Shown here one piece after another: positions 1 through 64,000 of a stretch of DNA of 64,000 nucleotides. The position numbers and the translations under genes are program-made. Positions within the stretch are counted from its first letter, which is position 1; each line of letters starts with the position of its first letter. Source of the stretch: a virus (taxonomy: Duplodnaviria > Caudoviricetes); the IMG/VR virus record IMGVR_UViG_3300009155_000035; one strand, written 5' to 3'. The notes under the pieces were generated by a model, which searched no databases, was not told where the DNA came from, and saw only the letters and a program-made list of their open reading frames with translations.

Positions 1-459
1 CACACGATAGTATCCCCAGGCACGAGTTGTACGGGGCTTCTTCCAATCTTCTAGTATCCAGCTGGAACTGTTCTTTTTGTCTTCACCACCAACACCAAAC
101 ACAAACTCAATGTTAGAATCCTCTACGTCCATTTCTGGAATATTTTTTGCAGTGCGATCGCCACCGTTGGCAAACACCAGTTCAGCATCGGGATAGTGTG
201 CGCGAACTTGATGTATAAAGGCCTTGGCTGAACCGTCACTGTCATCAAAAGTATAGACTTCGTCTACCATGGAAAGATTGTTTATCACACACAAACGCTC
301 ATTCCATGGCATGAATGGCCGACCTTTTTTACGAGTCAGCCACTCATCGCTGTTGAGCCCTACAATTAACATGTCACCCAGAGTACGGGCAGTTTTGAAG
401 TAGGCAATATGCCCAGAATGTACGGGATCAAACCCGCCGGTTACAAGTACGATTTTCAT
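1..459 (-). CDS. Cytidylyltransferase-family (HIGH-motif) nucleotidyltransferase, 3' end runs off the window
   Basis: Hand translation from ATG at 459: MKIVLVTGGFDPVHSGHIAYFKTARTLGDMLIVGLNSDEWLTRKKGRPFMPWNER...FANGGDR...SSSWIL. Has the HxGH motif and the GGFDP/GxNSD/NGGDR signature. Not in the ORF track because it is truncated. Confidence 0.85.
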   Translation of the reverse strand, partial: MKIVLVTGGFDPVHSGHIAYFKTARTLGDMLIVGLNSDEWLTRKKGRPFMPWNERLCVINNLSMVDEVYTFDDSDGSAKAFIHQVRAHYPDAELVFANGGDRTAKNIPEMDVEDSNIEFVFGVGGEDKKNSSSWILEDWKKPRTTRAWGYYRV

Positions 460-464
460 AATGA

Positions 465-472
465 TATTTATA
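465..472 (-). promoter_or_regulatory. T4-late-like promoter TATAAATA
   Basis: Plus-strand tatttata at 465-472 reads TATAAATA on minus, 5 nt before the ATG at 459. Confidence 0.6.
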
Positions 473-486
473 TGCTAATTTAACGG

Positions 487-492
487 TAAATA
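487..492 (+). promoter_or_regulatory. Late-like promoter core TAAATA
   Basis: 8 nt upstream of ATG 501, divergent from the 465-472 site. Confidence 0.5.
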
Positions 493-500
493 TCAAAGTC

Positions 501-1226
501 ATGTCTACTACCCCTATGTCAATTGATTGTGCTTGTCTCATACACGGCGATGTTTATGACTGGAGCTATGTTGAAAAGTTGTATTCAATGTTGCAACGAA
601 ATTTTTCAGTGCCAGTTAACTTACATGTTTTTACCGAGGAGTCAAGATCAGTTCCGCCTCACATGATCAAACATGTATTGAAAGAATGGTCAGGCGTGGC
701 TGGACCAAAAAAGGCCTGGTGGTACAAAATGCAGATGTTTGATAGAAACAACTTTGCCGGGCAATTATTGTATTTTGATCTGGATGTTGTTATAGTCAAT
801 AGCCTAGATTGGATACTGCACCTGTCTCGCGATTATTTCTGGACCATACGCGATTTTCGATATTTGTGGAGACCAAATTGGGCTGGTATTAATTCCAGCG
901 CAATGTACTGGGACACCAACAAGTTTCATCACATATGGAGAAGTTTTTGCAAGCAAGATCTTGCTGAAATAATGCGCACACATCCGGGAGATCAGGATTT
1001 TTTAAGTAATACCATTGGGGGAGATCAGCGTAGATTCTTCAAGGAAAAAACAGTATCTAGCTGGCGCTGGCAAATATTTGATGGGGGAATGGATATGCAG
1101 TCTAGATCTTATCGTAAACCTGGAGCAGGAGCTATCGTACCTCCCGAAACAAGTATCATAGTATTTCACGGAAGACCCAAACCGCTGGATATTAAAGATC
1201 AGTACATAATTAACAATTGGGCATAG
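501..1226 (+). CDS. Glycosyltransferase, GT-A fold (GT8-like)
   Basis: YFDLDVV (DxD), GDQDFL and FHGRPKP motifs. Confidence 0.7.
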   Translation: MSTTPMSIDCACLIHGDVYDWSYVEKLYSMLQRNFSVPVNLHVFTEESRSVPPHMIKHVLKEWSGVAGPKKAWWYKMQMFDRNNFAGQLLYFDLDVVIVNSLDWILHLSRDYFWTIRDFRYLWRPNWAGINSSAMYWDTNKFHHIWRSFCKQDLAEIMRTHPGDQDFLSNTIGGDQRRFFKEKTVSSWRWQIFDGGMDMQSRSYRKPGAGAIVPPETSIIVFHGRPKPLDIKDQYIINNWA

Positions 1227-1271
1227 ATAATTGTTCTGTTGGATAAATAACAATATGAAAAGGACCCAATC

Positions 1272-1934
1272 ATGGCCACACGTACATATCAATTAAATTG
1301 TAAAATTTGGGGAAATTCCAGCAACCCCGCCACCGTCACAGTTAACTACAATGGAAATCAAGTGTTTTCAAACACAGTTAGTACCATAGATGGCCCGTTG
1401 AACCCAGAAACACCCGAGGGTTTAAGTCCGTTGATTTACTGGACCACAGATACTGCAACTGACGTCGGCGGAGTGTTCCCAGTCAGCGTTACTATCCAAA
1501 ACGGCAACATGCTATTGCGTGACATCGTAGTTAATCAAATGTGGGCTGTTGACATATTTGATTTAGTTGCTGGTACATTGTGGCCAGCGCATGTACCTCA
1601 GACAGCAATGGAAGTTATTTCCGATTGGATCCAACTAACAGACGCAGATTTTGAAACCAAATATGGATTAACTAAAGCTGTGGCATACTCAGTGCAACGT
1701 CCGGAAGATCCGCCAGATCCAACCAAGCGTCTGAGATATGTTACAACCCAAAAATCAATTGAAGACAACTACCAGGTGCCTATGTTAGGCGATCATCTTG
1801 GCCAGGATCCAAGAAGCAACATTGAAATTGACGGAGTTCCGCAAGTTGTTGCCGCGCCGGGCGGGTATATCGTTTTACAAAACGGCGATACAGTGACCAT
1901 GACTTACACGGTTGATCTTCCACCTAATAGATAA
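1272..1934 (+). CDS. Hypothetical protein, beta-rich, possibly virion-associated
   Basis: 220-aa ORF with AAGGA RBS, TAAATA at 1244-1249 and its own terminator. Confidence 0.6.
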   Translation: MATRTYQLNCKIWGNSSNPATVTVNYNGNQVFSNTVSTIDGPLNPETPEGLSPLIYWTTDTATDVGGVFPVSVTIQNGNMLLRDIVVNQMWAVDIFDLVAGTLWPAHVPQTAMEVISDWIQLTDADFETKYGLTKAVAYSVQRPEDPPDPTKRLRYVTTQKSIEDNYQVPMLGDHLGQDPRSNIEIDGVPQVVAAPGGYIVLQNGDTVTMTYTVDLPPNR

Positions 1935-1947
1935 TACCGAAATCTTC

Positions 1948-1977
1948 AAAAAACCCTACAAATCGTAGGGTTTTTTT
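1948..1977. terminator. Bidirectional-looking intrinsic terminator
   Basis: aaaaaaccctac-aaatc-gtagggttttttt. Confidence 0.8.
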
Positions 1978-2003
1978 GTGGCAAAAAAGCCACATTTTTA
2001 TGG

Positions 2004-2032
2004 TTGACCAGAAAATCCCAATTTGCTAAAAT
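2004..2032 (+). promoter_or_regulatory. Sigma70-type promoter
   Basis: TTGACC-17bp-TAAAAT with TGn extended -10. Confidence 0.75.
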
Positions 2033-2053
2033 TACAACATATTAGGAGTTAGC

Positions 2054-2188
2054 ATGTACAGATTAGATAATTCGTTGCTTTTTCGCAACATCCAAGCACT
2101 TGACAAATACCTGCAACAAAACCCTGGTAAAACTTTTGTAGTAGAGTACGTCACCAGTTACACACTAGGCGACCCCATGGAACAATAA
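2054..2188 (+). CDS. Small hypothetical protein (44 aa)
   Basis: MYRLDNSLLFRNIQALDKYLQQNPGKTFVVEYVTSYTLGDPMEQ; AGGAG RBS; fills the gap between two promoters; below the ORF-track cutoff. Confidence 0.65.
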   Translation: MYRLDNSLLFRNIQALDKYLQQNPGKTFVVEYVTSYTLGDPMEQ

Positions 2189-2190
2189 GG

Positions 2191-2219
2191 TTGACCAATA
2201 ATTCAACCCCTGCTATAAT
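2191..2219 (+). promoter_or_regulatory. Sigma70-type promoter
   Basis: TTGACC-17bp-TATAAT with TGC extended -10. Confidence 0.8.
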
Positions 2220-2248
2220 ACTTGTATAAACTAAAAAAGGAGCTAGCA

Positions 2249-3277
2249 ATGACTCAAGTTGTAATTCACAAAGGCACTTATCGCAATCAAAACGTGCGTG
2301 GTGTTGCATTTACTCTTGTTAAAGACTTTACAAAAGGCGCCCGTGGCGGCTTTGTAACTGTTAAAAGCGAGGGACATTTTGGTCCCGAATTTGACGTGGT
2401 GCGTGTCCGTGTTGACAGCATCGAGGATATTGAAATTGTTGGAGGAAACACTGTGACAGCCCAGACCAAGACTGTAGAGTTCAAGCACCCAGTACACATA
2501 GAGACTGAAGAAGAAGCCATGGATCGTATCCGTACTCGATTTGAAATACTAACAGAGATGACCAAGGCATGTACTGCCGGTGACATCCGTGCTATGATTG
2601 TGAGTGGCCCCCCTGGTGTGGGCAAGAGCTTTGGTGTAGAACAAGAAGTTGACAAGGCTTGCATGTTTGACAAAATTTCTGGCAAGCGTCTCCGCGCCGA
2701 AGTTGTTAAAGGTAGTGCCACCCCAATTGGCCTGTATCAAACTCTGTACAAGTATTCGGACCCTAACTGTGTCGTGGTATTTGACGACTGTGACAGCATC
2801 TTGCTGGATGACGTTGCACTAAACCTGCTCAAGGGTGCCTTGGATTCCGGCAAGAAGCGCAAGATTTCCTGGTTATCAGAGTCTAGTACTCTGCGCCGTG
2901 AAGGCATCCCGGATCAATTTGAGTTTAAAGGCAGTGTTATCTTTATTACAAACTTGAAGTTTGACACAATGAAGTCACAAAAATTGCGTGACCATTTGGA
3001 CGCTTTGCAAAGTCGTTGTCACTATCTGGATCTCACACTGGACACCATGCGTGACAAACTGTTGCGCATCAAACAAATTGCCCGGGATGGTGTGTTGTTC
3101 CAGGATTACGATTTTGAGCAGTATCAGCAAGATGCCATCTTGGAGTTTATGAACACCAACCAAGCTCGCTTGCGTGAGATGAGCCTGCGTATGGCTCTCA
3201 AGATTGCAGACCTAGTCAAGAGCTTCCCTGCAAAGTGGAGATTGATGGCTGAGACAACTTGCATGAAGAGTGCCTAA
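2249..3277 (+). CDS. P-loop AAA-type ATPase with a small N-terminal beta domain
   Basis: Walker A GPPGVGKS, Walker B-like VVFDDCD. Start moved to ATG 2249 behind an AAGGAG RBS. Confidence 0.75.
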   Translation: MTQVVIHKGTYRNQNVRGVAFTLVKDFTKGARGGFVTVKSEGHFGPEFDVVRVRVDSIEDIEIVGGNTVTAQTKTVEFKHPVHIETEEEAMDRIRTRFEILTEMTKACTAGDIRAMIVSGPPGVGKSFGVEQEVDKACMFDKISGKRLRAEVVKGSATPIGLYQTLYKYSDPNCVVVFDDCDSILLDDVALNLLKGALDSGKKRKISWLSESSTLRREGIPDQFEFKGSVIFITNLKFDTMKSQKLRDHLDALQSRCHYLDLTLDTMRDKLLRIKQIARDGVLFQDYDFEQYQQDAILEFMNTNQARLREMSLRMALKIADLVKSFPAKWRLMAETTCMKSA

Positions 3278-3280
3278 TCT

Positions 3281-3478
3281 ATGCTAAAAGATAGACGAGT
3301 GCTCTTAGAGCAAGAACTTACACAGGCCCACGCAGAGGCCGCCATGTTGTACCTGGACATTGTCACACACGATGGTGACGTGGCCGATGTCAAATATCAG
3401 GCTCTTAAAGAAAAGATTTTGAATTTGCAGTTTGATCTCAATGTAGTAAATCAATTAATACACAAAGGACACAAATGA
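3281..3478 (+). CDS. Hypothetical protein
   Basis: 65-aa helical ORF coupled to its neighbours. Confidence 0.6.
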   Translation: MLKDRRVLLEQELTQAHAEAAMLYLDIVTHDGDVADVKYQALKEKILNLQFDLNVVNQLIHKGHK

Positions 3479-3600
3479 TAAAATATATTGCAAATAGAGA
3501 TAACACAATTCTTTATCCATGGGAGCCGGGTCTTCTAGAATGGTTGCAGGAGAATTATCCTTATTCTGGGTACTGTATCCGGGAGTTGGAACATGTTTGA
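3475..3600 (+). CDS. Small hypothetical protein (41 aa)
   Basis: MIKYIANRDNTILYPWEPGLLEWLQENYPYSGYCIRELEHV; ATGA overlap with the upstream stop. Confidence 0.6.
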   Translation: MIKYIANRDNTILYPWEPGLLEWLQENYPYSGYCIRELEHV

Positions 3601-3700
3601 AATTTGGGATGGTCATGTTTATTTGTTTACAGTGACTACACAACATGAAGCTGACGAACAGGCAGCGGCAGGGTTTTTGGTCAAGCAAGTTGACATCTAG
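3593..3700 (+). CDS. Small hypothetical protein (35 aa)
   Basis: MFEIWDGHVYLFTVTTQHEADEQAAAGFLVKQVDI; overlaps the upstream stop. Confidence 0.55.
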   Translation: MFEIWDGHVYLFTVTTQHEADEQAAAGFLVKQVDI

Positions 3701-3716
3701 TAAGTAGTGTTATAGT

Positions 3717-3792
3717 TTCCGGATCATCGTTCTAAGTCTAGCTCCTAGATGATCCGTTTTAGAGGTACCTTTAAAAGGTACCTCTTTTTTTC
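3717..3792 (+). ncRNA. Candidate small structured RNA or 3'UTR element
   Basis: cggatca(tc)...(ga)tgatccg stem at 3720-3756 with inner tctag-ctc-ctaga; promoter-like TTGACA (3690) / TATAGT (3711) upstream; terminator downstream. Confidence 0.35.
3761..3791 (+). terminator. Intrinsic terminator
   Basis: agaggtacct-ttaaa-aggtacctct followed by a T-run. Confidence 0.8.
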
Positions 3793-3810
3793 TTGATTAA
3801 ATACAACATC

Positions 3811-4611
3811 ATGCACATCGTTTTTGCTGACGGCACTGACGTTGAAATTCATTTAACGTCCTCGCCAATACAGGTACCCATACAACGGATCTACAAGCAT
3901 CTACAGCACGTATCGTTGCCGTTTAGAGCTTGGGACGACCCTGCGTACCCGCACTCAATGCAGTACTCAGAATTAGTTGATTGCCTGTGCATCTATGCCA
4001 GCAAGGTTGGAATTCACGTTGACCGCCAACGTTGTTTGAAAAATGAGCAAGCGTATTTTAACCAACTACACCGGCTATATGAAATTGGTTATAATGGCAA
4101 CTCGGACTGGCTGGATTTTCATGAACACATACACATGTGTGAGCAGTACACGAAGGACAAAAAGCCCATGATGAGTTTGGACTACAGAGAAAAGTCTGGA
4201 CCATTAGAGCAAAAGTTCAAGTCAGACTGGACAGAGTTCATGGTCAATGTACTGCATCCTGGGGATGTATATGTGCCCTGGGCCGAGCTTGGCAAGAGCC
4301 CATATGACTACTGGGCTGATGGTGAACCCAACAACCTGTCTAGACTATGCGAGTTGGCCAAGCCTTGGCTTAAATTAAAACCCAAAATATGTGTTGCATT
4401 TGAACACATAGACAAAATGGAAAACGTTCGTGCAAATGAATTTGATTCATGGTGGAGTCATTATGAAAAACTCTGGTGCCAGCACTGGAATATCTCTGCC
4501 TGGACGGTGCAAAACATGCATGCATCAACCTTGATTGGGCGTACCGATCATGTAGCAATAAAGAACAAACTTTCACAAAAAATCTATCCAGTCAAAGTTG
4601 TACTAAAATGA
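3811..4611 (+). CDS. Hypothetical protein
   Basis: Long ORF; likely start ATG 3811, 7 nt after TAAATA at 3798-3803. Confidence 0.65.
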   Translation: MHIVFADGTDVEIHLTSSPIQVPIQRIYKHLQHVSLPFRAWDDPAYPHSMQYSELVDCLCIYASKVGIHVDRQRCLKNEQAYFNQLHRLYEIGYNGNSDWLDFHEHIHMCEQYTKDKKPMMSLDYREKSGPLEQKFKSDWTEFMVNVLHPGDVYVPWAELGKSPYDYWADGEPNNLSRLCELAKPWLKLKPKICVAFEHIDKMENVRANEFDSWWSHYEKLWCQHWNISAWTVQNMHASTLIGRTDHVAIKNKLSQKIYPVKVVLK

Positions 4612-5744
4612 AATGGACTGTGATTATCAAAAATGGTCAGCAGGTAAATCTAACATTGGCCACCGTACTTTACGATAAATTTGGCACTCTTACAAAACAA
4701 TCTTACGTTGTATGTGATACCTGGGCTGATGGATTCACACAGGCTCAACAACAAGGATATGAATATGCATTGTTTGTTGACAGCGGTACTACCTTTAGAG
4801 ATTGGACTGAATGGTGTGCGTTAATTGATCATTATCCACAGCAAGGCCTTGTTGCGCACATAATTTGGCACCCCAATGGCGAACCGTATTTGCATGACCA
4901 ATGTTGGTTTATGTGCTTACAGGACTTTGCGTTAGATGACCTTGACAACAGCATAGTTGAATATGTACAGCCAGTTAGAAGTAGCACAAACATACATGAT
5001 GATTATACGCCCACTTGGATCAAACCCGGTGTTGGCACAACAGCGACTACTGGATTATTTGGACAGCGTATGATAGCAAAACAAATCAACAGAGGTTGTG
5101 CTGTGGTAAACTGGAACAATCATGCTAGAGACCTAAAGAAGTTTACGTATTCCAAGTCGCCGGATCTAACACAGTTTGCAGACTACATTGCCTTGGCTGA
5201 AAATCAGTTATGGATATTAAACAATGAGCCAGTACAATCTGCTAGCGTAGCCAATTTGGTAACACCGGGTTCAGGAATGTTTTGGGTGCTTAATGCCATT
5301 GATCCAACAACTGTCACAATACAAATTGTGGACATTAGCAAGGTGCAAGTGGAGTTTTGCCGGGCTCTTTGGCACTCCTGGACCGGTGAAGATTATGGCA
5401 GTTTTGCATGGCAATATATCAAACAAAACAATCTAGCGCATTACGAGCTTGATATTGCAAACATGTCTGACATTGAACGTTTAAAACTACGCAGTCCTGC
5501 AAGATTTGTTGAGTATGTAAATACACGGTTTTATTCTGCTGTGCCGGCCAACTTTGTAGAGCTTTGGCAAGCAGCCAAACAACAAGTGCATGTTGAGTTT
5601 AAGTGTGGCAACCTGGTTGAGTGGATCTTGGCCGGAAACAAATACGACAATGTTTGGTCATCGAACATATTAAATTACAAGTGGACCATGTTACATTGTT
5701 CTCAAGAACAAACCAACAGATACAAGGAACTAGTCAAATGTTAA
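4608..5744 (+). CDS. Hypothetical protein, possibly glycosyltransferase-related
   Basis: ATGA-coupled start at 4608; FVDSG and HDDYTP segments; function weakly supported. Confidence 0.5.
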   Translation: MKWTVIIKNGQQVNLTLATVLYDKFGTLTKQSYVVCDTWADGFTQAQQQGYEYALFVDSGTTFRDWTEWCALIDHYPQQGLVAHIIWHPNGEPYLHDQCWFMCLQDFALDDLDNSIVEYVQPVRSSTNIHDDYTPTWIKPGVGTTATTGLFGQRMIAKQINRGCAVVNWNNHARDLKKFTYSKSPDLTQFADYIALAENQLWILNNEPVQSASVANLVTPGSGMFWVLNAIDPTTVTIQIVDISKVQVEFCRALWHSWTGEDYGSFAWQYIKQNNLAHYELDIANMSDIERLKLRSPARFVEYVNTRFYSAVPANFVELWQAAKQQVHVEFKCGNLVEWILAGNKYDNVWSSNILNYKWTMLHCSQEQTNRYKELVKC

Positions 5745-6445
5745 AGCAAGCCATAAGCGAAGTGATGATCAAACGCAATCGTGATTTGAAATTTCAACCC
5801 CCACCTTATAACAAAAATGCCTCATTTGATTGGATACAATGGCATTCAGGTTTGCCTTGGCTCAGGCTTGATATCCCAGTTCCCGCAGACACAATCTTAA
5901 AAGAAATTGCCAAAATTGAACCGTACTTGACAGTGCACCGTGAAGAGTATTCAGAACACGCAGGCTGGAAAAGCTTTTGTATTCATGGCAAAGCTTATGA
6001 TGCCACTCGCGAAGATACGCATTATAACGATCAACGGCCTTATACTTGGACCACAGAAGCATTGCAACACATGCCAGAAACAGTTGAGTACTTTAAAAAT
6101 CATTGGCCAGGATCTGGATACAGGCGTATTCGAGTTATGTTGCTGGAGCCTGGCGGGTACATTACCATACATGCAGACGCTACTTCACCGGGCATGCGAG
6201 CAGTCAACATATCAATTACTCAACCAGAACAATGCGACTTTATCATGTCTGGGCATGGCACTGTGCCATATCAGACAGGGTCTGCCATGTGGTTAGATAC
6301 ATCTAATTTGCACGTGGTGTATAATCACAGTACCAAACCCAGATGGCATATCATAGTACATCAACAGTTTGACAACATCAAGTTCCAAGACTTGGTTGTA
6401 AACAGTTACAAAATGTTGTATAATAACATTGATGCGCCCAGATAA
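5738..6445 (+). CDS. 2OG-Fe(II) oxygenase (aspartyl/asparaginyl beta-hydroxylase-like)
   Basis: RIRVMLLEPGGYITIHAD (HxD), distal H in HVVYN, R in PRWHIIV. Confidence 0.75.
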   Translation: MLKQAISEVMIKRNRDLKFQPPPYNKNASFDWIQWHSGLPWLRLDIPVPADTILKEIAKIEPYLTVHREEYSEHAGWKSFCIHGKAYDATREDTHYNDQRPYTWTTEALQHMPETVEYFKNHWPGSGYRRIRVMLLEPGGYITIHADATSPGMRAVNISITQPEQCDFIMSGHGTVPYQTGSAMWLDTSNLHVVYNHSTKPRWHIIVHQQFDNIKFQDLVVNSYKMLYNNIDAPR

Positions 6446-7559
6446 TTTTTGTTATGCACCCTGGTCCGGACTTGAGATCATGCAAAGTGGTAAGATATTG
6501 CCATGTTGTAAGTTCATGGACGAATACTATGACCGACGATACAACATAACACAAGACACAGTGGATGATTATCGTAACAGCAAGTACCTGGCCGAGATCA
6601 AACAAGAATTTTTAAATGGGCAATGGCCACGTGGTTGTGAACGTTGCAAGCTTGAAGAAGAATCACATATAAAAAGCAAACGTCAACTTGACTATGATCG
6701 TTGGCAAGACAAGTATGCAACCTATGACATCAACAGCAACGAATGTTTGTCACTGGGTATTGCATTTGGTAACACTTGCAATTTAAAATGCATCATCTGT
6801 CATCCATCTGCATCCAGCAAGTGGCAGAAAGAATATAGTGATTTATATGGTGTGACTTTTCCCATAATAGAAAGTTTCCGTAAGCCTGTTATTAATTCAA
6901 TTACAAGCCTAGCCCCCAATCTCATGCACATAGATATCTATGGTGGAGAACCATTTTTGTCCGGCATTGCAGAACATGAACAACTGCTTGACTACTACAT
7001 TGCATCAGGTCAAGCAAAAGAAATCACAATCCATTATACCACAAACGGCACACTATGGCCTGGCGAATCTTGGTTCAGTCGCTGGCAGCATTTCAAAGAG
7101 ATTGATTTGCAAATAAGCATAGATGGCATTGAAGAACGATTTGGCTATCTAAGATTCCCGGCCAAATGGAGCGACCTAGAACACAATGTACAACAATACA
7201 TAAGTCGCCAAAGTAGCAATTTTAGGCTAAGTGTGGCTCACACCGTGAGTGCATTTAATGTATACTACTTGGACGAATTTATTTCTTGGTGCCATGCCGT
7301 GGGCTTGCCAAAGCCCTGGTTAAGTCGATTACACAAACCCGAAGCCATGCGGGCCAACGTTTGGCCACGTGAAGTACGTGAAGTAATATCTCAGCACCTG
7401 CGCAAAAGCCGTTGGCCCGAAGTAAAGAACTGGGCTAGACTAATATTAGAAGATGGTCCTGACAGATTTGAGGAGTTTTGTGACCTTGTCAGCAAACATG
7501 ATCGGTATAGAAAGTTAGATTACAGGATAATTTTTCCCGAGATGGCACAGTACATATGA
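6429..7559 (+). CDS. Radical SAM protein with N-terminal twitch/SPASM-like Cys cluster
   Basis: CNLKCIIC, GGEP, N-terminal CYAPW...CC...CERC. Confidence 0.85.
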   Translation: MMRPDNFCYAPWSGLEIMQSGKILPCCKFMDEYYDRRYNITQDTVDDYRNSKYLAEIKQEFLNGQWPRGCERCKLEEESHIKSKRQLDYDRWQDKYATYDINSNECLSLGIAFGNTCNLKCIICHPSASSKWQKEYSDLYGVTFPIIESFRKPVINSITSLAPNLMHIDIYGGEPFLSGIAEHEQLLDYYIASGQAKEITIHYTTNGTLWPGESWFSRWQHFKEIDLQISIDGIEERFGYLRFPAKWSDLEHNVQQYISRQSSNFRLSVAHTVSAFNVYYLDEFISWCHAVGLPKPWLSRLHKPEAMRANVWPREVREVISQHLRKSRWPEVKNWARLILEDGPDRFEEFCDLVSKHDRYRKLDYRIIFPEMAQYI

Positions 7560-9025
7560 AGCGAGCAACATTAATTATACGTGACGAAGTCAACTTGAAG
7601 ATTGAAGGACTGGATCTTGACGCTCGCCGCACACTGGTCAATAAGTTCAAGTACGATGTTCCTTATGCACGTTATCTACCGGCAGTGAGATTGGGCAGAT
7701 GGGACGGCAAGGTCAGTTACTTCCAACTTGGCGGCAGTACCTACGTTAATTTGTTGCCAGAAATAATTCCTTTGCTTGAACAAATGAATTATGACATAGA
7801 GCTAGAGGACCAGCGAGAGTATTCAGTTACATTTGATTTCAAAGAAGTTGAAGAAAATTCTTGGTCACATAAAGTTTGGCCAAAAGGACATCCTGCAGAA
7901 GGTGCTCCTGTAATGTTACGTGATTACCAAGTATCAATTGTCAATAACTTTTTGCAAAATCCGCAATGCATCCAAGAAGTTGCCACCGGCGCCGGTAAAA
8001 CCATTATGACAGCCACGTTGAGTTCACGCATAGAACCTTACGGACGAAGCATTGTTATTGTACCCAACAAAAGCCTTGTTACACAAACAGAAAAAGATTA
8101 TGTGAATCTAGGTCTAGATGTTGGCGTGTACTATGGCGAGAGAAAAGAACACGGGCATCAGCACACTATTTGCACCTGGCAGAGTTTAAATGTATTGCTT
8201 AAAAATACCAAGTCAGGTGTGGGCAATGTTACTATACAAGACTTTATCGAAGGTGTGGTATGTATAATTGTTGACGAAGTACACATGGCCAAAGCTGATG
8301 CGCTCAAAACTTTGTTGACAGGTGTAATGAGTACCATACCTATTCGTTGGGGACTCACTGGAACAATCCCAAAAGAAAAATTTGAAAGCCAAGCACTAAT
8401 GGTAAGTCTTGGTCCAGTAATTGACCGCTTGACTGCCAACGAACTACAACAACAGGGCGTGTTGGCCAATTGCCATGTGAACATTGTTCAACTGGTTGAT
8501 CATGTAGAGTACAAAGACTATCAAAGCGAACTAAAGTATTTGTTAGAAGAGTCTGGTAGGTTGGACACAATCTCCAAGCTTGTACAGCAAGTTAATGAAA
8601 CCGGCAACACATTAGTGCTGGTAGATCGAGTAGCAGCCGGGCATGAGTTAGTTAGCCGTTTAGGTGATCGTGCAGTGTTTGTATCGGGTGCAACCAAAGC
8701 AAAGGCAAGACAAGATGAATATGATGAAGTGGCCGAGAGTACTGGAAAGATTATTGTGGCGACTTACGGTGTGGCCGCTGTGGGTATTAATATTCCAAGG
8801 ATTTTTAATCTGGTTCTTCTTGAACCCGGAAAGAGCTTTGTCCGCGTTATACAATCAATTGGACGCGGCATTAGAAAAGCAGAAGATAAAAACTTCGTAC
8901 AAATCTGGGACGTCACGTCAACGTGCAAATTCGCTAAACGTCACCTTACAAAACGCAAGCAGTTCTACAAAGAAGCCAACTATCCCTTTACGCAGGAACA
9001 GCTAGAATGGATGACACATGGGTAA
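7556..9025 (+). CDS. uvsW: SF2 DNA helicase, T4 UvsW-like
   Basis: ATGAGKT, DEVH, LTGT, QSIGRGIR. Confidence 0.85.
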   Translation: MKRATLIIRDEVNLKIEGLDLDARRTLVNKFKYDVPYARYLPAVRLGRWDGKVSYFQLGGSTYVNLLPEIIPLLEQMNYDIELEDQREYSVTFDFKEVEENSWSHKVWPKGHPAEGAPVMLRDYQVSIVNNFLQNPQCIQEVATGAGKTIMTATLSSRIEPYGRSIVIVPNKSLVTQTEKDYVNLGLDVGVYYGERKEHGHQHTICTWQSLNVLLKNTKSGVGNVTIQDFIEGVVCIIVDEVHMAKADALKTLLTGVMSTIPIRWGLTGTIPKEKFESQALMVSLGPVIDRLTANELQQQGVLANCHVNIVQLVDHVEYKDYQSELKYLLEESGRLDTISKLVQQVNETGNTLVLVDRVAAGHELVSRLGDRAVFVSGATKAKARQDEYDEVAESTGKIIVATYGVAAVGINIPRIFNLVLLEPGKSFVRVIQSIGRGIRKAEDKNFVQIWDVTSTCKFAKRHLTKRKQFYKEANYPFTQEQLEWMTHG

Positions 9026-9605
9026 AATTTTTCAACAAGTAAAAGAGTTCTTGCCGCCAGTTAGTGGCGATGAAGTATTTGTCGAGATCGGCAGTGATCG
9101 CTACGAAGGATCAACTGCTTACTTTGCAGAACTTGCCTTGGAACGAGGCACAGTATTACACACAGTTGACGTTATTAACGATGCTCAACAGCGACTACGT
9201 AAACTAGATGGGGTCGAGTGGCACCTTGGCACTGGCAGCGAATGGGCCAAGACAATGTATCCAACAATTAACCGACCAATCACTTGCTTGTATCTTGACA
9301 ACTTTGACTACATTTGGGAAGCATCGCCAAATCGTAAACTACGATACATCGAAGAACAAATCAAATTTTACAAAGACACATTCAATGTTGACATGAACAA
9401 TCAAAATTGTCAAATTGAACACTTCAAACAAATACAAGCATTGTATCCTTACCTAGCTGACCATTGTGTTGTGGTATGTGACGATACATACCCTGTTAAT
9501 GATTGTTGGATTGGCAAATGCGGTGCAGTGGTTATATTTTTGTTGGCCAATAGATTTTCCATTGTCAGTAGAACCGATGATTGCGGCATAATTTTAGTTA
9601 GATAA
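9018..9605 (+). CDS. Class I SAM-dependent methyltransferase-like protein
   Basis: FVEIGS motif I, LYLD, VVVCDD. Confidence 0.6.
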   Translation: MGKIFQQVKEFLPPVSGDEVFVEIGSDRYEGSTAYFAELALERGTVLHTVDVINDAQQRLRKLDGVEWHLGTGSEWAKTMYPTINRPITCLYLDNFDYIWEASPNRKLRYIEEQIKFYKDTFNVDMNNQNCQIEHFKQIQALYPYLADHCVVVCDDTYPVNDCWIGKCGAVVIFLLANRFSIVSRTDDCGIILVR

Positions 9606-9614
9606 ACAAATAGG

Positions 9615-9643
9615 TTGACTACACTTGCACAACCATTTATAAT
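9615..9643 (+). promoter_or_regulatory. Sigma70-type promoter
   Basis: GG-TTGACT-17bp-TATAAT, 7 nt before ATG 9651. Confidence 0.75.
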
Positions 9644-9650
9644 GTAATAT

Positions 9651-10151
9651 ATGAGAATACTAACACTTGACGATACGGCATATGATTTAAACACGTTGCC
9701 AGAAGAAGTAGATGACATGCGTTTTGCTATTTTAGATAATAGCGATCCCAACGCACCAGATTACTTTTACATACCTTTGATTTTTCTTGAAAGCTTTAAT
9801 AGCCCAGCTTTGGTATTGAAAATTGGAGAGCATACAATTCGAATGCCCATGGACTGGCAAGTACTAATTGGGGAACCAGACATAGGTGACTTAGAAGTAC
9901 TGCCACTCACAGCTATCAACGATCGTGGCTTCAGAGTATTTCAGTTCAATCCGCTAAGTAGTTTTAGGCCCAGCTTTCCAGACATTGAAATCGTGGATGT
10001 GTATCACGAAGTAACATGGTATGCCCCAAAGTTAAAAAATGGACAAATGCTAGCTGTGCCACTCACTGATGGGGACACCCCAGAATGTGTCTACTTTGTC
10101 AAAGATGTAAGCCGTAATTGCGAAGTAGTCAATTATAATTTGGCCTGGTAA
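9651..10151 (+). CDS. Hypothetical phage protein
   Basis: 166-aa ORF directly behind a promoter. Confidence 0.7.
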   Translation: MRILTLDDTAYDLNTLPEEVDDMRFAILDNSDPNAPDYFYIPLIFLESFNSPALVLKIGEHTIRMPMDWQVLIGEPDIGDLEVLPLTAINDRGFRVFQFNPLSSFRPSFPDIEIVDVYHEVTWYAPKLKNGQMLAVPLTDGDTPECVYFVKDVSRNCEVVNYNLAW

Positions 10152-10153
10152 TT

Positions 10154-10363
10154 ATGGATCAATACAAAGACGACGGAACTGACCGCAAGGTAGTTGCACT
10201 TCATAAAGATAAAACAGAACAAGAATTGCATACCAAGATTAGCGAACTAGCTCGCAAAGTTGAAGAACAAGATGCTAAAATACAGCGCATGCATCGCGAC
10301 ATTGTGCGTTTGCGAGAAGCCATTAACCAAGTAGCAATTAGATCAAACCCAAATGCTCGATAA
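10154..10363 (+). CDS. Small coiled-coil protein
   Basis: Heptad pattern; coupled to the next gene. Confidence 0.6.
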   Translation: MDQYKDDGTDRKVVALHKDKTEQELHTKISELARKVEEQDAKIQRMHRDIVRLREAINQVAIRSNPNAR

Positions 10364-10793
10364 ACTACACATTCGAAATGAGATGGCAAATCTTGATCGA
10401 AAGAATCGCGAGTTCTACGACAGCTTGACTGATGAGGAACGCAAGAAGTTCAGTCCTTATCTCATGATTCGCTGGAGCAGTGCAATTGATGGAGACAGAG
10501 AACTTCAAGAGTATTATGTAAGAAGTTGCAATCACTATCTTAATCGAGACTTCTTTGCAGTCAATCGTCATCCCAAACTGCAATGGCTCATGGCAACCGC
10601 AGTAAGCCCGGATCTGGGTACGCCTTCGCACTCTTGGATAAAGCCCAAACCAAAAGAAAAAGGTGACAATGAAGTTAAGAAAAAGTTGATGTCGTTATAC
10701 CCAAACATGAAGATGGACGAGATCGAATTGCTCAGTAAGCTAGTATCTAAAAAAGATATAGCTGCCTATATGCGTGAGATGGGTGATGATTGA
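10353..10793 (+). CDS. Possible clamp-loader small subunit (T4 gp62-like)
   Basis: FSPYLMIRWSS...QWL...SWIKPK pattern recalls gp62-type proteins; replication context. Confidence 0.45.
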   Translation: MLDKLHIRNEMANLDRKNREFYDSLTDEERKKFSPYLMIRWSSAIDGDRELQEYYVRSCNHYLNRDFFAVNRHPKLQWLMATAVSPDLGTPSHSWIKPKPKEKGDNEVKKKLMSLYPNMKMDEIELLSKLVSKKDIAAYMREMGDD

Positions 10794-11470
10794 ACATGTC
10801 TTATATTTGCCGATATTGTGACCGAGAGTTTGTTAAAGAAACCAGTTTACAAGTACATGTTTGCGAACACAAGAAGAGATATCTTGAACGTGAAGAAACA
10901 GGTGTACAAATTGGATTGCAAGCATACTTGACTTTCTATGAGATTACTCAAGGATCAGCTAAACTAAAATCCTGGGACGACTTTGTCAAGAGTCCGTACT
11001 ACAGGGCATTTGTTAAATTTGGTAGATACTGTCAAAGTATTCGCGCAATCAACATTTCACGTTTTATCGATTGGCTGCTCAAGAACAACAAAAAAATTGA
11101 CTACTGGTGTCGCGATACTGTGTATACAGAATATTTGGAAAGTTATCTCAAAGTAGAAGCAGTTACCGACGCACTGGCTAGAGCAATAGAATACAGCATT
11201 GCTTGGGCTGAGATCACAGACAGTCCGTCGCATGATTGTTTGAGATTTGGCAACGACAATGTTATTTGCCACAACATCATATCAGGTCGTATAAGCCCCT
11301 GGGTGGTGTACAATTGTGACTCGGGCATTGAGTTTTTGGGTCGTATCAATCAAGAACAACTTGCTATGATTTGGAACTTGGTAGACACAGATTTTTGGAG
11401 TAAAAAATTCCAGGATTATGTGGCCGATCAAGAATATGTCAAAGATATCTTAAAACAAGCAGGATGGTAA
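10790..11470 (+). CDS. Hypothetical protein with N-terminal zinc-finger-like motif
   Basis: CRYC...HVCEH. Confidence 0.6.
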   Translation: MNMSYICRYCDREFVKETSLQVHVCEHKKRYLEREETGVQIGLQAYLTFYEITQGSAKLKSWDDFVKSPYYRAFVKFGRYCQSIRAINISRFIDWLLKNNKKIDYWCRDTVYTEYLESYLKVEAVTDALARAIEYSIAWAEITDSPSHDCLRFGNDNVICHNIISGRISPWVVYNCDSGIEFLGRINQEQLAMIWNLVDTDFWSKKFQDYVADQEYVKDILKQAGW

Positions 11471-11737
11471 ATGCCAGCTGGTGTAATAGTGTTGAGCAAA
11501 GACACCTGGGAAGACTTGGAAGATCGCCTGCGAGATGAATATGCACATACACCAAGTGTGATGCTTATTAGAAGCCGCATGAGAGAAGTACTGGGATTTA
11601 CTCCGCGGGTTCACAGTCAATGGATTGAATTCACACCAGCCAACAGCACTGTTCCTAGAATCCGTCTGATTGAAGAAGTGCATTTAGATTTTTTCAATCC
11701 AGCACAAGAAACATTTTTTAGACTAAAATATCTATGA
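11471..11737 (+). CDS. Hypothetical protein
   Basis: 88-aa coupled ORF. Confidence 0.6.
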   Translation: MPAGVIVLSKDTWEDLEDRLRDEYAHTPSVMLIRSRMREVLGFTPRVHSQWIEFTPANSTVPRIRLIEEVHLDFFNPAQETFFRLKYL

Positions 11738-12723
11738 CACCAATTGATTTCATGGGCGGGTCTCATGGAAACTTCCTTGAATTTGTTTGCAACAAGTTTC
11801 TTGCCAAGGTACCTGTTGCCGCTGATATTCCGTTTAACTTATACGGCGCCAGTCATGGCAAACAATACTTGGGCAAGAAAGAATTTGTATGCGCTCACTA
11901 CTCGGTGTTTGGCGAACCAGTTCCAGCAGGCAAAGTGATATCAATACAAATTACGCAGGATGATTTACTTGCGTTACAATGTATCAGTCTACTTCGAGCC
12001 GGGGACTACGATATTAATCCAAATCAACTTGAAGTCAACACTTACAACAAGTTAAACAATCGAGACTATCGTTGGGTACTTGATAATTTGTGCAACAAAT
12101 ATTTTGATAACCAAGTAGCAGAAAGTTACCAAGCAATCGCCGACCCAAATTGGCCATGTGTTACCAGTGTTGATGAATACAATCAACTACCAGAACCAAT
12201 ACGTGTTGAATGTGAGCAGGTACACAGCCTACAATTATATCAGTTTAATTCTGAACATCCAGATTGTCCTAGATATATTTTACGAGAGTTTTTTAAATTT
12301 GGATTTGCTAATCCAGACAAGCATGGATTCATTGCTCATCAACAGTTAATGCAGTATACTAGTGAACATAGTGTTTACATATTTCCCTATTCAAGTTTTT
12401 ATGACACTGATGTTTTTGTAACCGAGGTAGTCAAGTTGTCAAACTGGATGGGATTGTCGTTTACGCCTGATGAGGAATTTGTAACTTTGCACCAAGAATT
12501 TTTAAAACGGCAAGTGTATAAAAATGTCAAACAGGATTGTGAGTCAATTGTTGAAAAAATCATGCTTGGTGAACAGTTTAGATTGCCAAGCTTGGATGTT
12601 ATTCAAGAAGCATATATTGAAGCCAGGATTGAACAGTTGACAGGAATACAGATGCCACTGAATCAACACAAGTGGTTTTTTAATTCAATAGAAATACAAA
12701 ATTTATATGAGCGCCGACGTTGA
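11734..12723 (+). CDS. Hypothetical protein carrying a D-x2-WP...LP module
   Basis: 329 aa; GGSHGNFL N-terminus; module at 12127-12225. Confidence 0.55.
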   Translation: MTPIDFMGGSHGNFLEFVCNKFLAKVPVAADIPFNLYGASHGKQYLGKKEFVCAHYSVFGEPVPAGKVISIQITQDDLLALQCISLLRAGDYDINPNQLEVNTYNKLNNRDYRWVLDNLCNKYFDNQVAESYQAIADPNWPCVTSVDEYNQLPEPIRVECEQVHSLQLYQFNSEHPDCPRYILREFFKFGFANPDKHGFIAHQQLMQYTSEHSVYIFPYSSFYDTDVFVTEVVKLSNWMGLSFTPDEEFVTLHQEFLKRQVYKNVKQDCESIVEKIMLGEQFRLPSLDVIQEAYIEARIEQLTGIQMPLNQHKWFFNSIEIQNLYERRR

Positions 12724-13285
12724 CATTGATTTGCCTGACAGGGATGTTTTATTACGTTTAATAAAGCATATACCAGCAAGGTTGGAACTTGGAACATCAG
12801 TACGCAAGCATAACTCGGGTGTGTACATCACTGATATCCCACAAGACCCAGTCAATGGGTGTGCGGCATTGGATTATGAATCTGCCGAACAACGTGGTTA
12901 TTTTAAAATTGACTTGCTGAACATGAGTGTGTACAGCTTGGTCAAAGATCCAGAACACTACAGGACAATGCTTGATGCAGAGCCACCTTGGTCTCGATCA
13001 TGGACTGATAAGGCCTGGGCTTCTCAACTGGTACATGTGGGCAATTATACTGACTTGTTAGCAGAAATGAAACCTGATTCTATACCACGCATGGCAGCTT
13101 TTATTTCTATAATTAGACCAGGCAAGGCCCACTTACAGCATAAGTCTTGGCAAGAAGTTTTTGCTACAGTATGGGATGGTGACAGCAGTAAGGGTTTTAC
13201 ATTTAAAAAATCACATGCTTTGAGTTATGCTCACTTGGTTGCATTGCACATGAATTTAATCAACTCTACGGACCAAAGTAATTGA
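12707..13285 (+). CDS. dnaE: Minimal DNA polymerase III alpha (C-family) catalytic fragment
   Basis: DVDID, HNSGV, GYFKIDLL, IIRPG and FTFKKSHA in DnaE order within 192 aa. Confidence 0.75.
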   Translation: MSADVDIDLPDRDVLLRLIKHIPARLELGTSVRKHNSGVYITDIPQDPVNGCAALDYESAEQRGYFKIDLLNMSVYSLVKDPEHYRTMLDAEPPWSRSWTDKAWASQLVHVGNYTDLLAEMKPDSIPRMAAFISIIRPGKAHLQHKSWQEVFATVWDGDSSKGFTFKKSHALSYAHLVALHMNLINSTDQSN

Positions 13286-13633
13286 TCTTCTCTTGCTTTT
13301 GCGTTTGGTGATATCATTTAAGCTACAAACAGGACCATGAATAATTTCCAAGTCCTTGTTGCTAAATGTACGTAGATAAACCTTGAAATCGTCCCACTCG
13401 CCTTTAAGGAAGATGTTGATTGGGATACTACGGTTGCTCTCCCACCACCAAACATTTGCAAGTTCTAAGAACTTTTGCTTGTGTTCATTGTTTGCTATAC
13501 TACCAAAATCGTAGATAGTTGTGACTGTATTGTCTTGATTTTGTATAATACCAACGTACTCTATCCCTGCATACACGCACAGCGTTATGAACGGATAGTG
13601 TTCGCTAAGAGTACTAAACATATTTTTACCCAT
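13256..13633 (-). CDS. Hypothetical phage protein
   Basis: 125-aa ORF, basic C-terminus, convergent with the dnaE fragment. Confidence 0.65.
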   Translation of the reverse strand: MGKNMFSTLSEHYPFITLCVYAGIEYVGIIQNQDNTVTTIYDFGSIANNEHKQKFLELANVWWWESNRSIPINIFLKGEWDDFKVYLRTFSNKDLEIIHGPVCSLNDITKRKSKRRSITLVRRVD

Positions 13634-13653
13634 AAATACTCCAGAGATTCCCT

Positions 13654-14439
13654 ATGTATTCGACCACAGCCTATTTATATCAGCAAATCCAACCGGTGAT
13701 TTTGGTAGACATCACGGGAGCCTATTTTGATCGGAGATGGCAACCAGTGTACGCAAAAAACTTAACACTTAATCTGGGTGTAGACAATGTAATATTGTTC
13801 CAGTTTCAGAATCAGGATCAGAAACCTGTAAATATTACAGGTGCAACCTTCACGTTTCGCATTATCAGCCAAAATGGTCAAGACCTGCTATTCTCCAAGG
13901 AACTAGTAAGTTTAAGCAATCAACTGGGTCGAGCCAAGGTAACTATCACTGCCGAAGAATCAATGCATTTCCAGGAGCAGCCAGCAAACTGGAGTATTGA
14001 AATAAGCTCGGGTGTACTGAACCAAGCAGTATACACTGATGATAAATGCAGTGCTCGCGGCGTAATTGACATTGTCAACTCGGTGTTCCCGGCGTTTGTT
14101 GCAAGCCGGATTTTGACGATTCCAAGTCAAGCACCTGACAGTTCAATTTACTATTCCAGCACAGTGACCACTGACGGGTCTCCTTTGACAACCTTCCAGT
14201 TAGATACTGCTAACTACACAGGTACTATTGCAGTACAAGGCGCAACTGATGCAACAGCAAATACCGTCGAGTGGTACAACATTGATTTTCAGGATCTAGC
14301 AACTGGTAACACAGTTAGTGAGTTAACAGTCACTAGTTCAACCTCAAGACGTGGTATTAATGTTCAAGGATATCATCCTTATCTAAGATTAGAATTTGGC
14401 ATCAGTAATGGAAATGTAGATCTAATTAGTTACAGATGA
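13654..14439 (+). CDS. Probable virion structural protein (Ig/BppU-N-like beta sandwich)
   Basis: GVDNVILFQFQNQDQKPVNITG pattern, beta-rich, TAAATA at 13633-13638. Confidence 0.5.
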   Translation: MYSTTAYLYQQIQPVILVDITGAYFDRRWQPVYAKNLTLNLGVDNVILFQFQNQDQKPVNITGATFTFRIISQNGQDLLFSKELVSLSNQLGRAKVTITAEESMHFQEQPANWSIEISSGVLNQAVYTDDKCSARGVIDIVNSVFPAFVASRILTIPSQAPDSSIYYSSTVTTDGSPLTTFQLDTANYTGTIAVQGATDATANTVEWYNIDFQDLATGNTVSELTVTSSTSRRGINVQGYHPYLRLEFGISNGNVDLISYR

Positions 14440-15173
14440 AGTTTAAAAAAATTGTAGGTTTTGGGGATAGCTGGGTTTGGGGCGACGAGTTACTGGACCC
14501 AGTTTTGCTTTCTAAAGACAAAAATGCACATCCAAGTTGGATGCAAAATACTCCTTACAGAGAAAGCAATTGCTTTTTGGGATTGCTAGGCAAACATTAC
14601 AACGTCCCAGCTGAAAACTTTGGAATCCCCGGTGGAAGTTTACAAAGTACCATTTGGACTTTTCTTTGGTGGCTGCATCACGAACCCAATCCATCAGAGT
14701 GCCTGGTACTAACCGGCTTAACTGAAGGTAGTAGAATGAGTTTTTTCAATCCCAACCATCAACGCATGAACAACGACCCACCGTGGAACAAATTTGTACA
14801 CAGTGCCTGGGTACATGCCGGGGTTGAAGACGGGCCTGTTACTCGAGACTGGTCCGATATGATCAAACGTTACATGGTATTAAGTGAAAGCGATCCACTG
14901 AGCTTGTTAAATTACCAACAAGCATTGTATACATTTGATGGCATTGCTGCCAGACGAAATATACCCATGCTAATTTGGGATATAAGTCCCCCACAAGAAG
15001 AATTATCAGTACCAACAAAAATTTGGACAGGCTTTAACTTTGTACATTGGCTAAGACGCCATCCAAATGAACTAGAGTTAACATTTCCGGGCGGCCACCC
15101 GAATGAAAAAGGGCACTTAATACTCCGAGATATGTTGCAAGATGAGATTGATCGTGTTATACTATCACAGTGA
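14436..15173 (+). CDS. SGNH/GDSL hydrolase-like protein
   Basis: GFGDSW block I and GGHPNEKGH block V. Confidence 0.7.
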   Translation: MKFKKIVGFGDSWVWGDELLDPVLLSKDKNAHPSWMQNTPYRESNCFLGLLGKHYNVPAENFGIPGGSLQSTIWTFLWWLHHEPNPSECLVLTGLTEGSRMSFFNPNHQRMNNDPPWNKFVHSAWVHAGVEDGPVTRDWSDMIKRYMVLSESDPLSLLNYQQALYTFDGIAARRNIPMLIWDISPPQEELSVPTKIWTGFNFVHWLRRHPNELELTFPGGHPNEKGHLILRDMLQDEIDRVILSQ

Positions 15174-16150
15174 TCAACGTATTCGATTATCTGCCAGGCA
15201 AACGCAAACAAACACCATCAGGATGGGTCAGCTTCAATGCGGTTTGTTGCACTCATAATGGCAACAGCTTAGACCGACGCCAGCGAGGTGGATTCAAAGC
15301 AACCGAACAAGGCTGGAGCTACCACTGCTTTAATTGTGGGTATACTGCTAGTTTTATTCTTGGAAGGCAGCTAACATTCAAAGCCCGTAAGCTATTGACC
15401 TGGCTAAACGTGCCAGATGCAGAGATTGAACATGTTAACTTAGAAAGTCTAAAGCATCGCAACATACACGGCATCATAGACGACAGGCAACAAATGTTTA
15501 ATACTCTTCAAGCCATTGAGTTTGAAGAACGAGATCTACCGCCCTTTGCAGAGTTGTTGACCGATGAAAATGCGGGGTACACAGAATATGTGAGATCCAG
15601 GTGCGTGCCAGAAGACTTTCCTGTGATGATACAAGAGCGCAACGACGGTGTTCATTGGGTGCGTCCGCACGTGGTAATTCCGTTTACACACAATGACAAA
15701 ATTGTGGGATGGACTTGTAGATTTTTAGACAACAAGCAACCCAAGTTTATCAGTGACAGCCAGCCAGGTTATGTATTTGGCACAGACTTGCAACACAGCG
15801 ATTGGCAGTATGTGATTGTTACTGAAGGAATTTTTGATGCACTCTCTATAGGCGGTCTAGCGTTAATGCACAATACTATAAGCGATGCTCAGGCAAGATT
15901 AATACGCAGTCTAGGAAAAGAAATTGTTGTAGTACCAGATCAAGACAAACCGGGTATGAAGTTGGTTGACCGCGCAGTAGAGCTTAACTGGGCAGTGAGT
16001 ATACCCAATTGGCCCGAGGACGTCAAAGATGTCAACGATGCAGTGATTAGATATGGCAAGTTGGCCACTTTGATGATGATTATGCAGGCAAAAGAAACAT
16101 CCAAGATCAAAATAGAGATGCAAAAGAAAAAGGTACTAAAGCGTGTCTAA
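15170..16150 (+). CDS. DNA primase (T4 gp61/DnaG-like: Zn finger + TOPRIM)
   Basis: CC..H...HCFNC, VTEGIFDAL, VPDQD, KDVND. Confidence 0.9.
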   Translation: MINVFDYLPGKRKQTPSGWVSFNAVCCTHNGNSLDRRQRGGFKATEQGWSYHCFNCGYTASFILGRQLTFKARKLLTWLNVPDAEIEHVNLESLKHRNIHGIIDDRQQMFNTLQAIEFEERDLPPFAELLTDENAGYTEYVRSRCVPEDFPVMIQERNDGVHWVRPHVVIPFTHNDKIVGWTCRFLDNKQPKFISDSQPGYVFGTDLQHSDWQYVIVTEGIFDALSIGGLALMHNTISDAQARLIRSLGKEIVVVPDQDKPGMKLVDRAVELNWAVSIPNWPEDVKDVNDAVIRYGKLATLMMIMQAKETSKIKIEMQKKKVLKRV

Positions 16151-17243
16151 TTCATGGTGCCCAGAAATATTTCGCAGTATCTATGTTGATAGATTTAATG
16201 ATGATCAAATACGATTTGCACCCTGCTGTCAAGCACTGCCAACAATAGAACCTTTGTCTACATTTGATTTTGCCACCAATCAATATCTAACTGGTCTAAG
16301 AGAACAAATAGCACAAGGCAAAAAACCCACTGAGTGTGATTCATGTTGGAAAGTAGAACGTGTAGGGCAAAAAAGTCGTAGACAAAGTGCTATTGAATTC
16401 TTTTCAATTGAGCCTAATATAGACGTGGTGTTAGAAAGTATTGATCACAGCGCCACATGGGCTTGCAATTCTGCTTGTGTAATGTGCAAACCACAGCATA
16501 GCAGTATGTGGGCCAGTGAGTTAAACTACAGTGCAGACGAATTGTACAAAGCTGGACGACGTTTTCAAAAAGCCAATAATTTTTTAGAGTACCTTGATAT
16601 TACAAACATTAAGAAAATACATTTCAATGGCGGAGAGCCGTTGTTAAACAACGATCAAGTTGAGTTGTTGGAAAAACTAAAGACCAACAACAAGTTGTCA
16701 TCTACATTTGTGAGCTATAATACAAACGGCACAGTTTATCCCTCACAAAAGATTTTGAATTTATGGGCAGAGACTCGTTTGGTAAAGTTGTTTTTTAGTT
16801 TAGATGCAATTGGCCCTGCATTTAACTACATACGTTGGCCAGGAGATTGGAACCAAGTGCGTGACAATATTTTGAGACTGCGTGATACTGCACCATCAAA
16901 TGTTATGTTTGGGATCAACGCCACAGTAGGTGCTCATAATTTATTAGAGATTGGTGCAATGTATCAGTGGTTTGACGCAAATTTAAAAACCAACCGAGAA
17001 GGTGACCCATCGGATTTTTGTTGGCAATTTGCCGATAACTTTCCAGTGTCTGCGGTGCCCGAGCAAGTTAAAAATAAAGCCATCGAACAATTGTCCAATG
17101 TTGATGTATTGACTCCATTGGCAGACCATGTTAAATATAACCCACCCAGCAGTTATCCGTGGACACAAACGTTAGATACAATTGATCAACGACGCGGAAC
17201 CGACTGGCGTACTGTGTTAGAAATTGGAAAATATGACTGTTAA
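16143..17243 (+). CDS. Radical SAM protein with N-terminal twitch-like Cys cluster
   Basis: CNSACVMC, FNGGEPL, N-terminal WCP...PCC...CDSC. Confidence 0.85.
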   Translation: MSNSWCPEIFRSIYVDRFNDDQIRFAPCCQALPTIEPLSTFDFATNQYLTGLREQIAQGKKPTECDSCWKVERVGQKSRRQSAIEFFSIEPNIDVVLESIDHSATWACNSACVMCKPQHSSMWASELNYSADELYKAGRRFQKANNFLEYLDITNIKKIHFNGGEPLLNNDQVELLEKLKTNNKLSSTFVSYNTNGTVYPSQKILNLWAETRLVKLFFSLDAIGPAFNYIRWPGDWNQVRDNILRLRDTAPSNVMFGINATVGAHNLLEIGAMYQWFDANLKTNREGDPSDFCWQFADNFPVSAVPEQVKNKAIEQLSNVDVLTPLADHVKYNPPSSYPWTQTLDTIDQRRGTDWRTVLEIGKYDC

Positions 17244-17958
17244 CTATCAATTTTACGAAACCACAACATGCAAGGCCGCCTGGGACAACTACATGGGCCT
17301 AGATACTAGTATGCGTCCATTGAATGGCTTGTGTTTGATTTACTACGTGATCAAACATTTTCAACCACAGAGCATTTTAGAAATTGGATTTAGAGAAGGC
17401 ATGACATTTGCCGCAATGCTAGAAGCATCCACGCCCGGTTGTCACTTAACTGGTATTGATATCAAACTCACAAGAGAACACTTTGACAAATACTTTAACA
17501 AGATACAACTTACACACGATAGGCGTATTGATTTGTTTGAAATACCCAGTCAAAACTTTATTCCAGATCGCAAATATGATTTTGTCAATGTTGATGGATG
17601 TCACGAGTACCCACAGGTATTGACTGACCTAGCGACAGTGAGTCGTGTTGTGGAAAACAATGCAATCATCATGCTTGATGATTATGCCACACCCGGAGTG
17701 GACCAAGCCATTGATGATTTTATGAAGCTAGACACAGGATTTGTGCCGTTTTTAAAAGATCGTCAAGCAGTGTTTTTTCATCACGAGAGTCACGATGCTT
17801 CGGAGTTTCTTGACAATGTATTAGACAAAACATTCTTTGACTTAGCATCACTTTATAATGTACAATACAAAGGACACAACACTAAAGAAGTAAACTTTTG
17901 GCCAGCCATAAAAGATAACAAAATATTTTGGCTCATGTGTAACCGACTAAAAATATAA
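17233..17958 (+). CDS. Class I SAM-dependent methyltransferase
   Basis: ILEIGFREG, FVNVDGCHEY, IMLDDY. Confidence 0.75.
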   Translation: MTVNYQFYETTTCKAAWDNYMGLDTSMRPLNGLCLIYYVIKHFQPQSILEIGFREGMTFAAMLEASTPGCHLTGIDIKLTREHFDKYFNKIQLTHDRRIDLFEIPSQNFIPDRKYDFVNVDGCHEYPQVLTDLATVSRVVENNAIIMLDDYATPGVDQAIDDFMKLDTGFVPFLKDRQAVFFHHESHDASEFLDNVLDKTFFDLASLYNVQYKGHNTKEVNFWPAIKDNKIFWLMCNRLKI

Positions 17959-17959
17959 T

Positions 17960-19396
17960 ATGCTTAAAGAATACACAGTTGATATACAAAGATTGTTTTT
18001 GGAGATGATGTTAGAGGACGCACAAAGTTATGTGCGTGTACAGAACATCTACAACCCACAGAACTTTGACAGGAGTTTACGTGCTGCCGCCGAGTTTATC
18101 AAAGAGCATACTGACAAGTTCAAGACCATGCCCGAGCGTACACAGATTGCAGCCGCAACCAGTGTAAAGCTTCAGCCGGTGCCAGATCTCAACGAAGGTC
18201 ACTTTGAATGGTTTATGCAAGAGTTTGAAAGTTTTACCAAGCGCCAAGAACTTGAAAGGGCTATTCTTAAAGCGGCAGACTTGCTGGAAAAAGGTGAGTT
18301 TGACCCCGTTGAGAAACTGATCAAAGATGCTGTTCAAATATCCCTGACCAAGGACCTGGGCACAGATTTTTGGCTAGATCCGGAATCCATGTTCAGTCGA
18401 TACTTTGATGCAGGTGGACAAGTAAGCACAGGATGGCCACAGCTGGACAAGTTGCTGTATGGTGGATTCAGTCGAGGTGAACTCAACATCTTTGCAGGTG
18501 GATCGGGATCAGGCAAGTCCTTGGTCATGATGAACATTGCGTTGAATTGGGTACAACTGGGACTGCATGGTGTTTATATCACGCTTGAACTTAGTGAAGA
18601 GCTCACAGGTCTGCGCACAGCGGCCATGTTGACTAACATGAGCACCAAGGACATTCGCAAAGACAAAGAAACTGCATCGTTAAAAATCAAATTGGTTGGT
18701 AAAAAAGCAGGTAGTTATCAAGTCAAGGCATTGCCAGCACAAAGCAATATCAATGATATTCGCGCATTCTTGAAAGAGTATCAAATCAAAACAGGACGCA
18801 AAGTAGACTTCATGATGATTGACTACTTGGACTTGTTGATGCCGGTTAGTGCCAAAGTCAGTCCCAACGACTTGTTTGTTAAAGACAAGTACGTGAGTGA
18901 GGAACTGCGTAACTTGGCCAAAGAGCTGGGTATCTTGATGGTAACAGCTTCGCAGTTGAACCGAAGTGCTGTGGAAGAAATTGAATTTGATCACTCGCAC
19001 ATTTCGGGCGGTATCTCCAAGATCAACACAGCAGACAACGTGTTCGGCATCTTTACCAGTCGTGCCATGAAAGAGCGTGGCAAGTATCAGATCCAGTGTA
19101 TGAAGAGTCGTAGTTCTACAGGTGTGGGACAAAAGATTGATTTAGACTACAACATGGAAACCATGCGTATTACAGACAGTGGTGACGCAGAAGGCGAGGG
19201 TTTCAGTAAAAAGCCTTCAATGAATATCATGGAAAGTATCAAGGCAAAGGCCAGTGTTAGTGCGAGTACCAGTGAAACAAGTTCAACATCCTGGGAAAGA
19301 GCCACAGGAACGCCAGCGTGGGAACAACCTCCCAAGGTAGAAGCTGAAGTTCAAAGTGCAAAACTAAAACAGTTGCTTGGACAAATTAAAAAATAA
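17960..19396 (+). CDS. dnaB: Replicative DNA helicase (DnaB/T4 gp41-like)
   Basis: GGSGSGKS, ITLEL, MIDYLDL, TASQLNR. Confidence 0.92.
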   Translation: MLKEYTVDIQRLFLEMMLEDAQSYVRVQNIYNPQNFDRSLRAAAEFIKEHTDKFKTMPERTQIAAATSVKLQPVPDLNEGHFEWFMQEFESFTKRQELERAILKAADLLEKGEFDPVEKLIKDAVQISLTKDLGTDFWLDPESMFSRYFDAGGQVSTGWPQLDKLLYGGFSRGELNIFAGGSGSGKSLVMMNIALNWVQLGLHGVYITLELSEELTGLRTAAMLTNMSTKDIRKDKETASLKIKLVGKKAGSYQVKALPAQSNINDIRAFLKEYQIKTGRKVDFMMIDYLDLLMPVSAKVSPNDLFVKDKYVSEELRNLAKELGILMVTASQLNRSAVEEIEFDHSHISGGISKINTADNVFGIFTSRAMKERGKYQIQCMKSRSSTGVGQKIDLDYNMETMRITDSGDAEGEGFSKKPSMNIMESIKAKASVSASTSETSSTSWERATGTPAWEQPPKVEAEVQSAKLKQLLGQIKK

Positions 19397-20406
19397 TGTA
19401 CGCATATCAAGATATACGTCATGTGCATTTAGAAATTTCTAGTCGGTGCAATGCAGAGTGCCCGCTGTGTCCTAGAAATTTTTATGGATATCCCTACAAT
19501 GATGGGTACATTGAGCATGATATGACATTGGGTGAAGCACAACGTATATTCTCGGTTGATTTTATCAAACAGTTGGGCGCAGTACAAATCAATGGTAACT
19601 TTGGCGACATCGTCATGAATCATGATGCTATCTCCATTGTTGAATATTTGCGTAGTCATAACAATGTCATGGACATCACTGTTACCACAAACGCTGGCGC
19701 CAGAGATAAAAAATTCTGGCGAGAACTGGCAAGATTACGATGCCGTGTTATTTTTTGTATTGAGGGGTTTGAAGACACTCATCATCTCTACAGACAAAAT
19801 ACACGCTATGAAGTCGTTATAAAAAACGCCAAGACATTTATTGACGCGGGCGGTACAGCTACCTGGAAAATGATAGACTTTGCGCATAACAAGCATCAGC
19901 AAGAACCAGCTCGCCAACTATCTAAAGACATGGGGTTTAAGAACTTTCTTTTGGTAGATTACGGACGAGATACTGCCCCAGTATTTGACCACAGTGGCAA
20001 TTTAAAACACGTCATTGGCAACCCCACAGAGACAAATTTTAAAAAAATGTTTTTTACGCGAACTGTCAACAGAGTATTTCTTAAAGATATCATTGATGAT
20101 AGAACCCCTGCTCCAATCAGTTGTGCAGTCAAGGGATCAAGTTCAGTGTACGTGTCCAGTACCGGTGATGCGTACCCATGTTGTTTCTTGGGATTTAATC
20201 CCAAAACATATGGGCATGGTAATTATCATGCCGCTGCCAACAAACAAATATCTGAATTAATTTACGAAAACAATGCTATTGAACATGGGCTAGAACATGC
20301 TATTAAATGGTTTGATAATATTGTAAAGGCCTGGGAAATACCCGACTTCCTCAGTGGCCGCCCAATCATTTGTCATGACTATTGTTCCAAAAACGGTAAA
20401 TATTGA
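19396..20406 (+). CDS. Radical SAM protein with C-terminal SPASM/twitch-like Cys residues
   Basis: CNAECPLC, GNFGD, YPCCF, CHDYC. Confidence 0.85.
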   Translation: MYAYQDIRHVHLEISSRCNAECPLCPRNFYGYPYNDGYIEHDMTLGEAQRIFSVDFIKQLGAVQINGNFGDIVMNHDAISIVEYLRSHNNVMDITVTTNAGARDKKFWRELARLRCRVIFCIEGFEDTHHLYRQNTRYEVVIKNAKTFIDAGGTATWKMIDFAHNKHQQEPARQLSKDMGFKNFLLVDYGRDTAPVFDHSGNLKHVIGNPTETNFKKMFFTRTVNRVFLKDIIDDRTPAPISCAVKGSSSVYVSSTGDAYPCCFLGFNPKTYGHGNYHAAANKQISELIYENNAIEHGLEHAIKWFDNIVKAWEIPDFLSGRPIICHDYCSKNGKY

Positions 20407-20422
20407 ACAAAGAGACGGTATC

Positions 20423-20680
20423 ATGCAAAAGAAAACTCGCAGTATTCTCGAAGAGCTAGACTCAATATATCAAGAACGTCAGCAGACCCGCGATCGACAA
20501 TACATTATTGAAAGTCGTGCTAGCAATGTCATTGCCAGTGCTATTCGTTTAATTGAACAAATTGAATCTACATTTACACCCGAGCAAGCAGATAATTTAA
20601 ATCGAAAATTGCTAAACGCAATTAGAGACCGAGATCCTGGTAAATTTATTAGAACCGTGAGACGTACCAATGCTGGCTGA
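20423..20680 (+). CDS. Hypothetical phage protein
   Basis: Likely start ATG 20423; coupled to the next gene. Confidence 0.6.
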   Translation: MQKKTRSILEELDSIYQERQQTRDRQYIIESRASNVIASAIRLIEQIESTFTPEQADNLNRKLLNAIRDRDPGKFIRTVRRTNAG

Positions 20681-22595
20681 AGGCGGTAATGTTTTTAAAG
20701 ATCCTGCCGGTAATCCAGCAACTCAGCGTATAAATCAAGCTGATGTTCCTGCGACTATCGCATTTGTAGAAAAAGTACTGGGGATGAAATTCCCACAAGA
20801 GCGTTGGCTAGGATCAACTGGCCGTAAGCCCACATCTGGTGACCTTGACCTTGGGGTAGATACTAGCGAAGTAACCAAAGATCAAATTGCTGACAAGTTA
20901 ACACAATGGGCACAGTCACAAAAACAAGATCCACGTGAATGGGTTAAAAAAGCAGGCGAAGTACATTTTAAAACACCCATTGCTGGTGATGCTAAAAAAG
21001 GTTTTGTGCAAACAGATTTTATGTTCTTTCCCAATCTTGATTGGGGAACATTTTTTTATGGCGGCGCCGAAGGATCTAACTACAAGGGCATGAACCGCAA
21101 TGTTCTAATGAGCAGTATTGCTAAATCCCTAGGACTCAAAGTGGGCGCCAATGGTATGTTCAGTCGTACTACAAATCAACTGGTCAAGGGCGGCATGGAC
21201 CCCGACTATGTGGCTCGAGTATTGCTAGGATCAAATGCAACTAAAGAAAATCTCAAGAATGTTGAAAGCATTTATGCCGCACTAGAAAATGATCCAGAGC
21301 GTGATGCCAAGCTGAAAGATTTTAGAGAATATCTTGCACGAGAAGGACTCACTGAACCTGGTGCACCTGTGCAAGAAAATGAAGTCAGCTTTATGTCTCG
21401 CTTACGTGATAGAATTGTAAATCAAGGCTATCACATTATCATTGAATCCGAAGCTCCGGCCAAGAAGAAAGATCCAAGGATCCCACATCCTGAAGACGCT
21501 TTCTTCTTAGGTGGTAGTGCAGCCGCATCAAAAGCCATACAAGGCATGGAAAATGCTATTGCCAATGCTGGTAAAACCACTATCAAGTGGGATGGTAAAC
21601 CTGCATTGATCTGGGGCAGATTGCCCAACGGCAAACTAGCAGTCATGGACAAATATATGTTTGACGCCAAGTATCCGGCACAAAGTCCCGAAGACTGGGT
21701 CAAGTATGATCAACAAAAAAAATCTGGTAATTTAAGAAGCGACTTGTATCCCAAGCTCAAAGCCATATGGCCAGGATTAGATGCTGCCACAATAGGCCCT
21801 GGCTTTTATTGGGGTGACTTGATGTGGGCCGGAGAACTACAACCACAAGGCGGTAAGTACACATTCAAACCTAATTTTGTACAGTATTCAATCCCAACCA
21901 ATAGCGAACTAGGTCAAACTATTCCCGGCAAAACTGGTGGCATTGTTGTTCATCAGCAGTTTGCTAATTTAGGCGATCAAGTAGCCCAGCCTTGGGATGG
22001 TCAGGGCTTGCAGAATGTTCGTGGAGGGGTTGATATTATCAAGCCCAATATTGGCATTACATTTAAACTAAAGCCACCTGCAAAATTAATTGCTGCCGCA
22101 AAACAAGCGGTTGGCACATACGGCGCAGCCGTGGATCAACTGTTGAATTCTCTACCGGCTAGCACACGAGCACAAATGCAGACCTATTTCAATCAACGCA
22201 TTATTGGCGCTACAAAATTCAGTATGCCCAACTGGTTGAAAACCAAGTCTAGTGCTCGTCAGTACAGTGAACTAGTAACTGGTAATCCAGACGTCAATGG
22301 ACAATACAATGCCAAAACTGGCAATATCCCCGGCAAACTCTACACACTTGACGCCAACAACAAACCAGTGCCCAGTCCGGCTCACCTGGGACTGCTGGCA
22401 ATTTGGAACTCAATATACAATTTAAAATTAAACCTGGCACAACAGCTTGAACAACAAGTACAAGGGCTAGAGCAAAGCACTGGTGGTCAAGCCGAGGGCG
22501 AAGGATTTGTTGTTCCTACACCAACTGGGCTAGTCAAGTTGGTGAATCGTGGGGTATTTTCAGCAGGAAATGCCGCACAAAATAATCCCAAGTAA
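20670..22595 (+). CDS. Two-domain protein: Pol-beta-type nucleotidyltransferase + ligase-like (KxDG) domain
   Basis: LGSTG..SGDLDL..QTDF at the N-terminus; KWDG, GDLM, EGFVV and VKLVNRGVFS at the C-terminus. Confidence 0.55.
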   Translation: MLAEGGNVFKDPAGNPATQRINQADVPATIAFVEKVLGMKFPQERWLGSTGRKPTSGDLDLGVDTSEVTKDQIADKLTQWAQSQKQDPREWVKKAGEVHFKTPIAGDAKKGFVQTDFMFFPNLDWGTFFYGGAEGSNYKGMNRNVLMSSIAKSLGLKVGANGMFSRTTNQLVKGGMDPDYVARVLLGSNATKENLKNVESIYAALENDPERDAKLKDFREYLAREGLTEPGAPVQENEVSFMSRLRDRIVNQGYHIIIESEAPAKKKDPRIPHPEDAFFLGGSAAASKAIQGMENAIANAGKTTIKWDGKPALIWGRLPNGKLAVMDKYMFDAKYPAQSPEDWVKYDQQKKSGNLRSDLYPKLKAIWPGLDAATIGPGFYWGDLMWAGELQPQGGKYTFKPNFVQYSIPTNSELGQTIPGKTGGIVVHQQFANLGDQVAQPWDGQGLQNVRGGVDIIKPNIGITFKLKPPAKLIAAAKQAVGTYGAAVDQLLNSLPASTRAQMQTYFNQRIIGATKFSMPNWLKTKSSARQYSELVTGNPDVNGQYNAKTGNIPGKLYTLDANNKPVPSPAHLGLLAIWNSIYNLKLNLAQQLEQQVQGLEQSTGGQAEGEGFVVPTPTGLVKLVNRGVFSAGNAAQNNPK

Positions 22596-22662
22596 CTGTT
22601 TTTTTAGAGATCGACTAAATAAAAGCAGACCCCAAGTGGTCATATATTAAGGAGATTTAAAA

Positions 22663-23133
22663 ATGGCATATTTTCCACCTTTCAATGGTGACGCACAACC
22701 AGTATTTGCGTTAGACGTTAACAACGGTCCTCAGACCGGTAACATTGGTTCTACTGATGCGTTAGTTCAGCCTCAAGGCCCCAAGCTAGACTTCTTCAAA
22801 GTTCTAGTTAAAAACGGTTCTGCAACAGCAATTGATCTTCGCGATCAGTTGGGTAACTACAGCGGCGGCGGTACAGTGTTTAACCCAGGTGTTGTTGTTC
22901 AGATCAACCAACGTGTTCAACAAACTGCTACCATCGCTATCTACCAAGTAGAAGGCGCAAGCACTGGCCAGATCAGCTACGCTATCTACCCACAAGATGC
23001 TTACACTGCTTCCACATTGCAGACAGCTATTCAAGCTCTTGGCAACATTCAGATCACAGCATCTGATGGTACTGTGACTGGTGTTGACGTTAGCGGCACA
23101 ATTGTTACTGAGCCTGGCTTCCAACTAGCTTAA
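22663..23133 (+). CDS. Probable abundant virion structural protein
   Basis: TAAATA at 22616, strong AAGGAG RBS, biased codon use, dedicated terminator. Confidence 0.55.
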   Translation: MAYFPPFNGDAQPVFALDVNNGPQTGNIGSTDALVQPQGPKLDFFKVLVKNGSATAIDLRDQLGNYSGGGTVFNPGVVVQINQRVQQTATIAIYQVEGASTGQISYAIYPQDAYTASTLQTAIQALGNIQITASDGTVTGVDVSGTIVTEPGFQLA

Positions 23134-23154
23134 TCGATTATACGTCGACCACAC

Positions 23155-23181
23155 AACCCTGGATTTATTCCAGGGTTTTTT
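23155..23181 (+). terminator. Intrinsic terminator
   Basis: aaccctgga-tttat-tccagggtt followed by a T-run. Confidence 0.8.
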
Positions 23182-23202
23182 CTTGTCCGTTAAATAACAG
23201 AC

Positions 23203-23634
23203 ATGACTTATCGTATCTTTTGCAAAACTAAATTTGACATCACAGCCACTGGAGTGCGCAGTCATTATAGATCTGCACGTATGCCTTTTAAGGACGAACA
23301 GGGACGGGATATTATTGACCAATCTACATGGAATCGCTCACGGAACAAACAACGTAATTGGGAAACTGTTAATCAAGTCATAAGCCTGCGCACATTGCCA
23401 GAGAATATCAATGCACCTAAGCAGGTGATTGTGGATGATGTATCGTTTTGGGAGTTTAGTTTTGATATTGACAATATTGAAACAACCACATTAGATGACA
23501 ACCCAGTTGGTGCGCTAGTACGAGACTGTCAGGGAGTACCAATGATACTAGGGCTTGACGAAACACCTGGACTAGCACCAATGCTTGATGCAAGCATTGA
23601 TTCTAATATATGGTTCTGGACCAACTTAGAATAA
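23203..23634 (+). CDS. Hypothetical phage protein
   Basis: ATG 6 nt after TAAATA at 23191-23196. Confidence 0.65.
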   Translation: MTYRIFCKTKFDITATGVRSHYRSARMPFKDEQGRDIIDQSTWNRSRNKQRNWETVNQVISLRTLPENINAPKQVIVDDVSFWEFSFDIDNIETTTLDDNPVGALVRDCQGVPMILGLDETPGLAPMLDASIDSNIWFWTNLE

Positions 23635-23642
23635 ATAATTCT

Positions 23643-23906
23643 ATGTCCGACACCACTGAAATTGAAAAAAAGAGCCTTGAAGCGCACGTTGAATTGTGTG
23701 CTGAAAGATACCGCCAATTAGAATTCACTATTTCTGATATCAAAGCAGATGTGGCCGAACTAAAAAACATACTAAATGTGGTGCGTGATAAATTGTCTGA
23801 GATGAGTGACAAGAGAAACAATCAACTTATTACCTGGGCCATTAGTATAATGAGTATTATGCTTGGTACCATTGGTTACTTGACTGTTAATTACGTTTTA
23901 AAATAA
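23643..23906 (+). CDS. Coiled-coil protein with C-terminal transmembrane helix
   Basis: Start ATG 23643, 5 nt after TAAATA; hydrophobic LITWAISIMSIMLGTIGYLTV. Confidence 0.6.
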   Translation: MSDTTEIEKKSLEAHVELCAERYRQLEFTISDIKADVAELKNILNVVRDKLSEMSDKRNNQLITWAISIMSIMLGTIGYLTVNYVLK

Positions 23907-23907
23907 C

Positions 23908-24438
23908 ATGAATATAACAGACAACACACTTCGACAATTAGAACAAGTGCTGTCGGCTGACTTTGAATCAGCCAAACAAAATTTAATTTTTAGTACTGAA
24001 AACGGTTATCAAGTTTTTGATCGTTATACCATATTAAAAAAACAAAATAATGTAACTGTTACAGAATACACTGGTGATCCTCTGCCTTTTACCAGCGTGA
24101 GAACAGCACTGAGCTGGTGCATAGCAGACAAATACAATCAGATTAAACTAGCCAACGAAATCAAACGATTAGATGAAAAGCGTTGGCGATTACGAAACGA
24201 CGTGAGCTTTTCTCAAAAGCTCACTAGTAGATTTAAGGACCCCGGCACTCGGGAAACCGCACTACTTAAATTAGAAACCAAACAAGCTTTGCTTAACAAT
24301 GTAGAAATTGGTTTAGAAAAATGTGCAAACTTAGCTAAATATTGGCAACTACGGGGATTCAACGATGAAATTGAACGAACTAAGCGCAGTGCGCAAAACA
24401 GAGACAATCGCTCGAGTATTCGAGTCTTACCTAGGTAA
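23908..24438 (+). CDS. Hypothetical phage protein
   Basis: 176-aa ORF in a coupled operon. Confidence 0.6.
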   Translation: MNITDNTLRQLEQVLSADFESAKQNLIFSTENGYQVFDRYTILKKQNNVTVTEYTGDPLPFTSVRTALSWCIADKYNQIKLANEIKRLDEKRWRLRNDVSFSQKLTSRFKDPGTRETALLKLETKQALLNNVEIGLEKCANLAKYWQLRGFNDEIERTKRSAQNRDNRSSIRVLPR

Positions 24439-25219
24439 GAAGGTAGACTTTCAGGCATTGTCAAACACACAGGCTCAACACATGTTACGCCGTGTTAGAT
24501 CTTTGATCAGTGAGCAGAGAAGTTCATCGGGCATTTACAAGAGCGAGAAAAATCCTGCTTACTTGAAATTAATGATGATGGAACAAGCTTTGGCCAGTCA
24601 TATCAATGAAGTTGGCACCACGCCAATGGCAATTGATGTCAACGATCCAAAGACCAAACAGATCATGCAAAAAGCCGGTAATGGTCAAACACTGAACCCT
24701 GAAGAACAAAAAACCATGAACGCTATTGCTCTCATGAAAAAAGAGGGCAAGAAAGCAGGCATGAAGCGCATGGTCAAAGAAAGCGAAATTCAACAAGCTC
24801 AAGTTGTTCTAGCAAGCCAAGACATGCTGGATCGTATTCAGAAAATGACCGAAGATATCAGCGAAATGCAATTCAAAGATCTACCAGCATTGACTGACAG
24901 TATCAAGAATGACATGGGAACCGAACAAGCCACTGCATATCAAGCACAAGCCAGTGCCGCATTGAGCACATTACTAAGTGCATTGCAACAAGGCAAAACT
25001 CAACTAGAAGCGGCTCAGGGTGCTATTACTGGCACTGGTACTGACCTTGCAGTGCCAGGCGCTGATGATGACCTGGGTGCTGATCTAGACGCTGACGTAG
25101 ATGCAGCCGCCTTGGCAGCACCAGACATGGGCGGAGATGAAGAAGATATATCAGTGGATGCTGATATTGACGCAGAAATTGAGCCAGCATCATCCCTGGG
25201 TAGAGAACGCAGAAAATGA
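24365..25219 (+). CDS. Probable head/scaffold-type protein with acidic C-terminal tail
   Basis: MKLNEL leader, helical body, D/A-rich tail ending LGRERRK. Confidence 0.5.
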   Translation: MKLNELSAVRKTETIARVFESYLGKKVDFQALSNTQAQHMLRRVRSLISEQRSSSGIYKSEKNPAYLKLMMMEQALASHINEVGTTPMAIDVNDPKTKQIMQKAGNGQTLNPEEQKTMNAIALMKKEGKKAGMKRMVKESEIQQAQVVLASQDMLDRIQKMTEDISEMQFKDLPALTDSIKNDMGTEQATAYQAQASAALSTLLSALQQGKTQLEAAQGAITGTGTDLAVPGADDDLGADLDADVDAAALAAPDMGGDEEDISVDADIDAEIEPASSLGRERRK

Positions 25220-25554
25220 GAATTGACGAAGTAGCTAGCCAGCCAGATACGGCCAGGCTGGCCGCTTTGGCAGAGTTCCTTCTAGGACGCAGTAATGATA
25301 CAAATGCGTCTAAAACAATTTCTACCGAAGCATTTATAAATTTAGCTGGCGACATGGGTATACCTTTGACTCATCAGCAATTGGTTAAATTTAGTCAAAT
25401 GCCTCCACTGAATGGCATCATTGCCAATGTTGAACCAAATCAGATAACTTTCAAAGGTGCCGAGCCCGATGTTGACGATTCAGACATGAGCATCGACCAA
25501 GCTCGCGCCACTGTTGATAAAATGGCCAAAAGAGCCGCCAGCAAAGGAATATAA
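25216..25554 (+). CDS. Hypothetical phage protein (MRIDEV leader)
   Basis: ATGA-coupled 112-aa ORF. Confidence 0.6.
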   Translation: MRIDEVASQPDTARLAALAEFLLGRSNDTNASKTISTEAFINLAGDMGIPLTHQQLVKFSQMPPLNGIIANVEPNQITFKGAEPDVDDSDMSIDQARATVDKMAKRAASKGI

Positions 25555-25555
25555 C

Positions 25556-25672
25556 ATGCTAGAAACTATTTTTTTAATAGCCATTGGTGCCTTCATTGGG
25601 TGGAATTTTCCTCAACCCGAGTTTGCTCGTAATATTCAGAAAAAAGCAGTTGACTTTTTTTCAAAAAAGTAG
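25556..25672 (+). CDS. Small membrane protein (38 aa)
   Basis: MLETIFLIAIGAFIGWNFPQPEFARNIQKKAVDFFSKK; follows the upstream stop by 1 nt. Confidence 0.6.
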   Translation: MLETIFLIAIGAFIGWNFPQPEFARNIQKKAVDFFSKK

Positions 25673-25678
25673 TATACT
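25650..25678 (+). promoter_or_regulatory. Sigma70-type promoter
   Basis: TTGACT-17bp-TATACT. Confidence 0.6.
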
Positions 25679-25735
25679 AAACTGCTAGGCAAGGCGTTAT
25701 ATAATAGTAACACCTACCTTAAAGGAGAGAGTACT

Positions 25736-26059
25736 ATGAAAAAAATATTTGTAAGCATGTTGTTAGCTGGGGTAATGATGCCAGCATTTGCACAGCATCA
25801 CCAACACCAACATGGACATGGACATGGACATGGATACTGGCACCACCGTGGGCATGGCAGTGGATGGAATTGGGTTGTCCCAGCTGTTATTGGCGGTGCA
25901 GTGGTTTATGGTGTAACACGCCCTGATCCAGTTATTGTACAGCAACCAGTTATTGTGCAACCTCCTGTACAGGTAATACAACGACAAAATTGCAGTCCCT
26001 GGACAGAAACAGAAAATTCTGATGGTACAATTACCCGAACAAGAACATGCGCACAATAA
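25736..26059 (+). CDS. Secreted His/Gly-rich protein
   Basis: Signal peptide ending AFA, QHHQHQHGHGHGHG, PV repeats, C-terminal Cys pair; AAGGAG RBS. Confidence 0.65.
   Translation: MKKIFVSMLLAGVMMPAFAQHHQHQHGHGHGHGYWHHRGHGSGWNWVVPAVIGGAVVYGVTRPDPVIVQQPVIVQPPVQVIQRQNCSPWTETENSDGTITRTRTCAQ
25811..25834 (+). repeat. 4 x 6-bp tandem repeat (catgga) encoding HG
   Basis: catggacatggacatggacatgga. Confidence 0.9.
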
Positions 26060-26163
26060 CATTAAACAAAATAACCATTGTACCTATCACAGTGATCTGC
26101 ACTTATCTATTGTATAAGATAGGTCTTGAGCTATGGTGTATATCCTACGGACTGTTAAATTAA
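26047..26163 (+). CDS. Small membrane protein (38 aa)
   Basis: MRTITLNKITIVPITVICTYLLYKIGLELWCISYGLLN; its stop abuts the iscU ATG. Confidence 0.5.
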   Translation: MRTITLNKITIVPITVICTYLLYKIGLELWCISYGLLN

Positions 26164-26556
26164 ATGGCTTACAGCGAAAAAGTTGTTGATCATTACGAAA
26201 ACCCCCGCAACGTGGGCTCCTTTGAAAAGGGCGACGAAGATGTGGGCACTGGCATGGTGGGTGCACCTGCCTGCGGCGATGTAATGAAACTACAAATAAA
26301 GGTGGATCATGATACAGGTATTATTACAGATGCAAAATTTAAAACGTATGGCTGCGGCTCAGCGATCGCGAGCTCGAGTTTGGTTACTGAATGGGTCAAA
26401 GGAAAAACTCTTGACGAAGCCGGGTCAATTAAAAACTCCGAAATCGCTCAAGAGCTAGCTCTTCCACCGGTCAAAATACATTGCAGTATCCTTGCCGAAG
26501 ATGCCATCAAGGCCGCAGTAGAGGACTACAGAAAGAAGCATGCTAACAGTCACTGA
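26164..26556 (+). CDS. iscU: Fe-S cluster scaffold IscU
   Basis: MAYSEKVVDHYENPRNVG, GAPACGD, FKTYGCGSAIAS, LPPVKIHCS. Confidence 0.97.
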   Translation: MAYSEKVVDHYENPRNVGSFEKGDEDVGTGMVGAPACGDVMKLQIKVDHDTGIITDAKFKTYGCGSAIASSSLVTEWVKGKTLDEAGSIKNSEIAQELALPPVKIHCSILAEDAIKAAVEDYRKKHANSH

Positions 26557-26860
26557 CAGTGCGGCAAAGAAGATTCAGCAAGTAATTGCCAAACGTGGCC
26601 GGGGTCTGGGCATTCGGCTAGGTGTTAGAACCACAGGTTGCTCGGGGCTAGCTTATGTGTTAGAATATGTAGATAGTCCACAAGAAACTGATCAAACTGT
26701 CGAATGCAATGGATGCAAGATATTCATTGATCCGAAAAGCTGTCCATATTTGCAAGGTGTAACTGTTGATTATGTACGCCAAGGTCTCAATGAAGGCTTT
26801 GAATTTAAAAATCCCAATGAACGTGACCGTTGCGGTTGCGGAGAAAGCTTTAGAATTTAA
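26540..26860 (+). CDS. iscA: A-type Fe-S carrier IscA
   Basis: GCSGLAY and NPN...CGCGESF. Confidence 0.95.
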   Translation: MLTVTDSAAKKIQQVIAKRGRGLGIRLGVRTTGCSGLAYVLEYVDSPQETDQTVECNGCKIFIDPKSCPYLQGVTVDYVRQGLNEGFEFKNPNERDRCGCGESFRI

Positions 26861-27570
26861 TGATAACTCAACGCTACAATTATGCACCCCTTGATAGAAC
26901 AACCATTCAAGGCAAGCGACATTATTGTTTGCCCGACGGCAGTAAAGTACCTAGTGTCACTACTATCCTTGATAAAACTAAACCGGCTGAAGCTCGACAG
27001 GCATTGGCTAATTGGAAAAAGCGTGTAGGTGAAACCAAGGCACAGGAAATTACTACAGAAGCCGCAAATCGAGGCACACGCATGCATTCCTACTTGGAAC
27101 ATTATGTATTGCAGGAAGACATGAAGCCCTTGCCAAATAATCCCTTTGCACAACCATCATGGTTCATGGCCGCAGAGGTTATTCTTAAAGGTCTATGTAA
27201 TGTGGATGAATTTTGGGGAGTAGAAGTTCCTGTTTACTACAGTGGCCTTTATGCTGGCACCAGTGACTGCGTTGGCGTCTGGAAGGGCCGTCCAGCCATC
27301 ATGGACTTTAAACAAACTAACAAACCCAAAAAGCGCGAATGGATCGAAGATTATTTCTTACAACTTGCGGCCTATGCTCAAGCACATGATAACATGCATG
27401 GCACAAGTATTGATCAGGGCGTAATTTTAATGGCCGCTCAGCCCAAACTCTTGGAAGATGGCACATATACCACGCCAGAATATCAAGAGTTTGTGGTAGA
27501 AAAAGAAGAATTTGCTCACTGGAAAGATCAGTGGAATCGGCGAGTTGAGTTCTACTATTTGTCTAGCTAA
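26860..27570 (+). CDS. PD-(D/E)xK exonuclease
   Basis: PSVTTIL, RGTRMH, AGTSDCVG, IMDFKQT, QLAAY. Confidence 0.85.
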   Translation: MITQRYNYAPLDRTTIQGKRHYCLPDGSKVPSVTTILDKTKPAEARQALANWKKRVGETKAQEITTEAANRGTRMHSYLEHYVLQEDMKPLPNNPFAQPSWFMAAEVILKGLCNVDEFWGVEVPVYYSGLYAGTSDCVGVWKGRPAIMDFKQTNKPKKREWIEDYFLQLAAYAQAHDNMHGTSIDQGVILMAAQPKLLEDGTYTTPEYQEFVVEKEEFAHWKDQWNRRVEFYYLSS

Positions 27571-27594
27571 ATACTGGCAAACGAGGATTTCAAC

Positions 27595-29169
27595 GTGGCC
27601 ATAGTACAGATTTCAAGAATAACCAATCGTAAGGGTGCAACCGATAATTTGCCACAGCTGGCAGGTGCTGAGCTTGGGTGGTGTATTGACAGTCGTCGAC
27701 TGTTCATTGGCAATGGTACTTTGCAAGAAGGTGCCCCGGTTATTGGGAACACAGAAATCCTTACAGAATTTTCTGATATTACAGTTTTAAGTAACTACAC
27801 ATATCAAGATGTAGCTGTTGGATATATTGCGGAAACTGGCCCAAGCGCCAGCGACCCCACAATACGAACAGTACAAGCCAAACTTGATGATCAAGCTTGT
27901 GTGCGCGATTTTGGTGCAGTAGGTGATGGCATAACCGATGACACCGCAGCCATTAATCGAGCACTGTACCAACTGTATTGCCGAGAGTCAAATCCACAAA
28001 TTAGAAGAAGTTTGTTTTTCCCAGCTGGTGTTTACTTGGTCACAGAATCTATTGTGATCCCAACTTATGCCAAGTTGATTGGCGAAGGTGCCGATTGCAG
28101 CGTTATTCTATTGTCTACTGATGACAGCTCAATACCGGACTATGTTGCACAATATGGAGATAGTAGACTACAAACAGGCGTTAACATTGGTACCAATGGA
28201 GCCACACCACCTAGAAACATTGAAATTAGCTCAATGTCATTTCAATCAACTAATGTCACTGATATATTCTTGGTCAACTCTGCCACACAATGTTGGTTTG
28301 ACAGTGTGAATTTTATTGGCCCAGTTACACAAACTGAAATTGAAGACAACGGATCAACCCCACTACCAGAAATTACTGGTGTGTCATTTGCTAGTAACGG
28401 AAGTCTTGTAACCAACGACATTACATTTGATAAATGCGGATTTAGCAACATCACCACCGGTATTGGTACCGGCAATGTTATTCGAGCAGTCACTGTAAGC
28501 AACAGCAAATTCAATATACTGTTTCAAGGCATTGTGCTAACCAATGACGGTGACGGCGGAGCAACTGGATTTAGATCAGTGCATAACATGTTTGACAATA
28601 TCTATGCTGAAGGTATTGTATATGATGACGTTAGTTTAAATGCATCGGCATATAACGTTTTTTACAATGTTGGTAATAGTATTGGTAGTGAAACACCCAC
28701 AGGCCCTGTGATTACTTTTACAAATGACATTTGTGTATCTATCAATGACTTATTTGAACGCAGTGATGCAGATGCGTTCACCTACCCTAGAATATCTATA
28801 AGTAACACTAGTTCTTCAACTGGTGGAACTCAATTAACGTTGGGTCGTTATACTCAAGAAAATGGTAAAACGTTTACACTTCAAAATGGTGTGTCCGGAC
28901 AACCAATTTTTAATGTGAACCTAACATACACGAAAGCATTTCAAATGGAATATACAATTACTCGAGACACTGATGTTCGTCATGGTGTATTTGTAGTGGT
29001 ACCATCTACAACAGGTACAGATCCCGCATACACAGATGACTTTACAGAATTTGGTAGCGTAGGGATTGAACTCTCAGCAATACAATCCGGAACACAAGTG
29101 TCCGTTGAATATGATTCAACAGTTAGCTTGCCCGGTACCTTAACTTATACCTTATCATATTTGGCCTGA
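27595..29169 (+). CDS. Tail fibre/spike-like protein with pectate-lyase-3-like beta-helix
   Basis: N-terminal GAELGWCIDSRRLFIGNG; VRDFGAVGDGITDDTAAINRAL; FFPAGVY; TAAATA at 27568. Confidence 0.7.
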   Translation: MAIVQISRITNRKGATDNLPQLAGAELGWCIDSRRLFIGNGTLQEGAPVIGNTEILTEFSDITVLSNYTYQDVAVGYIAETGPSASDPTIRTVQAKLDDQACVRDFGAVGDGITDDTAAINRALYQLYCRESNPQIRRSLFFPAGVYLVTESIVIPTYAKLIGEGADCSVILLSTDDSSIPDYVAQYGDSRLQTGVNIGTNGATPPRNIEISSMSFQSTNVTDIFLVNSATQCWFDSVNFIGPVTQTEIEDNGSTPLPEITGVSFASNGSLVTNDITFDKCGFSNITTGIGTGNVIRAVTVSNSKFNILFQGIVLTNDGDGGATGFRSVHNMFDNIYAEGIVYDDVSLNASAYNVFYNVGNSIGSETPTGPVITFTNDICVSINDLFERSDADAFTYPRISISNTSSSTGGTQLTLGRYTQENGKTFTLQNGVSGQPIFNVNLTYTKAFQMEYTITRDTDVRHGVFVVVPSTTGTDPAYTDDFTEFGSVGIELSAIQSGTQVSVEYDSTVSLPGTLTYTLSYLA

Positions 29170-29594
29170 TGTGGCCCGTTACTTTCGAAGAGCGCCTGCA
29201 AGAGTGGAATGACTTACGCAAGGAGCTCGGGTCCCTTACCTTAGAACAACAATTGCCAATTGTTAACGATTGGTGGTTTCGCGCACCCATGATCAATCAA
29301 CATCTTCAATGGGATTCTCATCGCAACTGGCCTGGCCCCTGGGATCTTTTGGCCGAAGACTGCTGGTGCGATGTTGCAAGAGCACTAGGAATAGTGTATA
29401 CTATTATGATGGTTCCTGCTAACAGCAATTGCAGTATTACTATGGCCTGTTGCGATATTGGCAATTTAGTCCTTGTGGAGCAAGGAAAATATATACTGAA
29501 TTGGGCGCCACAAACGATCTTAAATATCGATTCAACAAACATTCAGATACTGCGACAAGTTGACAGCAGTGAGCTACAACGACAATTAGGTTAA
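29169..29594 (+). CDS. Hypothetical phage protein
   Basis: Trp-rich 141-aa ORF overlapping the upstream stop. Confidence 0.6.
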   Translation: MWPVTFEERLQEWNDLRKELGSLTLEQQLPIVNDWWFRAPMINQHLQWDSHRNWPGPWDLLAEDCWCDVARALGIVYTIMMVPANSNCSITMACCDIGNLVLVEQGKYILNWAPQTILNIDSTNIQILRQVDSSELQRQLG

Positions 29595-29597
29595 TAA

Positions 29598-31916
29598 ATG
29601 ACACAAATACAAGTACAAAAACGTGGTGGGCGTAAAGAACCACTAGACCTTGAAAAATTACATAAAGTAGTGTTTTGGGCAACACAAGGAATCACAGGAG
29701 TATCAGCAAGCGAAGTAGAAATCAAAAGTCATTTACAGTTTTACAACGGAATTCCAACAGCAAGCATTCAAGAAACATTGATCAAGTCAGCCGCTGATTT
29801 AATCAGCGAAGAAACGCCAAACTATCAGTATGTTGCCGGGCGCTTAATTTGTTACCACATTCGTAAACAAGTCTACGGTGACTTTACCCCATGCCACATT
29901 CGAGAATTAGTTAAACGTAATGTAGCCAGTGGGTTCTACGATCATGAACTGTTAACAGCATACAGCACTGACGAGTGGGACAAGATCAATGCATTTATAC
30001 GCCATGATCGAGACGAGCAGTTGACATATGCTGCCATGGAACAGTTTCGCGGCAAATACCTAGTACAAAATCGCGTAACAAAAGAAATTTTTGAAACACC
30101 ACAAGTGACCTATGCATTGATTGCTGCCACATTGTTTGTTAACTATCCATCTGAAACAAGATTGCAATGGGTCAAAGACTACTATGACGCAATTAGCACA
30201 CATCAAATCAGTCTGCCTACACCTGTAATGTCTGGTGTTCGCACACCACAACGTCAGTTCTCCAGCTGTGTTCTAATCGAGACTGACGATAGCTTAGATT
30301 CAATCAATGCAACAACGTCTAGTATTGTAAAATATGTAAGTCAAAAGGCAGGTATTGGCATCGGCGCCGGTCGCATTCGTGCTCTTGGTTCACCTATTCG
30401 CAATGGTGATGCTTATCACACTGGTGTAATTCCCTTTTATAAAATGTTCCAGGCGGCTACACGCAGTTGCAGCCAAGGTGGAGTGCGCAATGGCGCGGCT
30501 ACGTTGTATTATCCGATCTGGCATCTTGAAGTTGAGGATCTGTTGGTCCTAAAAAATAACAAAGGCACCGACGACAACCGTGTACGTCATATGGACTACG
30601 GCGTACAGTTTAACAAAGTCATGTATGAACGTTTGCTGACCAATGGAAACATATCATTGTTCTCTCCCAATGATGTTCCCGAAATGTTTGATGCATTCTA
30701 CAAAGATGTTGACCGTTTCCGTGATCTATACGAAGCGGCTGAACGCAATACAAAAATACGCAAGAAAAAGATCAAGGCAATTGATTTGTTTACAATGTTC
30801 ATGCAAGAACGTAAAGACACTGGTCGTGTGTACTTGATGAATGTAGACCACGCCAACAATCATGGCGCATTTATTCCTGAACTAGCACCGATACGTCAAA
30901 GCAATCTGTGCTGTGAAATTAATTTGCCTACAAAACCACTAAACGATATTAATGACCCCAATGGAGAAATTGCATTATGCACACTCAGCGCATTGAACTG
31001 GGGAGTGTTTAAAGAGCCGCAAGACATGGAAAGTGCTTGCACATTGGCAGTGCGTGGACTTGATGCATTGTTGACTTATCAAGACTATCCAGTTCTCGCG
31101 GCAAAAATGGCCACAGACAATCGTCGACCCTTGGGGGTTGGCATCATTAACTTGGCCTACTGGTTGGCCAAGAATGATCTAAGCTACAGCGATCCAGCCG
31201 CATTGGCCAAGGTCGACGAGTGGGCTCAACACTGGAGCTATTACTTGATCAAAGCCAGTGCTGATCTTGCCCAAGAGTTTGGAGCATGCCCCAAGAGCAA
31301 CGAAACAAAATACCATAATGGCGTTCTCCCAGTAGACACATACAAGCAAGAAGTTGATGAGCTTGTACCACACCGTGATGTAGTTGACTGGGCCGGATTA
31401 CGTGAGCAACTTAAACGTACCGGAATTCGAAACAGTACACTGATGGCGTTAATGCCAGCAGAAACAAGTGCTCAAATTAGTAATGCCACCAATGGTATTG
31501 AACCACCACGTAGCTATGTTTCGATCAAACAAAGTAAAGATGGTGTGCTAAAACAAGTGGTGCCAGAGTATCGTAGATTAAAAAACAAATATGAACTTTT
31601 ATGGGATCAAAAATCTCCTGAAGGCTATTTGAAAATTTGTGCAGTTTTGCAAAAATATATTGATCAAGGTATCAGTGTCAATACCAGCTACAATCCACAA
31701 TTTTACGATGAAGAAAAAATTACCATGAGTGACATGCTCAAGCATTTGGTAATGTTCTACAAGTACGGCGGAAAGCAACTTTACTACTTCAATACCTATG
31801 ATGGATCCGGCGAAATTGATATCGACCGACTAGCACAATCCAAATCTATCTTAATTGAAAGCGTTGACACATCGTTAATAGCAGACGATGCAGATTGCGA
31901 CAGTTGTAAAATTTAA
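29598..31916 (+). CDS. nrdA: Class Ia ribonucleotide reductase alpha subunit with ATP cone
   Basis: VQKRGGRKE ATP cone, FSSC, SNLCCEI, YYFN, C-terminal CDSCKI. Confidence 0.97.
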   Translation: MTQIQVQKRGGRKEPLDLEKLHKVVFWATQGITGVSASEVEIKSHLQFYNGIPTASIQETLIKSAADLISEETPNYQYVAGRLICYHIRKQVYGDFTPCHIRELVKRNVASGFYDHELLTAYSTDEWDKINAFIRHDRDEQLTYAAMEQFRGKYLVQNRVTKEIFETPQVTYALIAATLFVNYPSETRLQWVKDYYDAISTHQISLPTPVMSGVRTPQRQFSSCVLIETDDSLDSINATTSSIVKYVSQKAGIGIGAGRIRALGSPIRNGDAYHTGVIPFYKMFQAATRSCSQGGVRNGAATLYYPIWHLEVEDLLVLKNNKGTDDNRVRHMDYGVQFNKVMYERLLTNGNISLFSPNDVPEMFDAFYKDVDRFRDLYEAAERNTKIRKKKIKAIDLFTMFMQERKDTGRVYLMNVDHANNHGAFIPELAPIRQSNLCCEINLPTKPLNDINDPNGEIALCTLSALNWGVFKEPQDMESACTLAVRGLDALLTYQDYPVLAAKMATDNRRPLGVGIINLAYWLAKNDLSYSDPAALAKVDEWAQHWSYYLIKASADLAQEFGACPKSNETKYHNGVLPVDTYKQEVDELVPHRDVVDWAGLREQLKRTGIRNSTLMALMPAETSAQISNATNGIEPPRSYVSIKQSKDGVLKQVVPEYRRLKNKYELLWDQKSPEGYLKICAVLQKYIDQGISVNTSYNPQFYDEEKITMSDMLKHLVMFYKYGGKQLYYFNTYDGSGEIDIDRLAQSKSILIESVDTSLIADDADCDSCKI

Positions 31917-31933
31917 AAAAAAAGGATAACAAC

Positions 31934-33061
31934 ATGACAGTATTCAACCCTTCCAAAAATCGCGACCACACCACTTCCTTGGCGTTTTTAGATCCACAAG
32001 GATCACTGGGGATTCAACGATATGAAACCTTAAAATACAAACAGTTTGACAAACTAACCGACAAACAACTGGGATTCTTTTGGCGTCCCGAAGAAGTGGA
32101 TGTGCTTCGTGATGCCAAAGATTTTAAAGATCTAACAGACCACGAACGACACATTTTTACGTCAAATCTAAAACGCCAAATTTTGTTAGACAGCGTTCAA
32201 GGTCGTGGTCCCAACTTGGCATTATTGCCATTGGCAACAATACCAGAACTAGAAACTTGGATCGAAACCTGGGCCTTTAGCGAAACTGTGCATAGCCGCA
32301 GTTATACACACATTATTAGAAACATTTATTCTAACCCTAGTCAAGTGTTTGACGAGTTATTAGACATTGAAGAAATTGTTCAATGTGCCAAATCTATCAG
32401 CAAGTATTATGATGACTTATATGACGCTAGCCTAGCATATCAATATCTAGGCGTAGGCAAGCATGTAATCAATGGTAACACAGTTGTAGTTGACAGATAC
32501 GAACTTAAGAAGAAACTATGGCTGGCCATTAACAGTGTCAATGCACTCGAAGGTATTCGTTTTTATGTGAGCTTTGCTTGCTCATGGGCATTTGCTGAAC
32601 TCAAGAAGATGGAAGGCAACGCCAAGATTATCAAACTGATCTGCCGCGATGAAAACATACACCTAGGTAGTACACAAACTCTGATCAAGTTGTTGCCACA
32701 AGATGATCCAGACTACGTTAAGATCAAAGAAGAATGTCAGGCCGATGTTGTTGCCTTGTTTGCCGAAGTGGTGCAACAAGAAAAAAATTGGGCACAGTAT
32801 TTGTTCAAAGATGGCAGCATGATTGGTTTGAACAAACAACTACTTGATGACTATGTTGAATGGATTGCGCATAAACGCATGACTGCTCTTGGATTGCCCA
32901 GTCCCTATCGCGGTGGAAGTAATCCATTGCCTTGGACTGCCAAGTGGATTGCCGGTGCCGATGTACAAGTTGCACCCCAAGAAACTGAAATTACCAGTTA
33001 CGTGATTGGTGGTACCAAACAAGACGTTGATCAAAATACATTTTCTGGACTAAGTTTATAA
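31934..33061 (+). CDS. nrdB: Class Ia ribonucleotide reductase beta subunit
   Basis: FWRPEEV, ETVHSRSY, EGIRFYVSF, DENIH, VAPQE. Confidence 0.97.
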   Translation: MTVFNPSKNRDHTTSLAFLDPQGSLGIQRYETLKYKQFDKLTDKQLGFFWRPEEVDVLRDAKDFKDLTDHERHIFTSNLKRQILLDSVQGRGPNLALLPLATIPELETWIETWAFSETVHSRSYTHIIRNIYSNPSQVFDELLDIEEIVQCAKSISKYYDDLYDASLAYQYLGVGKHVINGNTVVVDRYELKKKLWLAINSVNALEGIRFYVSFACSWAFAELKKMEGNAKIIKLICRDENIHLGSTQTLIKLLPQDDPDYVKIKEECQADVVALFAEVVQQEKNWAQYLFKDGSMIGLNKQLLDDYVEWIAHKRMTALGLPSPYRGGSNPLPWTAKWIAGADVQVAPQETEITSYVIGGTKQDVDQNTFSGLSL

Positions 33062-33327
33062 TGTTAACAGTATATTCTAAAAATCATTGCCCGTTTTGTG
33101 ATCAAGCAAAAGCCCTGCTTGAAAAATGGGAAATACCTTTTGAAGAAGTAAAAATCGATGCTGATGATTCTGCTCGAGAATTCATAGTCGGTGCCGGGCA
33201 CCGAACAGTCCCACAAATTTACCATGAAGGCAAATTATTTGTTGACGGTGGGTTTCAAGGTTTAAGTAAGCTGACTGCAGACAATGTCAAAGAACGTCTG
33301 GGACTTACTAACTTAGGAACTCTATGA
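33061..33327 (+). CDS. Glutaredoxin
   Basis: CPFC and HRTVPQI; follows nrdB. Confidence 0.92.
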   Translation: MLTVYSKNHCPFCDQAKALLEKWEIPFEEVKIDADDSAREFIVGAGHRTVPQIYHEGKLFVDGGFQGLSKLTADNVKERLGLTNLGTL

Positions 33328-33626
33328 ATATCGAATCAAACAAAGTTTTTATTTTTAAACTAATCACCAGCGAAGAAATTGTAGCTCGAGTTGAAGAACA
33401 ACACCAGGACTTTTTAGTACTTTCACATCCCATTACCATGGTTGTAACACAACAAGGGTTACAAATGATACCTAGTTTATTTTCCGCAAATATTGAAGCA
33501 AATGTACAGCTAAATAAAAGCAGTATTTCAATGGTAACTGAACCCAGGGAAGATATTGCTGACAGTTATCGTCAAGCAACAACTGGTATTTCAGTACCGC
33601 CAAGAAAACAAATTATTACAGGATAA
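33324..33626 (+). CDS. Hypothetical phage protein (possible Sm-like fold)
   Basis: FKLITSEEIVARV pattern. Confidence 0.55.
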   Translation: MNIESNKVFIFKLITSEEIVARVEEQHQDFLVLSHPITMVVTQQGLQMIPSLFSANIEANVQLNKSSISMVTEPREDIADSYRQATTGISVPPRKQIITG

Positions 33627-33631
33627 CTTTA

Positions 33632-33901
33632 ATGCCAGCAGTGTGCAGACTTGGCGATCCAGACAACGGCAAGGGTCGAATTCTTGAGGGTGTAAATTCC
33701 GTGTATGTCAATGGCAAACCCATTGCCGTCGTTGGAGCCAAGGTAAGTCCTCATGGTAAAGGTAAGCATCGATCTGCTAAAGTACAACAGGGAAGTGGCA
33801 CGGTATTTGCCGGTGGCAAAGCAGTAACTTTTGTTGGCGCCATGGACAATTGCGGACATACTAGAAGCTCTGGCAGTGGCGATGTATTTGTGGGCGGTTG
33901 A
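33632..33901 (+). CDS. PAAR-like spike tip protein
   Basis: PAVCRLGD, VYVNGKPIAVVG, PHG...H, DNCGH...GSGDVFVG. Confidence 0.85.
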   Translation: MPAVCRLGDPDNGKGRILEGVNSVYVNGKPIAVVGAKVSPHGKGKHRSAKVQQGSGTVFAGGKAVTFVGAMDNCGHTRSSGSGDVFVGG

Positions 33902-36900
33902 CCATGGGTGCATTGTCATCAGTGATGGCCACTGCTGGTGCAGGTTTATTACCTAATCCCCCTCAGGATGTTGGCACCACAATAATCGCACCAAACAACA
34001 TTGCAAATGCTGTGGCAACATATGGCAATGTTTCAATTATATCAACATTTCAAAGTATTTGCTCTACTGCACTAGGTGCAGTAAGTGGCGGAAATCTATC
34101 TCAAACAAACTTATTAGGCTTGTTGGCCCTGGGCTCCAACACATTCCCTGCACTAACCAGTGTGTTACCGGAAAATACCGCACCCACTAGTGTACTGGTT
34201 TCTGGTTTAGCTAGCCCCTGGGACAGTTCTATTTCTTACATAGCCGGCGACGTAGTTTCCTATAATGGCAATGTGTTTATTGCCAAGGTTGCAAGCAAAA
34301 ATCAAACACCCACAACTGGCACATACTGGAATCTTTACATTGTATGTTATAGCTTACCAACGGTTGTTGGAATTGATTCAACAACAGTGTCCGGCAACGG
34401 GGACCAGTCAAAATTTTGTCAAGCTTTTATGGCTGCTCAGGGATATATTTCCCAGGCCAATGCAACTATTAATTCAGTAAAAAACAGTGCGATCTTGGCC
34501 GAAACATTTACACCAGCAAATGGTGGCATGGACAATTTGACCACTGGTGGGTTGAATCAAGTAACCAGCGACATTGCCGGGCTTGGTGCAGATTTAAAGA
34601 AACTGGGAAACTTGATTAATCTAGCACAGTTGGATTATTGGGGACTGCCTGGAGAGTTGTTGGCACAACTTGGGCGTGTGGGCAATGGTATATTACCAGG
34701 GCTGGCCACTCCATTAACCACTGCCGGTATAACAACACAACAAATTTCCAGTTTGTCCAAAGGGTCAAACACACTAGATGCGCAAGCAGAAAAAACTGCA
34801 TATACAGTAATGACAAAAATCACTGGGTCGGTTCTTTCCCAGGTACTAGCTGTGTTTGGGGTTACAACTAGTAACATAGCCAACATGGCACAGTTGTTGA
34901 ATCCAAAAGTTATAATGCCAACTGCTTACAGCAAATTGTTGTGTCCAACAAAAGATGGACTTGTGCCAATCTATGTCAACGGCGCCACAAATCAAAATCT
35001 AATTACCACAGTAGACGATGCCAACATCGTTGCTTACTCGGGACAAACTGGTACCAATGGTTACAACACACTTAAATTAATTACTCCACCAGATCAAGCC
35101 CTGGCAAACAAAGCATTTGCCCAAGCAATGCAACAGGTAAAAAATGTTTCAACATCGTTGTTGCCTGGTATTAGCACAGCAATGTTGGCGGTAGAATCAA
35201 ACACTGGATTGACTGCGGTTAAGAATTTGACCAAACCAGTTCCGGCCACTGTGATTACTGCATACCAACAACAATTAGGTCAAGGATCGGGTCCTAACGG
35301 CACACTGGTTATTGGTGACATTTTGGGAGTAGCATATAAAGAATCTATTTCCACTAGCCTTACCACTATTGCCAACGCAGTTTCTTCCATTAGCGCATCT
35401 TCTCTCAACAGTGTTTATACCAATATGTCAGATACCTTGGCTGGTACATTTGGGCCATCAACTGGTCCTGTGATTATCCCCAGTGGTCCCGGAGCTGGTA
35501 CGTACACTACCTGGAACGAAGCATTTAGTACAGCATTGACACCAGCGGCTGCCTCGGCAATTTCTACTATTGCATCCAGTAATGCCAGCAAGGTGACTGC
35601 AACCAATACCCAGTATACTTCAATTATAACCGAAATCGTTAAAGAAATAACAAATCAAAACCGAGCACAAATTGATTTTACTGCGTTCGAAGCTAATTCA
35701 ACTTCGAGCACAATGAGTTTTTCAACAAACTTACATGAGTATGGAAACGATCCAGACGCAAATGATGTTTTGCTCAAGTTTACTAACACCGCTACACTAG
35801 GTGGTCAGTCGTTGATTAGTAGTTTGCGCGAAGGCAGAAACATCGAAGCATTGCAAAATGCTGGAATCAAGCTTGACACACAACTAGACTCTGCTCCGGG
35901 ACCGGTGATTAGCAACACAACAACATCTGCAACACCTTGGTCTCGGGCATCACAGTATTGGAGCAGAAGCTCCACGCTATCAAACACTTTTCGAAACTGG
36001 GGCATTTTACGCTCGTGGAAAGGGCAACAGATTCCAAATTGGGGATCAGACGGCACCACAGAACAGACTGGCACAGTATCCGTAAAGGCCAGTGGTACCA
36101 ATGTGGATGTTGTTATTGTTGATGCAGTGCTTGATCCTGCACATCCTGAGTTTGCAGTAAATGCAGATGGTACAGGTGGATCACGAGTAAAATACTACAA
36201 CTGGTTTGATGCAAATATACCGGGCGATCCCTCTGCTGGTAGTCGATATAACCCACCCATAACAACCAATGCACCGAGTTCTGCTGATGACAGCAGGCAT
36301 GCTTGCCATGTAGCCGGCATCGCAGTCGGAAACACACAAGGGTGGGCACCAAAGGCAAACATTTTTAACATATCACCCCAGTATGTAACTGGTGGTGTTC
36401 CTTATTTGTATTTGTATCAGTACATATTGGCCTGGCACAACAAAAAGAAAGCCACTGGCAACACCAATCCAACTATTCTCAACAACAGTTGGTACAGTCG
36501 TTACACAATTCCTTATACCAGCATTACTTCCTTGACATATCGAGGAGTAACTTACGCAGGGCCGTTTACTCTTGTTCAACTGTTGGGCTATGGCATTACC
36601 AATGATGGGGCTGGTAACTGTATTGTTGCCCTGCAAAATTCAACTATGGATGCACAAATAAAAGCATGTATCAACGCCGGTATTATTTTTGTAGGATGTG
36701 CTGGCAATAACGATACAAGAATTGCAACATCCAGTGATGCAGACTTTAATAACACATTGACTGCCACCGGCTTCAATGGCGGCAGTCCAATTTATTATGC
36801 TCGTGGTAGTTCGCCAGTTGCCACACAAAATGTTATATGTGTTGGCGCAATTCGCGCACCAAAGAATGATGGCAAGGCTAGTTCAAGTAACTGTGGTCCT

Positions 36901-37236
36901 CGTGTTGATTTGTTTGCACCTGGTGCATTCATTACCAGCGCCTGGCTGACTGCCAATGGTGCATCCGGACAACCTACTCCGGTACCAGATCCAAGAAACA
37001 CAGCTTATTACATTGGCAAGGATACTGGAACCAGCATGGCAGCTCCGCAGGTCACTGGCATACTTGCCGCGGCATTGGAGGTCAACCCAACCATGACACA
37101 AGCACAAGCATTGGCATACATTCAAAATGCGGCTGCACCAAATCAAATCCCGGATACTGCAGGCGGATATGCTGATACATTCAGTTTACAAGGAGCACCA
37201 AACAAATATCTTGCACTACCATCTGATTTAAAGTAA
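33898..37236 (+). CDS. Large virion-type protein with CBM5/12-like module and C-terminal subtilisin (S8) domain
   Basis: WDSSISYIAGDVVSYNG...YW module; IVDA, HACHVAG, GCAGN, GTSMAAPQVTG; start may be ATG 33904. Confidence 0.75.
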   Translation: MTMGALSSVMATAGAGLLPNPPQDVGTTIIAPNNIANAVATYGNVSIISTFQSICSTALGAVSGGNLSQTNLLGLLALGSNTFPALTSVLPENTAPTSVLVSGLASPWDSSISYIAGDVVSYNGNVFIAKVASKNQTPTTGTYWNLYIVCYSLPTVVGIDSTTVSGNGDQSKFCQAFMAAQGYISQANATINSVKNSAILAETFTPANGGMDNLTTGGLNQVTSDIAGLGADLKKLGNLINLAQLDYWGLPGELLAQLGRVGNGILPGLATPLTTAGITTQQISSLSKGSNTLDAQAEKTAYTVMTKITGSVLSQVLAVFGVTTSNIANMAQLLNPKVIMPTAYSKLLCPTKDGLVPIYVNGATNQNLITTVDDANIVAYSGQTGTNGYNTLKLITPPDQALANKAFAQAMQQVKNVSTSLLPGISTAMLAVESNTGLTAVKNLTKPVPATVITAYQQQLGQGSGPNGTLVIGDILGVAYKESISTSLTTIANAVSSISASSLNSVYTNMSDTLAGTFGPSTGPVIIPSGPGAGTYTTWNEAFSTALTPAAASAISTIASSNASKVTATNTQYTSIITEIVKEITNQNRAQIDFTAFEANSTSSTMSFSTNLHEYGNDPDANDVLLKFTNTATLGGQSLISSLREGRNIEALQNAGIKLDTQLDSAPGPVISNTTTSATPWSRASQYWSRSSTLSNTFRNWGILRSWKGQQIPNWGSDGTTEQTGTVSVKASGTNVDVVIVDAVLDPAHPEFAVNADGTGGSRVKYYNWFDANIPGDPSAGSRYNPPITTNAPSSADDSRHACHVAGIAVGNTQGWAPKANIFNISPQYVTGGVPYLYLYQYILAWHNKKKATGNTNPTILNNSWYSRYTIPYTSITSLTYRGVTYAGPFTLVQLLGYGITNDGAGNCIVALQNSTMDAQIKACINAGIIFVGCAGNNDTRIATSSDADFNNTLTATGFNGGSPIYYARGSSPVATQNVICVGAIRAPKNDGKASSSNCGPRVDLFAPGAFITSAWLTANGASGQPTPVPDPRNTAYYIGKDTGTSMAAPQVTGILAAALEVNPTMTQAQALAYIQNAAAPNQIPDTAGGYADTFSLQGAPNKYLALPSDLK

Positions 37237-37258
37237 TACTGTTGTACTACTTTAACGG

Positions 37259-37287
37259 TTGACAACTAATTCTAATTTCCGTATAAT
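37259..37287 (+). promoter_or_regulatory. Sigma70-type promoter
   Basis: GG-TTGACA-17bp-TATAAT, perfect consensus. Confidence 0.85.
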
Positions 37288-37315
37288 ACTAATACTTAAC
37301 TAAATGGAGATTTAG

Positions 37316-38695
37316 ATGGATGTGCTAGTGCTCAGCGATACTAAGTTTGATGGACAAAAATTGGCCGCAGGCTGGATTTACGACCTTGAAAGCAGTGACA
37401 GTCGAATTCACAAAGAAAAGGTGATTGAAAAAGCCTTGATGGCCGCAAAGTTAGGCAGTGCAGATGCACAATGTTTTTTGTTTAACTGTTACCAAGCATA
37501 CAATCCATTTTATACTTTTAATGTTAAAAAAGTGCCTGACAGCAAAGGTAGAACCGGATGCTTTAATCCTTGGACAAAATTTTGGGCCTTACTAGAAAGC
37601 CTTCGCACTCGCAGTGTCACTGGCGGCAATGCACGATCTGCCATTGCTGAACTCATGGAAGAGTTTGATAGTGATGAGTGGAATGATGTATGTGCCAGAG
37701 TAATCAAAAAAGACCTGCGCTGTGGCATTAGCGAAAAAACACTTAACAAAGTCCTGGGCAAAACCGAGTGGAAGATTCCCACATTCAGCTGTCAGCTCGC
37801 ACAAGACAGTACAGACCAACCCAAAAAGCTTCGTGGCATCAAACGATTAGAAGTCAAGCTTGACGGTGTTCGTGTGATTGCAGTAGTTTCTGGTACCAGT
37901 ATTGCACTGTATAGTCGCAATGGCAAAGTATTTGAAAACTTTCCACAAATTGAAGATGCTATTCGTGAACAACGCCGAGCATTTCAACATGGTCGAGGTA
38001 CCGGCGGCAACTTTGTACTAGATGGCGAGATTGTGGGCGAAACTTTTCAACAGCTCATGCGCCAAGCACATCGTAAATCAGATGCTCAAACTGATGGTAT
38101 GGTATATCATATTTTTGATATTATTCCGTTTGAAGCACTCAAAGAAGGCCATTGTAATTTACAACAACACAAACGAATTGAGTGGCTCGAAAGTGCTCGA
38201 AACGCACTAGCAGAAGAGACTAGTTGTTTGCGCATCATGAATGGGCTTAATGTAGATTTAGACACTGGCGAAGGGCATGACATCATGCGGCGTTTTGCTG
38301 ACGATGCTGTAGCCCAAGGCTTTGAAGGAATCATGATCAAAAGCATGGATGCACCGTATGAATGCAAACGCAGTGATTTTTGGATGAAATGGAAGCCCAC
38401 CATTACAGTGGACTTAAATATCATTGGCGTTGAAGAAGGCACAGGTCGTAACCTGGGCCGATTAGGTGCAATTGTTTGTGAAGGAGTTGATAATGGACGT
38501 CGTATTAATGTTAATGTTGGCAGTGGTTTGTCTGATAGCGATCGTGATGAATATTGGACCAACCGGGATGACTTACTTGGCCACATTGTGGAAGTCCAAG
38601 CAGACGCAGTCACCCAAAACCAAGACGGAACATACTCATTGAGATTTCCACGCTTTTTGAGATTCCGTGATTTTGATCCAGGAGATAAAATTTGA
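37316..38695 (+). CDS. ATP-dependent DNA ligase
   Basis: EVKLDGVR, LDGEI, FDII, EGIMIK, WMKWK, SLRFPRF. Confidence 0.93.
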   Translation: MDVLVLSDTKFDGQKLAAGWIYDLESSDSRIHKEKVIEKALMAAKLGSADAQCFLFNCYQAYNPFYTFNVKKVPDSKGRTGCFNPWTKFWALLESLRTRSVTGGNARSAIAELMEEFDSDEWNDVCARVIKKDLRCGISEKTLNKVLGKTEWKIPTFSCQLAQDSTDQPKKLRGIKRLEVKLDGVRVIAVVSGTSIALYSRNGKVFENFPQIEDAIREQRRAFQHGRGTGGNFVLDGEIVGETFQQLMRQAHRKSDAQTDGMVYHIFDIIPFEALKEGHCNLQQHKRIEWLESARNALAEETSCLRIMNGLNVDLDTGEGHDIMRRFADDAVAQGFEGIMIKSMDAPYECKRSDFWMKWKPTITVDLNIIGVEEGTGRNLGRLGAIVCEGVDNGRRINVNVGSGLSDSDRDEYWTNRDDLLGHIVEVQADAVTQNQDGTYSLRFPRFLRFRDFDPGDKI

Positions 38696-38937
38696 ACCAA
38701 GTATTTGTTAACACACTAAAAAATATACTGACCGAAAAGCTCACTAAAGAAGAATTCTTGGCCGAGCTTGAGCGCAGTCCCGATGAGTTTTGTTCTTTAC
38801 GACTCAACGAGCTTGATGATTATTCCAAAGAAATTGTCTGGGAATGTATCAAGGTTATTGATAAAGAAAACTTCAATGGCACTGACGTTGAGTCCAAGTA
38901 TAGCCGTTTAATAAGAGAACACTTTGGATTAGCATGA
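38692..38937 (+). CDS. Hypothetical protein
   Basis: 81-aa coupled ORF. Confidence 0.5.
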   Translation: MNQVFVNTLKNILTEKLTKEEFLAELERSPDEFCSLRLNELDDYSKEIVWECIKVIDKENFNGTDVESKYSRLIREHFGLA

Positions 38938-39209
38938 ACATTTGGATAGCAGTCCGTAATCCTCTACGTCATCGGCCATTCCGTAATCTTTGGGTACGGA
39001 GTAAACAAGTTACCCAACACAAAGTTTGGGAAATTCAACTAAGTCAATATGCATATAACTGCTTGGAGTTCCAAGCCAATCTTGCTTGGTGGGGAGAAGA
39101 CCATGCCGGCCCCAGAATTACTATTAATATCTTTGGGTTAACTCTGGACATTTGCATGTACGACACACGACACTGGAATGATGAAACCAACAGTTGGGCT
39201 ACTCTCTGA
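38934..39209 (+). CDS. Hypothetical protein
   Basis: 91-aa coupled ORF. Confidence 0.55.
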   Translation: MNIWIAVRNPLRHRPFRNLWVRSKQVTQHKVWEIQLSQYAYNCLEFQANLAWWGEDHAGPRITINIFGLTLDICMYDTRHWNDETNSWATL

Positions 39210-40068
39210 TTTTGAACTGTCATCGTACAAGCATCGTCAAGAAGATTTTCTTTTACCAGATACGCCAAGCACATGTTTGAATCGTAAACATTTTAAAACA
39301 TATCCTCACAAAGTCAACTATACTTTTAACAGTCGTGGATATCGTGATAATGAATGGCCTGACTCTGCAAAAGAATTAACCGAGGCATTTTGGTGTATTG
39401 GTGATAGTTCAGTAATGGGCGTTGGTGCGCCTATTAGCCATTCATGGCCAGTTGTGCTGTCAGAGATGACTAATAAACGTTGTATCAACATAAGCATGCT
39501 CGGTGCCAGTAACGAATGGATTGCTCGGCAGGTCAATAAATTACTTGACCAACTAGAAGTTGATACTGTTGTGATATGTTGGAGTTATGTACATCGTCGT
39601 GAACAGGCGCTCCAACACGCACTTGAAGACTTGTGGGAAACTTTCTATGCATCTGTTAAAGATGCAACTTGGCCTGTTGTTGGTTTTAAAGAGTTTGACA
39701 CATTGCCGGATAATATCAAACTTGAAATTAAACAACAGCATGACTTTGTTGGCTTTAGAGTAGAATCGCACTTGATGGATGAACATAGAATACTTGGTGG
39801 TGTTTGTGTAGATGAAGAACTGAATTTAATATTAACATTAAAGTTGATTCAAGAGATAGAACTACGCAAAGGTAATACCAAGATACTGCATACGTTTGTT
39901 CCAAATTTTATAAACAAGGAATATCACAGCAAGTTTGCGCAAATGTTTGAACGCATTACTTCACAGTCAGTATTAGAAATTAAAAAAATAGATTTTGCCC
40001 GGGACTATCATCACTTTGATATTAAAACTTCTAGACAGTTTGCAAAGCAAATCGTGGGGAGACTCTAA
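39178..40068 (+). CDS. SGNH-like protein with inserted D-x2-WP...LP module
   Basis: FNSRGYRD, CIGDSS, GASNEWI, ARDYHH. Confidence 0.6.
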   Translation: MMKPTVGLLSDFELSSYKHRQEDFLLPDTPSTCLNRKHFKTYPHKVNYTFNSRGYRDNEWPDSAKELTEAFWCIGDSSVMGVGAPISHSWPVVLSEMTNKRCINISMLGASNEWIARQVNKLLDQLEVDTVVICWSYVHRREQALQHALEDLWETFYASVKDATWPVVGFKEFDTLPDNIKLEIKQQHDFVGFRVESHLMDEHRILGGVCVDEELNLILTLKLIQEIELRKGNTKILHTFVPNFINKEYHSKFAQMFERITSQSVLEIKKIDFARDYHHFDIKTSRQFAKQIVGRL

Positions 40069-40679
40069 TGAAAATACTAATAGTAGGTGACAGTTTTGCA
40101 TCTGATTGGTCTATAAAGTACAAAGACTATCCGGGCTGGACAAACTTAATAGCAAATGATTACGATGTAACTATTTTAAGCCAGCCTGGATGCGGGGAAT
40201 ACAAAATTCTCAAACAATTACAATCAGTTAACATTGATCGGTATGACTTGATTATAATTTCTCATACAAGCCCTGGTAGAATTCACACACCAAAACATCC
40301 TGTACATAGTCAAGACCTGTTGCATAAAAATTCAGATTTAATCTATACAGACCTTGAGTATCATGCATTAAAATTTACAAATTTATTCAATAGCTCGTTG
40401 TCCACAGCACACGATTTCTTTGTGTATCACTACGATGAAGAGTATTATGATCACGTTTATCAGTTACTACGTGACGAAATTACTAAATTGGTTGCATCCC
40501 GATCAACGCTGATAGTTAACCACCTGCCTTGCTTGTCCACTTACACCGGCAGCAACGTCTTGGATTTTTCCCCGATGCTTGAGACCCATCGAGGTATCAT
40601 CAATCACTTTTCTCAACCTGGCAATCAAATAATTTATCAGGCTGTAAAAAAATACATAGAGCAATATTGTGCAACCTAA
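40068..40679 (+). CDS. SGNH-like protein
   Basis: IVGDSF, PGCGEY, INHFSQPGN. Confidence 0.6.
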   Translation: MKILIVGDSFASDWSIKYKDYPGWTNLIANDYDVTILSQPGCGEYKILKQLQSVNIDRYDLIIISHTSPGRIHTPKHPVHSQDLLHKNSDLIYTDLEYHALKFTNLFNSSLSTAHDFFVYHYDEEYYDHVYQLLRDEITKLVASRSTLIVNHLPCLSTYTGSNVLDFSPMLETHRGIINHFSQPGNQIIYQAVKKYIEQYCAT

Positions 40680-41529
40680 AGATATAAAGTGGATCCATGT
40701 CGAAGCAAGTTCTAGGTGCAATGCCAGTTGCCCGGGTTGCTCACGAAACAACAATGGATACGGCACGAACCCAGCACTGATTGAAAAAGATATTGACATT
40801 GATCAGTACACTGATTTTATAAAACAGTTTCCCAGCCTTGAAGGCATACAGTTTTGTGGTAATTTGGGCGACCCCATTGCTCATCATGATTTTTTAAAAT
40901 TAGTAGAAGTTTCAAAACCACTCTGTAAAAAAATACAAATACATTCCAATGGTGGTCTAAAATCAGCAACTTGGTGGGGCAAGTTGGCCGCATTACTGTC
41001 GGGCATAGAACATGACGTTTGGTTTGGGCTTGATGGGATCGGGGAAGTACATCAGCAGTATCGTCAAGGAACCAACTTTGATCGTGTTATTGCCAATGCC
41101 ACTGCATTTATCAATGCCGGTGGTTACGCCACTTGGCAATTTATACCATTCAAACACAACGAACATCAGATCAAAGATTGCATGCGAATGAGCCAACGGC
41201 TTAAATTTAAAAAATTCAAGTTGATACGTTCGTTTAGGTCGGATCTTACCATGGTTAGAGACTGGCGTACCGGTGAGTATCTATACGACTTAGAGCCGTC
41301 TACTGTAACACAAAAAATATTTTTCAATCCAAAGAAACACCTGGTTGAGTTTGACCGTTGTATGCACTTGTCAATGCCCAGCATTTACTTGTCATCCACA
41401 GGAAAAGCTAGCACATGTTGTTATTTTGTTAACCATGTGTCATTTGATCAAGTTGATAAACTGTTTGACAGCGTACAAATTGATCTGGCCAACCCTGACC
41501 CTGTGTGTTTGAGCAACTGTGGCTCTTGA
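40669..41529 (+). CDS. Radical SAM protein
   Basis: CNASCPGC, FCGNLGDP, C-terminal C..TCC..CLSNC; paralog of 19396-20406. Confidence 0.85.
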   Translation: MQPKDIKWIHVEASSRCNASCPGCSRNNNGYGTNPALIEKDIDIDQYTDFIKQFPSLEGIQFCGNLGDPIAHHDFLKLVEVSKPLCKKIQIHSNGGLKSATWWGKLAALLSGIEHDVWFGLDGIGEVHQQYRQGTNFDRVIANATAFINAGGYATWQFIPFKHNEHQIKDCMRMSQRLKFKKFKLIRSFRSDLTMVRDWRTGEYLYDLEPSTVTQKIFFNPKKHLVEFDRCMHLSMPSIYLSSTGKASTCCYFVNHVSFDQVDKLFDSVQIDLANPDPVCLSNCGS

Positions 41530-41553
41530 CATAGCAAAATTTCTGTGTATAAT
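41526..41553 (+). promoter_or_regulatory. Sigma70-type promoter
   Basis: TTGACA-16bp-TATAAT, 6 nt before ATG 41560. Confidence 0.65.
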
Positions 41554-41559
41554 GTTGAC

Positions 41560-41817
41560 ATGGCTACATTGCACAGATTTAGAATTTATGTAAATTCAAC
41601 CGCACAGTGGTATTCTGTTATGAATGAATGCCGTGATTGGTTTGGAAAAAATTGGAAAACCCAGCCAAAAGTTCGCAAAAAATTAGAGACATGGCGCCGC
41701 CACAGTGGAGAGCCTATATGTGTGTGGTTTGAGGTTCCCGATGAACGATGGGCCACCTGGGTGTCGACTAAATTTGCACTAGAAGTTGTATCCGAAACAC
41801 GCTTCAAGGACCGCTAA
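41560..41817 (+). CDS. Hypothetical Trp-rich phage protein
   Basis: ORF directly behind a promoter. Confidence 0.6.
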   Translation: MATLHRFRIYVNSTAQWYSVMNECRDWFGKNWKTQPKVRKKLETWRRHSGEPICVWFEVPDERWATWVSTKFALEVVSETRFKDR

Positions 41818-41825
41818 ATAATTTA

Positions 41826-43337
41826 ATGATCTTGACTATACTAATGTTTGTGGTGGCACTATGTCTAAGCGCAGTGGCCGCTTTTTATTCCATTGTGGGC
41901 TTGACCGCAATCTTTGCCGCCGCTGTCATGCCCATTGTTCTCATGGGCAGTATCCTTGAAGTAGCCAAACTCACAGTCACAGTGTGGTTACACGAGCACT
42001 GGGATCGAGCTCGCTGGTTAATGAAGATTTATCTGAGCACAGCAGTGGTAGTGCTGATGGTAATCACCAGCATGGGCATCTTTGGCTTCTTAAGCAAAGC
42101 TCACAGCGATCAAAGCATGGTGTCGGGAGATGTGCAAGCAAAAATTGCAGTTTACGATGAGAAAATTAAAACATCACGAGAGAACATAGATGCAAACCGC
42201 AAAGCACTTAAACAAATGGATGAGGCAGTGGACCAAGTCATGGCAAGAAGCACTTCAGAAACGGGTGCAGATAAAGCCGTGGCTCTCCGTAGGACGCAAC
42301 AAAAGGAACGTCAGCGTCTCCTTGCTGAAATTGAAGCCGAACAGAAAAGAGTTAGCGTACTTGCTGAAGAGCGAGCGCCGATTGCCGCCGAGGTTAGAAA
42401 AGTAGAAGCCGAAGTAGGACCAATAAAATATATCGCCGCATTAATTTACGGTGATAACACTGATACTAACATGCTTGAAGCCGCGGTTCGTTGGGTCATT
42501 ATATTATTGGTCATTGTGTTTGACCCTTTGGCTGTGATGATGTTGTTGGCCGCAACTGAAAGTCGTAAATGGTTGCGTCAAGATCAAACAAAACCTAAAT
42601 ATGAACAAGATGATGGCCCGTTGACTCAAGAGCAAGTTGAACAAATAAAAGAATCCACTAAAGAAGATTTGCCCATTGGTGAACTAGTAATCAAGGATGA
42701 ACTATTTCCATCAGACCCATCACCCCCGGGATGGATGTACAACACTACCACAACAACATACCCATCCACTGAAGAAGAAGTTGAAGAATTAAAAACCGAA
42801 TTTGATCGTAGCAAACATGCATACCTTGATCAACAATTTCAACCCTTTGAAAACTTACAGCCAATGGCACATCGTCCTGAATCAGAAAATGAATCAGATA
42901 CTGTAACAGACGATGAACATGATTTAGAAGATAATGACGCAGTCAAGCAAGCCAAGTCACAGTGGAAGATAGATAATCCGGGTGAAACTTTAAAAGAACA
43001 GCGTCGATTATTTGAGCGTGGAATCATTGATCGACTGCCTTGGGAAGACTACTTGCCAAACCCAGCAGTTGGTAATGTGCCGTTTGGTGAGAAATTCCCA
43101 ACTGCGCCTGCACGTGGAGATATGTTTACACACGTTGGTTATGTACCTTCTAAGTTGTACAAATTCAATGGTGAAAAGTGGATTGAAATTATCAAAGACA
43201 CTACAGATCAATATACATACAATCAGTCTTATATTGATTATTTGATCAATGCTGTTAGCAGTGGCCATTATGATGCAGACCTTTTAACCGAGGGCGAACA
43301 AGCCCAAATTGAATCTCGTTTACAACAGGACAATTAA
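41826..43337 (+). CDS. Multi-pass membrane protein with coiled coil and acidic C-terminal region
   Basis: Three N-terminal TM segments, long coiled coil, TM ending FDPLAV; TAAATA at 41815. Confidence 0.65.
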   Translation: MILTILMFVVALCLSAVAAFYSIVGLTAIFAAAVMPIVLMGSILEVAKLTVTVWLHEHWDRARWLMKIYLSTAVVVLMVITSMGIFGFLSKAHSDQSMVSGDVQAKIAVYDEKIKTSRENIDANRKALKQMDEAVDQVMARSTSETGADKAVALRRTQQKERQRLLAEIEAEQKRVSVLAEERAPIAAEVRKVEAEVGPIKYIAALIYGDNTDTNMLEAAVRWVIILLVIVFDPLAVMMLLAATESRKWLRQDQTKPKYEQDDGPLTQEQVEQIKESTKEDLPIGELVIKDELFPSDPSPPGWMYNTTTTTYPSTEEEVEELKTEFDRSKHAYLDQQFQPFENLQPMAHRPESENESDTVTDDEHDLEDNDAVKQAKSQWKIDNPGETLKEQRRLFERGIIDRLPWEDYLPNPAVGNVPFGEKFPTAPARGDMFTHVGYVPSKLYKFNGEKWIEIIKDTTDQYTYNQSYIDYLINAVSSGHYDADLLTEGEQAQIESRLQQDN

Positions 43338-44524
43338 TGATATCTCCCATTGATATTTGCAGTTTTTGCGGCAAACACAAGGACAGTGTACAAAAATTAA
43401 TAGTCAGTGACACCGTGGCCATTTGCAATGAATGTGTTGACTTGTGCCGGGACCTTCTCAAAGATATTGTACCCACAGAAGAAGTTGAATCTGCCATTGA
43501 TCGTTCAGATCCCAGGATACTAAAAAAATATCTAGATGAATATGTTATTGGGCAAGACTCGGCCAAGGTTGTTCTTGCAGTAGCAGTCATTAATCATTAC
43601 AAGCGACTACAACGCAAAGAAACAGATCCCGAAGTTACAAAAGCCAATATTCTCATGCTTGGCCCCACTGGTTCGGGCAAAACATTGTTGGCACGTACAG
43701 TGGCCAAATATCTTGATGTACCTTTTGTTATTGCCGACGCCACAAGTATTACTGAAGCAGGCTACGTGGGCGATGACGTTGAAATGCTTATTGCTCGTTT
43801 GTATGCGGCATCGGGTAACAGTGTAGAAAAAACACAACGTGGAATTGTGTTTGTTGATGAAATTGATAAAATTGCTCGCAAAGGCGAAAGCGCAAGTATT
43901 ACCCGTGATGTGTCGGGTGAAGGCGTGCAACAAGCATTGCTCAAGCTAGTTGAAGGTACTGTTTGCCGTATTCCGGCAACAGGCAACCGTAAGCATCCCA
44001 ATAGTGACATGATTGAAATTGACACAGCTAATATTTTGTTCATTGCCGGCGGTGCATTTGTTGGGCTAGATTCAGTGATTCGCAGTCGAGTACATGGATC
44101 ATCTATTGGGTTTAGTAGTCTGGTAACTAAAAATATCGAAGTTAACCTTGCCGACGTTAGCCCCGACGACTTGGTTAAATTTGGCATGATCCCTGAGTTT
44201 GTAGGACGTTTTCCGGTTGTGGTAAGTCTCAATGAGCTTGATCGTGCTGACTTGAATCGAATACTAGTAGAGGTAAAGAACAATTATATTGAGCAATATC
44301 GATGGTTATTTCAGCAAGACAACGTGGACTTTGAAATTACAGAAGATGCACGTTTTGCCTTGGTTGATCGAGCTATGACCACTGGCACTGGAGCTCGAGC
44401 ATTGCATAGTGAATTGGAGAGAGTTCTATTACCGCACATGTTTGATCTAGCACGTTATCGCAATGATGGTATCAAGACCCTGGTCATTGATCAGCAGTTG
44501 GTAAATAATCCTAAAGCACTTTAA
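43337..44524 (+). CDS. clpX: ATP-dependent Clp protease ATPase subunit ClpX
   Basis: CSFCGK..CNEC Zn domain, GPTGSGKT, TEAGYVGDDVE, DEIDK, RDVSGEGVQQALLK, IGF loop, GARAL. Confidence 0.95.
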   Translation: MISPIDICSFCGKHKDSVQKLIVSDTVAICNECVDLCRDLLKDIVPTEEVESAIDRSDPRILKKYLDEYVIGQDSAKVVLAVAVINHYKRLQRKETDPEVTKANILMLGPTGSGKTLLARTVAKYLDVPFVIADATSITEAGYVGDDVEMLIARLYAASGNSVEKTQRGIVFVDEIDKIARKGESASITRDVSGEGVQQALLKLVEGTVCRIPATGNRKHPNSDMIEIDTANILFIAGGAFVGLDSVIRSRVHGSSIGFSSLVTKNIEVNLADVSPDDLVKFGMIPEFVGRFPVVVSLNELDRADLNRILVEVKNNYIEQYRWLFQQDNVDFEITEDARFALVDRAMTTGTGARALHSELERVLLPHMFDLARYRNDGIKTLVIDQQLVNNPKAL

Positions 44525-44538
44525 CGAAAGGATATATC

Positions 44539-44760
44539 TTGAAATTACATGGTAGAGCTGTAATAGTTTCAGACGGTAATGTAGAAAAAGCACTGCGCAA
44601 GTTTAAAAAGAAGATTGCAACTTCTGGGTTGTTGCAAGATCTAAGGGACAAAGAATTTTATGTAAAACCCACGACACGCCGTAAAACACAAAAAAGTCTT
44701 GCTAAAAAACGTTGGGAACGCTATGTCAACGGCCAACAACTCCCGCCAAAATTGTTTTAA
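44539..44760 (+). CDS. rpsU: Ribosomal protein bS21
   Basis: NVEKALRKFKKK...EFYVKPTTRRK. Confidence 0.88.
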   Translation: MKLHGRAVIVSDGNVEKALRKFKKKIATSGLLQDLRDKEFYVKPTTRRKTQKSLAKKRWERYVNGQQLPPKLF

Positions 44761-45014
44761 TGTATATTGAGTTTGAATTGCCCAACAGCAATGTGTCAAC
44801 TTACGTAGCAGACCAACAATTATCTCGGGCACTAGTTGAGTGGTCAGAAAAATACAATATTCCTTACACTACCAAATTGGTCAAACTCAAAAAAAGAGTA
44901 ACATTTAACGAAGATCGTTACTATGAGTTTTTTATACTAACTTGGGTACCAAAAACAAAACATAGTTTTTGGCTAAACTACCGAGTGATACGTGACCTAA
45001 ATAACAAACTTTAA
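44760..45014 (+). CDS. Hypothetical protein
   Basis: Likely start ATG 44760 overlapping the rpsU stop. Confidence 0.55.
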   Translation: MYIEFELPNSNVSTYVADQQLSRALVEWSEKYNIPYTTKLVKLKKRVTFNEDRYYEFFILTWVPKTKHSFWLNYRVIRDLNNKL

Positions 45015-45042
45015 CATAGTTTTCGCGTATAATAAATAACAA

Positions 45043-45104
45043 TGTAGCGCCGATGGTCGGGCTACACTTATAGTCAACTTGCTTATTAAAGGAGAAATGA
45101 CATG
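45043..45104 (+). promoter_or_regulatory. Structured 5'UTR, ROSE-like RNA thermometer candidate
   Basis: 5' hairpin tgtagc-g-ccga-tgg-tcgg-gctaca; then CTTGCTT pairs with AAGGAG leaving a bulged G; TAAATA at 45033. Confidence 0.55.
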
Positions 45105-45548
45105 ACTAAAATCACATCTTTTGATCTAACCCCCTTCTACCGTACATCAATTGGCGTAGACCGCTTGTTTGATCGTATTATCAACCAAATTGATAATACG
45201 GCTACAGCAGGCACTAACTATCCCCCATACAATATTGTAAAAACTGGTGAGCATACCTTTGAACTACAATTAGCATTGGCTGGGTTTACACAAGGCGAAG
45301 TTGAAATCACTGTCAAAGATGGTGTAATTTCAATCACGGGCGAGAAGAAAACTTCAAGTCTGCCCGAAGGACATGAGTACTACTACCAGGGTATCAGTGC
45401 TCGTAAGTTCTTCCGTAGTTGGCCTTTGGGTGATTACGTGGAAGTTGTTGACGCTTTGATGCGTGATGGTATTTTAACTGTTCGTCTTGAACAACGAGTA
45501 CCCGATGCCATGAAACCGAAAACAATTGAGATCGCATATCAAAACTAA
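45102..45548 (+). CDS. hsp20: Small heat-shock protein Hsp20 (IbpA-like)
   Basis: NYPPYNI, LALAGF, YYYQGISARKF, DGILTV, KPKTIEI. Confidence 0.95.
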   Translation: MTKITSFDLTPFYRTSIGVDRLFDRIINQIDNTATAGTNYPPYNIVKTGEHTFELQLALAGFTQGEVEITVKDGVISITGEKKTSSLPEGHEYYYQGISARKFFRSWPLGDYVEVVDALMRDGILTVRLEQRVPDAMKPKTIEIAYQN

Positions 45549-45566
45549 ACTTTAACGTAAATACAC

Positions 45567-45586
45567 GGGGGCTTCGGCCCCCATTT
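45567..45586 (+). terminator. GC hairpin with C(UUCG)G loop (terminator or 5' stabiliser)
   Basis: gggggc-ttcg-gccccc-attt; short T tail; TAAATA at 45558 just upstream. Confidence 0.55.
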
Positions 45587-45599
45587 AAAAGGATTCGAA

Positions 45600-45914
45600 A
45601 TGTCGCAAGCTGAACCAAAAACACGCACACGACTTAGCCCAAATGTTGATATCAAAGAACCACCGTTGTATCGTGTGATTTATATAAATGACAACAAAAC
45701 CACTGTGGATTTTGTAATTGGAAGTCTGATAGAGTTTTTTGATTATAACGAAAACACTGCTGAACAAATTACTATAAACATTCATGAAGCAGGATCGGCT
45801 ATTGTTGCAGTTCTTCCTTATGAAATTGCTGAACAAAAAGGTATAGAAGTAACTGTGAGTGCTCGTGGTCGAGGATACCCGCTACAGATCAAGCTGGAAC
45901 CCGATACAGCTTAA
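45600..45914 (+). CDS. clpS: N-end-rule adaptor ClpS
   Basis: PPLYRVIYINDNKTTVDFVI, IHEAG, EIAEQK, YPLQIKLE. Confidence 0.9.
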   Translation: MSQAEPKTRTRLSPNVDIKEPPLYRVIYINDNKTTVDFVIGSLIEFFDYNENTAEQITINIHEAGSAIVAVLPYEIAEQKGIEVTVSARGRGYPLQIKLEPDTA

Positions 45915-46696
45915 AGTTCTACTCGTCGTGGATAGTAGGCTACTTGGCGAAACTCTGTGTCTCCCCTACCGCGGCAGTTGTTGACATATCGTACCCCATC
46001 AATAACTGAGTCAATTACACCATGGTAGTGGCCTATGCACCATGTTTTGATTTTGTTTTCGGTGTCAGCAGAAAATATGTTTTGCAGTCGTGTGTTGCCC
46101 ATGATATTCATTCTGTAGGTGCCATCAAGTAAAGTATCATGTTCAACTAACTTAAACATTGGAATCGTATGAGTTACAATTACAATTTCTTTAATATCGG
46201 GGTGCATTTGTAATCTTGACACTGATCTACACAAGTATTCGGCCTCGGAAGTGGCTAGTCCGTCAATGATATATGGAACAATTTCGTTACACTTGTATTG
46301 ATCGCAGAACCATTTAAAACTTTGATACGTGTCAATGCTGGGATCAAAGTTCCAGTCCCACCAACCATTTGTGCCTAAAAACGCCACACCATTGTATACT
46401 ACAACATTATCATGCAAGTAAACACATCCATCGACACTGTTGACTATTTCATGAATACGTTCGGGACCATGAGCTAAATCATCCCAGTTATGTTTGTGTT
46501 CTTCGTTGCCATCTATAAAAATAGTAAGTTTATAGCACTTGCTAATTTTTTCAAGTGTGGTTTTCAGCACTGTGGGGTCACGAGCAACATCACCTGCAAC
46601 AACGCATATTGGACTAGTGGCTTGCCCACTCCACTCAAACTCAGTGTCCCAAGTTTCGATATGCAAATCAGAAATAAGATCAAACGCAATTTTCAT
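45911..46696 (-). CDS. Calcineurin-like metallophosphoesterase
   Basis: SDLH, AGDV, GNEEH, VTHT, GHYH; TAAATA on minus at 46703-46708. Confidence 0.8.
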   Translation of the reverse strand: MKIAFDLISDLHIETWDTEFEWSGQATSPICVVAGDVARDPTVLKTTLEKISKCYKLTIFIDGNEEHKHNWDDLAHGPERIHEIVNSVDGCVYLHDNVVVYNGVAFLGTNGWWDWNFDPSIDTYQSFKWFCDQYKCNEIVPYIIDGLATSEAEYLCRSVSRLQMHPDIKEIVIVTHTIPMFKLVEHDTLLDGTYRMNIMGNTRLQNIFSADTENKIKTWCIGHYHGVIDSVIDGVRYVNNCRGRGDTEFRQVAYYPRRVEL

Positions 46697-46722
46697 CATA
46701 CATATTTAAAAGGAATTTAAAC

Positions 46723-47103
46723 ATGAACATAATATTTGGCAAAGACGCCACTGTCGCAGTAAGCGAGAAGTATATTGTATTAGAACTAGACTCAGTTAAG
46801 ATACCAGGACTGTCAGAAGTTATTCCAGCATACTGTTTGTTAGATGCACAAAAAATTCCACTGACTGAAGTAGTAACATTGGACCAATTTCGTGACCTGC
46901 ATGTTAACTTGATTAAAAATTATCGACTACAAAACTGGAAGTATTGCACTGATGCGATTGATCATCTCAAAGGTAAATGGTCAGGCGAGTTGGATAGCTT
47001 TTATACTATGTTACTTGAAAGAATTGAAGACTTTAAAATCAACCCGCCTGGCGACACCTGGGATTGGACTATTTCCGGCGGCATGTCAACAGCATCTGTC
47101 TAA
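46723..47103 (+). CDS. Hypothetical phage protein
   Basis: 126-aa ORF with AAGGA RBS. Confidence 0.65.
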   Translation: MNIIFGKDATVAVSEKYIVLELDSVKIPGLSEVIPAYCLLDAQKIPLTEVVTLDQFRDLHVNLIKNYRLQNWKYCTDAIDHLKGKWSGELDSFYTMLLERIEDFKINPPGDTWDWTISGGMSTASV

Positions 47104-48382
47104 GTTGTTGTTGGGTATTCTGATCGTGGAACTTCATCAGTAACACATCTTGTAAATTTGGATCCTTGCTGGCCAGTTTTCTAAATTCAATCCACCTTTG
47201 ACCTTGCTTGTGTTGTTGGCAGTGTGTTTTTGCAATTGCATAATTGTCTAAAAACTCTTGAATAATTGATTTTGAAAACTCTTCAGAGAAAAACAAGTCT
47301 CGGTTATGCTTGGTTATTTTGTTAAGTTCCAAGTCAAGAGACTGTTTTTGTTCGGCAGTTAGACTTGTAATGTCTTTCATGACCTTGACAATTTTATGTA
47401 AACGTTTGACCGGGTCAATTTCTAGATCATAAGATTCGTCAATCAAGTCACCAAATGTTTTAAATCCGTATCTGCGCAGATAGTCAAGACTGGCATGTGT
47501 GGCAGCAAGTATAAACGGTTTCCCGCATGCTATTGGACGTAGTATTTTTTCAGTTAGCTGTAATCTTGGATCATCATACAATGTTTCAAGCACAACATCA
47601 AACCAACATTCATTGTAATCTAGACTAGAGTAATCGGCACTGGATGTTGCAAATGATAAGTTTTGTTCTAATACTTCAAGGTCTCTAGTGGAACGAAAGT
47701 CTGTGTTACGGTACTGATGATCATGATAATGTACACCGTTGTCGATTGGATTAAATTTAATTTTGCTTGTGGTGTCAAGCCTGTTCTCTAACACCAAGCT
47801 TGTAAACAACAACCGATACTCTCTAGTACCAGACCAAGCACGATTGTAAATGTTAAAATCATACTGGTAACTGCTGTTGCTACGATCAAGCTTTGAGTCA
47901 TGTTGTGCATATCGATACCAGTCTCGGGCAATTATTGCATGAGCCCACCAGTAGACACCTACTAGACCCACAGCTTCGTACTTTGCGACTTCGGGGCTTC
48001 TAAGCTCGCTGTGTAGCAGTATGTTTTTATCATAGAGTGTGCTATTTCGGTGCATGAACCCAATGTTTAACTGGCTCCAGTTATCAATAACCCTGGGACT
48101 TTTTAAAAATGTATTATTAGCACTTGGTGAGAAACGATCAAACCAGGCCGGCATGTGTTTGGCAACGTACTCGGGGGTATAAAAATCAAAATTAAGAGGT
48201 TCTTGATCATGCACGACTACCAACAACGAATTCATCCATTCTGCCCAAGTTTGAGTAGGCAATTCAACAACATCAATATCTTCAAGATTTCTACTGCCTG
48301 GTGGATTAAAGTGATAAATTATCGTATAGTGGTCTAATTGATCACTAAGATAATCATACATTTGACTAAAAGGAATATTCAT
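47069..48382 (-). CDS. GT10-like putative glycosyltransferase (paralog 1)
   Basis: FDVVLET...LTEKILRPIACGKPFIL...YGFKTFGDLIDESYD; start placed at ATG 48382. Confidence 0.55.
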   Translation of the reverse strand: MNIPFSQMYDYLSDQLDHYTIIYHFNPPGSRNLEDIDVVELPTQTWAEWMNSLLVVVHDQEPLNFDFYTPEYVAKHMPAWFDRFSPSANNTFLKSPRVIDNWSQLNIGFMHRNSTLYDKNILLHSELRSPEVAKYEAVGLVGVYWWAHAIIARDWYRYAQHDSKLDRSNSSYQYDFNIYNRAWSGTREYRLLFTSLVLENRLDTTSKIKFNPIDNGVHYHDHQYRNTDFRSTRDLEVLEQNLSFATSSADYSSLDYNECWFDVVLETLYDDPRLQLTEKILRPIACGKPFILAATHASLDYLRRYGFKTFGDLIDESYDLEIDPVKRLHKIVKVMKDITSLTAEQKQSLDLELNKITKHNRDLFFSEEFSKSIIQEFLDNYAIAKTHCQQHKQGQRWIEFRKLASKDPNLQDVLLMKFHDQNTQQQLRQMLLTCRRK

Positions 48383-49625
48383 GAATAACAATGTAATTGG
48401 TTTCGTTGGACTCGGTAAATTGGGTCTTGATTGCGCCGAAGTTTTCGCCGAGCACTACACTACAGTAGGCTATGATATTTACCCACGCATGAGCGACAGT
48501 GTCAGAGTTTTAGACACCATTGGTGATGTAACTCGCGAGTCCGATTGGATATTCATCGCAGTACCAACACCGCACACAGAAGGCTATGACGGAAGTGTTC
48601 CAAGTAGTCACATGGAACCAAAAGATTTTGGGCATGAAGCAGTGGAATCAGTATTGATTGAAATCAACAAGCATGCCGACAAGCCCAAAAATATTGTTTT
48701 AATTTCTACAGTATTGCCAGGAACCACATCACGATACTTTGAAAAGCTCATTGATAAACAACACAACTTTTTCTACAATCCTTATCTAATTGCCATGGGC
48801 AGTGTAAAGTGGGACATGGTCAACCCAGAAATGGTCATGATTGGTACACGTAACGACAACAAAGAGCTGGCACAACAACTCATTGACATTTACAAACCAC
48901 TGATGAAAAACAATCCACGATATATCACAGGAACGTGGGAAGAGTGTGAAGCTATTAAAATTTTCTACAACACATTCATCAGCGCCAAAGTGGGCTTGGT
49001 TAACATGATCCAAGACTTTGCACTCAAAATTGGCAATATCAATGTTGACGTAGTTACTGACGCATTGGCACAGAGCAACATGCGTATCATGGGACCCAAA
49101 TACATGACTGCTGGCATGGGAGATGCAGGTGCATGTCATCCACGAGACAACATTGCCTTGCGTTGGCTTGCACAAGAGTATGACATTGGTTATGACTTGT
49201 TTGACACCATCATGCATGCTCGCGAAATTCAAGCCAAAAATCTTGCTCTGTTCTTGGTTAACCAAGCCAAGGAACACAACTTGCCAATAGTGATACACGG
49301 TAAGGCATATAAACCAAATGTTCCTTATTGCATTGGTAGCTATAGTACCTTGGTTGGTTACTATGTGAAAGAAGCCGGGCAGGGTGTGGTATATGTTGAC
49401 CCGCTAGCGGACGACCCAACTGAAGTTGTCAGCGACATTAACGGCCCAGCAGTTATTTTGATGGCACACAATCGTACCATCACCTTTGGCTACACCGGAG
49501 AACAAGCATCTGATCCTGATTATTTCCAATTCAAGGCCGGATCTGTCATTGTTGATCCATTCCGTCGAGAATCTGATCGAGTAGGGATGACTGTGATTCA
49601 TTATGGCAACACACGAAATACGTAA
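48381..49625 (+). CDS. ugd: UDP-glucose/GDP-mannose 6-dehydrogenase family
   Basis: GLGKLG, IAVPTP, STVLPGT, EAIKIFYN, GACHPRD, GKAYK. Confidence 0.88.
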   Translation: MNNNVIGFVGLGKLGLDCAEVFAEHYTTVGYDIYPRMSDSVRVLDTIGDVTRESDWIFIAVPTPHTEGYDGSVPSSHMEPKDFGHEAVESVLIEINKHADKPKNIVLISTVLPGTTSRYFEKLIDKQHNFFYNPYLIAMGSVKWDMVNPEMVMIGTRNDNKELAQQLIDIYKPLMKNNPRYITGTWEECEAIKIFYNTFISAKVGLVNMIQDFALKIGNINVDVVTDALAQSNMRIMGPKYMTAGMGDAGACHPRDNIALRWLAQEYDIGYDLFDTIMHAREIQAKNLALFLVNQAKEHNLPIVIHGKAYKPNVPYCIGSYSTLVGYYVKEAGQGVVYVDPLADDPTEVVSDINGPAVILMAHNRTITFGYTGEQASDPDYFQFKAGSVIVDPFRRESDRVGMTVIHYGNTRNT

Positions 49626-50121
49626 GTTAAAAATTAACAAGTTCTGGGATGATGAATTTAAATCTCTTGACTATGTAAACGAAGAGTTCAATGATCTTGA
49701 CAGTGTAAAAAATTGGATTGACATTGGGTATCCCAACAAGTTTACTGGGGACATGTGTGACATGCGCAGTCCCCAACCAAGTTGGAATTCAACTTTTATC
49801 AAATACTTTGAAGAACTTGGCTGGAAAGACATTGGAACTAGTTACTATCGCATGATGCCCGGTACTGTGTTGCCAACACACAGTGATTTGTATATCAAGT
49901 ACATAGATTTGTTTAACTTACATGGCAAAGAAAGTACCATACACAGAGCCATTGTATTTTTAGAAGATTGGAAACCGGGTCATTACTTTGAAGGATGCGG
50001 CAAACCAACAGTTGAATGGGCAGCCGGGGATGGTGTAGTGTGGGCATATGATGCTCCTCATCTGGCCGCCAACATTGGTCTTGAACCTCGATATACATTG
50101 CAAATTACTGGACACATATGA
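49603..50121 (+). CDS. 2OG-Fe(II) oxygenase/cupin-like protein
   Basis: MMPGTVLPTHSD (HxD), PHLAAN, RYTLQITG. Confidence 0.7.
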   Translation: MATHEIRKLKINKFWDDEFKSLDYVNEEFNDLDSVKNWIDIGYPNKFTGDMCDMRSPQPSWNSTFIKYFEELGWKDIGTSYYRMMPGTVLPTHSDLYIKYIDLFNLHGKESTIHRAIVFLEDWKPGHYFEGCGKPTVEWAAGDGVVWAYDAPHLAANIGLEPRYTLQITGHI

Positions 50122-51035
50122 TTTCAAGCTATAACGAATGGGATCGTCTTAAACGAATAGTTGTTGGCTCGGCGACTGATGCAAACTGGCCTGTGTATGA
50201 TCCCGTGTTTGCCAAAGAGGCTGAAAAAACTACTTGGAAAGAATCCCCAGTTCCGCGTGGGCCAGTATCACAATACATAATCGATGAAGCCAACGAAGAT
50301 TTAGATAATCTGGCAAGCACTCTGACAAGCTTGGGAGTAGATGTTGTGCGGCCTGATCCACTTAACTTTCAATCGCATGATGGCATGTACAATTATTGTC
50401 CACGTGACAGACTGCTTGTACATGGATCAACTATAGTTGATCCTGCTATGATGTATCCTTGTAGGGATATGGAATTGCAATGCTATCATGACATTGTGGA
50501 CGAAGCAGAACACTATTACTTTATGCCTAGAAATGAAGGCTTTGTTTTAGATGCAGCCAACGTGTGTCGGTTGGACGATAAGATGTTGTTCCTAGAATCA
50601 GCCAGTGGTAATCGCAAAGCCTACGAATGGTTGTGCGACGTGTTTCCAAATGTTGAAATTGAAATATGCAATTTTTATGCAGGAGTACACATTGACTCAA
50701 CCATTGTGCCCTTGCGCGAAGGGGTGGTCATGCTCAATGCCAGTCGTGTAAATTTTGATACGGTGCCCCGAGTATTTGATGGATGGCACAAAATTTGGGT
50801 AAACGATGTAGTAGCACAAGAGTTTCACAAGTATCCATATGCGTCAAAATGGATAGCAATGAACATGTTGGTAGTTGATCCTCACACAATTATTTGTGAT
50901 CAGCACCAAACTGAATTGATCAAAACACTTAAAAGTTATCGATTTGAAGTTATACCAATGGAATTGCGTCATAGTCGTACCCTGGGCGGTGGATTTCATT
51001 GTGTTACACTAGATTTATGGAGAGAGCATGTTTGA
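50118..51035 (+). CDS. Amidinotransferase (glycine/inosamine-phosphate amidinotransferase family)
   Basis: SYNEWDRLKRIVVG, YCPRD, HIDST, GGGFHCVTLD (Asp-His-Cys triad). Confidence 0.88.
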   Translation: MISSYNEWDRLKRIVVGSATDANWPVYDPVFAKEAEKTTWKESPVPRGPVSQYIIDEANEDLDNLASTLTSLGVDVVRPDPLNFQSHDGMYNYCPRDRLLVHGSTIVDPAMMYPCRDMELQCYHDIVDEAEHYYFMPRNEGFVLDAANVCRLDDKMLFLESASGNRKAYEWLCDVFPNVEIEICNFYAGVHIDSTIVPLREGVVMLNASRVNFDTVPRVFDGWHKIWVNDVVAQEFHKYPYASKWIAMNMLVVDPHTIICDQHQTELIKTLKSYRFEVIPMELRHSRTLGGGFHCVTLDLWREHV

Positions 51036-52083
51036 TACAAATCAACTAGAAAAATTAATCGAAACTGAAATAAAAAAAGCAGTTGATCAAATAATAATTC
51101 GTACACTAGATAATTTGTCGGTGGATCCAAACTGGATTGCTAGACTTGAAAAAATTATAGCGCAAAGTTACAAACAAAAAGTTTCAGAGCATCTGAGCGG
51201 TATAGACATTGACTCACAAATTGTTGACTATATTGAAACTGGAGTAGATCGCTGGGCTCATAAATTTCGACAAAATTTTCAAACAAATGGCATCACTGAT
51301 ACCGCAACCAGTACACAACTTTCAGTTGAAGATGGGTTGGTTGTTGTTGAGAACCAACTGGCTGCCACTGGATTGCACGTTGGCAACGATGCCAGTATAA
51401 ATGGCACATTGGATGTCAATAACCTTATTCTTCGTGGGACTGTAAACGTTGATAATCATTCATGGAATGAATTATCAACTAAAGCAGCCAACAAAACATT
51501 GGCATTACTAACCGCGCAATGGAAAACAGAGTTAGCGCAAGCCACTCTAGAACATGCAAAAACTTCGGGTATTAATTTTAAATCAGTTTTTATAGATGAC
51601 AAGCCGCTGGTCAAAGATGACACTTTAAATGCAGGGATTAGAAAGACCAACATTGAGACTGTTGGTACTTTGAATAATTTGAGAACTAGCGGGACTACAA
51701 ATTTAAGCAACACTCTCACTGTGGTTGATAACCGTATTGGCGTAAATACTGAACATCCCGAAATGGCGTTGAGTGTATGGGATGAGGAAGTGGCATTGGT
51801 GGCTGGTAAACTCAGCAAGGATCATGCATACATTGGTACCAGCAGACCACAAACGTTATCCATTGGTGTAAATCGTAACAAGAGTATTGACATCAACAGC
51901 GATGGGTTGGTTACTGTACAGCAATTTAGAATTGACCGTTGGCAAATTGGACATACAAATCAAGCGCCGAGCTGGAGTGGTACTCGAGGTGATATCATGT
52001 TTAACAACGATCCCAAACCAGAACAGCCACCAGGCTGGGTGTGTTTGGGTGGATTTCGTTGGCAATCTTTATGGAATAAGTAA
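51028..52083 (+). CDS. Hypothetical, probably virion fibre-like protein
   Basis: Beta repeats; C-terminal GTRGDIMFN..P....GWVC. Confidence 0.5.
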   Translation: MFDTNQLEKLIETEIKKAVDQIIIRTLDNLSVDPNWIARLEKIIAQSYKQKVSEHLSGIDIDSQIVDYIETGVDRWAHKFRQNFQTNGITDTATSTQLSVEDGLVVVENQLAATGLHVGNDASINGTLDVNNLILRGTVNVDNHSWNELSTKAANKTLALLTAQWKTELAQATLEHAKTSGINFKSVFIDDKPLVKDDTLNAGIRKTNIETVGTLNNLRTSGTTNLSNTLTVVDNRIGVNTEHPEMALSVWDEEVALVAGKLSKDHAYIGTSRPQTLSIGVNRNKSIDINSDGLVTVQQFRIDRWQIGHTNQAPSWSGTRGDIMFNNDPKPEQPPGWVCLGGFRWQSLWNK

Positions 52084-52637
52084 TGAGAATTAATTGGGTT
52101 TTTTCAGCATCATATAACCCCGAACCCGGTGTTGACCTTGAAGCAATAAAACAAACCGGACCAACTTGGGGTTCCTGGCGCAGTTGGAGAGCATGTAACA
52201 CCGATAATGTTATTTGTCATAATAGACCTAAAACAATAGATCTAGTAGATCGTCAATTTCACAAATCGTGCAATTTCTACATACCTCGAAAACATTTTCA
52301 AGAGATAGGGCGCCCAGTTGGTGTAAAATTTTATGATGGTGAATTTTTAGAGTTAGTTGATGACCTAGAAGATATTGTTACCATGCACTTAGTAGCACCA
52401 AAATCAGACATCGTGTTATTAACTGGGTTTGATCTATCAACTCAAGCCACTCCACAAGATCGGTACGCACAACATCGACTCAAAAATCGTCTGGGTTTGA
52501 TGCGTAGTGCATTTGTAAATAACCCAGAAATACAGTGGGTTTTAGTAGATCACAACAAAGAAGTAGACAAGGCTTTTTCAGATTTGTCAAATTTAACTTG
52601 CGATGTAATGAAAAATGTGTTAAACTTATTGAAGTAA
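52083..52637 (+). CDS. Hypothetical phage protein
   Basis: 184 aa; TWGSWR and LLTGFDL segments. Confidence 0.6.
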   Translation: MRINWVFSASYNPEPGVDLEAIKQTGPTWGSWRSWRACNTDNVICHNRPKTIDLVDRQFHKSCNFYIPRKHFQEIGRPVGVKFYDGEFLELVDDLEDIVTMHLVAPKSDIVLLTGFDLSTQATPQDRYAQHRLKNRLGLMRSAFVNNPEIQWVLVDHNKEVDKAFSDLSNLTCDVMKNVLNLLK

Positions 52638-52655
52638 TATACTTCAAGGATTGAC

Positions 52656-53666
52656 ATGACTCGTATTGGCTTCTGTTGCAAATGGCTTAATGATCCTGCA
52701 GAATGCGGTGGCATGAAAGTCAATGCTGTAGACCGTGAGCTAAACGGCCGATCAACCACAATGCGTTGGTTGCGTGAACATCCGGACGAAGCCGAACAGC
52801 GGCAATGGGACATCATGAATCACAACACTGCGGCAGCGATCAAAATGATCGAACGTGTGGCTACCTTGCCTGCGGGCCGCAGAATGGTTCGTTTGGGCAG
52901 TGAAATGCTACAGGGCTACACTGAACCCAGTTGGATTGACTGGTGGCAACAGCCGGACGTGCAACGACATTTAGAACGTATCTTTGCACCCATTGGCGAA
53001 ACTGCTCGTAGGCTGGATGTTAGATTGAGTTTTCACCCAGGACAGTTCTGTGTTTTGGCCAGTGAGAATCCCGGCATCGTAAATAGAAGTATACAGGAGT
53101 TTGAATATCATGCAGATATGGTTCGCTGGATGGGATACGGCAAGACTTTCCAGGACTTTAAAATTAACGTCCACATCTCGGGTAAACAAGGTCCCGCCGG
53201 GATTCGCTCTGCCCTTCAGCGACTCAGCCCCGAAGCAAGAAACTGCATCACCATCGAAAACGACGAAAACGCCTGGGGAATTGACTCAAGCCTTGAACTT
53301 GCCCGAGACTGTGCCCTCGTGCTTGATCTACACCATCACTGGATCCGTACAGGAGACTACATTCAAGCCTCCGACGATCGAGTTAAAGGCATAATTGATA
53401 GCTGGCGCGGAATAAGACCTGCCTTGCACTACAGTGTCAGTCGGGAAGACTATCTGGTCGGACATGCCCCAGATACATTGCCGGACATGTCTGTATTGTT
53501 GGCTCAGGGCTGTAAAAAGCAAAAACTGCGAGCACACAGCGACTTCTATTGGAATTCGGCAGTGACTGATTGGGCATTGACCTTTGCTGATCAATTTGAC
53601 ATCCAATGCGAAGCAAAAGGCAAGAATCTAGCCAGCGAACAGGTGTATGAACGATATATTTCTTAA
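52656..53666 (+). CDS. uvsE: UV damage endonuclease UvsE/UvdE
   Basis: RLSFHPGQF, NVHISG, ITIEND, DLHHHW, HYS, RAHSD, CEAKGK. Confidence 0.93.
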   Translation: MTRIGFCCKWLNDPAECGGMKVNAVDRELNGRSTTMRWLREHPDEAEQRQWDIMNHNTAAAIKMIERVATLPAGRRMVRLGSEMLQGYTEPSWIDWWQQPDVQRHLERIFAPIGETARRLDVRLSFHPGQFCVLASENPGIVNRSIQEFEYHADMVRWMGYGKTFQDFKINVHISGKQGPAGIRSALQRLSPEARNCITIENDENAWGIDSSLELARDCALVLDLHHHWIRTGDYIQASDDRVKGIIDSWRGIRPALHYSVSREDYLVGHAPDTLPDMSVLLAQGCKKQKLRAHSDFYWNSAVTDWALTFADQFDIQCEAKGKNLASEQVYERYIS

Positions 53667-53934
53667 CACATTTGCATGGATCCAAGATGACTTTAAATCT
53701 AACCGAGTTCGCTTTGTTGTTGAGCTTGTTGCTTGGGCTGTTAGTATTGGTTGCAGTATTACTATGGCACTCACAGTCCCTAATCCTCCGCTTCTCGCTC
53801 TCTATCCTATTTGGATCTCTGGCTGTGCTATGTATGCTTGGGCTAGTTGGACTAGGAAATCTTTTGGTATGTTGGCTAACTATTGTTTGCTGACCACCAT
53901 CGACAGTGTTGGATTAATTCGTATGCTCACCTAA
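53647..53934 (+). CDS. Small multi-pass membrane protein
   Basis: Three hydrophobic segments. Confidence 0.65.
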   Translation: MNDIFLNTFAWIQDDFKSNRVRFVVELVAWAVSIGCSITMALTVPNPPLLALYPIWISGCAMYAWASWTRKSFGMLANYCLLTTIDSVGLIRMLT

Positions 53935-53951
53935 GCACTGCTATAATTGAC

Positions 53952-53959
53952 TATAAATA
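53952..53959 (+). promoter_or_regulatory. T4-late-like promoter TATAAATA
   Basis: Perfect octamer 6 nt before ATG 53966. Confidence 0.65.
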
Positions 53960-53965
53960 GGAACG

Positions 53966-54607
53966 ATGAAAACCATTGCTTTATTTGTACACCAACCAAA
54001 ATGCTCAATTCAAAGTGGTAACGGGATAATACAAGCACTGACTCCATATTACCGTTTTAAAATTTTTACCCGCTACGAAGTTGAGCGGGATTTTTTTGAT
54101 GATGTAGATTGTGTTTGTATTCCAGGTGGTATTGGCGATGCAAGTAGCTTTGAATACTTGCTGAGAGACAACGGCTCGCGTATTCAAGACTTTGTCGGCC
54201 AAGGTGGTGCATACCTGGGAATCTGCATGGGTGCTTATTGGGCTGGTAGTAATTATCTTGACATTCTTCAAGATGTTGATGCCGAACAGTACATGACAAG
54301 ACCCGGAACCGACACACATAGACCACATGCTAAAAACGTCAGTATAACCTGGAATAATCAAGCCATGAAAATGTTTTGGTATGATGGTTGTGCTCTTGTA
54401 GGCAACGAGTCAAAATTTACAACAATAGCTCGATATGTTGGAAACAACGATCCCATGGCCATTGTGCAAAATCGTGTGGGATTAATTGGTTGCCATCCCG
54501 AAAGCACTGCACATTGGTATTCTTCGTATAGTTGGATGCATGGTCAGTATCATCACGGCAAACATCATCAACTGTTGTTGAAGTTTGTCGACGAACTTTT
54601 ATTGTAA
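53966..54607 (+). CDS. Class I glutamine-amidotransferase-like protein (BPL_N-like)
   Basis: IPGGIG, YLGICMGAY (nucleophile Cys), GCHPE. Confidence 0.75.
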   Translation: MKTIALFVHQPKCSIQSGNGIIQALTPYYRFKIFTRYEVERDFFDDVDCVCIPGGIGDASSFEYLLRDNGSRIQDFVGQGGAYLGICMGAYWAGSNYLDILQDVDAEQYMTRPGTDTHRPHAKNVSITWNNQAMKMFWYDGCALVGNESKFTTIARYVGNNDPMAIVQNRVGLIGCHPESTAHWYSSYSWMHGQYHHGKHHQLLLKFVDELLL

Positions 54608-54619
54608 CATAATTTTAAC
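54602..54619 (+). promoter_or_regulatory. Pho-box-like 7-4-7 direct repeat
   Basis: TTGTAAC-ATAA-TTTTAAC versus E. coli-type CTGTCAT-AWAW-CTGTMAY; 21 nt before ATG 54641. Confidence 0.35.
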
Positions 54620-54640
54620 TGTTTTTGTCTTAAATACTAG

Positions 54641-55435
54641 ATGAAGACATACCGCAGTATCTTTGTCAGTGATGTACATCTTGGCACCAAAGATAGTCAG
54701 GCAAGCCGTCTTAACAATTTTCTCAAACACAACACTTGTGATACCCTATACCTAATAGGAGATATCATTGACGCCTGGCGTATACAACAAAACAAGTGGC
54801 GTTGGAAGCAGAGTCACACCAATTTGGTTCGCCGTGTTCTGGGACATGCCAAGCGCGGCACCAGGGTCGTGTATGTTGCTGGTAATCATGATGAATTTTT
54901 AAGACCCATGATTCCTTATGGGTTCAGTTTTGGACTTATTGAAATAACAAATCAAACAACTCATATAGGTGCCGATGGCCGACGTTACTTAGTCACGCAC
55001 GGTGACTTGTTTGATGGCATTACCAGATTGGCACCTTGGATAGCATTTTTAGGAGACAAAGCATATGATATCATTCTTTCGCTTAATAGCAAATTCAATT
55101 GGATACGTCATCGTCTTGGTTTTGGGTACTTTAGTCTTAGTCAGTACCTTAAAAGGCGAGTAAAAAAGGCTGTTGATTTTATCTTTCACTTTGAAAGGAA
55201 TCTAGCAGGCTATTGTAAGAAGCGTGGATTCGATGGTGTAATATGCGGACATATACATCATGCTGAAATAAAAACAATAGACGGTGTCGCATATATGAAC
55301 GACGGAGACTGGGTTGAATCATGCACGGCACTTGTAGAACACTGGGATGGTCGATGGGAAATCGTAACTTGGACCAAGGAGAGTGATGATGTGGGTACTG
55401 ATAATACTGGCAGTTCATATAAACAATTCAGATGA
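54641..55435 (+). CDS. Metallophosphoesterase of the LpxH/PlcP (phospholipase C) group
   Basis: SDVHLG, GDIID.W, GNHD, THGDLFD, LGDKAY, DGVICGHIH, NDGDWVESCTAL.E. Confidence 0.8.
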   Translation: MKTYRSIFVSDVHLGTKDSQASRLNNFLKHNTCDTLYLIGDIIDAWRIQQNKWRWKQSHTNLVRRVLGHAKRGTRVVYVAGNHDEFLRPMIPYGFSFGLIEITNQTTHIGADGRRYLVTHGDLFDGITRLAPWIAFLGDKAYDIILSLNSKFNWIRHRLGFGYFSLSQYLKRRVKKAVDFIFHFERNLAGYCKKRGFDGVICGHIHHAEIKTIDGVAYMNDGDWVESCTALVEHWDGRWEIVTWTKESDDVGTDNTGSSYKQFR

Positions 55436-55562
55436 CGTGCCAGGGCGGGTGGAGCTGACATTCCAGGATCAGCAAACTTGCCAACAGGTTTTAAGTACAA
55501 TCAAGTACAAATTGAAGTTTAATAATTTCAAGGTGGTGGCAGAATGCAAGAAACAAAACTAA
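55386..55562 (+). CDS. Small hypothetical protein (58 aa, signal/TM N-terminus, Cys pair)
   Basis: MMWVLIILAVHINNSDDVPGRVELTFQDQQTCQQVLSTIKYKLKFNNFKVVAECKKQN; fills the gap and overlaps both neighbours. Confidence 0.5.
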   Translation: MMWVLIILAVHINNSDDVPGRVELTFQDQQTCQQVLSTIKYKLKFNNFKVVAECKKQN

Positions 55563-56263
55563 GTGAAAAAATTACCATCGTAGTGCCATGCAAGAATGAG
55601 GAAAACTATATTCATTACTTGTTAGAATCACTAAGACAACAAAATATTGGCAATACCAAGGTGATCATTGCCGACTGCTCTACTGACAATACTAGACAAG
55701 TCATACATGACAACAGTGCAGGATTAAATGTCGAAGTCATTGAAGGCGGCCCGGTTTCTATTGCCAAGAATCGCGGTGCCCGATTAGTCACCACACCCTA
55801 TATCTTGTTCATCGACGCCGATGTACGTTTTTTTAAGAATACTGTGATACAAGATGCTGTAAGTGAGATTGAATCAAAGAATTTAGATCTTGTTGGATTG
55901 AATATTAAATGCTATGACCGAGACTCAAGAGCCGCGCTTGGATTTATGCTTTTTAATACTATAAATCACACACTGAAATTCTTCTCTCCATTTGCTGTAG
56001 GTGCATTCATGTTAACTCGTAGAGATCGCTTTGAAGAATTTGGTGGATTTCCTGAGAAGTTCTCAACATCCGAGGACTACTTCTTGTCAAGAAAGTACAG
56101 CCCTAAAAAGTTTAAGATTGTCCGACATCACTTTGGACAAGATAGTCGTAGATTCAAGAAGATGGGTTACCTTGGTATGGGCAAGTATCTAATAAAGAAT
56201 TTTATCAATCGCAACAATCGAGCATATTGGGACAAGCTAGATTCAACAAAATATTGGAATTAA
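55544..56263 (+). CDS. Glycosyltransferase family 2
   Basis: IVVPCKNEE, IADCSTDNT, LFIDADV, GGF...SED. Confidence 0.88.
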   Translation: MQETKLSEKITIVVPCKNEENYIHYLLESLRQQNIGNTKVIIADCSTDNTRQVIHDNSAGLNVEVIEGGPVSIAKNRGARLVTTPYILFIDADVRFFKNTVIQDAVSEIESKNLDLVGLNIKCYDRDSRAALGFMLFNTINHTLKFFSPFAVGAFMLTRRDRFEEFGGFPEKFSTSEDYFLSRKYSPKKFKIVRHHFGQDSRRFKKMGYLGMGKYLIKNFINRNNRAYWDKLDSTKYWN

Positions 56264-56310
56264 AATTCGGACACAGGATAGCATGTCGCTGGATTTGCGT
56301 AACCAGTAAA

Positions 56311-56333
56311 GTGCCCCTTGCGGGGCATTTTTT
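56311..56333. terminator. Bidirectional-looking intrinsic terminator between convergent genes
   Basis: gtgcccc-ttgc-ggggcat + ttttt. Confidence 0.75.
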
Positions 56334-56646
56334 ATTTTTCATTAGTCTTTTTAGTAGCCCGAGGCTTAGACGATGTCTTTTTAGCAACAGGTGTCTTTTT
56401 AGCAACAGGTTTTTTTTCTGCTGTGATGGCAGGCTTTTCTTCTACCACTGGCTTTTCTTCTACCACTGGCTTTTCTTCTACCACTGGCTTTTCTTCTACC
56501 ACTGGCGTTACTGCCGGCGTAGTTTCAACTACCAACGGTGCTAGTGTTGTGGGCACAGGCGCTTCAACCTTGTAAGGCGCTGGTTCCTGCGTTGCTTCTG
56601 TTTGCACTGGCTTGCCAAACAAGAATTCTTTGATTTTCGTAAACAT
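56332..56646 (-). CDS. Low-complexity Pro/Lys/Glu-rich protein
   Basis: VVEEKP x4, PVAKKT x2, basic tail; AGGAG RBS and TAAATA at 56664-56669. Confidence 0.65.
   Translation of the reverse strand: MFTKIKEFLFGKPVQTEATQEPAPYKVEAPVPTTLAPLVVETTPAVTPVVEEKPVVEEKPVVEEKPVVEEKPAITAEKKPVAKKTPVAKKTSSKPRATKKTNEK
56374..56409. repeat. 2 x 18-bp tandem repeat
   Basis: tgtctttttagcaacagg x2. Confidence 0.9.
56432..56503. repeat. 4 x 18-bp perfect tandem repeat
   Basis: ggcttttcttctaccact x4. Confidence 0.95.
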
Positions 56647-56655
56647 AATGTTCTC

Positions 56656-57690
56656 CTATAAAGTATTTACACAAGATGCAATATCTTTGCACATTTCAAC
56701 CTGCCAATTAAAATTCATGACATGATTGAAATTGTGCTCAACGACCGGGGCAATTTTTTGCTGTATCACAGCAGGATCTTGTGTGTGCAAATATGCAACC
56801 TGGTCCAGCATCATGTTCATTCGTTTTCCTGCATCGGGCTCTAAATCATATGATTCGTCAACAACATCATTGAATGTTTTAAAACCCAGCAGTTTTAGAT
56901 TTTGCAAATAGCGTTGGCCACCTTCAACTAAAAACAGCCTACGAGCCAACATGGGTTTGATTATTTTTTCTGTAAAAAAGCTCCAGTTATTGTTGTTTGT
57001 AGTTTCCGCCACAATTGAATAGTGGGTTTGATTATATATGTCTACTGGTATAATTTGACTCAAACTAACTATCACACCGTTTACTGTTACTTCTTGTACA
57101 GTAAAGTTTATTTCGGTGTTGGGACGATCAATTATTTCAACAGGCCAAGAAAATTCTTCATCATGGTATTTTGTTAAGTCTAAGTCTTGTGCTGTGGGGA
57201 AATATTTTACTATGTTATAGTCATGACTGATATTGTTAAAAATATAATCTCGATAGGGTTTTTTTCTTCCCAATAGCACGTCAAAACACCGCGACTTTTT
57301 AGAATCACTTAACCGAGACAGAATTTCTGGAAATTGCTTGTAAAAGTGTACAGTGCTCCAAAACCAATACGAACAGAACTTGGCCCTGGCGTTTTGCAAT
57401 GAATAATTTAGTTTGCCCCCAAGAAAGAATACCACGTTGTTAAAATCAAACTTTTTGCAAATTTCATCGTCAAATAGTTCAAACATCATGATGATTACCA
57501 ATTTGGATTCGCGTACTGCCGCTGACACAAGCTCATCTGCGGCTTTGTCAAATACCATGAGTTCAATGATGCTGATTTTGTTTGATTGTTGCAACCAAGA
57601 GTCCCAGTCTGTGTGAGTGGTATAGTTAGCTAACCCTGATTCTTTGAGCCACCATTGGCCTTGGTCACCGTGGAGGTAAATGTTATGCAT
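56656..57690 (-). CDS. GT10-like putative glycosyltransferase (paralog 2)
   Basis: YSIVAET...FFTEKIIKPMLARRLF...GFKTFNDVVDESYD; start ATG 57690. Confidence 0.55.
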   Translation of the reverse strand: MHNIYLHGDQGQWWLKESGLANYTTHTDWDSWLQQSNKISIIELMVFDKAADELVSAAVRESKLVIIMMFELFDDEICKKFDFNNVVFFLGGKLNYSLQNARAKFCSYWFWSTVHFYKQFPEILSRLSDSKKSRCFDVLLGRKKPYRDYIFNNISHDYNIVKYFPTAQDLDLTKYHDEEFSWPVEIIDRPNTEINFTVQEVTVNGVIVSLSQIIPVDIYNQTHYSIVAETTNNNNWSFFTEKIIKPMLARRLFLVEGGQRYLQNLKLLGFKTFNDVVDESYDLEPDAGKRMNMMLDQVAYLHTQDPAVIQQKIAPVVEHNFNHVMNFNWQVEMCKDIASCVNTL

Positions 57691-57695
57691 AATGA

Positions 57696-57708
57696 TATTT
57701 ACTAAATA
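57696..57708. promoter_or_regulatory. Back-to-back divergent TAAATA promoters
   Basis: TATTTA-C-TAAATA, 5 and 6 nt from the divergent ATGs. Confidence 0.6.
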
Positions 57709-57714
57709 TAACAT

Positions 57715-58416
57715 ATGAGTGAAATTGTTTACACACTTGTAGTGACACATATTACTATACTGTGTGTGACACTATTCTTGCACCGTGGTCAAGCACATAG
57801 AGCAGTGACCTTCCACCCGGCAATAGAGCATTTTATGCGTTTCTGGTTATGGATGACAACCGGACAAATTACCAAGCAGTGGGTCGCTGTGCATCGCAAG
57901 CATCATAGATTCACTGAACAACCGGGCGACCCGCACAGCCCGCACGTATTTGGATTTTGGAGAGTGCTGTTCAAGGGTGCTTTCTTGTATCATTCGGCAA
58001 CCAAAGATTCTAAAATGGTCGCACAGTACGGGTCGGGTACTCCGGATGATTGGATGGAACGTAATGTCTACACTCCACATAGTCGACTGGGAATTATTCT
58101 GTTATTGTTGATAAATTTACTTTGTTTTTCCTGGTGGGGGTTATTGATATGGGGTATGCAAATGATTTGGATACCATTCTGGGCCGCTGGTGTTGTCAAC
58201 GGTGTTGGTCATTGGTTGGGTTATAGAAACGGCGAAACCCGAGATCACAGTACTAACTTCAGTCCTTGGGGTATTATTATAGGTGGTGAGGAATTACACA
58301 ACAATCATCACTTGGATCCTGCCAGTGCTAAATTAAGCCGCAAGTGGTGGGAATTTGATATTGGGTGGACATGGATTTGTCTACTAGAACGATTTGAACT
58401 AGCCACAGTTCGGTAA
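57715..58416 (+). CDS. Acyl-lipid/acyl-CoA (delta-9-type) fatty acid desaturase
   Basis: His boxes HRGQAH, HRKHH and HNNHH; TM segments; GEELH. Confidence 0.9.
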   Translation: MSEIVYTLVVTHITILCVTLFLHRGQAHRAVTFHPAIEHFMRFWLWMTTGQITKQWVAVHRKHHRFTEQPGDPHSPHVFGFWRVLFKGAFLYHSATKDSKMVAQYGSGTPDDWMERNVYTPHSRLGIILLLLINLLCFSWWGLLIWGMQMIWIPFWAAGVVNGVGHWLGYRNGETRDHSTNFSPWGIIIGGEELHNNHHLDPASAKLSRKWWEFDIGWTWICLLERFELATVR

Positions 58417-58490
58417 AAATTAGTGCCCGTTTACTAATAAAAATTGTGATTTATATTGCAATGCAACATAAATAAGTGTACAATAGAAAT

Positions 58491-58547
58491 ACAAGATGCC
58501 TGTATTGGGTCTTGTTCGTAAACTTGCTTAATAAGGAGAAAACTATG
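58491..58547 (+). promoter_or_regulatory. Second ROSE-like structured leader
   Basis: acaagat-g-cc-tgtatt-gg-gtcttgt hairpin, then AACTTGCTTA-ATAAGGAGAA. Confidence 0.5.
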
Positions 58548-58814
58548 TTTACAGCCGACACACTTATCGATACCGTACAAACCGGTAAAAAAACTTTGGT
58601 GAACACTTTTATCACCAACGAAACAGCCAAAGACGCAATGATCAAATTCATTGACGCTCAGTCAGACTACACCAAAAAGGCCGCCAAAGTTAGCATGGAC
58701 ACATTTACTACACTATCTAGTGAAATGGTCAAAGCCAGTCAAAACGCCATGAAATTTGATTACGTCAAATTTGGTGAAGGCATTATGAAGGCTTACACCG
58801 CCAAAGCCAATTAA
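58545..58814 (+). CDS. Small all-helical amphipathic protein (phasin-like, tentative)
   Basis: 89 aa from ATG 58545 with AAGGAG RBS; Ala/Thr/Lys-rich amphipathic helices. Confidence 0.4.
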   Translation: MFTADTLIDTVQTGKKTLVNTFITNETAKDAMIKFIDAQSDYTKKAAKVSMDTFTTLSSEMVKASQNAMKFDYVKFGEGIMKAYTAKAN

Positions 58815-58831
58815 ATCTGACCAAAATCAGG

Positions 58832-58860
58832 TTGACCAGTAATCCTGTTCATGTTATATT
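58832..58860 (+). promoter_or_regulatory. Sigma70-type promoter
   Basis: GG-TTGACC-17bp-TATATT with TGn, 5 nt before ATG 58866. Confidence 0.7.
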
Positions 58861-58865
58861 ACAGC

Positions 58866-59078
58866 ATGAGCAGGATTTTTATTATTGTCTCTATATTGAT
58901 AGCAGGGTGCGCACAGGCTCCAAAAGTACCTGTTGATGTTGCCCTAATTCCCAACGATTGTGCGAACCGGCATGCCATTATTCGATGGCTTGAATCGGTG
59001 CTTGAAACGGATAAAAGCAATGAAAGTGCTATTAAAGCCCGCATTTGGACTTTGCGTTATAGCTGTCAGCCTGTTTAA
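58866..59078 (+). CDS. Putative lipoprotein
   Basis: Lipobox LIAGC. Confidence 0.6.
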   Translation: MSRIFIIVSILIAGCAQAPKVPVDVALIPNDCANRHAIIRWLESVLETDKSNESAIKARIWTLRYSCQPV

Positions 59079-59355
59079 TACTGGATGCGCAACTGGGCAA
59101 TATCAACCCATGGCAGTAGACGACCTTGATCGATTTCAAATTGATTGTCGCATCAAAGAACAACAAATCCGTTTCCTTCAAGGCATGAGAGCCACGCAGG
59201 ATGATAGATTTCTTGCAGGCGCAAACAATTTGGTTCGTCCCTGGGCCATAGCAACTAATTTCCCAGAATACAAACACCGTGTGTTAGTCAACAACGGATA
59301 TACTAACTGGAGCATCAATCAACTGTTGATGCGCATATCGCACGATTGCCCATGA
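59020..59355 (+). CDS. Putative lipoprotein
   Basis: Hydrophobic leader ending FNTGC. Confidence 0.55.
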   Translation: MKVLLKPAFGLCVIAVSLFNTGCATGQYQPMAVDDLDRFQIDCRIKEQQIRFLQGMRATQDDRFLAGANNLVRPWAIATNFPEYKHRVLVNNGYTNWSINQLLMRISHDCP

Positions 59356-59915
59356 AAAAAATTATACCTTTGATGCTGTTGGCTTCTACAGCCCTGGCTG
59401 ATGATAACTGTGTGTTACAAGAACGCACAGTAACCACAAACTCCACTGTGATTTTGGAACGTAGCACTATTCGTCGTGATGTTGTGCCGTACGGTGCCAA
59501 CCAAAAGAAATGCATAGTTGATTTTCGTGTGAGAATCAAAGGGGAGTGGTACACTGCATTTGGTGAACACATTTGGTCGGGCGACACTCCCAGTTCACAA
59601 GCCTGTGCTGTTGCAGTCAATCGTGCAGAAGCAGATGCCATTTCCAGAGTTGCCCGCAGTAGTGTCACAAACGAACGAACCTTGGTGTGCAAGGATAGAC
59701 CAGAATTAAAAACTCTACGTAACAGTCAAATTGGCACAGTTGGTGATGCTGGACAGTTTAGGCCACACCCAGACTATCCAAAACGATTTTACCATAATGG
59801 TGTCCAGTGTCGCTGGTTCGTAGAACCCTCATTCACTGGCAATGATGTGCGCATGTTCCAGGGAGTGGTTTGTGAAGTCCAAGATCAGAAATGGGTAGTT
59901 GTGGACAAATTTTAA
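59352..59915 (+). CDS. Secreted Cys-rich protein
   Basis: Signal peptide MKKIIPLMLLASTALA; six Cys. Confidence 0.65.
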   Translation: MKKIIPLMLLASTALADDNCVLQERTVTTNSTVILERSTIRRDVVPYGANQKKCIVDFRVRIKGEWYTAFGEHIWSGDTPSSQACAVAVNRAEADAISRVARSSVTNERTLVCKDRPELKTLRNSQIGTVGDAGQFRPHPDYPKRFYHNGVQCRWFVEPSFTGNDVRMFQGVVCEVQDQKWVVVDKF

Positions 59916-59916
59916 C

Positions 59917-59945
59917 TTGACTGGATATTGCGTTTCTTGTACAAT
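59917..59945 (+). promoter_or_regulatory. Sigma70-type promoter
   Basis: TTGACT-17bp-TACAAT. Confidence 0.65.
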
Positions 59946-59976
59946 TGTGTTATGTTAAAATTACCAGGAGGTAAAA

Positions 59977-60105
59977 ATGGGCAAATTTATAGCAGGCACA
60001 ATTTTTGGAATTGCGCTAGCCACAGTGGGATTCAGTGGCATCGCTAGAATCATGGATCGAGGTGTTGACACTGTAAAAACACAAACTCAGGAAATTGCAC
60101 GATGA
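59977..60105 (+). CDS. Small membrane protein (42 aa)
   Basis: MGKFIAGTIFGIALATVGFSGIARIMDRGVDTVKTQTQEIAR; AGGAGG RBS. Confidence 0.7.
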   Translation: MGKFIAGTIFGIALATVGFSGIARIMDRGVDTVKTQTQEIAR

Positions 60106-60224
60106 AACATTTGATTATGATTGCTGTATTAGCAGTGCTCACAGGATGTGGAACTATGGGCGGTATGGTCGGTGGTGCAGGCGACGACCTTAAAAAAGCC
60201 GGCGATTGGATTAAAACTCGTTAA
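60102..60224 (+). CDS. Entericidin (EcnA/B)-like lipoprotein (40 aa)
   Basis: MKHLIMIAVLAVLTG-CGTMGGMVGGAGDDLKKAGDWIKTR; ATGA-coupled. Confidence 0.55.
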   Translation: MKHLIMIAVLAVLTGCGTMGGMVGGAGDDLKKAGDWIKTR

Positions 60225-60232
60225 GGATAATC

Positions 60233-60808
60233 ATGAAAAACTTTATTGTATTGGCTGTTGTATCAACGCTGGCAGCTTGTAGTTCTGCTCCCAAAGACAC
60301 GTTTGAACGCAGGGCTTACGAAGAACAACGACAGCAAGAGAAGAACGTTGAACGTGCAATTGATCAAGCACCCAAGTGGATGACTGAACTTCCCAAGTCA
60401 GCTTCTGCGGTGTACCAAAATGGTACCTCTGTTAGCCCCGATATGAGCATGAGCGTTAGCAAGGCCAAGACTGTGGCCTTTGGTAAAATTTGTATGGCAG
60501 CAGGCGGCAAAGTAAATCAGCAAAGCAAAATTTATCGCACCGACAGTGACAATGCCAGCACTGAATTTTCTGAACTGGCTATCAAGAGCTTTTGTCCCAA
60601 TGTGGACATCACTGGAGTAGAGGTAGTAGAAACCAAGATGGTATCTGAGGGCAGTCGATTTAGAACTTACGTACTGATTGCATTGCCCACCGGACCGGCC
60701 AATCCCATGGCACGTGAGCGAGATGCACGAGAACAACGCAGGATCGCTGAAACACGCAGTCGTGAAGCATTTAAAGAGATGGAACAAACATCCAAACAGC
60801 CACAGTGA
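60233..60808 (+). CDS. Putative lipoprotein
   Basis: Lipobox LAAC, APKWM segment, AAGGA RBS. Confidence 0.7.
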   Translation: MKNFIVLAVVSTLAACSSAPKDTFERRAYEEQRQQEKNVERAIDQAPKWMTELPKSASAVYQNGTSVSPDMSMSVSKAKTVAFGKICMAAGGKVNQQSKIYRTDSDNASTEFSELAIKSFCPNVDITGVEVVETKMVSEGSRFRTYVLIALPTGPANPMARERDAREQRRIAETRSREAFKEMEQTSKQPQ

Positions 60809-60825
60809 GTTAAGTGGTGCATGAC

Positions 60826-60849
60826 AAAACCGGGCATTGCCCGGTTTTT
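60826..60849. terminator. Bidirectional intrinsic terminator
   Basis: aaaaccgggc-att-gcccggttttt between convergent genes. Confidence 0.8.
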
Positions 60850-60852
60850 CTC

Positions 60853-61584
60853 TTAATAAGTTAAGTGTTCATTTGTTTTGAAAGGCTTGCCCAAGCAGGC
60901 ATTGTCAAGCTGACACATCACTTTGTGTCTTAGGCGCCGAATAATTTTGTGTTTGGTGTCCCAGTTGAATGCTTTTAAGTATCGATAATAAGATGTGCGT
61001 TTGTGACGTCGTGCATTACAGCTTGCCAGGTACTGACCAATGGTGTCGGGATCGTACCCAAATCTCTCAATCATTTCGCAGGCAATGTTAAAACTAAATG
61101 CGCCCATTTCATCAGTGTCACCGTAGTACTCTTGTTCTCGACGATCTTTAGCACGTTCAGCTGTGCTCAGATATCCAGGTATGGCTTTGAACTTTCTTGC
61201 TCGATATTGCCGCATGTGTACAACTTCGTGCAATATAGTATCAGCAAACAAACGACACATCCGTTGAAATCGATATTTTGTTAGATATATCTTTTCGTCA
61301 AGAATGTTGTAGTTGAAGTTGACCTCTATGGGTCTTGACTGGTGCTTGCAATCGATATTGCTATAGTACATGCCACCAATGTAAATCCAACCTGGGTCGG
61401 TGGTTGTGTCTTTGAGATTCTTTACACGGATGGGAAGATTACGCCGAATATGGCTGCTCAAGATTTTTTGAATTTGTGCCACAGGTATTTCGCGATTGGT
61501 CACTTGGTTGCATATTGAATACAACAAGCTATACAAATTATCACGAGTTAACAAAGCCCAATTATACGGTTTTCGATTTGACAC
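60853..61584 (-). CDS. HExxH zincin-like protein
   Basis: ILHEVVHMRQ with downstream YYGDTDEMGAF. Confidence 0.55.
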   Translation of the reverse strand: MSNRKPYNWALLTRDNLYSLLYSICNQVTNREIPVAQIQKILSSHIRRNLPIRVKNLKDTTTDPGWIYIGGMYYSNIDCKHQSRPIEVNFNYNILDEKIYLTKYRFQRMCRLFADTILHEVVHMRQYRARKFKAIPGYLSTAERAKDRREQEYYGDTDEMGAFSFNIACEMIERFGYDPDTIGQYLASCNARRHKRTSYYRYLKAFNWDTKHKIIRRLRHKVMCQLDNACLGKPFKTNEHLTY

Positions 61585-61611
61585 AGTTATCTCCCACGTA
61601 CATTATTACTT

Positions 61612-61640
61612 AGTGTACTAGAAGATTTGGGCATAGTCAA
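61612..61640 (-). promoter_or_regulatory. Sigma70-type promoter
   Basis: On minus: TTGACT-17bp-TACACT before GTG 61584. Confidence 0.65.
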
Positions 61641-63002
61641 TTAATCGCTGACCTGATAACCAATTTTGCCCTTGTCTTCTTGAGCCGAGCTCTTGGTTCT
61701 AAGCTTGACTTGGCCGTCAATTTGAGCAGGCCAGAACGCTTTGGTAACAAGTTTGCCATTCTTGATGTTACTGTAAATCTGCACAAAGTTAAATCCCAAA
61801 CTGGTTAGAATAGCTTCGCGGAAGTTAGGCACAGCACCTGCATTGACCAGTTTCATTACGTCGTTAATCACAGCATAAAATACCTTGCCGCCATCGGTGG
61901 CATTGCCATTTGCCACTTGCGGGCTTAGTCTAGAAGCAGTGGCTTTCATTAATTTCGGAGGTAACTTTCCTCCGTTGTGCTTAAAGCTAGTGACAATGTC
62001 TTGCACTTCGTCTGGCTGCCAGGGCAAATATGGGCGCCAGGCTTCGGGCACTAATTCGGGCTGATATTGATAAAACCAGTTCATCAGCGCAAATGGTTGC
62101 GTTACACCACTGAGTCCTGGTTCTTGTGCTTTCTTGATAAAGCTATAGGCTTCGGGATATTTTTTCTTTAAAAAATCCGGTACCTTGAGTGATGTCAGTG
62201 CTGGTGGTGCGCCTTTTCCAGCAGCCTTGCTGGACATGGCAAGAGCATTACCTGTTGCACGATTTAACAATCCATAACTGTCAGCAATGGGGTTATTGCT
62301 GGCCTTGGGAAAATACAACAACAAGCTTCCTAGATCTTGACCAACCCACTCTAAAAATGATTCTCGCTTGGGAAAGTCAGCAACACCATTCAACACACTC
62401 ATTACACCCAAGAATTCACTTGCGTACAATTCAATGGCTTTTTGTTCTTGTGCGCTGAGATTGGGTGGTACTGTTGGTACTTGACCTTGCGTGATTTGTT
62501 TGGCCATGGCAATAACAGCATCGCCTACTTGACCCAGGTCTTTTAAATGAGAGCTAGCAATTTTATTGTAGATATCACTGGCAGGAAAACCACCAAAGTC
62601 CAAAATGGTTTGTACGCCAGACTCTAACTTTTCAGGGTCTACGTCAGTGCTGGGGAAAACATCTGACGGCTTGATAGGAATGCCTTCACTTTCTTTGCTG
62701 CCAAATTCTACAGTTTTTTGCAGTTCAGTATTCTTAACTGGAGTACCATCAATGGTTTGCATGTTAATCACACCCGACGGCCCGCTTTTTAACCAAGCAG
62801 TTACATTTTTTGCTTCTTTGGGATCAATGGTTACTTCATCACCACTGACAGTGGTAAATGGCAGTTTATTGATGACCTTGTAAAGAAATAACTCTTGACG
62901 AGTGAATGGCTTTCCAGTCTTGGGATTTTTGACCCCACTTAGCTTGTTAGCCGGTATTTCGTTTGCCCCTAGCTTGGCCTCGGTTAAATCTTGTAATCGC
63001 AT
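61641..63002 (-). CDS. Probable head-packaged protein (MRLQDLTEA leader)
   Basis: Start ATG 63002, 4 nt after TAAATA; D...SSK segment. Confidence 0.55.
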   Translation of the reverse strand: MRLQDLTEAKLGANEIPANKLSGVKNPKTGKPFTRQELFLYKVINKLPFTTVSGDEVTIDPKEAKNVTAWLKSGPSGVINMQTIDGTPVKNTELQKTVEFGSKESEGIPIKPSDVFPSTDVDPEKLESGVQTILDFGGFPASDIYNKIASSHLKDLGQVGDAVIAMAKQITQGQVPTVPPNLSAQEQKAIELYASEFLGVMSVLNGVADFPKRESFLEWVGQDLGSLLLYFPKASNNPIADSYGLLNRATGNALAMSSKAAGKGAPPALTSLKVPDFLKKKYPEAYSFIKKAQEPGLSGVTQPFALMNWFYQYQPELVPEAWRPYLPWQPDEVQDIVTSFKHNGGKLPPKLMKATASRLSPQVANGNATDGGKVFYAVINDVMKLVNAGAVPNFREAILTSLGFNFVQIYSNIKNGKLVTKAFWPAQIDGQVKLRTKSSAQEDKGKIGYQVSD

Positions 63003-63006
63003 GGTG

Positions 63007-63024
63007 TATTTATTACAATAAATA
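63007..63024. promoter_or_regulatory. Divergent pair of TAAATA promoters
   Basis: tattta at 63007-63012 (minus) and taaata at 63019-63024 (plus). Confidence 0.55.
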
Positions 63025-63033
63025 GATGCCACT

Positions 63034-64000
63034 ATGATAACAATTCCTATTAGAACCTGTGGAGATCACTGGATCAACGTTGAAGAAGTTAAAACACAGC
63101 TTGAAAACGCTGGTAGCGCAAGTGCTATTGAATTAGACTTTTTTTGCGAAGGCAGTAGTCTCGACGCCCTGGGCATCACACCAGTGGTATTAGATCATTG
63201 CTTGAAACACAACATAAGTCCTGACAAAATAATCATTGCCAACTGGCCTAACTCAGTTGAAGACATACCTTTCCAGCGCAAATATATGCCCTTGATGAGT
63301 CACTTTTTTTGGCTCAGCGAGCGTTACTGGTGCGACATTGTACCTTCAACACATCAGTACAGATTTGGTTATTTTGTCGGAAGGCGGACTCCGTCACGAG
63401 CCACAATGTTGTACGAACTCTATCATCAACATCGTGACAATTTCCTGTTCAGTGTTATGGGTCAGTTGCCACCCATGCCCTGGGATACAGCGCCAGATGG
63501 CAACTATGCTGAACAACTAGACCAGTGGGTCAACCCTAATAAACAAGAACAATTTGTACAGTGGTGGCGTAACTGTCCCGTGCCCAGTATCGACAGCACA
63601 TTTATCAATCATCAATATGATCCAAGGTTTAATACCAATCAGAGTTTGATATCTCATTACGACCAGTTTGATATTGAACTGGTTGCTGAAACATTTACCC
63701 TGGGCACAGCATTCTTTCCCACAGAAAAAACAATACGTCCCTTGGTGACCGGGAAGCCCATAATTGTATACGGGCCTGCAAATTATTTGTCCCGACTAAA
63801 AAATCTTGGATTTAAAACATTTAACAGTGCATGGGACGAAAGTTATGATCAATATCAAGGTCCTGAGAGATGGCATAAAATACACAATGTGATTAGCACA
63901 TTCTTGAGTAACCCTCAAGATGAACAGCTAGACATAGTTGCCAGTGTGCAACCAATTGTTGAACACAATCGTCGTAATTTAATAAAAATAATTGGAAAAT
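63034..64000 (+). CDS. GT10-like putative glycosyltransferase (paralog 3), 3' end runs off the window
   Basis: Hand translation MITIPIRTCGDHW...FDIELVAETFTLGTAFFPTEKTIRPLVTGKPIIVYG...GFKTFNSAWDESYD; not in the ORF track. Confidence 0.6.
   Translation, partial: MITIPIRTCGDHWINVEEVKTQLENAGSASAIELDFFCEGSSLDALGITPVVLDHCLKHNISPDKIIIANWPNSVEDIPFQRKYMPLMSHFFWLSERYWCDIVPSTHQYRFGYFVGRRTPSRATMLYELYHQHRDNFLFSVMGQLPPMPWDTAPDGNYAEQLDQWVNPNKQEQFVQWWRNCPVPSIDSTFINHQYDPRFNTNQSLISHYDQFDIELVAETFTLGTAFFPTEKTIRPLVTGKPIIVYGPANYLSRLKNLGFKTFNSAWDESYDQYQGPERWHKIHNVISTFLSNPQDEQLDIVASVQPIVEHNRRNLIKIIGK

What the first reader, a model, noticed from the sequence alone, without database searches (positions are those of the whole stretch)
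45033..45104. ROSE-like RNA thermometer in the phage hsp20 leader
Seen: after TAAATA, a 5' hairpin (45043-45066) and then CTTGCTT (45078-84), which pairs with the SD AAGGAG (45089-94) leaving G45081 bulged; gtca/tgac extends the stem up to the AUG. Established: ROSE elements upstream of bacterial small heat-shock genes carry U(U/C)GCU opposite the SD with a bulged G. Inference: temperature-gated translation of a viral chaperone.
Basis: partly seen in the sequence, partly recalled or inferred. Interest (0 to 1): 0.7.

Follow-up and report, generated by a model that had tools for sequence, protein, structure and literature searches.

The report
ROSE-like RNA leader on phage hsp20
A giant T4-like lake phage hides the ribosome-binding site of its own small heat-shock chaperone gene in the kind of two-hairpin RNA leader that bacteria use as a heat sensor, and its relatives put the same leader on four chaperone-type genes, but the response to temperature is untested.

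Summary
A promoter-like TATAATAAATA is followed by a 10-bp 5' hairpin (45043-45066). CUUGCUU (45078-84) then lies opposite the SD AAGGAG (45089-94), with G45081 unpaired. Rfam ROSE_3 is the only credible family hit (28.8 bits, below its cut-off of 43).

Comparative data make the element real. All 45 related viral hsp20 loci carry it, and hairpin I covaries. CUUGC is invariant although the proteins fall to 44% identity. The same leader precedes a second gene in this window (58491-58544, an 89-aa protein). In relatives it precedes phage dnaK and groES-groEL, giving at least 128 of 158 distinct leaders. Rare variants change both the anti-SD and the SD together and keep the bulge.

Two details need correcting. 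The gtca/tgac extension is present in about a third of hsp20 leaders. A helix over the start codon is better conserved. Nearest-neighbour folding is ambiguous.

The most likely function is SD occlusion that opens on warming. Repression by the IbpA-type protein itself may add to this, because the arginine needed for self-repression is conserved.

I found no paper describing this. Earlier notes of this scan report the same leader on other phage genomes.

The parts
45028..45038 (+). Promoter-like motif TATAATAAATA (TATAAT 45028-33 overlapping ATAAATA 45032-38), 4 nt before hairpin I
   Evidence: Sequence. ATAAATA or TATAAATA lies 0-8 nt before the first hairpin in most hsp20, dnaK and groES leaders. 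Complete relatives encode a T4 Gp23 capsid protein, so a T4-type late promoter is plausible. The transcription start has not been mapped.
45043..45066 (+). Hairpin I: 10 bp, 3-nt loop, bulged G45049; inner GCC...GGG signature
   Evidence: Predicted in every fold, -12.3 kcal/mol. 9 of 10 pairs change on both sides among hsp20 leaders. All 10 do so among 114 leaders the model was not trained on, with 91-92% of cells paired.
Evidence: The outer helix over the AUG is found by independent folding in most leaders and is compensated in L027 (GGUCA:UGACC) and L025 (UGUCA:UGACA).
45078..45084 (+). Anti-SD CUUGCUU containing the ROSE motif UUGCU; G45081 unpaired
   Evidence: CTTGC is invariant in 31 distinct hsp20 leaders. 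The CUUGCUU/AAGGAG pair occurs in 87 of 158 distinct leaders of four gene families, CUCGCUU in 18 and CUUACUU in 12. Compensated variants are UUCGCUU/AAGGAA, UUUGUCU/GGAAAA and UUCGUCU/GGAGAA, and GUCGCUU/AAGGAC in cyanophage S-CAM4.
45089..45094 (+). Shine-Dalgarno AAGGAG, 7 nt before the AUG
   Evidence: Its predicted unpaired probability is 0.12 at 10 C and 0.35 at 45 C when the UTR plus AUG is folded. The medians for 23 SD-bearing genes of the window (the hsp20 gene itself among them) are 0.43 and 0.62.
45098..45108 (+). 3' arms of the two alternative lower stems: tgac 45098-101 (reader) and UGACUA 45103-08 (includes UG of the AUG at 45102-04)
45102..45548 (+). hsp20 gene, IbpA-family small heat-shock protein, 148 aa
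   Evidence: Pfam HSP20, 59 bits. NCBIfam IbpA, 105 bits, below the equivalog cut-off of 212. It keeps the equivalents of E. coli IbpA Y34, R93 and R97.
45567..45582 (+). GC-rich hairpin GGGGGC-UUCG-GCCCCC after the stop codon, terminator-like with a weak U tract
   Evidence: Sequence; the consensus scan did not call it. A lake metatranscriptome contig identical to 45070-45590 ends here; this is a weak hint only.
58491..58547 (+). Second copy of the leader: hairpin I 58491-58515 (bulged G58498), CUUGCUU 58523-29, AAGGAG 58533-38, AUG 58545, before an 89-aa ORF (58545-58814)
   Evidence: Covariance model R1, built only from hsp20 leaders, scores 30.5 bits, E 0.0012. The same leader precedes at least 48 of 62 distinct homologues of this gene. 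A sigma70-type TTGCAA-17-TACAAT lies at 58456-58484, read.

Best explanation
The 87-nt gap between the upstream ORF and hsp20 holds a promoter and a leader of about 60 nt of the short, two-hairpin ROSE-like type.

Transcription probably starts about 45040, from a T4-late-type ATAAATA or an overlapping TATAAT. That places the stable hairpin I at the very 5' end of the mRNA; whether it protects the transcript or helps it fold, as has been suggested for bacterial ROSE hairpin I, is not known (inferred).

In hairpin II the invariant CUUGCUU pairs with the SD AAGGAG. The helix is deliberately imperfect: six pairs, one of them a U.G wobble, with G45081 unpaired. A lower stem closes it and covers or abuts the AUG.

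While this labile helix is closed, 30S subunits cannot bind. Warming opens it and the IbpA-type chaperone is translated (inferred by analogy with validated ibpA thermometers).

Its predicted stability at about 20 C equals that of the E. coli ibpA hairpin at about 25-30 C, which would suit a cool lake host.

The same leader on the window's 89-aa gene, and on dnaK and groES-groEL of relatives, makes it a post-transcriptional switch shared by the phage's chaperone genes. It works without the host heat-shock sigma factor.

Shown: the element, its conservation, covariation of hairpin I, co-variation of anti-SD with SD, and its spread over four gene families.

Inferred: the transcription start, SD occlusion in vivo, and the temperature response.
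For: 1. Anatomy matches the coordinates given.

2. ROSE_3 gives a full-length sub-threshold hit that ends on the AUG (28.8 bits). There are 11 further such hits at 25.7-36.2 bits, each ending at a start codon or just upstream of the hsp20 gene that follows dnaK. They cover hsp20, p90, groES and dnaK leaders, including cultured Methylophilales phage Melnitz.

3. The definition of short ROSE-like elements is two hairpins, U(U/C)GCU imperfectly paired with the SD, a UTR of 61-62 nt and a temperature-insensitive hairpin I (PMC3669281). Both the U and the C forms of the motif occur here.

4. Conservation: 45 of 45 hsp20 loci carry the leader although the proteins fall to 44% identity, and CTTGC is invariant.

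5. Covariation on 114 leaders not used to train the model: score 0.398, against 0.171 +/- 0.006 for shuffles (0 of 500 as high) and at most 0.10 for slid partners. The core helix is 89.6% paired, with C-G changed to U-A in 4 leaders and U.G changed to C-G in 30.

6. Register-shifted anti-SD/SD pairs keep a bulged G, and S-CAM4 has G-C at the closing pair.

7. Folding the UTR plus AUG gives median SD-unpaired probabilities of 0.03-0.12 at 10 C, rising to 0.28-0.46 at 45 C, in the four gene families. SD-bearing genes of the window give 0.43 and 0.62.

8. Deleting G45081 in silico stabilises hairpin II from -2.7 to -6.5 kcal/mol. The hairpin scores -6.0 at 20 C; the E. coli ibpA hairpin scores -5.6 at 30 C.

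9. The closest bacterial IbpA genes have UUGCU opposite the SD behind sigma32-type promoters; the phage copies have ATAAATA instead.

10. In complete 316-345 kb relatives the model finds only 1-3 copies per genome, so this is not a general expression cassette.
Against: - No Rfam ROSE family reaches its gathering score, here or in 20 related loci.
- With coding sequence included, the MFE of this particular leader leaves the SD in an 8-nt loop, and the predicted SD accessibility falls with temperature (0.87 at 5 C to 0.52 at 50 C). Only the AUG opens.
- The ROSE core alone is worth about -0.1 kcal/mol at 37 C.
- RNAalifold predicts hairpin I only, not hairpin II.
- Twelve dnaK leaders have an A in place of the bulged G.
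- The SD and anti-SD are mostly invariant, so most of the support for the core helix is conservation rather than covariation.
- Lake phages may rarely meet a heat shock, so temperature may not be the natural signal.
Confidence: 0.6

Rival explanations
1. The leader is mainly an operator for the sHSP itself. As in E. coli, the IbpA-type protein (phage or host) binds the structured leader and represses translation until aggregating proteins titrate it away. The switch would then sense proteotoxic load late in infection rather than temperature, and would coordinate hsp20, dnaK, groES and the 89-aa gene. This can coexist with thermosensing.
For: - E. coli, Cedecea and Vibrio IbpA repress their own translation through the ibpA 5' UTR. 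This needs R93 (irreplaceable), an aromatic residue at Y34, and basic residues at R97 and K98. IbpB lacks these basic residues (R93, R97 and K98 are not conserved in it) but keeps an aromatic residue (F32) at the Y34 position (PMC10474464).
- All phage Hsp20s aligned keep the Y34, R93 and R97 equivalents, while E. coli IbpB in the same alignment lacks R93 and R97.
- One leader type on several chaperone genes resembles IbpA control of ibpA and ibpB and of sigma32 translation (title of PMC10410725, listed).
- Hairpin I keeps sequence features beyond pairing: a bulged purine, then GCC...GGG. This would suit protein recognition.
- hsp20 RNA is present in a lake metatranscriptome at ambient conditions (weak).
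Against: - The K98 equivalent is S or T in every phage protein, and K98A abolished repression in E. coli.
- The RNA determinants of IbpA binding are not defined, so no sequence test is possible.
- No binding evidence exists for any phage sHSP.
Confidence: 0.2
2. The leader is a temperature-independent expression module. The 5' hairpin stabilises a late mRNA, and the weak SD hairpin merely sets a fixed, moderate translation rate. The cassette spread among genes by recombination.
For: - Hairpin II is very weak in nearest-neighbour terms.
- RNAalifold does not predict it.
- The module occurs on four unrelated gene families and behind two promoter types, ATAAATA and TATAAT/TACAAT, as expected of a portable cassette.
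Against: - Only 1-3 copies occur per complete 316-345 kb genome, and they sit on chaperone genes plus one small protein, not on abundant structural genes.
- The exact ROSE motif, the bulge and both the U and C forms are kept, and the anti-SD changes together with the SD. A fixed attenuator would not need the destabilising bulge.
Confidence: 0.15
3. The leader is a passive relic of a host ibpA gene captured together with its leader, or a chance resemblance, with no present function.
For: - The gene is IbpA-like.
- The closest bacterial homologues carry ROSE-type leaders.
Against: - The motif is invariant while the proteins diverge to 44% identity.
- Hairpin I shows compensatory changes.
- The host sigma32 promoter has been replaced.
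- The leader has spread to three further gene families.
Confidence: 0.03

Closest known systems
Short two-hairpin ROSE-like RNA thermometers of Pseudomonas ibpA (Krajewski et al. 2013, PMC3669281); Rfam ROSE_3, RF02523
   Same: - A 5' UTR of about 60 nt, a GC-rich stable hairpin I, and hairpin II with U(U/C)GCU imperfectly paired to the SD, in front of an IbpA-type sHSP gene.
- ROSE_3 aligns end to end.
- The inner GCCGA...UCGGG of hairpin I matches the ROSE_3 consensus.
- A bacterial sub-threshold ROSE_3 leader (37.8 bits) shows the same layout before an ORF whose N-terminus resembles IbpA; that ORF is interrupted by stops in the reading made here.
   Different: - It scores below the gathering score: 28.8 against 43.
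- It has a phage promoter (ATAAATA/TATAAT) instead of sigma32.
- The G-C clamps flanking the core, described for Pseudomonas, are replaced by C-G on one side only.
- The hairpin is predicted to be weaker.
- In many hsp20 leaders the AUG is drawn into a lower stem, whereas it is unpaired in Pseudomonas.
- It is used on dnaK, groES and an 89-aa gene as well.
- That ROSE_3 was built from the Pseudomonas leaders is my recollection. I did not verify it: 0 of 61 genomes sampled from the order of a MAG labelled Pseudomonadales (L047) reached the cut-off.
E. coli ibpA thermometer and IbpA self-repression through its 5' UTR (PMC10474464; bioRxiv 10.1101/2020.04.20.050740)
   Same: - The core geometry is the same: CUCGCU opposite AGGAG with a bulged G in E. 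coli, and CU(U/C)GCU here.
- The protein keeps the Y34, R93 and R97 equivalents.
   Different: - E. coli has a longer multi-hairpin UTR and a sigma32 promoter.
- The K98 equivalent is not basic in the phage proteins.
- No binding data exist for phage proteins.
RNA thermometers already reported in phages: lambda cIII, SPbeta blyA fourU, a sigma70-gene fourU in a gut phage (PMC11182007, PMC10586365)
   Same: They are cis-acting 5' UTR structures proposed or shown to gate translation of a phage gene by temperature.
   Different: - Those are not ROSE-type and each concerns one gene.
- The 2024 paper counts only three phage cases.
- This one is ROSE-like, lies on chaperone genes and is conserved across hundreds of T4-like phage contigs.
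- I found no paper combining cyanophage, hsp20 and thermometer (0 hits) and none describing a ROSE-like element in a phage.

Membership tests
ROSE-like RNA thermometers | Lies in the 5' UTR of a small heat-shock (IbpA/Hsp20) gene | tested here: met
   The leader at 45041-45101 directly precedes a Pfam HSP20 / NCBIfam IbpA-like ORF.
ROSE-like RNA thermometers | [quoted passage not shown] | tested here: inconclusive
   Hairpin I is robust and covaries. Hairpin II is the MFE when the UTR plus AUG is folded, but an alternative with the SD in the loop wins when coding sequence is added. RNAalifold does not predict it.
ROSE-like RNA thermometers | Conserved U(U/C)GCU opposite the SD | tested here: met
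   UUGCU lies at 45079-83 opposite AGGA at 45090-93. It is invariant in hsp20 leaders. UCGCU forms occur in p90 and dnaK leaders.
ROSE-like RNA thermometers | Bulged G within the anti-SD | tested here: met
   G45081 has no partner in the six-pair register. The bulge is kept in register-shifted variants. Exception: 12 dnaK leaders have A there.
ROSE-like RNA thermometers | Scores above the Rfam gathering threshold of a ROSE model (RF00435, RF01832, RF02523) | tested here: not met
   ROSE_3 scores 28.8 bits against a cut-off of 43. There was no hit at gathering in the window or in 20 related loci. Relatives reach 25.7-36.2 bits. The cut-off is strict: 0 of 61 sampled bacterial genomes reached it.
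ROSE-like RNA thermometers | Translation repressed at low temperature and released on upshift by melting of the SD hairpin | not testable with these tools
   Only nearest-neighbour modelling was possible. It gives a flat profile even for the validated E. coli ibpA leader.
IbpA-type self-repressing sHSP (Cheng, Miwa, Taguchi 2023) | Arginine equivalent to E. coli R93, plus an aromatic residue at Y34 | tested here: met
   The alignment with E. coli IbpA and IbpB taken from NC_000913.3 shows both residues present in all six phage proteins aligned. R93 is absent from IbpB.
IbpA-type self-repressing sHSP (Cheng, Miwa, Taguchi 2023) | Basic residues at positions 97 and 98 | tested here: inconclusive
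   The R97 equivalent is kept. The K98 equivalent is S or T in the phage proteins.
IbpA-type self-repressing sHSP (Cheng, Miwa, Taguchi 2023) | The protein binds its own 5' UTR and lowers translation | not testable with these tools
   No RNA-protein binding tool was available.

The most novel reading that the evidence does not exclude
T4-like phages of lakes and oceans run a heat-shock or proteotoxic-stress regulon of their own that is purely post-transcriptional. One ROSE-like leader serves as the common operator on hsp20, dnaK, groES-groEL and a small helical protein. It is read both by temperature and by the phage's IbpA-type protein acting as an aggregation sensor. Chaperone supply would then track the folding load of virion assembly without the host sigma32, which the phage's own transcription programme bypasses.
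Probability: 0.25. Interest if true: 0.8.

Novelty: new variant of a known kind. Interest (0 to 1): 0.6.

Why it matters
ROSE-like thermometers are known as bacterial devices on small heat-shock genes behind sigma32 promoters. Here the same device sits behind phage promoters and is conserved across T4-like phages. These include the uncultured freshwater giants searched here, the cultured Methylophilales phage Melnitz (isolated at the BATS station off Bermuda) and a cyanophage. It has also been copied onto dnaK, groES-groEL and a small protein of unknown function.

If it responds to temperature or to protein aggregation, abundant environmental viruses adjust their own chaperone supply after transcription. 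That bears on how infection yield depends on water temperature.

It also offers naturally low-temperature-tuned thermosensor parts. Cultured phage-host pairs are available in which it can be tested directly.

Tried and rejected
- Rfam at gathering thresholds gave nothing, on the whole window or on 20 related loci.
- ROSE_3 was searched in the genomes of the closest bacterial IbpA homologues and in 61 genomes of one order. None reached the cut-off, so I could not establish which bacteria ROSE_3 represents or name a donor.
- Model R1 found no match at E<=1 in the 10 bacterial loci searched (L046-L053, L063, L064), and nothing better than 10.1 bits (E 1.3), away from the ibpA leader, in the E. 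coli locus.
- RNAalifold gave only hairpin I on the model-fitted alignment, and no structure on my motif-anchored alignment of hairpin II.
- The MAFFT alignment A1 misaligns stems of unequal length, so its pair counts understate pairing.
- My 'Tm' estimate is invalid and is not used. It counted only the fully open chain as unfolded.
- TATAAATA and ATAAATA are not enriched in the window (3 against 3.0 expected, and 10 against 14 expected). The promoter assignment therefore rests on position and on relatives.
- The sigma70/terminator scan found no promoter or terminator at the leader.
- A distant DNA search against cultured phages matched only clpX.
- My free search for any 6-pair, one-bulge partner of the SD is not significant in itself in AT-rich leaders. 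I use only the motif classes found at the homologous position.
RNA contigs start at 45070, where DNA contigs of the same habitat also break, so they say nothing about the transcription start.
- Complex prediction, structure prediction and the large protein searches were not used. No claim here needs them.

Full report
**What is there**

The window belongs to a 92.7-kb IMG/VR virus record that CheckV rates 27% complete. Complete relatives of 316-345 kb encode a T4-type Gp23 capsid protein (333 bits). The source habitat is fresh water.

The finding lies in a + strand row of proteostasis and translation genes: ClpX (43337-44524), ribosomal protein S21 (44539-44760), a small ORF ending at 45014, Hsp20 (45102-45548) and ClpS (45600-45914).
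- TATAAT/ATAAATA at 45028-38.
- A 10-bp hairpin at 45043-66 with G45049 bulged.
- CUUGCUU at 45078-84.
- AAGGAG at 45089-94, 7 nt before the AUG.
- gtca at 45073-76 and tgac at 45098-101.

The six-pair register C78-G94, U79-A93, U80.G92, C82-G91, U83-A90, U84-A89 leaves G45081 unpaired. This is the geometry of UUGCU opposite AGGA seen in the E. coli ibpA leader, which has CUCGCU opposite AGGAG.

**Is it more than chance?**

- The leader folds better than its shuffles (z -3.09).
- Rfam ROSE_3 (RF02523) aligns over all 69 model positions to 45041-45107, with its AUG on the phage AUG. The score is 28.8 bits, E 3.8e-4 for the 351 nt searched, below the gathering score of 43. Nothing passes at gathering.
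- The inner part of hairpin I (GCCGA...UCGGG) matches the ROSE_3 consensus letter for letter.

The decisive evidence is comparative. A scan of IMG/VR with the Hsp20 protein returned 45 loci at 44-82% identity (one of them a 23-residue partial match). Every one has hairpin I, CUUGCUU, a variable loop and AAGGAG, and most have TATAAATA a few nt before hairpin I. In 31 distinct leaders the invariant columns are CTTGC, one G of the SD, and ATGAC. Hairpin I covaries: 9 of 10 pairs change on both sides, and 92% of cells are paired.

**The element is not confined to hsp20**

A covariance model built only from hsp20 leaders (R1) found further copies:
- A second copy in this window at 58480-58553 (30.5 bits), in front of an 89-aa ORF ('p90', 58545-58814). 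That ORF has no Pfam or NCBIfam family. The Atlas shows viral hypothetical proteins and only a faint phasin lead.
- Copies in front of a phage dnaK (L002 and L027).
- In the 99%-complete 345-kb relative G006, copies in front of groES-groEL and the p90 homologue.

Complete genomes hold only 1-3 copies.

I then scanned IMG/VR with p90, GroES and DnaK and read the upstream regions. This gave 158 distinct leaders:

| Anti-SD / SD | Distinct leaders | Note |
|---|---|---|
| CUUGCUU / AAGGAG | 87 | majority form |
| CUCGCUU | 18 | the C form of the ROSE motif |
| CUUACUU | 12 | dnaK; bulged A |
| UUCGCUU / AAGGAA | 3 | both arms changed |
| UUUGUCU / GGAAAA | 4 | both arms changed, register shifted |
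| UUCGUCU / GGAGAA | 1 | both arms changed |

In the last three classes both arms change while complementarity and the bulged G are kept.

R1 hit 115 places in 100 of these loci. All lie at the start of the query gene or just upstream of the hsp20 gene that follows dnaK. On that alignment, none of whose sequences went into the model:
- All 10 pairs of hairpin I change on both sides.
- The core helix is 89.6% paired, with C-G to U-A in 4 leaders and U.G to C-G in 30.
- The covariation score is 0.398, against 0.171 +/- 0.006 for shuffles and at most 0.10 for slid partners.

That alignment is fitted to the model, which favours the structure. The slid-partner control is the fairer comparison.

ROSE_3 is again the only recurring Rfam hit on these leaders: 11 hits at 25.7-36.2 bits.

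Cultured phages carry the element too. Methylophilales phage Melnitz (family Kyanoviridae) has ATAAATA, hairpin I and CUUGCUU-AACU-AAGGAG (R1 43.4 bits, ROSE_3 34.1 bits). Only CDS features are annotated there. Cyanophage S-CAM4 has GUCGCUU opposite AAGGAC, so its closing pair is G-C instead of C-G.

**What needs correcting**

The gtca/tgac extension is specific to leaders that carry UGAC just before the AUG, about 11 of 31. Independent folds of most hsp20 leaders instead pair (U)AGUCA with UGACU(A) across the start codon. This helix is compensated in L027 (GGUCA:UGACC) and L025 (UGUCA:UGACA). It is absent from one hsp20 subgroup and from the other gene families (59.6% paired).

For this window the two registers compete:

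| Structure at 37 C | Energy (kcal/mol) |
|---|---|
| MFE with coding sequence (SD in an 8-nt loop) | -18.9 |
| ROSE core plus outer helix | -16.2 |

The core helix alone is marginal: -0.1 kcal/mol at 37 C and -2.8 at 15 C. RNAalifold does not predict hairpin II.

Nearest-neighbour models do not score the non-canonical contacts described for ROSE. They also give a flat temperature profile for the validated E. coli ibpA leader. I therefore treat them as uninformative rather than contrary.

Taken at face value they still point the expected way:
- Median SD-unpaired probability in the four gene families is 0.03-0.12 at 10 C and 0.28-0.46 at 45 C. For 23 SD-bearing genes of the window (the hsp20 gene among them) it is 0.43 and 0.62.
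- Deleting G45081 stabilises hairpin II by 3.8 kcal/mol.
- The hairpin at 20 C (-6.0) is as stable as the E. coli ibpA hairpin at 25-30 C.

**How it most likely works**

The closest bacterial IbpA genes (Alteromonadaceae, Pseudomonadales, Oceanospirillum and Marinobacter, 38-47% identity) have UUGCU opposite the SD behind CTTGAA...CCC-type sigma32 promoters, as does E. coli. The phage keeps the RNA part and replaces the promoter.

My best reading (0.6) is a ROSE-like switch. The transcript starts at the base of hairpin I. Hairpin II occludes the SD, and in many relatives the AUG, in the cold. Warming releases it.

The main rival, or complement (0.2), is IbpA-type autoregulation. E. coli IbpA represses its own translation through its 5' UTR, which needs R93, an aromatic Y34, and basic R97 and K98 (PMC10474464). 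The phage proteins keep the first three but have S or T at the K98 position. A shared leader on several chaperone genes would fit such a trans-acting sensor.

A fixed attenuator or stabiliser cassette (0.15) is disfavoured. Copies per genome are few, they sit on chaperone genes, and the destabilising bulge is kept. A functionless relic (0.03) is contradicted by the conservation.

A lake metatranscriptome holds a contig identical to 45070-45590, the hsp20 gene up to the GC hairpin after its stop. No contig covers the 670 nt upstream. That is compatible with an abundant monocistronic mRNA at ambient temperature. Contigs prove neither transcript ends nor transcription.

**Novelty**

The papers I could search name lambda cIII, SPbeta blyA and a gut-phage sigma70 gene as the known phage thermometers. 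The latter two are of the fourU type, and the class of cIII is not stated in the passages read.
- No paper combines cyanophage, hsp20 and thermometer.
- No paper found with 'ROSE-like' plus 'bacteriophage', or with 'RNA thermometer' plus 'jumbo phage', describes this element by title or abstract.
- The freshwater large-phage paper mentions HSP20 only as a gene.

Earlier notes of this scan report the same leader on hsp20, dnaK and groES of other phage genomes, and on p90 of this genome. I reached the same points independently before reading them.

I file it as a new variant of a known kind. It works like, and is probably homologous to, short ROSE-like elements. It fails the Rfam cut-off, sits behind phage promoters, and has been extended to genes that are not small heat-shock genes.

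Noticed in passing
window 58456-58814: A second ROSE-like leader precedes an 89-aa protein with no Pfam or NCBIfam family (the Atlas gives viral hypotheticals and a faint phasin lead). Its promoter looks sigma70-type (TTGCAA-17-TACAAT) with ATAAATA in the spacer. A fatty-acid desaturase gene (57715-58416) lies just upstream.
   Followed up: partly
window 1243, 23631, 53953, 63018 (+) and 471, 63013 (-): ATAAATA lies only 4-9 nt before an ATG, with no visible SD, at six of the ten sites in the window. These may be leaderless or nearly leaderless late mRNAs. Whether these ATGs are the true gene starts was not checked.
   Followed up: no
L006:802-990: In one relative the ROSE-like leader is followed by an 8-codon mini-ORF, and only about 80 nt later by groES-groEL with its own SD. 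It could be a leader peptide or a decayed copy.
   Followed up: no
dnaK loci L185, L187, L188, L192-L194, L202, L203, L205, L214, L216, L225, L243, L262 (upstream of position 601): A subgroup of dnaK leaders has CUUACUU or CUCACUU, with the bulged G replaced by A. Many also have an extra GGGCA...GCCC hairpin between hairpin I and the SD hairpin, giving a three-hairpin form.
   Followed up: partly
window 43337-45914: ClpX, ribosomal protein S21, Hsp20 and ClpS form a contiguous phage-encoded proteostasis and translation island. In relative L002 a dnaK gene sits between S21 and hsp20, and in L006 groES-groEL does.
   Followed up: partly
window 45043-45104: There is a weak match to the Rfam motif freshwater-2 (RF02980; 14.5 bits, E 9): a hairpin followed by AAAGGAGAAAA-N-AUG. 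It may only reflect a shared ribosome-binding style among freshwater phage leaders.
   Followed up: no
window 45097-45105: ATGACATGA is a two-codon upstream mini-ORF whose stop overlaps the hsp20 start codon. It arises from the duplicated ATGAC that also creates the two alternative lower stems.
   Followed up: no

What the first reader, a model, noticed from the sequence alone, without database searches (positions are those of the whole stretch)
54641..56263. Phage-encoded phospholipid-to-glycolipid remodelling cassette (PlcP-like + GT2)
Seen: a full metallophosphoesterase whose distinctive segments (GDIID.W, LGDKAY, DGVICGHIHH, GDWVESCTAL.E) match my recollection of PlcP, followed by a small membrane/secreted peptide, a GT2 and a terminator. 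Established: PlcP (often annotated LpxH-like) releases diacylglycerol from phospholipids under P starvation, and partner glycosyltransferases make P-free glycolipids. Inference: the phage mines host membrane phosphate for DNA synthesis while back-filling the membrane. Caveat: the canonical partner Agt is GT4, here it is GT2.
Basis: partly seen in the sequence, partly recalled or inferred. Interest (0 to 1): 0.8.

Follow-up and report, generated by a model that had tools for sequence, protein, structure and literature searches.

The report
Phage phosphate-starvation membrane-lipid swap module
A very large freshwater phage carries, behind a phosphate-starvation switch, a bacterial-type enzyme that cuts the phosphate head off membrane lipids, followed by a small conserved protein of unknown role and a sugar-adding enzyme of a different family from the one bacteria pair with it. 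The phage can therefore probably mine its host's membrane for phosphorus.

Summary

- **Phosphoesterase (54641-55435):** it is a PlcP-family phospholipase C, not LpxH. It scores far below the LpxH cut-offs and carries GNHD rather than LpxH's GNRD. In a tree it nests with Pseudomonas PA3219-type proteins. Bacteria that have a homologue also have a separate true LpxH.
- **Promoter:** a Pho-box-like repeat (54602-54619) plus a TAAATA box precedes the gene. In related phages the same composite site precedes this gene in 45 of 86 loci and pstS in 15 of 15.
- **Small peptide (55389-55562), correction 1:** it is a real gene, conserved in about 60 of 86 loci and under purifying selection in the +1 frame. 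It is predicted to be a soluble beta-beta-alpha-beta protein (pLDDT 93), not a membrane or secreted peptide.
- **GT2 (55544-56263), correction 2:** it occupies exactly the slot that a GT4 Agt homologue holds in sister phages (66 GT2, 19 GT4, none without a glycosyltransferase). GT2 relatives at only 40-46% identity in five other phage backgrounds again abut PlcP-type genes. A diacylglycerol acceptor is therefore well supported by genomic context but not demonstrated.

This scan has already found the GT4 version of the module in other phage genomes. The GT2 partner and the small gene are what this locus adds. No paper in the library searched describes phage-encoded PlcP.

The parts
54602..54619 (+). 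Pho-box-like direct repeat, TTGTAAC-ATAA-TTTTAAC, with an 11-bp period. It lies where a -35 element would be.
   Evidence: It is the only YTGTMAY-N4-YTGTMAY site (one mismatch allowed) followed by TAAATA on the whole 92.7 kb contig. The same architecture lies upstream of the homologous gene in 45 of 86 related loci and upstream of pstS in 15 of 15.
54631..54636 (+). TAAATA box, -10-like, 11 nt after the repeat and 4 nt before the ATG.
   Evidence: The fixed 11-nt spacing from the repeat is seen in nearly all related loci.
54641..55435 (+). PlcP-family metallophosphoesterase (predicted phospholipase C), 264 aa.
   Evidence: Pfam Metallophos. It scores 45 and 33 bits against the LpxH models, whose cut-offs are 134 and 190. 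The tree places it in the PlcP-like clade, far from true LpxH. It has GNHD, not GNRD. It is 51-60% identical to proteobacterial homologues that sit in plcP-agt operons.
55436..55521 (+). Unconstrained continuation of the phosphoesterase frame after the in-frame TGA. Relatives read through this stretch to varying lengths.
   Evidence: The DNA alignment has no indels, and TGA here replaces GGA in relatives. Stops in this frame fall anywhere from codon 261 to 293 across loci. The synonymous fraction in this frame is 0.07.
55389..55562 (+). Conserved small gene, 57 aa (58 aa if it starts at 55386). It lies in the +1 frame, overlapping the 3' end of the phosphoesterase gene and the first 19 nt of the GT2 gene. 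Predicted to be a soluble beta-beta-alpha-beta protein.
   Evidence: It is intact in about 58 of 86 loci. Pairwise amino-acid identity is 61.5% in this frame against 35% in the other frames. The synonymous fraction is 0.625 against 0.07. AlphaFold2 gives pLDDT 92.8. There is no significant fold match, and no Pfam, NCBIfam or PHROG hit.
55544..56263 (+). GT2 (GT-A fold) glycosyltransferase, 239 aa. It has no membrane-spanning segment and a basic, amphipathic C-terminus. Predicted diacylglycerol glycosyltransferase.
   Evidence: PF00535 at 76 bits and PF13506 (GT21) at 30.8 bits, above its cut-off. The AlphaFold2 model has pLDDT 96. Fold matches are mostly enzymes with lipid or lipid-linked acceptors. 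It occupies the slot held by the GT4 Agt homologue in sister phages. Distant relatives also abut PlcP-type genes.
56308..56331 (+). Intrinsic terminator hairpin closing the cassette. It lies between convergent genes.
   Evidence: The stem has 10 pairs, 5 of them G-C, with a loop of 4 followed by a T-run. It is the best terminator-like site in the scanned region 53600-58600.

Best explanation
This is a three-gene auxiliary metabolic cassette of a freshwater jumbo phage. The genome is about 340 kb, judging from relatives and the CheckV estimate.

**Proposed mechanism**
1. Under phosphate limitation, the host's PhoB binds the Pho-box-like repeat that takes the place of a -35 element. It then drives transcription from the TAAATA box (inferred).
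2. The PlcP-family enzyme cleaves host glycerophospholipids into diacylglycerol and a phosphoalcohol. The family assignment is shown here. The activity is inferred from characterised bacterial PlcP.
3. The GT2 transfers a sugar from a UDP-sugar onto the diacylglycerol at the inner face of the membrane. This makes a phosphorus-free glycolipid that keeps the membrane intact (inferred from conserved gene linkage and from slot-sharing with the GT4 Agt homologue).
4. The small soluble protein, translationally coupled between the two enzymes, is an accessory factor of unknown role.

The net effect would be to release membrane-bound phosphorus for phage replication without lysing the cell early.
For: **Family assignment of the phosphoesterase**
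- LpxH models score 45 and 33 bits against cut-offs of 134 and 190.
- Five of five bacterial genomes holding a homologue also hold a true LpxH at 232-299 bits, while the homologue scores 37-41 bits.
- In the tree, LpxH is split off by a very long branch with full support. The phage clade (98% support) nests among PlcP-like proteins that include Pseudomonas PA3219-type orthologues.
- GNHD occurs in 60 of 61 PlcP-like proteins and GNRD in 4 of 4 LpxH.
- PA3219 is experimentally PlcP and forms an operon with the glycosyltransferase Agt1 (PMC8528852).
- The P. aeruginosa-lineage loci found here show the same arrangement, with a GT4 45 nt downstream.

**Operon logic**
- About 50 of 80 bacterial homologues have a GT4 immediately downstream.
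- In the phage clade, 85 of 85 evaluable loci have a glycosyltransferase after the PlcP gene: 66 GT2 and 19 GT4, never both. The partner type changes at least about 11 times on the PlcP tree.
- GT2 relatives at 40-46% identity in five other phage-like backgrounds again sit next to or overlap a PlcP-type gene.

**Regulation**
- 112 Pho-box hits occur in 982 kb, and 68 of them lie within 80 nt upstream of the PlcP gene or pstS. My own arithmetic gives about 0.06 expected by chance in those upstream windows.
- The neighbouring gene in relatives is a true PstS, scoring 403 bits against a cut-off of 339.
- In Pelagibacter phage Mosig the homologue lies divergently next to pstS.

**GT2 properties**
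- It has a GT-A fold, a DAD motif and a conserved RRF motif.
- It has no membrane-spanning segment, and its C-terminal helices are amphipathic with net charge +7.
- Its structural neighbours include the cyanobacterial monoglucosyl-diacylglycerol synthase, at TM 0.70.
Against: - No enzyme activity was measured.
- No characterised PlcP partner is a GT2, and none of 110 bacterial loci has this GT2 next to plcP.
- The fold search does not single out diacylglycerol as the acceptor.
- One bacterial GT2 relative sits beside a lipid A-type acyltransferase, and another stands alone.
- This window's Pho box has one mismatch in its second half.
- This contig fragment has no pstS.
- No phosphatase that would release phosphate from the phosphoalcohol was found nearby.
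- No RNA data set holding the gene could be listed.
- I could not compare the protein directly with the sequences of the experimentally studied PlcP proteins. The anchor is Pseudomonas orthologues from species close to P. aeruginosa.
Confidence: 0.65

Rival explanations
1. The PlcP assignment is right, but the GT2 acts on another acceptor, such as LPS or lipid A, a polyprenyl phosphate, a wall polymer or phage DNA. On this view its position next to the PlcP gene reflects clustering of accessory genes rather than a shared pathway.
For: - GT2 is not the family of any characterised PlcP partner (PMC8528852, PMC13691135).
- No bacterial plcP locus examined has this GT2.
- Fold matches cover many acceptor types.
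- A bacterial relative lies beside a lipid A-type acyltransferase.
Against: - The two genes overlap or abut in five additional phage backgrounds at only 40-46% GT2 identity.
- The GT2 and the Agt-like GT4 are mutually exclusive at the same slot in 85 of 85 loci, with repeated swaps.
- No locus lacks a glycosyltransferase.
Confidence: 0.17
2. The enzymes work as proposed, but the purpose is not phosphorus supply. The changed membrane lipids might instead block superinfection, alter receptors or envelope properties, or prepare the cell for lysis.
For: - Lipid-remodelled bacteria differ in their susceptibility to phages and grazers (PMC9457565 and PMC9938194; abstracts only were read).
- A fatty-acid desaturase gene lies 1.5 kb downstream, which suggests broader tuning of the membrane.
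Against: - The Pho-box promoter is shared with pstS, which ties expression to phosphate limitation.
- pstS lies within the fetched flank, usually directly adjacent, in 15 of 86 loci.
Confidence: 0.1
3. The phosphoesterase is an LpxH-type UDP-2,3-diacylglucosamine hydrolase. Together with the GT2 it would modify lipid A or LPS. This is how databases currently annotate such genes.
For: - Source annotations call the relatives LpxH.
- The best matches among solved structures are LpxH, at E = 1e-4.
Against: - The protein scores far below both LpxH cut-offs.
- It is a separate paralogue in genomes that also hold a true LpxH.
- A long, fully supported branch separates it from LpxH in the tree.
- It has GNHD where LpxH has GNRD.
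- Its context is phosphate-related.
Confidence: 0.04

Closest known systems
PlcP-Agt lipid-renovation operon of Proteobacteria: P. aeruginosa PA3219/PA3218, B. cenocepacia BCAL2364-2366, Phaeobacter sp. MED193, S. meliloti, SAR11 HTCC7211
   Same: - The first gene is an LpxH-like metallophosphoesterase of the same family, 51-60% identical to proteobacterial members.
- A glycosyltransferase gene follows immediately.
- A Pho box lies in the promoter.
- Sister phages even carry the GT4 Agt homologue, 37-47% identical to the bacterial ones.
   Different: - The module is carried by a phage.
- The glycosyltransferase is a 239-aa GT-A fold GT2 rather than a GT-B fold GT4.
- A conserved 57-aa gene lies between the two genes and overlaps both.
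- There is no diacylglycerol kinase gene.
Phage PlcP-Agt (GT4) modules noted earlier in this scan (for example e1-5338980 and e1-2904318)
   Same: - The phage type is the same or related: large lake phages.
- The PlcP family is the same.
- The Pho-box logic and the proposed role are the same.
   Different: - Here the partner is the GT2, which is the majority form in this clade (66 of 85 loci).
- The small overlapping gene is shown to be a real gene under selection.
LpxH (UDP-2,3-diacylglucosamine diphosphatase)
   Same: - Both have the calcineurin-like metallophosphoesterase fold with a lipid-binding insertion.
- Databases give both the same name.
   Different: - Identity is about 20-26%.
- The protein scores below the LpxH family cut-offs.
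- It has GNHD rather than GNRD.
- It is a distinct paralogue that co-exists with true LpxH.
GT2-family diacylglycerol glycosyltransferases, such as the cyanobacterial beta-monoglucosyl-diacylglycerol synthase
   Same: - Both have the GT-A fold.
- The structural match has TM 0.70 over residues 1-233.
- The proposed acceptor, diacylglycerol, is the same.
   Different: - Sequence identity is only 18-19%.
- The cyanobacterial enzyme is twice as long and has membrane segments.
- Many other GT2 enzymes match equally well.
Cyanophage and pelagiphage phosphate-stress genes (pstS, phoA) under host PhoB control
   Same: - A host-type Pho box precedes phage-borne phosphate-acquisition genes.
- pstS is physically linked to the cassette in relatives and in Pelagibacter phage Mosig.
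   Different: The phosphorus source here would be the host's own membrane rather than the surrounding water.

Membership tests
PlcP (LpxH-like, Pho-regulated phospholipase C) | Complete metallophosphoesterase catalytic motifs | tested here: met
   DVH, GD, GNHD, HGD and GHIH are present. They are invariant in alignment A1.
PlcP (LpxH-like, Pho-regulated phospholipase C) | Groups with PlcP-type proteins and apart from LpxH in a phylogeny | tested here: met
   In the tree of 63 rows, LpxH is split off with full support on a very long branch, and the phage clade lies inside the PlcP-like group. The named anchors are Pseudomonas orthologues.
PlcP (LpxH-like, Pho-regulated phospholipase C) | Direct similarity to an experimentally studied PlcP (SMc00171, MED193, PA3219, BCAL2364) | not testable with these tools
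   Those sequences could not be fetched by name. The indirect anchor is 53-56% identity to the orthologues in the P. nitroreducens and P. knackmussii groups, which carry the same downstream GT4. The paper reports 46-47% identity among characterised members (PMC8528852).
PlcP (LpxH-like, Pho-regulated phospholipase C) | Glycolipid glycosyltransferase gene immediately downstream | tested here: met
   A glycosyltransferase follows in 85 of 85 loci. In this window it is a GT2, not the canonical GT4.
PlcP (LpxH-like, Pho-regulated phospholipase C) | Pho box in the promoter | tested here: met
   The site is at 54602-54619, with one mismatch in its second half. The motif is shared with pstS promoters in relatives.
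PlcP (LpxH-like, Pho-regulated phospholipase C) | Hydrolyses glycerophospholipids to diacylglycerol | not testable with these tools
   This needs an enzyme assay or lipidomics.
LpxH | Reaches the curated score of the LpxH equivalog models | tested here: not met
   45.1 bits against a cut-off of 134, and 33.5 bits against 190.35.
LpxH | GNRD motif | tested here: not met
   The window protein has GNHD. Four of four true LpxH sequences and the solved LpxH structures have GNRD.
Agt (GT4 glycolipid glycosyltransferase) | GT-B fold with GT4 and Glycos_transf_1 domains | tested here: not met
   The window protein is GT-A fold GT2. The GT4 type is present in sister phages.
GT2 glycosyltransferases | PF00535 above its cut-off, GT-A fold and a DxD motif | tested here: met
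   76.3 bits against a cut-off of 23.3. The model has pLDDT 96 and a GT-A fold. D91 and D93 are invariant.
GT2/GT21 diacylglycerol glycosyltransferases | Specific relationship to a characterised diacylglycerol-glycosylating GT2 or GT21 | tested here: inconclusive
   The GT21 Pfam model scores 30.8 bits, above its cut-off of 21.7. The structural match to the monoglucosyl-diacylglycerol synthase has TM 0.70 at 18-19% identity, no better than matches to other GT2 enzymes.
TIGR04283 glycosyltransferases | Reaches the curated score | tested here: not met
   64.7 bits against a cut-off of 182.

The most novel reading that the evidence does not exclude
Phages have recruited a compact, soluble GT2 as a new class of diacylglycerol glycosyltransferase. 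It replaces the bacterial GT4 Agt in a PhoB-controlled lipid-renovation module. The 57-aa beta-beta-alpha-beta protein encoded across the gene junction is a new accessory or regulatory subunit of that module. Together these would be a phage-specific version of the pathway, widespread in lake jumbo phages and present in several other phage lineages.
Probability: 0.45. Interest if true: 0.75.

Novelty: new variant of a known kind. Interest (0 to 1): 0.6.

Why it matters
Phosphorus often limits growth in lakes and oceans, and phage DNA is rich in phosphorus. If the model holds, a phage module that strips phosphate from host membrane lipids and back-fills with glycolipid would be a route of viral nutrient acquisition not described in the literature searched. 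It would be controlled by the host's own starvation sensor.

The module is common. At least 596 IMG/VR contigs carry close relatives, and each gene has thousands of metagenomic proteins at 85-89% identity. Virus surveys currently file the gene under LPS biosynthesis as "lpxH", so its ecological meaning is being missed.

The GT2 partner would also widen the known enzymology of bacterial glycolipid synthesis. The small overlapping gene is a clean example of a real gene hidden in the tail of another reading frame.

Tried and rejected
- **Frameshift idea for the small ORF:** rejected. The DNA alignment has no indels. The phosphoesterase simply has an in-frame TGA, and the +1 frame is the one under selection.
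- **Membrane or secreted small peptide:** rejected. The model shows a beta-strand at the N-terminus.
- **Homology between the small ORF and the small ORF after the Mosig homologue:** none found.
- **Fold search for the small protein:** nothing significant. There are only weak ferredoxin-like resemblances at E > 0.1.
- **Strict E. coli Pho-box consensus scan of the window:** not above chance, with 9 hits against 8.1 expected. The degenerate YTGTMAY repeat derived from relatives was the informative pattern.
- **Naming reference genomes:** control genomes gave no loci, and the order-level search withheld names. This was solved through cluster names.
- **L174 row in the tree:** I picked the wrong reading frame for it. 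It must be ignored.
- **UDP-glucose dehydrogenase as part of the cassette:** not supported as a tight link. It lies within 6 kb in only 3 of 86 loci.
- **pstS on this contig:** not found. The contig is only about 27% of the genome.
- **Expression evidence:** no RNA run could be listed.
- **Near-identical phage in the GenBank phage collection:** none.
Full report
**What is there.** The window is part of a 92.7 kb IMG/VR virus record that CheckV rates at about 27% complete. It encodes ribonucleotide reductase, DnaB-like and other helicases, an ATP-dependent DNA ligase and a UDP-glucose dehydrogenase. The DNA comes from a freshwater metagenome.
- a 264-aa metallophosphoesterase at 54641-55435;
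- a small ORF ending at 55562;
- a 239-aa GT2 at 55544-56263.

A strong hairpin terminator follows at 56308-56331.

**PlcP or LpxH.** The phosphoesterase hits the two LpxH equivalog models at 45 and 33 bits, against cut-offs of 134 and 190. It matches solved LpxH structures only at E = 1e-4.
- Its closest cellular relatives (51-60% identity) are proteobacterial proteins. About 50 of 80 of these have a GT4 glycosyltransferase immediately downstream.
- In five of five such genomes a separate, true LpxH is present at 232-299 bits, while the homologue of our protein scores 37-41 bits.
- 101 of 301 genomes sampled from one gammaproteobacterial order hold a single homologue.
- Three of these were identified by cluster names as Pseudomonas of the nitroreducens/citronellolis, knackmussii and putida groups. 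The P. aeruginosa-lineage ones have a GT4 45 nt downstream. That matches the published plcP-agt1 operon PA3219-PA3218 (PMC8528852).
- In a maximum-likelihood tree, four true LpxH sequences are split from everything else with full support on a very long branch. The phage clade (98% support) lies inside the PlcP-like group, as sister to a Hyphomonadaceae-plus-Mosig-phage group. One row, L174, was my own wrong-frame error and should be ignored.

I could not fetch the experimentally studied PlcP sequences themselves, so the anchor is one step removed.

**A phosphate switch.** Aligning the 90 nt upstream of the gene across related phage loci shows two direct repeats of (C/T)TGT(A/C)A(C/T) with an 11-bp period, whatever gene lies further upstream. 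A TAAATA box follows 11 nt later, a few bases before the ATG. Several loci carry the textbook TTGTCAT-N4-TTGTCAC.
- Across 982 kb of related phage DNA the motif (one mismatch allowed) occurs 112 times. Of these, 45 hits precede the phosphoesterase gene and 23 precede pstS.
- Every one of the 15 loci that has pstS has the motif in front of it.
- By my own arithmetic, chance would give about 15 hits in all and about 0.06 in those upstream windows.
- The neighbouring gene in relatives is a genuine PstS, at 403 bits against a cut-off of 339.
- On our contig the only such composite site is 54602-54619 plus TAAATA at 54631-54636. Its second half-site has one mismatch.
- In Pelagibacter phage Mosig the 47%-identical homologue lies divergently next to pstS.

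This is the layout of a PhoB-dependent promoter. PhoB binding itself is inferred.

**The glycosyltransferase.** At least 596 IMG/VR contigs, some of 330-525 kb, carry close relatives of the phosphoesterase. Both genes have thousands of metagenomic relatives at 85-89% identity.
- In 85 of 85 evaluable loci a glycosyltransferase follows the PlcP gene: the GT2 in 66 and a GT4 in 19, never both. The partner type changes at least about 11 times on the PlcP tree. That count rests on a tree of very similar sequences and is approximate.
- The phage GT4 is 37-47% identical to the GT4 found downstream of bacterial plcP.
- An exhaustive search found GT2 relatives at only 40-46% identity. In five of the seven clusters with usable context, from different phage-like backgrounds, a 228-242 aa metallophosphoesterase gene abuts or overlaps the GT2 gene. 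Those phosphoesterases are again PlcP-type: 37-46% identical to ours and to the Pseudomonas protein, with GNHD.
- One bacterial relative lies next to a lipid A-type acyltransferase, and one stands alone.
- No bacterial plcP locus examined has this GT2.
- The AlphaFold2 model (pLDDT 96) is a GT-A fold with a DAD motif and a conserved RRF motif. It has no membrane-spanning segment, and its C-terminal helices are basic and amphipathic.
- Fold matches are dominated by enzymes with lipid or lipid-linked acceptors. They include the cyanobacterial monoglucosyl-diacylglycerol synthase at TM 0.70, but they do not single out an acceptor.

The case for diacylglycerol therefore rests on gene linkage and on sharing a slot with Agt. 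It does not rest on homology to a known diacylglycerol enzyme.

**The small gene.** The DNA alignment with relatives has no indels. Our phosphoesterase stops at an in-frame TGA where others read GGA. Across loci that frame stops anywhere between codons 261 and 293, and versions of 252-254 aa lack the region altogether.
- The +1 frame is open in about 58 of 86 loci. It encodes a conserved 56-58 aa protein with two invariant cysteines and an LKF-xx-FK motif.
- Over the same nucleotides, pairwise amino-acid identity is 61.5% in this frame against 35% in the other two. The synonymous fraction of single-base codon differences is 0.625 against 0.07 and 0.22. Variation peaks at the third codon position.
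- The gene occurs with both the GT2 and the GT4 partner.
- AlphaFold2 predicts a beta-beta-alpha-beta fold with pLDDT 92.8, so the hydrophobic N-terminus is a strand, not a signal peptide.
- No fold or family match gives it a function. It is unrelated to the small ORF in Mosig.

**Literature and earlier notes.** In the library searched, no paper pairs plcP with auxiliary metabolic genes. None of the 20 listed of the 25 papers that mention both PlcP and phage concerns a phage-encoded enzyme. A Lake Baikal viral metatranscriptome lists "lpxH" as an LPS-biosynthesis gene of viruses (PMC9611531). The pelagimyophage survey does not mention the gene. This scan has already noted the module in at least 25 other genomes, and two follow-ups supported the GT4 version. 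The present locus adds the GT2 partner and the small gene.

**Verdict.** The PlcP reading passes every test I could run, and the phosphate link is strong. The GT2's role is well supported by context but unproven. The "membrane peptide" reading is wrong. This is a new variant of a known bacterial system, carried by an abundant group of lake phages.

Noticed in passing
window 57715-58416 (+): A 233-aa fatty-acid desaturase lies 1.5 kb downstream of the cassette. It scores 395 bits against the DesA-family model (cut-off 400) and covers only the first 240 of 385 profile positions. By my reading of the translation, three His boxes are present. Homologues lie within 6 kb of the cassette in 12 of 86 related loci, so it may be a second membrane-lipid gene.
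   Followed up: partly
L010:7628-8366 and L049:3314-4047: In relatives, a Pho-box plus TAAATA promoter directly after the GT2 drives a 218-232 aa Ala/Val/Glu-rich protein with no family match. It may be a further member of the phage's phosphate-responsive gene set.
   Followed up: partly
window 53966-54607 (+): A 213-aa protein with a weak match to the biotin-protein-ligase N-terminal / class I glutamine amidotransferase fold lies just upstream. Homologues occur near the cassette in about 22 related loci, in varying positions and orientations.
   Followed up: no
L005:3859-9236: A related 378 kb contig carries curli-secretion genes (CsgF, CsgG and a curlin-repeat protein) just upstream of its PlcP-GT4 pair. 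A partial curli operon has been reported in marine pelagimyophages (PMC7029224).
   Followed up: no
L090 (5.6 kb contig of a Lake Mendota 'Bacteroidia' MAG): This contig carries the phage-type PlcP gene (68% identical), the small gene and a GT4, and it groups with the phage clade in the tree. It is probably a phage contig binned into a bacterial MAG.
   Followed up: partly
L160:1059-4729: An Acetobacterales MAG has two plcP-GT4 pairs in tandem.
   Followed up: no
L217:2006-4425: In one divergent phage-like contig the order is reversed, with the GT2 followed by a PlcP-type gene. A second, unrelated metallophosphoesterase lies upstream of the GT2.
   Followed up: partly
window 48381-51035 (+): A UDP-glucose dehydrogenase heads a run of overlapping genes 5 kb upstream. 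It could supply UDP-glucuronate for glucuronosyl-diacylglycerol, but it lies within 6 kb of the cassette in only 3 of 86 loci.
   Followed up: partly
window 52656-53666 (+): A UvdE-type UV-damage endonuclease gene (107 bits). It is also present upstream of the cassette in several relatives.
   Followed up: no

What the first reader, a model, noticed from the sequence alone, without database searches (positions are those of the whole stretch)
58469..58814. A second copy of the hsp20 leader architecture precedes a phasin-like orphan: a mini heat regulon
Seen: AACTTGCTTA-(T/A)TAA(A)GGAGAAA is shared by 45076-45097 and 58521-58541. Both follow TAAATA and a hairpin of the same shape (6-7-bp stem, bulged G, CC...GG) with different stem sequence, and both keep the UUGCU/SD pairing. 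Established: ROSE elements mostly control small heat-shock genes; phasins are amphipathic and some have chaperone-like effects. Inference: the orphan is co-regulated with Hsp20 by one RNA motif, which hints at a stress or chaperone role.
Basis: partly seen in the sequence, partly recalled or inferred. Interest (0 to 1): 0.75.

Follow-up and report, generated by a model that had tools for sequence, protein, structure and literature searches.

The report
Phage heat-switch RNA on second gene
A giant lake-water phage puts the two-hairpin RNA leader that bacteria use as a thermometer in front of its small heat-shock gene and also of a conserved 89-residue helical protein of unknown function, whose promoter carries the operator that bacteria use for their storage-granule (phasin) genes.

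Summary
AACTTGCTTA-N-AGGAGAAA occurs only at 45076-45097 and 58521-58541 (none in shuffles). Both leaders match only Rfam ROSE_3, full length, at 28.8 and 29.4 bits, below the cut-off of 43.

The window is part of a 92.7-kb fragment of a ~350-kb freshwater jumbo phage. The "orphan" is not an orphan: it has more than 1000 homologues. 77 of 80 viral loci keep the two-hairpin leader, and 10 of 11 hairpin I pairs show changes on both sides.

A covariance model built from these leaders finds one copy before this gene and one before hsp20 in all nine near-complete relatives. One relative has a third copy before groES-groEL. 41 Burkholderiales genomes gave no hit beyond a phage-like contig.

Each leader's 5' flank complements its own start-codon region, so the SD and AUG are both enclosed.

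"Phasin-like" is not shown by homology. Phasin_2 hits are weak and fall in inconsistent registers, and hhalign gives 1.2%. However, the promoter carries a palindrome that matches published PhaR/PhbF operators, and I found identical 15-mers upstream of Burkholderiales phasin genes.

Temperature response is untested. This scan has already noted ROSE-like leaders on phage chaperone genes in at least 62 other genomes. I found no paper that describes them.

The parts
58454..58468 (.). Palindromic operator TATTGCAATGCAACA (TGTTGCAnTGCAACA in relatives), of PhaR/PhbF type, overlapping the -35 hexamer
   Evidence: It matches the published PhaR consensus TGCRNYGCASMA at 11 of 12 positions (PMC6201568). 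Relatives match TG[N]TGC[N]3GCAA exactly (PMC3206438). 54 of 81 loci match at 11/12 or better. Identical 15-mers lie upstream of Burkholderiales Phasin_2 genes. The longer motif, the box followed by CATAAATA, occurs about twice per phage genome.
58456..58484 (+). Sigma-70-like promoter TTGCAA-17-TACAAT. It encloses ATAAATA (58468-58474), which could instead be a phage late-type -10 element.
   Evidence: Consensus scan. The arrangement is conserved in relatives. ATAAATA is under-represented in the contig, with 12 copies against about 32 expected, and three of the 12 lie at these promoters. The transcription start site has not been mapped.
58491..58515 (+). Leader hairpin I: ACAAGAU/GUCUUGU stem, bulged G58498, CC/GG, and a 6-nt loop
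   Evidence: Predicted at every temperature from 5 to 50 C. In 60 distinct leaders, 10 of 11 pairs show changes on both sides, 89% of cells are paired, and sliding the partner column drops pairing to 46-54%. The GAUGCC...GGGUC letters are shared with the ROSE_3 consensus.
58518..58552 (+). Leader hairpin II. The anti-SD CUUGCU (58523-58528, G58526 bulged) faces the SD AGGAG (58534-58538). The closing helix GUAAA (58518-22) / UUUAC (58548-52) encloses the AUG (58545-47).
   Evidence: SD/anti-SD pairs are 96% kept, with C-G/U-G alternation and one C-G to U-A double change in 7 sequences. The closing helix is in the MFE structure. Own-start duplexes are more stable than cross-type or shuffled ones. 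The SD/anti-SD hairpin is of marginal stability.
58545..58814 (+). Gene for a conserved 89-aa three-helix phage protein (P0002), function unknown
   Evidence: More than 1000 homologues and 80 viral loci at 55-86% identity. Codon-position differences are 0.255/0.198/0.495. AF2 model has pLDDT 85.7 with helices 4-22, 26-70 and 73-88. No Pfam or PHROG family. An identical 331-nt contig in a lake metatranscriptome covers 58507-58837.
58841..58887 (+). Terminator-like hairpin plus T-run after the gene. It overlaps the start of the next gene, a lipoprotein.
   Evidence: Consensus scan only. The RNA contig ends at 58837, which is a weak hint.
45043..45066 (+). hsp20 leader hairpin I: UGUAGC/GCUACA, bulged G45049, CCGA/UCGG, loop UGG
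   Evidence: MFE structure with z = -3.1 for the whole leader. In 31 distinct hsp20 leaders, 8 of 11 pairs show changes on both sides and 92% are paired.
45072..45107 (+). hsp20 leader hairpin II. The anti-SD CUUGCU (45078-83, G45081 bulged) faces the SD AGGAG (45090-94). The closing helix AGUCA (45072-76) / UGACU (45103-07) runs over the AUG (45102-04).
   Evidence: ROSE_3 match over 45041-45107 at 28.8 bits. R1 gives 39.3 bits. Own-start duplex is -5.2 kcal/mol against -0.6 for cross-type.
45102..45548 (+). hsp20 (IbpA-like small heat-shock protein, 148 aa)
   Evidence: Pfam HSP20 E = 5.5e-16; PHROG 432 E = 4.4e-36.

Best explanation
The stretch 58454-58814 is a self-contained transcription unit of a freshwater jumbo phage.

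Its 5' leader (58491-58552) is a short two-hairpin ROSE-like RNA. It is a paralogue of the leader on the same phage's hsp20 gene and a diverged relative of the Pseudomonas ibpA thermometer (Rfam ROSE_3).

Hairpin I is a stable structural hairpin. Hairpin II pairs the conserved CUUGCU with the Shine-Dalgarno AGGAG, leaving one G bulged, and a short helix closes it by pairing the 5' flank with the first codons. In the cold both the ribosome-binding site and the AUG are therefore enclosed. Warming should melt this marginally stable hairpin and allow translation.

The phage thus translates Hsp20, this 89-aa helical protein and (in some relatives) GroES-GroEL together, independently of the host heat-shock sigma factor.

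Transcription of the 89-aa gene probably has a second gate. A palindromic operator of the host PhaR type overlaps the -35 hexamer. Expression would then require both relief of PhaR repression, which in bacteria happens when PHB granules form, and warmth.

The protein is most likely an amphipathic, phasin-like or holdase-like helper acting on granules or aggregates.

Shown here:
- the motif and its covariation
- its restriction to these genes
- the operator match

Inferred:
- the temperature response
- PhaR binding
- the protein's activity
For: Motif and family:
- The motif is unique to two sites in the contig.
- ROSE_3 is the only Rfam family matched, always full length, for both gene types in this and related phages, at 25-37 bits.

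Conservation and covariation:
- 77 of 80 loci of the 89-aa gene keep the leader. All 45 viral hsp20 loci show the same two-hairpin layout by eye.
- Hairpin I covaries: 10 of 11 pairs in the 89-aa gene leaders and 8 of 11 in the hsp20 leaders, with 89-94% of cells paired against 33-54% when partners are slid.
- The SD/anti-SD pairs are kept, with C-G/U-G alternation and one C-G to U-A change.

Specificity of the model:
- Model R1, trained on 59 leaders of the 89-aa gene plus one hsp20 leader, recovers 43 of 45 hsp20 leaders.
- R1 gives 2 hits per phage record in 8 of 10 records. One relative has a third copy before groES-groEL, and another a marginal hit (E 0.49) that is not a ROSE leader.
- In 41 Burkholderiales genomes R1 hits only a phage-like contig.

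Structure:
- Each leader type is complementary to its own start region: -2.9 and -5.2 kcal/mol for own pairs, against -1.3 and -0.6 for cross-type pairs.
- The SD/anti-SD hairpin is marginally stable. For the window's leader in context, predicted dG crosses zero near 25 C; for isolated CUUGCU hairpins across loci it does so at 13-26 C.

Operator:
- It matches the published PhaR/PhbF consensus.
- It is identical to boxes upstream of 24-26 of 30 Burkholderiales phasin genes.
- No PhaR DNA-binding domain was found in four complete phage genomes, so the binder would have to be a host protein.

Gene:
- It is under purifying selection.
- It is present alone in a lake metatranscriptome contig.
Against: - No experiment shows temperature dependence.
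- Rfam scores never reach the ROSE_3 gathering score of 43.
- ViennaRNA does not predict strong SD masking. SD-unpaired probability is 0.40-0.62 for this leader between 5 and 42 C. For the hsp20 leader it even falls with temperature, because the model prefers an alternative fold.
- An isolated hairpin II has an MFE of 0 at 37 C.
- Leaders with CUCGCU are predicted to melt only at 40-51 C, which is high for lake organisms.
- Hairpin II is almost invariant, so covariation cannot confirm it.
- The closing helix does not covary within a gene family, because its 3' arm is coding.
- The sequences are phylogenetically related, so pair counts overstate the number of independent events.
- Homology of the protein to phasins is not supported.
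- The host is unknown. The Polynucleobacter MAG that holds a copy showed no PhaR domain.
Confidence: 0.6

Rival explanations
1. The conserved two-hairpin leader is real but does not sense temperature. It acts as a constitutive translational attenuator or a 5' stabilising structure, or it is the target of a trans-acting phage or host factor (protein or sRNA) that times expression during infection.
For: - Thermodynamic predictions show only weak, gradual opening, and none for the hsp20 leader.
- CUCGCU variants are predicted to melt above 40 C.
- Scores lie below the ROSE_3 gathering threshold.
- The hairpin I loop and the GAUGCY/GGGUC letters are more conserved than structure alone requires. 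That could mark a binding site.
Against: - The defining ROSE signature, U(U/C)GCU opposite the SD with a bulged G, is invariant. It is the part shown by others to confer heat sensitivity (summarised in PMC11182007).
- All targets of known function are heat-shock chaperones: hsp20 and groESL.
- Nearest-neighbour models ignore the non-canonical pairs of ROSE elements, so their weak signal carries little weight.
Confidence: 0.22
2. The 89-aa protein has nothing to do with phasins, PHB granules or protein quality control. It is an unrelated phage protein, for example a structural, assembly or host-takeover factor, that happens to use a ROSE-type leader. The palindrome is the site of some other regulator.
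For: - No Pfam or PHROG family.
- Fold searches are non-specific.
- hhalign against 30 Phasin_2 domains gives a probability of 1.2%.
- The family profile finds no bacterial phasin.
- Weak Phasin_2 hits fall in inconsistent registers.
- The gene neighbourhood is variable and uninformative.
- The same palindrome also precedes an unrelated 51-aa ORF.
Against: - The operator is letter-for-letter the kind found upstream of bona fide phasin genes and matches two published PhaR consensus sequences.
- Phasin_2 is the family matched by most family members, 13 of 50.
- The other ROSE targets in these phages are all chaperones.
Confidence: 0.35
3. The resemblance of the two leaders is a by-product of a recent duplication or gene conversion of a promoter-RBS cassette, or chance, and has no function of its own.
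For: The 21-22-nt SD-proximal block is nearly identical in the two leaders.
Against: - The hairpin I stems differ in sequence but keep their shape within one genome.
- Both leader types are kept separately across phages whose proteins have diverged to 55% (the 89-aa protein) or 44% (Hsp20) identity to the window's copies, with compensatory changes.
- There are 0 chance matches in shuffles.
Confidence: 0.02

Closest known systems
Short two-hairpin ROSE-like RNA thermometers of Pseudomonas ibpA (Rfam ROSE_3, RF02523; Krajewski et al. 2013, PMC3669281)
   Same: - Two hairpins in a roughly 55-65-nt 5' UTR.
- Hairpin I has a bulged G and GAUGCC...GGGUC letters.
- Hairpin II has U(U/C)GCU opposite AGGAG with a bulged G.
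- The start codon follows closely.
- The match to the model is full length.
- One of the two target genes is an IbpA-like sHSP.
   Different: - It is encoded by a phage, not a bacterium.
- Scores of 25-37 bits lie below the gathering score of 43.
- The loop and spacer of hairpin II are AU-rich.
- A closing helix reaches into the coding region.
- The second copy controls a gene that is not a heat-shock gene of any known family.
- The temperature response is untested.
Known RNA thermometers of phages: lambda cIII, SPbeta blyA (fourU), a gut Caudoviricetes sigma-70 gene (fourU), as listed in PMC11182007
   Same: All are cis-acting 5' UTR structures in phage genes that gate translation.
   Different: None of them is ROSE-like and none controls a chaperone. 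Those are single genes, whereas here a two- to three-gene set is conserved across a phage family.
PhaR/PhbF operators of phasin promoters (H. seropedicae TG[N]TGC[N]3GCAA, PMC3206438; B. diazoefficiens TGCRNYGCASMA, PMC6201568)
   Same: - The same TGC-N3-GCA palindrome with the same flanks.
- It overlaps the promoter of a small helical protein gene.
- Identical 15-mers lie upstream of Burkholderiales Phasin_2 genes.
   Different: - It sits in a phage genome that encodes no PhaR.
- Binding is not tested.
- The regulated protein is not a recognisable phasin.
Phasins (Pfam Phasin_2, PF09361), some with chaperone-like activity (e.g. Azotobacter PhaP, PMC4117528)
   Same: A small, all-helical, amphipathic protein rich in Lys, Ala and Thr. 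13 of 50 family members give weak Phasin_2 hits.
   Different: - At 89 aa it is about half the length of the Burkholderiales phasin reading frames sampled (164-236 aa in all but one of 39).
- Scores lie below the cut-off and in varying registers.
- Profile-profile and profile-genome searches are negative.

Membership tests
ROSE-like RNA thermometers (Rfam ROSE_3) | Located in the 5' UTR directly upstream of the regulated start codon, and made of two to four hairpins | tested here: met
   There are two hairpins between the promoter-like -10 element and the AUG in both leaders. The layout is conserved in 77 of 80 loci of the 89-aa gene and in all 45 hsp20 loci.
ROSE-like RNA thermometers (Rfam ROSE_3) | The terminal hairpin holds the SD imperfectly paired with a conserved U(U/C)GCU motif | tested here: met
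   CUUGCU faces AGGAG in both window leaders. Relatives carry CU(U/C)GCU, and these pairs are 96-99% kept.
ROSE-like RNA thermometers (Rfam ROSE_3) | A bulged G opposite the SD | tested here: met
   G58526 and G45081 are unpaired in the conserved register. This G is kept in nearly all of the leaders aligned.
ROSE-like RNA thermometers (Rfam ROSE_3) | Score at or above the Rfam gathering threshold (43 bits) | tested here: not met
   The window leaders score 28.8 and 29.4 bits, and relatives 24.7-36.7 bits. The matches are full length and ROSE_3 is the only family hit, so I read this as a diverged relative rather than a curated member.
ROSE-like RNA thermometers (Rfam ROSE_3) | Translation repressed at low temperature and released at high temperature | not testable with these tools
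   Only nearest-neighbour estimates are available. They show a marginal hairpin with dG = 0 near 13-26 C for CUUGCU variants and 40-51 C for CUCGCU variants. Ensemble predictions are inconclusive.
Phasin_2 (PF09361) | Pfam score above the gathering cut-off (24.9 bits), aligned in a consistent register | tested here: not met
   P0002 has no hit. 13 of 50 relatives have hits with best E = 8e-4, all below the cut-off. The G003 homologue scores 14.7 bits. The registers differ between members.
Phasin_2 (PF09361) | Profile-level homology to bona fide phasins | tested here: not met
   hhalign of the family alignment against 30 Burkholderiales Phasin_2 domains gives probability 1.2%. The family profile finds no phasin in 31 genomes.
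Phasin_2 (PF09361) | Binds PHA granules | not testable with these tools
   This needs granule-binding or localisation assays.
PhaR/PhbF-regulated promoters | Operator TG[N]TGC[N]3GCAA / TGCRNYGCASMA overlapping the promoter | tested here: met
   The window's TATTGCAATGCAACA matches TGCRNYGCASMA at 11 of 12 positions, with one mismatch to the H. seropedicae motif. Relatives are exact. The same boxes lie upstream of 24-26 of 30 phasin genes, against 5 of 30 control regions.
PhaR/PhbF-regulated promoters | Bound and repressed by PhaR, and relieved by PHB | not testable with these tools
   This needs EMSA or footprinting and reporter assays. The host is unknown.

The most novel reading that the evidence does not exclude
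A jumbo phage has built a two-input switch for a small granule- or aggregate-binding protein. A borrowed host PhaR operator reads the host's PHB carbon store, and a borrowed ROSE thermometer reads temperature. The phage therefore deploys a phasin-like holdase, together with its own Hsp20 (and GroESL in some relatives), only in warm, carbon-replete cells. The 89-aa family would then be a new, phage-specific class of minimal phasin or chaperone.
Probability: 0.25. Interest if true: 0.8.

Novelty: new variant of a known kind. Interest (0 to 1): 0.64.

Why it matters
Very few RNA thermometers are described in phages. A 2024 paper lists lambda cIII, SPbeta blyA and one gut-phage sigma-70 gene (PMC11182007), and none of those is ROSE-like.

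Here a ROSE-type leader is conserved, with compensatory changes, in a whole family of ~350-kb freshwater phages and in cultured relatives such as Methylophilales phage Melnitz. It defines a small phage-encoded regulon.

The regulon gives a functional handle on a widespread phage protein family of unknown function, with more than 1000 members. That family is co-controlled with Hsp20 and GroESL and sits behind a host phasin-type operator.

If confirmed, phages would be shown to sense temperature, and perhaps host carbon storage, through cis elements taken from bacteria. It would also supply a set of natural ROSE variants that may be tuned to cool-water temperatures. Every step can be tested with standard reporter, EMSA and aggregation assays.

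Tried and rejected
- **Rfam at gathering threshold over the window:** no match.
- **The genome search with RF02523 on the own genome:** nothing found, although cmscan sees both sites. I attribute this to the tool's first-look filter.
- **Fold searches of the AF2 model (AFDB clusters, PDB, ESM Atlas):** only generic helical hairpins, relaxase middle domains and the like. No phasin and no informative fold.
- **PDB profile search:** only designed helical bundles.
- **tblastn of P0002 against 50,697 phage records:** no match.
- **GTDB genomes:** only two MAG contigs, labelled Haliscomenobacter and Polynucleobacter. These are probably mis-binned phage DNA, so they give no host call.
- **hhalign and profile searches for phasin homology:** negative.
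- **Longer or fused hits from the representative search (P0174, P0242 and others):** they carry unrelated domains and add nothing.
- **T4-type late promoter TATAAATA:** not enriched in the window, with 3 copies against 3.0 expected. I therefore leave the promoter class open.
- **The 51-aa ORF sharing the operator:**
- **PhaR DNA-binding domain:** not found in the Polynucleobacter MAG. This is uninformative because the MAG's completeness is not known.
- **A marginal third R1 hit in G050 (E 0.49):** not a ROSE leader.
- **Metatranscriptome contigs:** they cannot give a transcription start site or an expression level. Uncovered neighbouring genes prove nothing.

Full report
**1. Where we are**

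The window is positions 13042-77041 of a 92,746-bp IMG/VR viral contig, estimated 27% complete. Nearly all genes lie on one strand. They include ribonucleotide reductase, ligase, helicases and tail proteins, and a ClpX-bS21-Hsp20-ClpS block. Relatives are 316-364-kb phage genomes, several with direct terminal repeats, from freshwater metagenomes. The finding therefore concerns a jumbo phage.

**2. The observation**

- AACTTGCTTA occurs twice in the whole contig, at 45076 and 58521, each time just upstream of AGGAG.
- The composite pattern has 2 matches in the window and none in 100 shuffles.
- The upstream hairpins have the described shape: a 6-7-bp stem, a bulged G, then CC(GA)/(UC)GG, with different stem letters.
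- The start codon of the second gene is the ATG at 58545, which gives an 89-aa protein. The GTG at 58476 listed by the ORF finder is not the start.

**3. What the RNA is**

Permissive Rfam scans of each leader return ROSE_3 (RF02523) as a full-length match. Scores are 29.4 bits at 58490-58550 and 28.8 bits at 45041-45107, against a gathering score of 43. In 16 related loci ROSE_3 is again the only family hit, at 24.7-36.7 bits, for both gene types.

The match includes the GAUGCC...GGGUC letters of hairpin I, not only its shape. That points to common descent with the short Pseudomonas ibpA elements. By the definition quoted in PMC11182007, a ROSE-like element has two to four hairpins, an SD imperfectly paired with U(U/C)GCU, and a bulged G. 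All the sequence-level criteria are met.

**4. Comparative evidence**

The 89-aa protein has more than 1000 homologues at E <= 0.01. 80 viral loci were fetched, at 55-86% identity.

*Leaders of the 89-aa gene*
- 77 of the 80 loci carry the same promoter, hairpin I, CU(U/C)GCU and AGGAG layout.
- On a MAFFT alignment of 60 distinct leaders, my explicit structure has 91% of cells paired, against 46-54% when partners are slid by one column.
- 10 of 11 hairpin I pairs show changes on both sides. No shuffle out of 500 reaches the observed covariation score.
- Hairpin II is nearly invariant, as expected if it must match the SD. It does alternate C-G with U-G, and it has one C-G to U-A double change in seven sequences.

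*Leaders of hsp20*
- All 45 viral hsp20 loci show the same architecture.
- A covariance model (R1), built from 59 leaders of the 89-aa gene plus one hsp20 leader, recovers 43 of the 45.
- In that alignment 8 of 11 hairpin I pairs show changes on both sides and 94% of all cells are paired.

*Cultured phages*
- Methylophilales phage Melnitz has a clear copy before hsp20, at 49.6 bits with R1 and 34.1 bits with ROSE_3.
- Synechococcus phage S-CAM4 has a weaker one.

**5. A closing helix**

In the MFE folds the 5' flank of the anti-SD pairs with the start-codon region. The pairs are GUAAA/UUUAC for the 89-aa gene (which begins M-F-T) and AGUCA/UGACU or GUCAU/AUGAC for hsp20 (which begins M-T-K).

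Own-pair duplexes average -2.9 and -5.2 kcal/mol. Cross-type pairs average -1.3 and -0.6, and shuffled flanks about -1. Each paralogous leader is thus fitted to its own coding start, and the AUG is enclosed as well as the SD.

**6. A regulon**

- R1 gives exactly two hits in the window's contig and in four complete relatives. One precedes the 89-aa gene. Where I read the downstream frame (three relatives and the window), the other precedes hsp20.
- Five further near-complete genomes give two or three hits.
- The third hit in one genome precedes groES-groEL. The extra hit in another genome is marginal and not a ROSE leader.
- In 41 Burkholderiales genomes R1 finds only a phage-like contig, so the model is specific.
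- Three loci of the 89-aa gene lack the leader and join the promoter directly to the SD (L062, L078, L079). The leader is therefore a separable module.

**7. Does it sense temperature?**

This cannot be shown here.

- For this window's leader taken in its flanking sequence, the five-pair SD/anti-SD hairpin with its bulged G has dG of about -2.4 kcal/mol at 5 C and about 0 near 25 C.
- Isolated CUUGCU hairpins across loci reach dG = 0 at 13-26 C. The stronger CUCGCU variants do so at 40-51 C.
- Full-ensemble predictions show only a gradual opening for this leader, and an alternative fold for the hsp20 leader.
- These models ignore the non-canonical pairs known from ROSE structures.

I read the marginal stability as compatible with a thermometer tuned to lake temperatures, not as proof.

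**8. The protein**

- It is a real gene. Pairwise differences by codon position are 0.255, 0.198 and 0.495.
- The AF2 model has three helices and pLDDT 85.7.
- An identical 331-nt contig in a lake metatranscriptome covers 58507-58837 and nothing else of the 2 kb searched. This is a weak hint of a monocistronic and relatively abundant mRNA.
- It has no Pfam or PHROG family.

The case for homology to phasins is weak:
- Phasin_2 is the family most often matched among 50 relatives (13 members, best E = 8e-4). The hits fall below the cut-off and in inconsistent registers.
- hhalign against 30 Burkholderiales Phasin_2 domains gives 1.2% probability.
- The family profile finds no bacterial phasin.
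- Fold searches are non-specific.

Homology to phasins is therefore not shown. The resemblance is compositional.

**9. The promoter adds an independent argument**

- The window has TATTGCAATGCAACA (58454-58468). Relatives have TGTTGCAnTGCAACA, overlapping the -35 of a TTGCAA-17-TACAAT promoter.
- The published PhaR/PhbF motifs are TG[N]TGC[N]3GCAA for H. seropedicae, confirmed by footprinting (PMC3206438), and TGCRNYGCASMA for B. diazoefficiens (PMC6201568).
- 54 of 81 loci match the latter at 11/12 or better. The central positions vary while TGC and GCA stay fixed.
- In 30 Phasin_2 genes from 23 Burkholderiales genomes, 26 have a TGC-N3-GCA box within 330 nt upstream, against 5 of 30 control regions. 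Several 15-mers are identical to phage boxes, for example TGTTGCACTGCAACA.
- The extended motif occurs about twice per phage genome. The second copy precedes a 51-aa ORF with no Pfam family.
- The four complete phage genomes encode no PhaR DNA-binding domain.

The promoter is therefore of the kind that host PhaR represses at phasin genes. Binding is untested and the host is unknown.

**10. Literature and earlier notes**

I found no paper describing ROSE-like elements in phages. PMC11182007 counts only three phage RNA thermometers, none of them ROSE-like.

Notes of this scan report ROSE-like leaders on phage hsp20, dnaK and groES in at least 62 other genomes. First readers on other genomes saw the same "phasin-like" gene with this leader and palindrome, without follow-up. 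These notes are leads, not evidence. The parts I reused were tested here.

**11. Verdict**

- The RNA is a diverged, phage-borne relative of the short ROSE thermometers. It is duplicated onto a second gene and conserved by selection.
- The "mini heat regulon" reading is supported at the level of shared cis-control, with hsp20 and in one relative groESL as the other members.
- "Orphan" is wrong.
- "Phasin-like" is unsupported by homology but gains indirect support from a PhaR-type operator.
- The mechanism, thermally melted SD/AUG masking probably combined with PhaR-gated transcription, is inferred and readily testable.

Noticed in passing
window 58454-58468; second copy at G000:C1:79040-79056 (= window coordinate about 65999-66015, outside the window; L174): A perfect palindrome of PhaR/PhbF-operator type followed by CATAAATA occurs about twice per phage genome. 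One copy precedes the 89-aa gene. In this contig the other precedes a 51-aa ORF (MIARLLERLAEMF...) with no Pfam family and no ROSE leader.
   Followed up: partly
L175:170-240 (G047:C1:120766-120840), then groES L175:236-523 and groEL L175:535-2154: In one near-complete relative, a third ROSE-like leader (R1 44.6 bits) precedes a phage groES-groEL operon.
   Followed up: partly
L062, L078, L079 (about 100 nt upstream of position 3001 in each): Three homologues of the 89-aa gene lack the ROSE leader. In L062 and L078 the palindrome-bearing promoter abuts the SD. In L079 a different GC hairpin plus a T8 run precedes the SD.
   Followed up: no
L012, L026, L045, L047-L049 (leaders upstream of position 3001): In one subgroup the SD is AAAGGAAAA and the anti-SD is AUUUUGUCU instead of ACU(U/C)GCUU. 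This looks like a coordinated change of both partners, giving a U-rich, fourU-like pairing.
   Followed up: no
L171:530-603 (Methylophilales phage Melnitz-3, MZ577098.1) and L172:554-601 (Synechococcus phage S-CAM4): Cultured Kyanoviridae phages carry the same two-hairpin ROSE-like leader before hsp20. The copy is clear in Melnitz and weaker in S-CAM4.
   Followed up: partly
whole contig G000: ATAAATA is under-represented, with 12 copies against about 32 expected from base composition. Three of the 12 lie at the promoters of hsp20, the 89-aa gene and the 51-aa ORF. The exact T4 late box TATAAATA is not enriched in the window.
   Followed up: partly
window 58507-58837: A lake-water metatranscriptome run holds an identical 331-nt contig that covers only the distal leader and the 89-aa gene. 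A second RNA contig comes from a relative's leader and start codon.
   Followed up: partly
window 58841-58887 and 58866-59078: The terminator-like hairpin after the 89-aa gene overlaps the probable true start (ATG 58866, MSRIFIIVSILIAGC lipobox) of the next gene. That gene opens a run of small lipoprotein or secreted-protein genes conserved in 24-33 of the 80 related loci.
   Followed up: no
L137 (MAG labelled Haliscomenobacter, 70-kb contig) and L138/L173 (MAG labelled Polynucleobacter, 6-kb contig): The only genome-collection copies of the 89-aa gene lie on contigs of two unrelated MAGs. These are probably phage DNA binned with bacterial genomes, so they are no evidence of the host.
   Followed up: partly
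window 57715-58416: A phage-encoded fatty-acid desaturase (Pfam FA_desaturase, E = 3e-13) lies directly upstream of the 89-aa gene here. It was found in only 9 of the 80 related loci, and it lies directly upstream of the gene in three of the four I looked at.
   Followed up: partly
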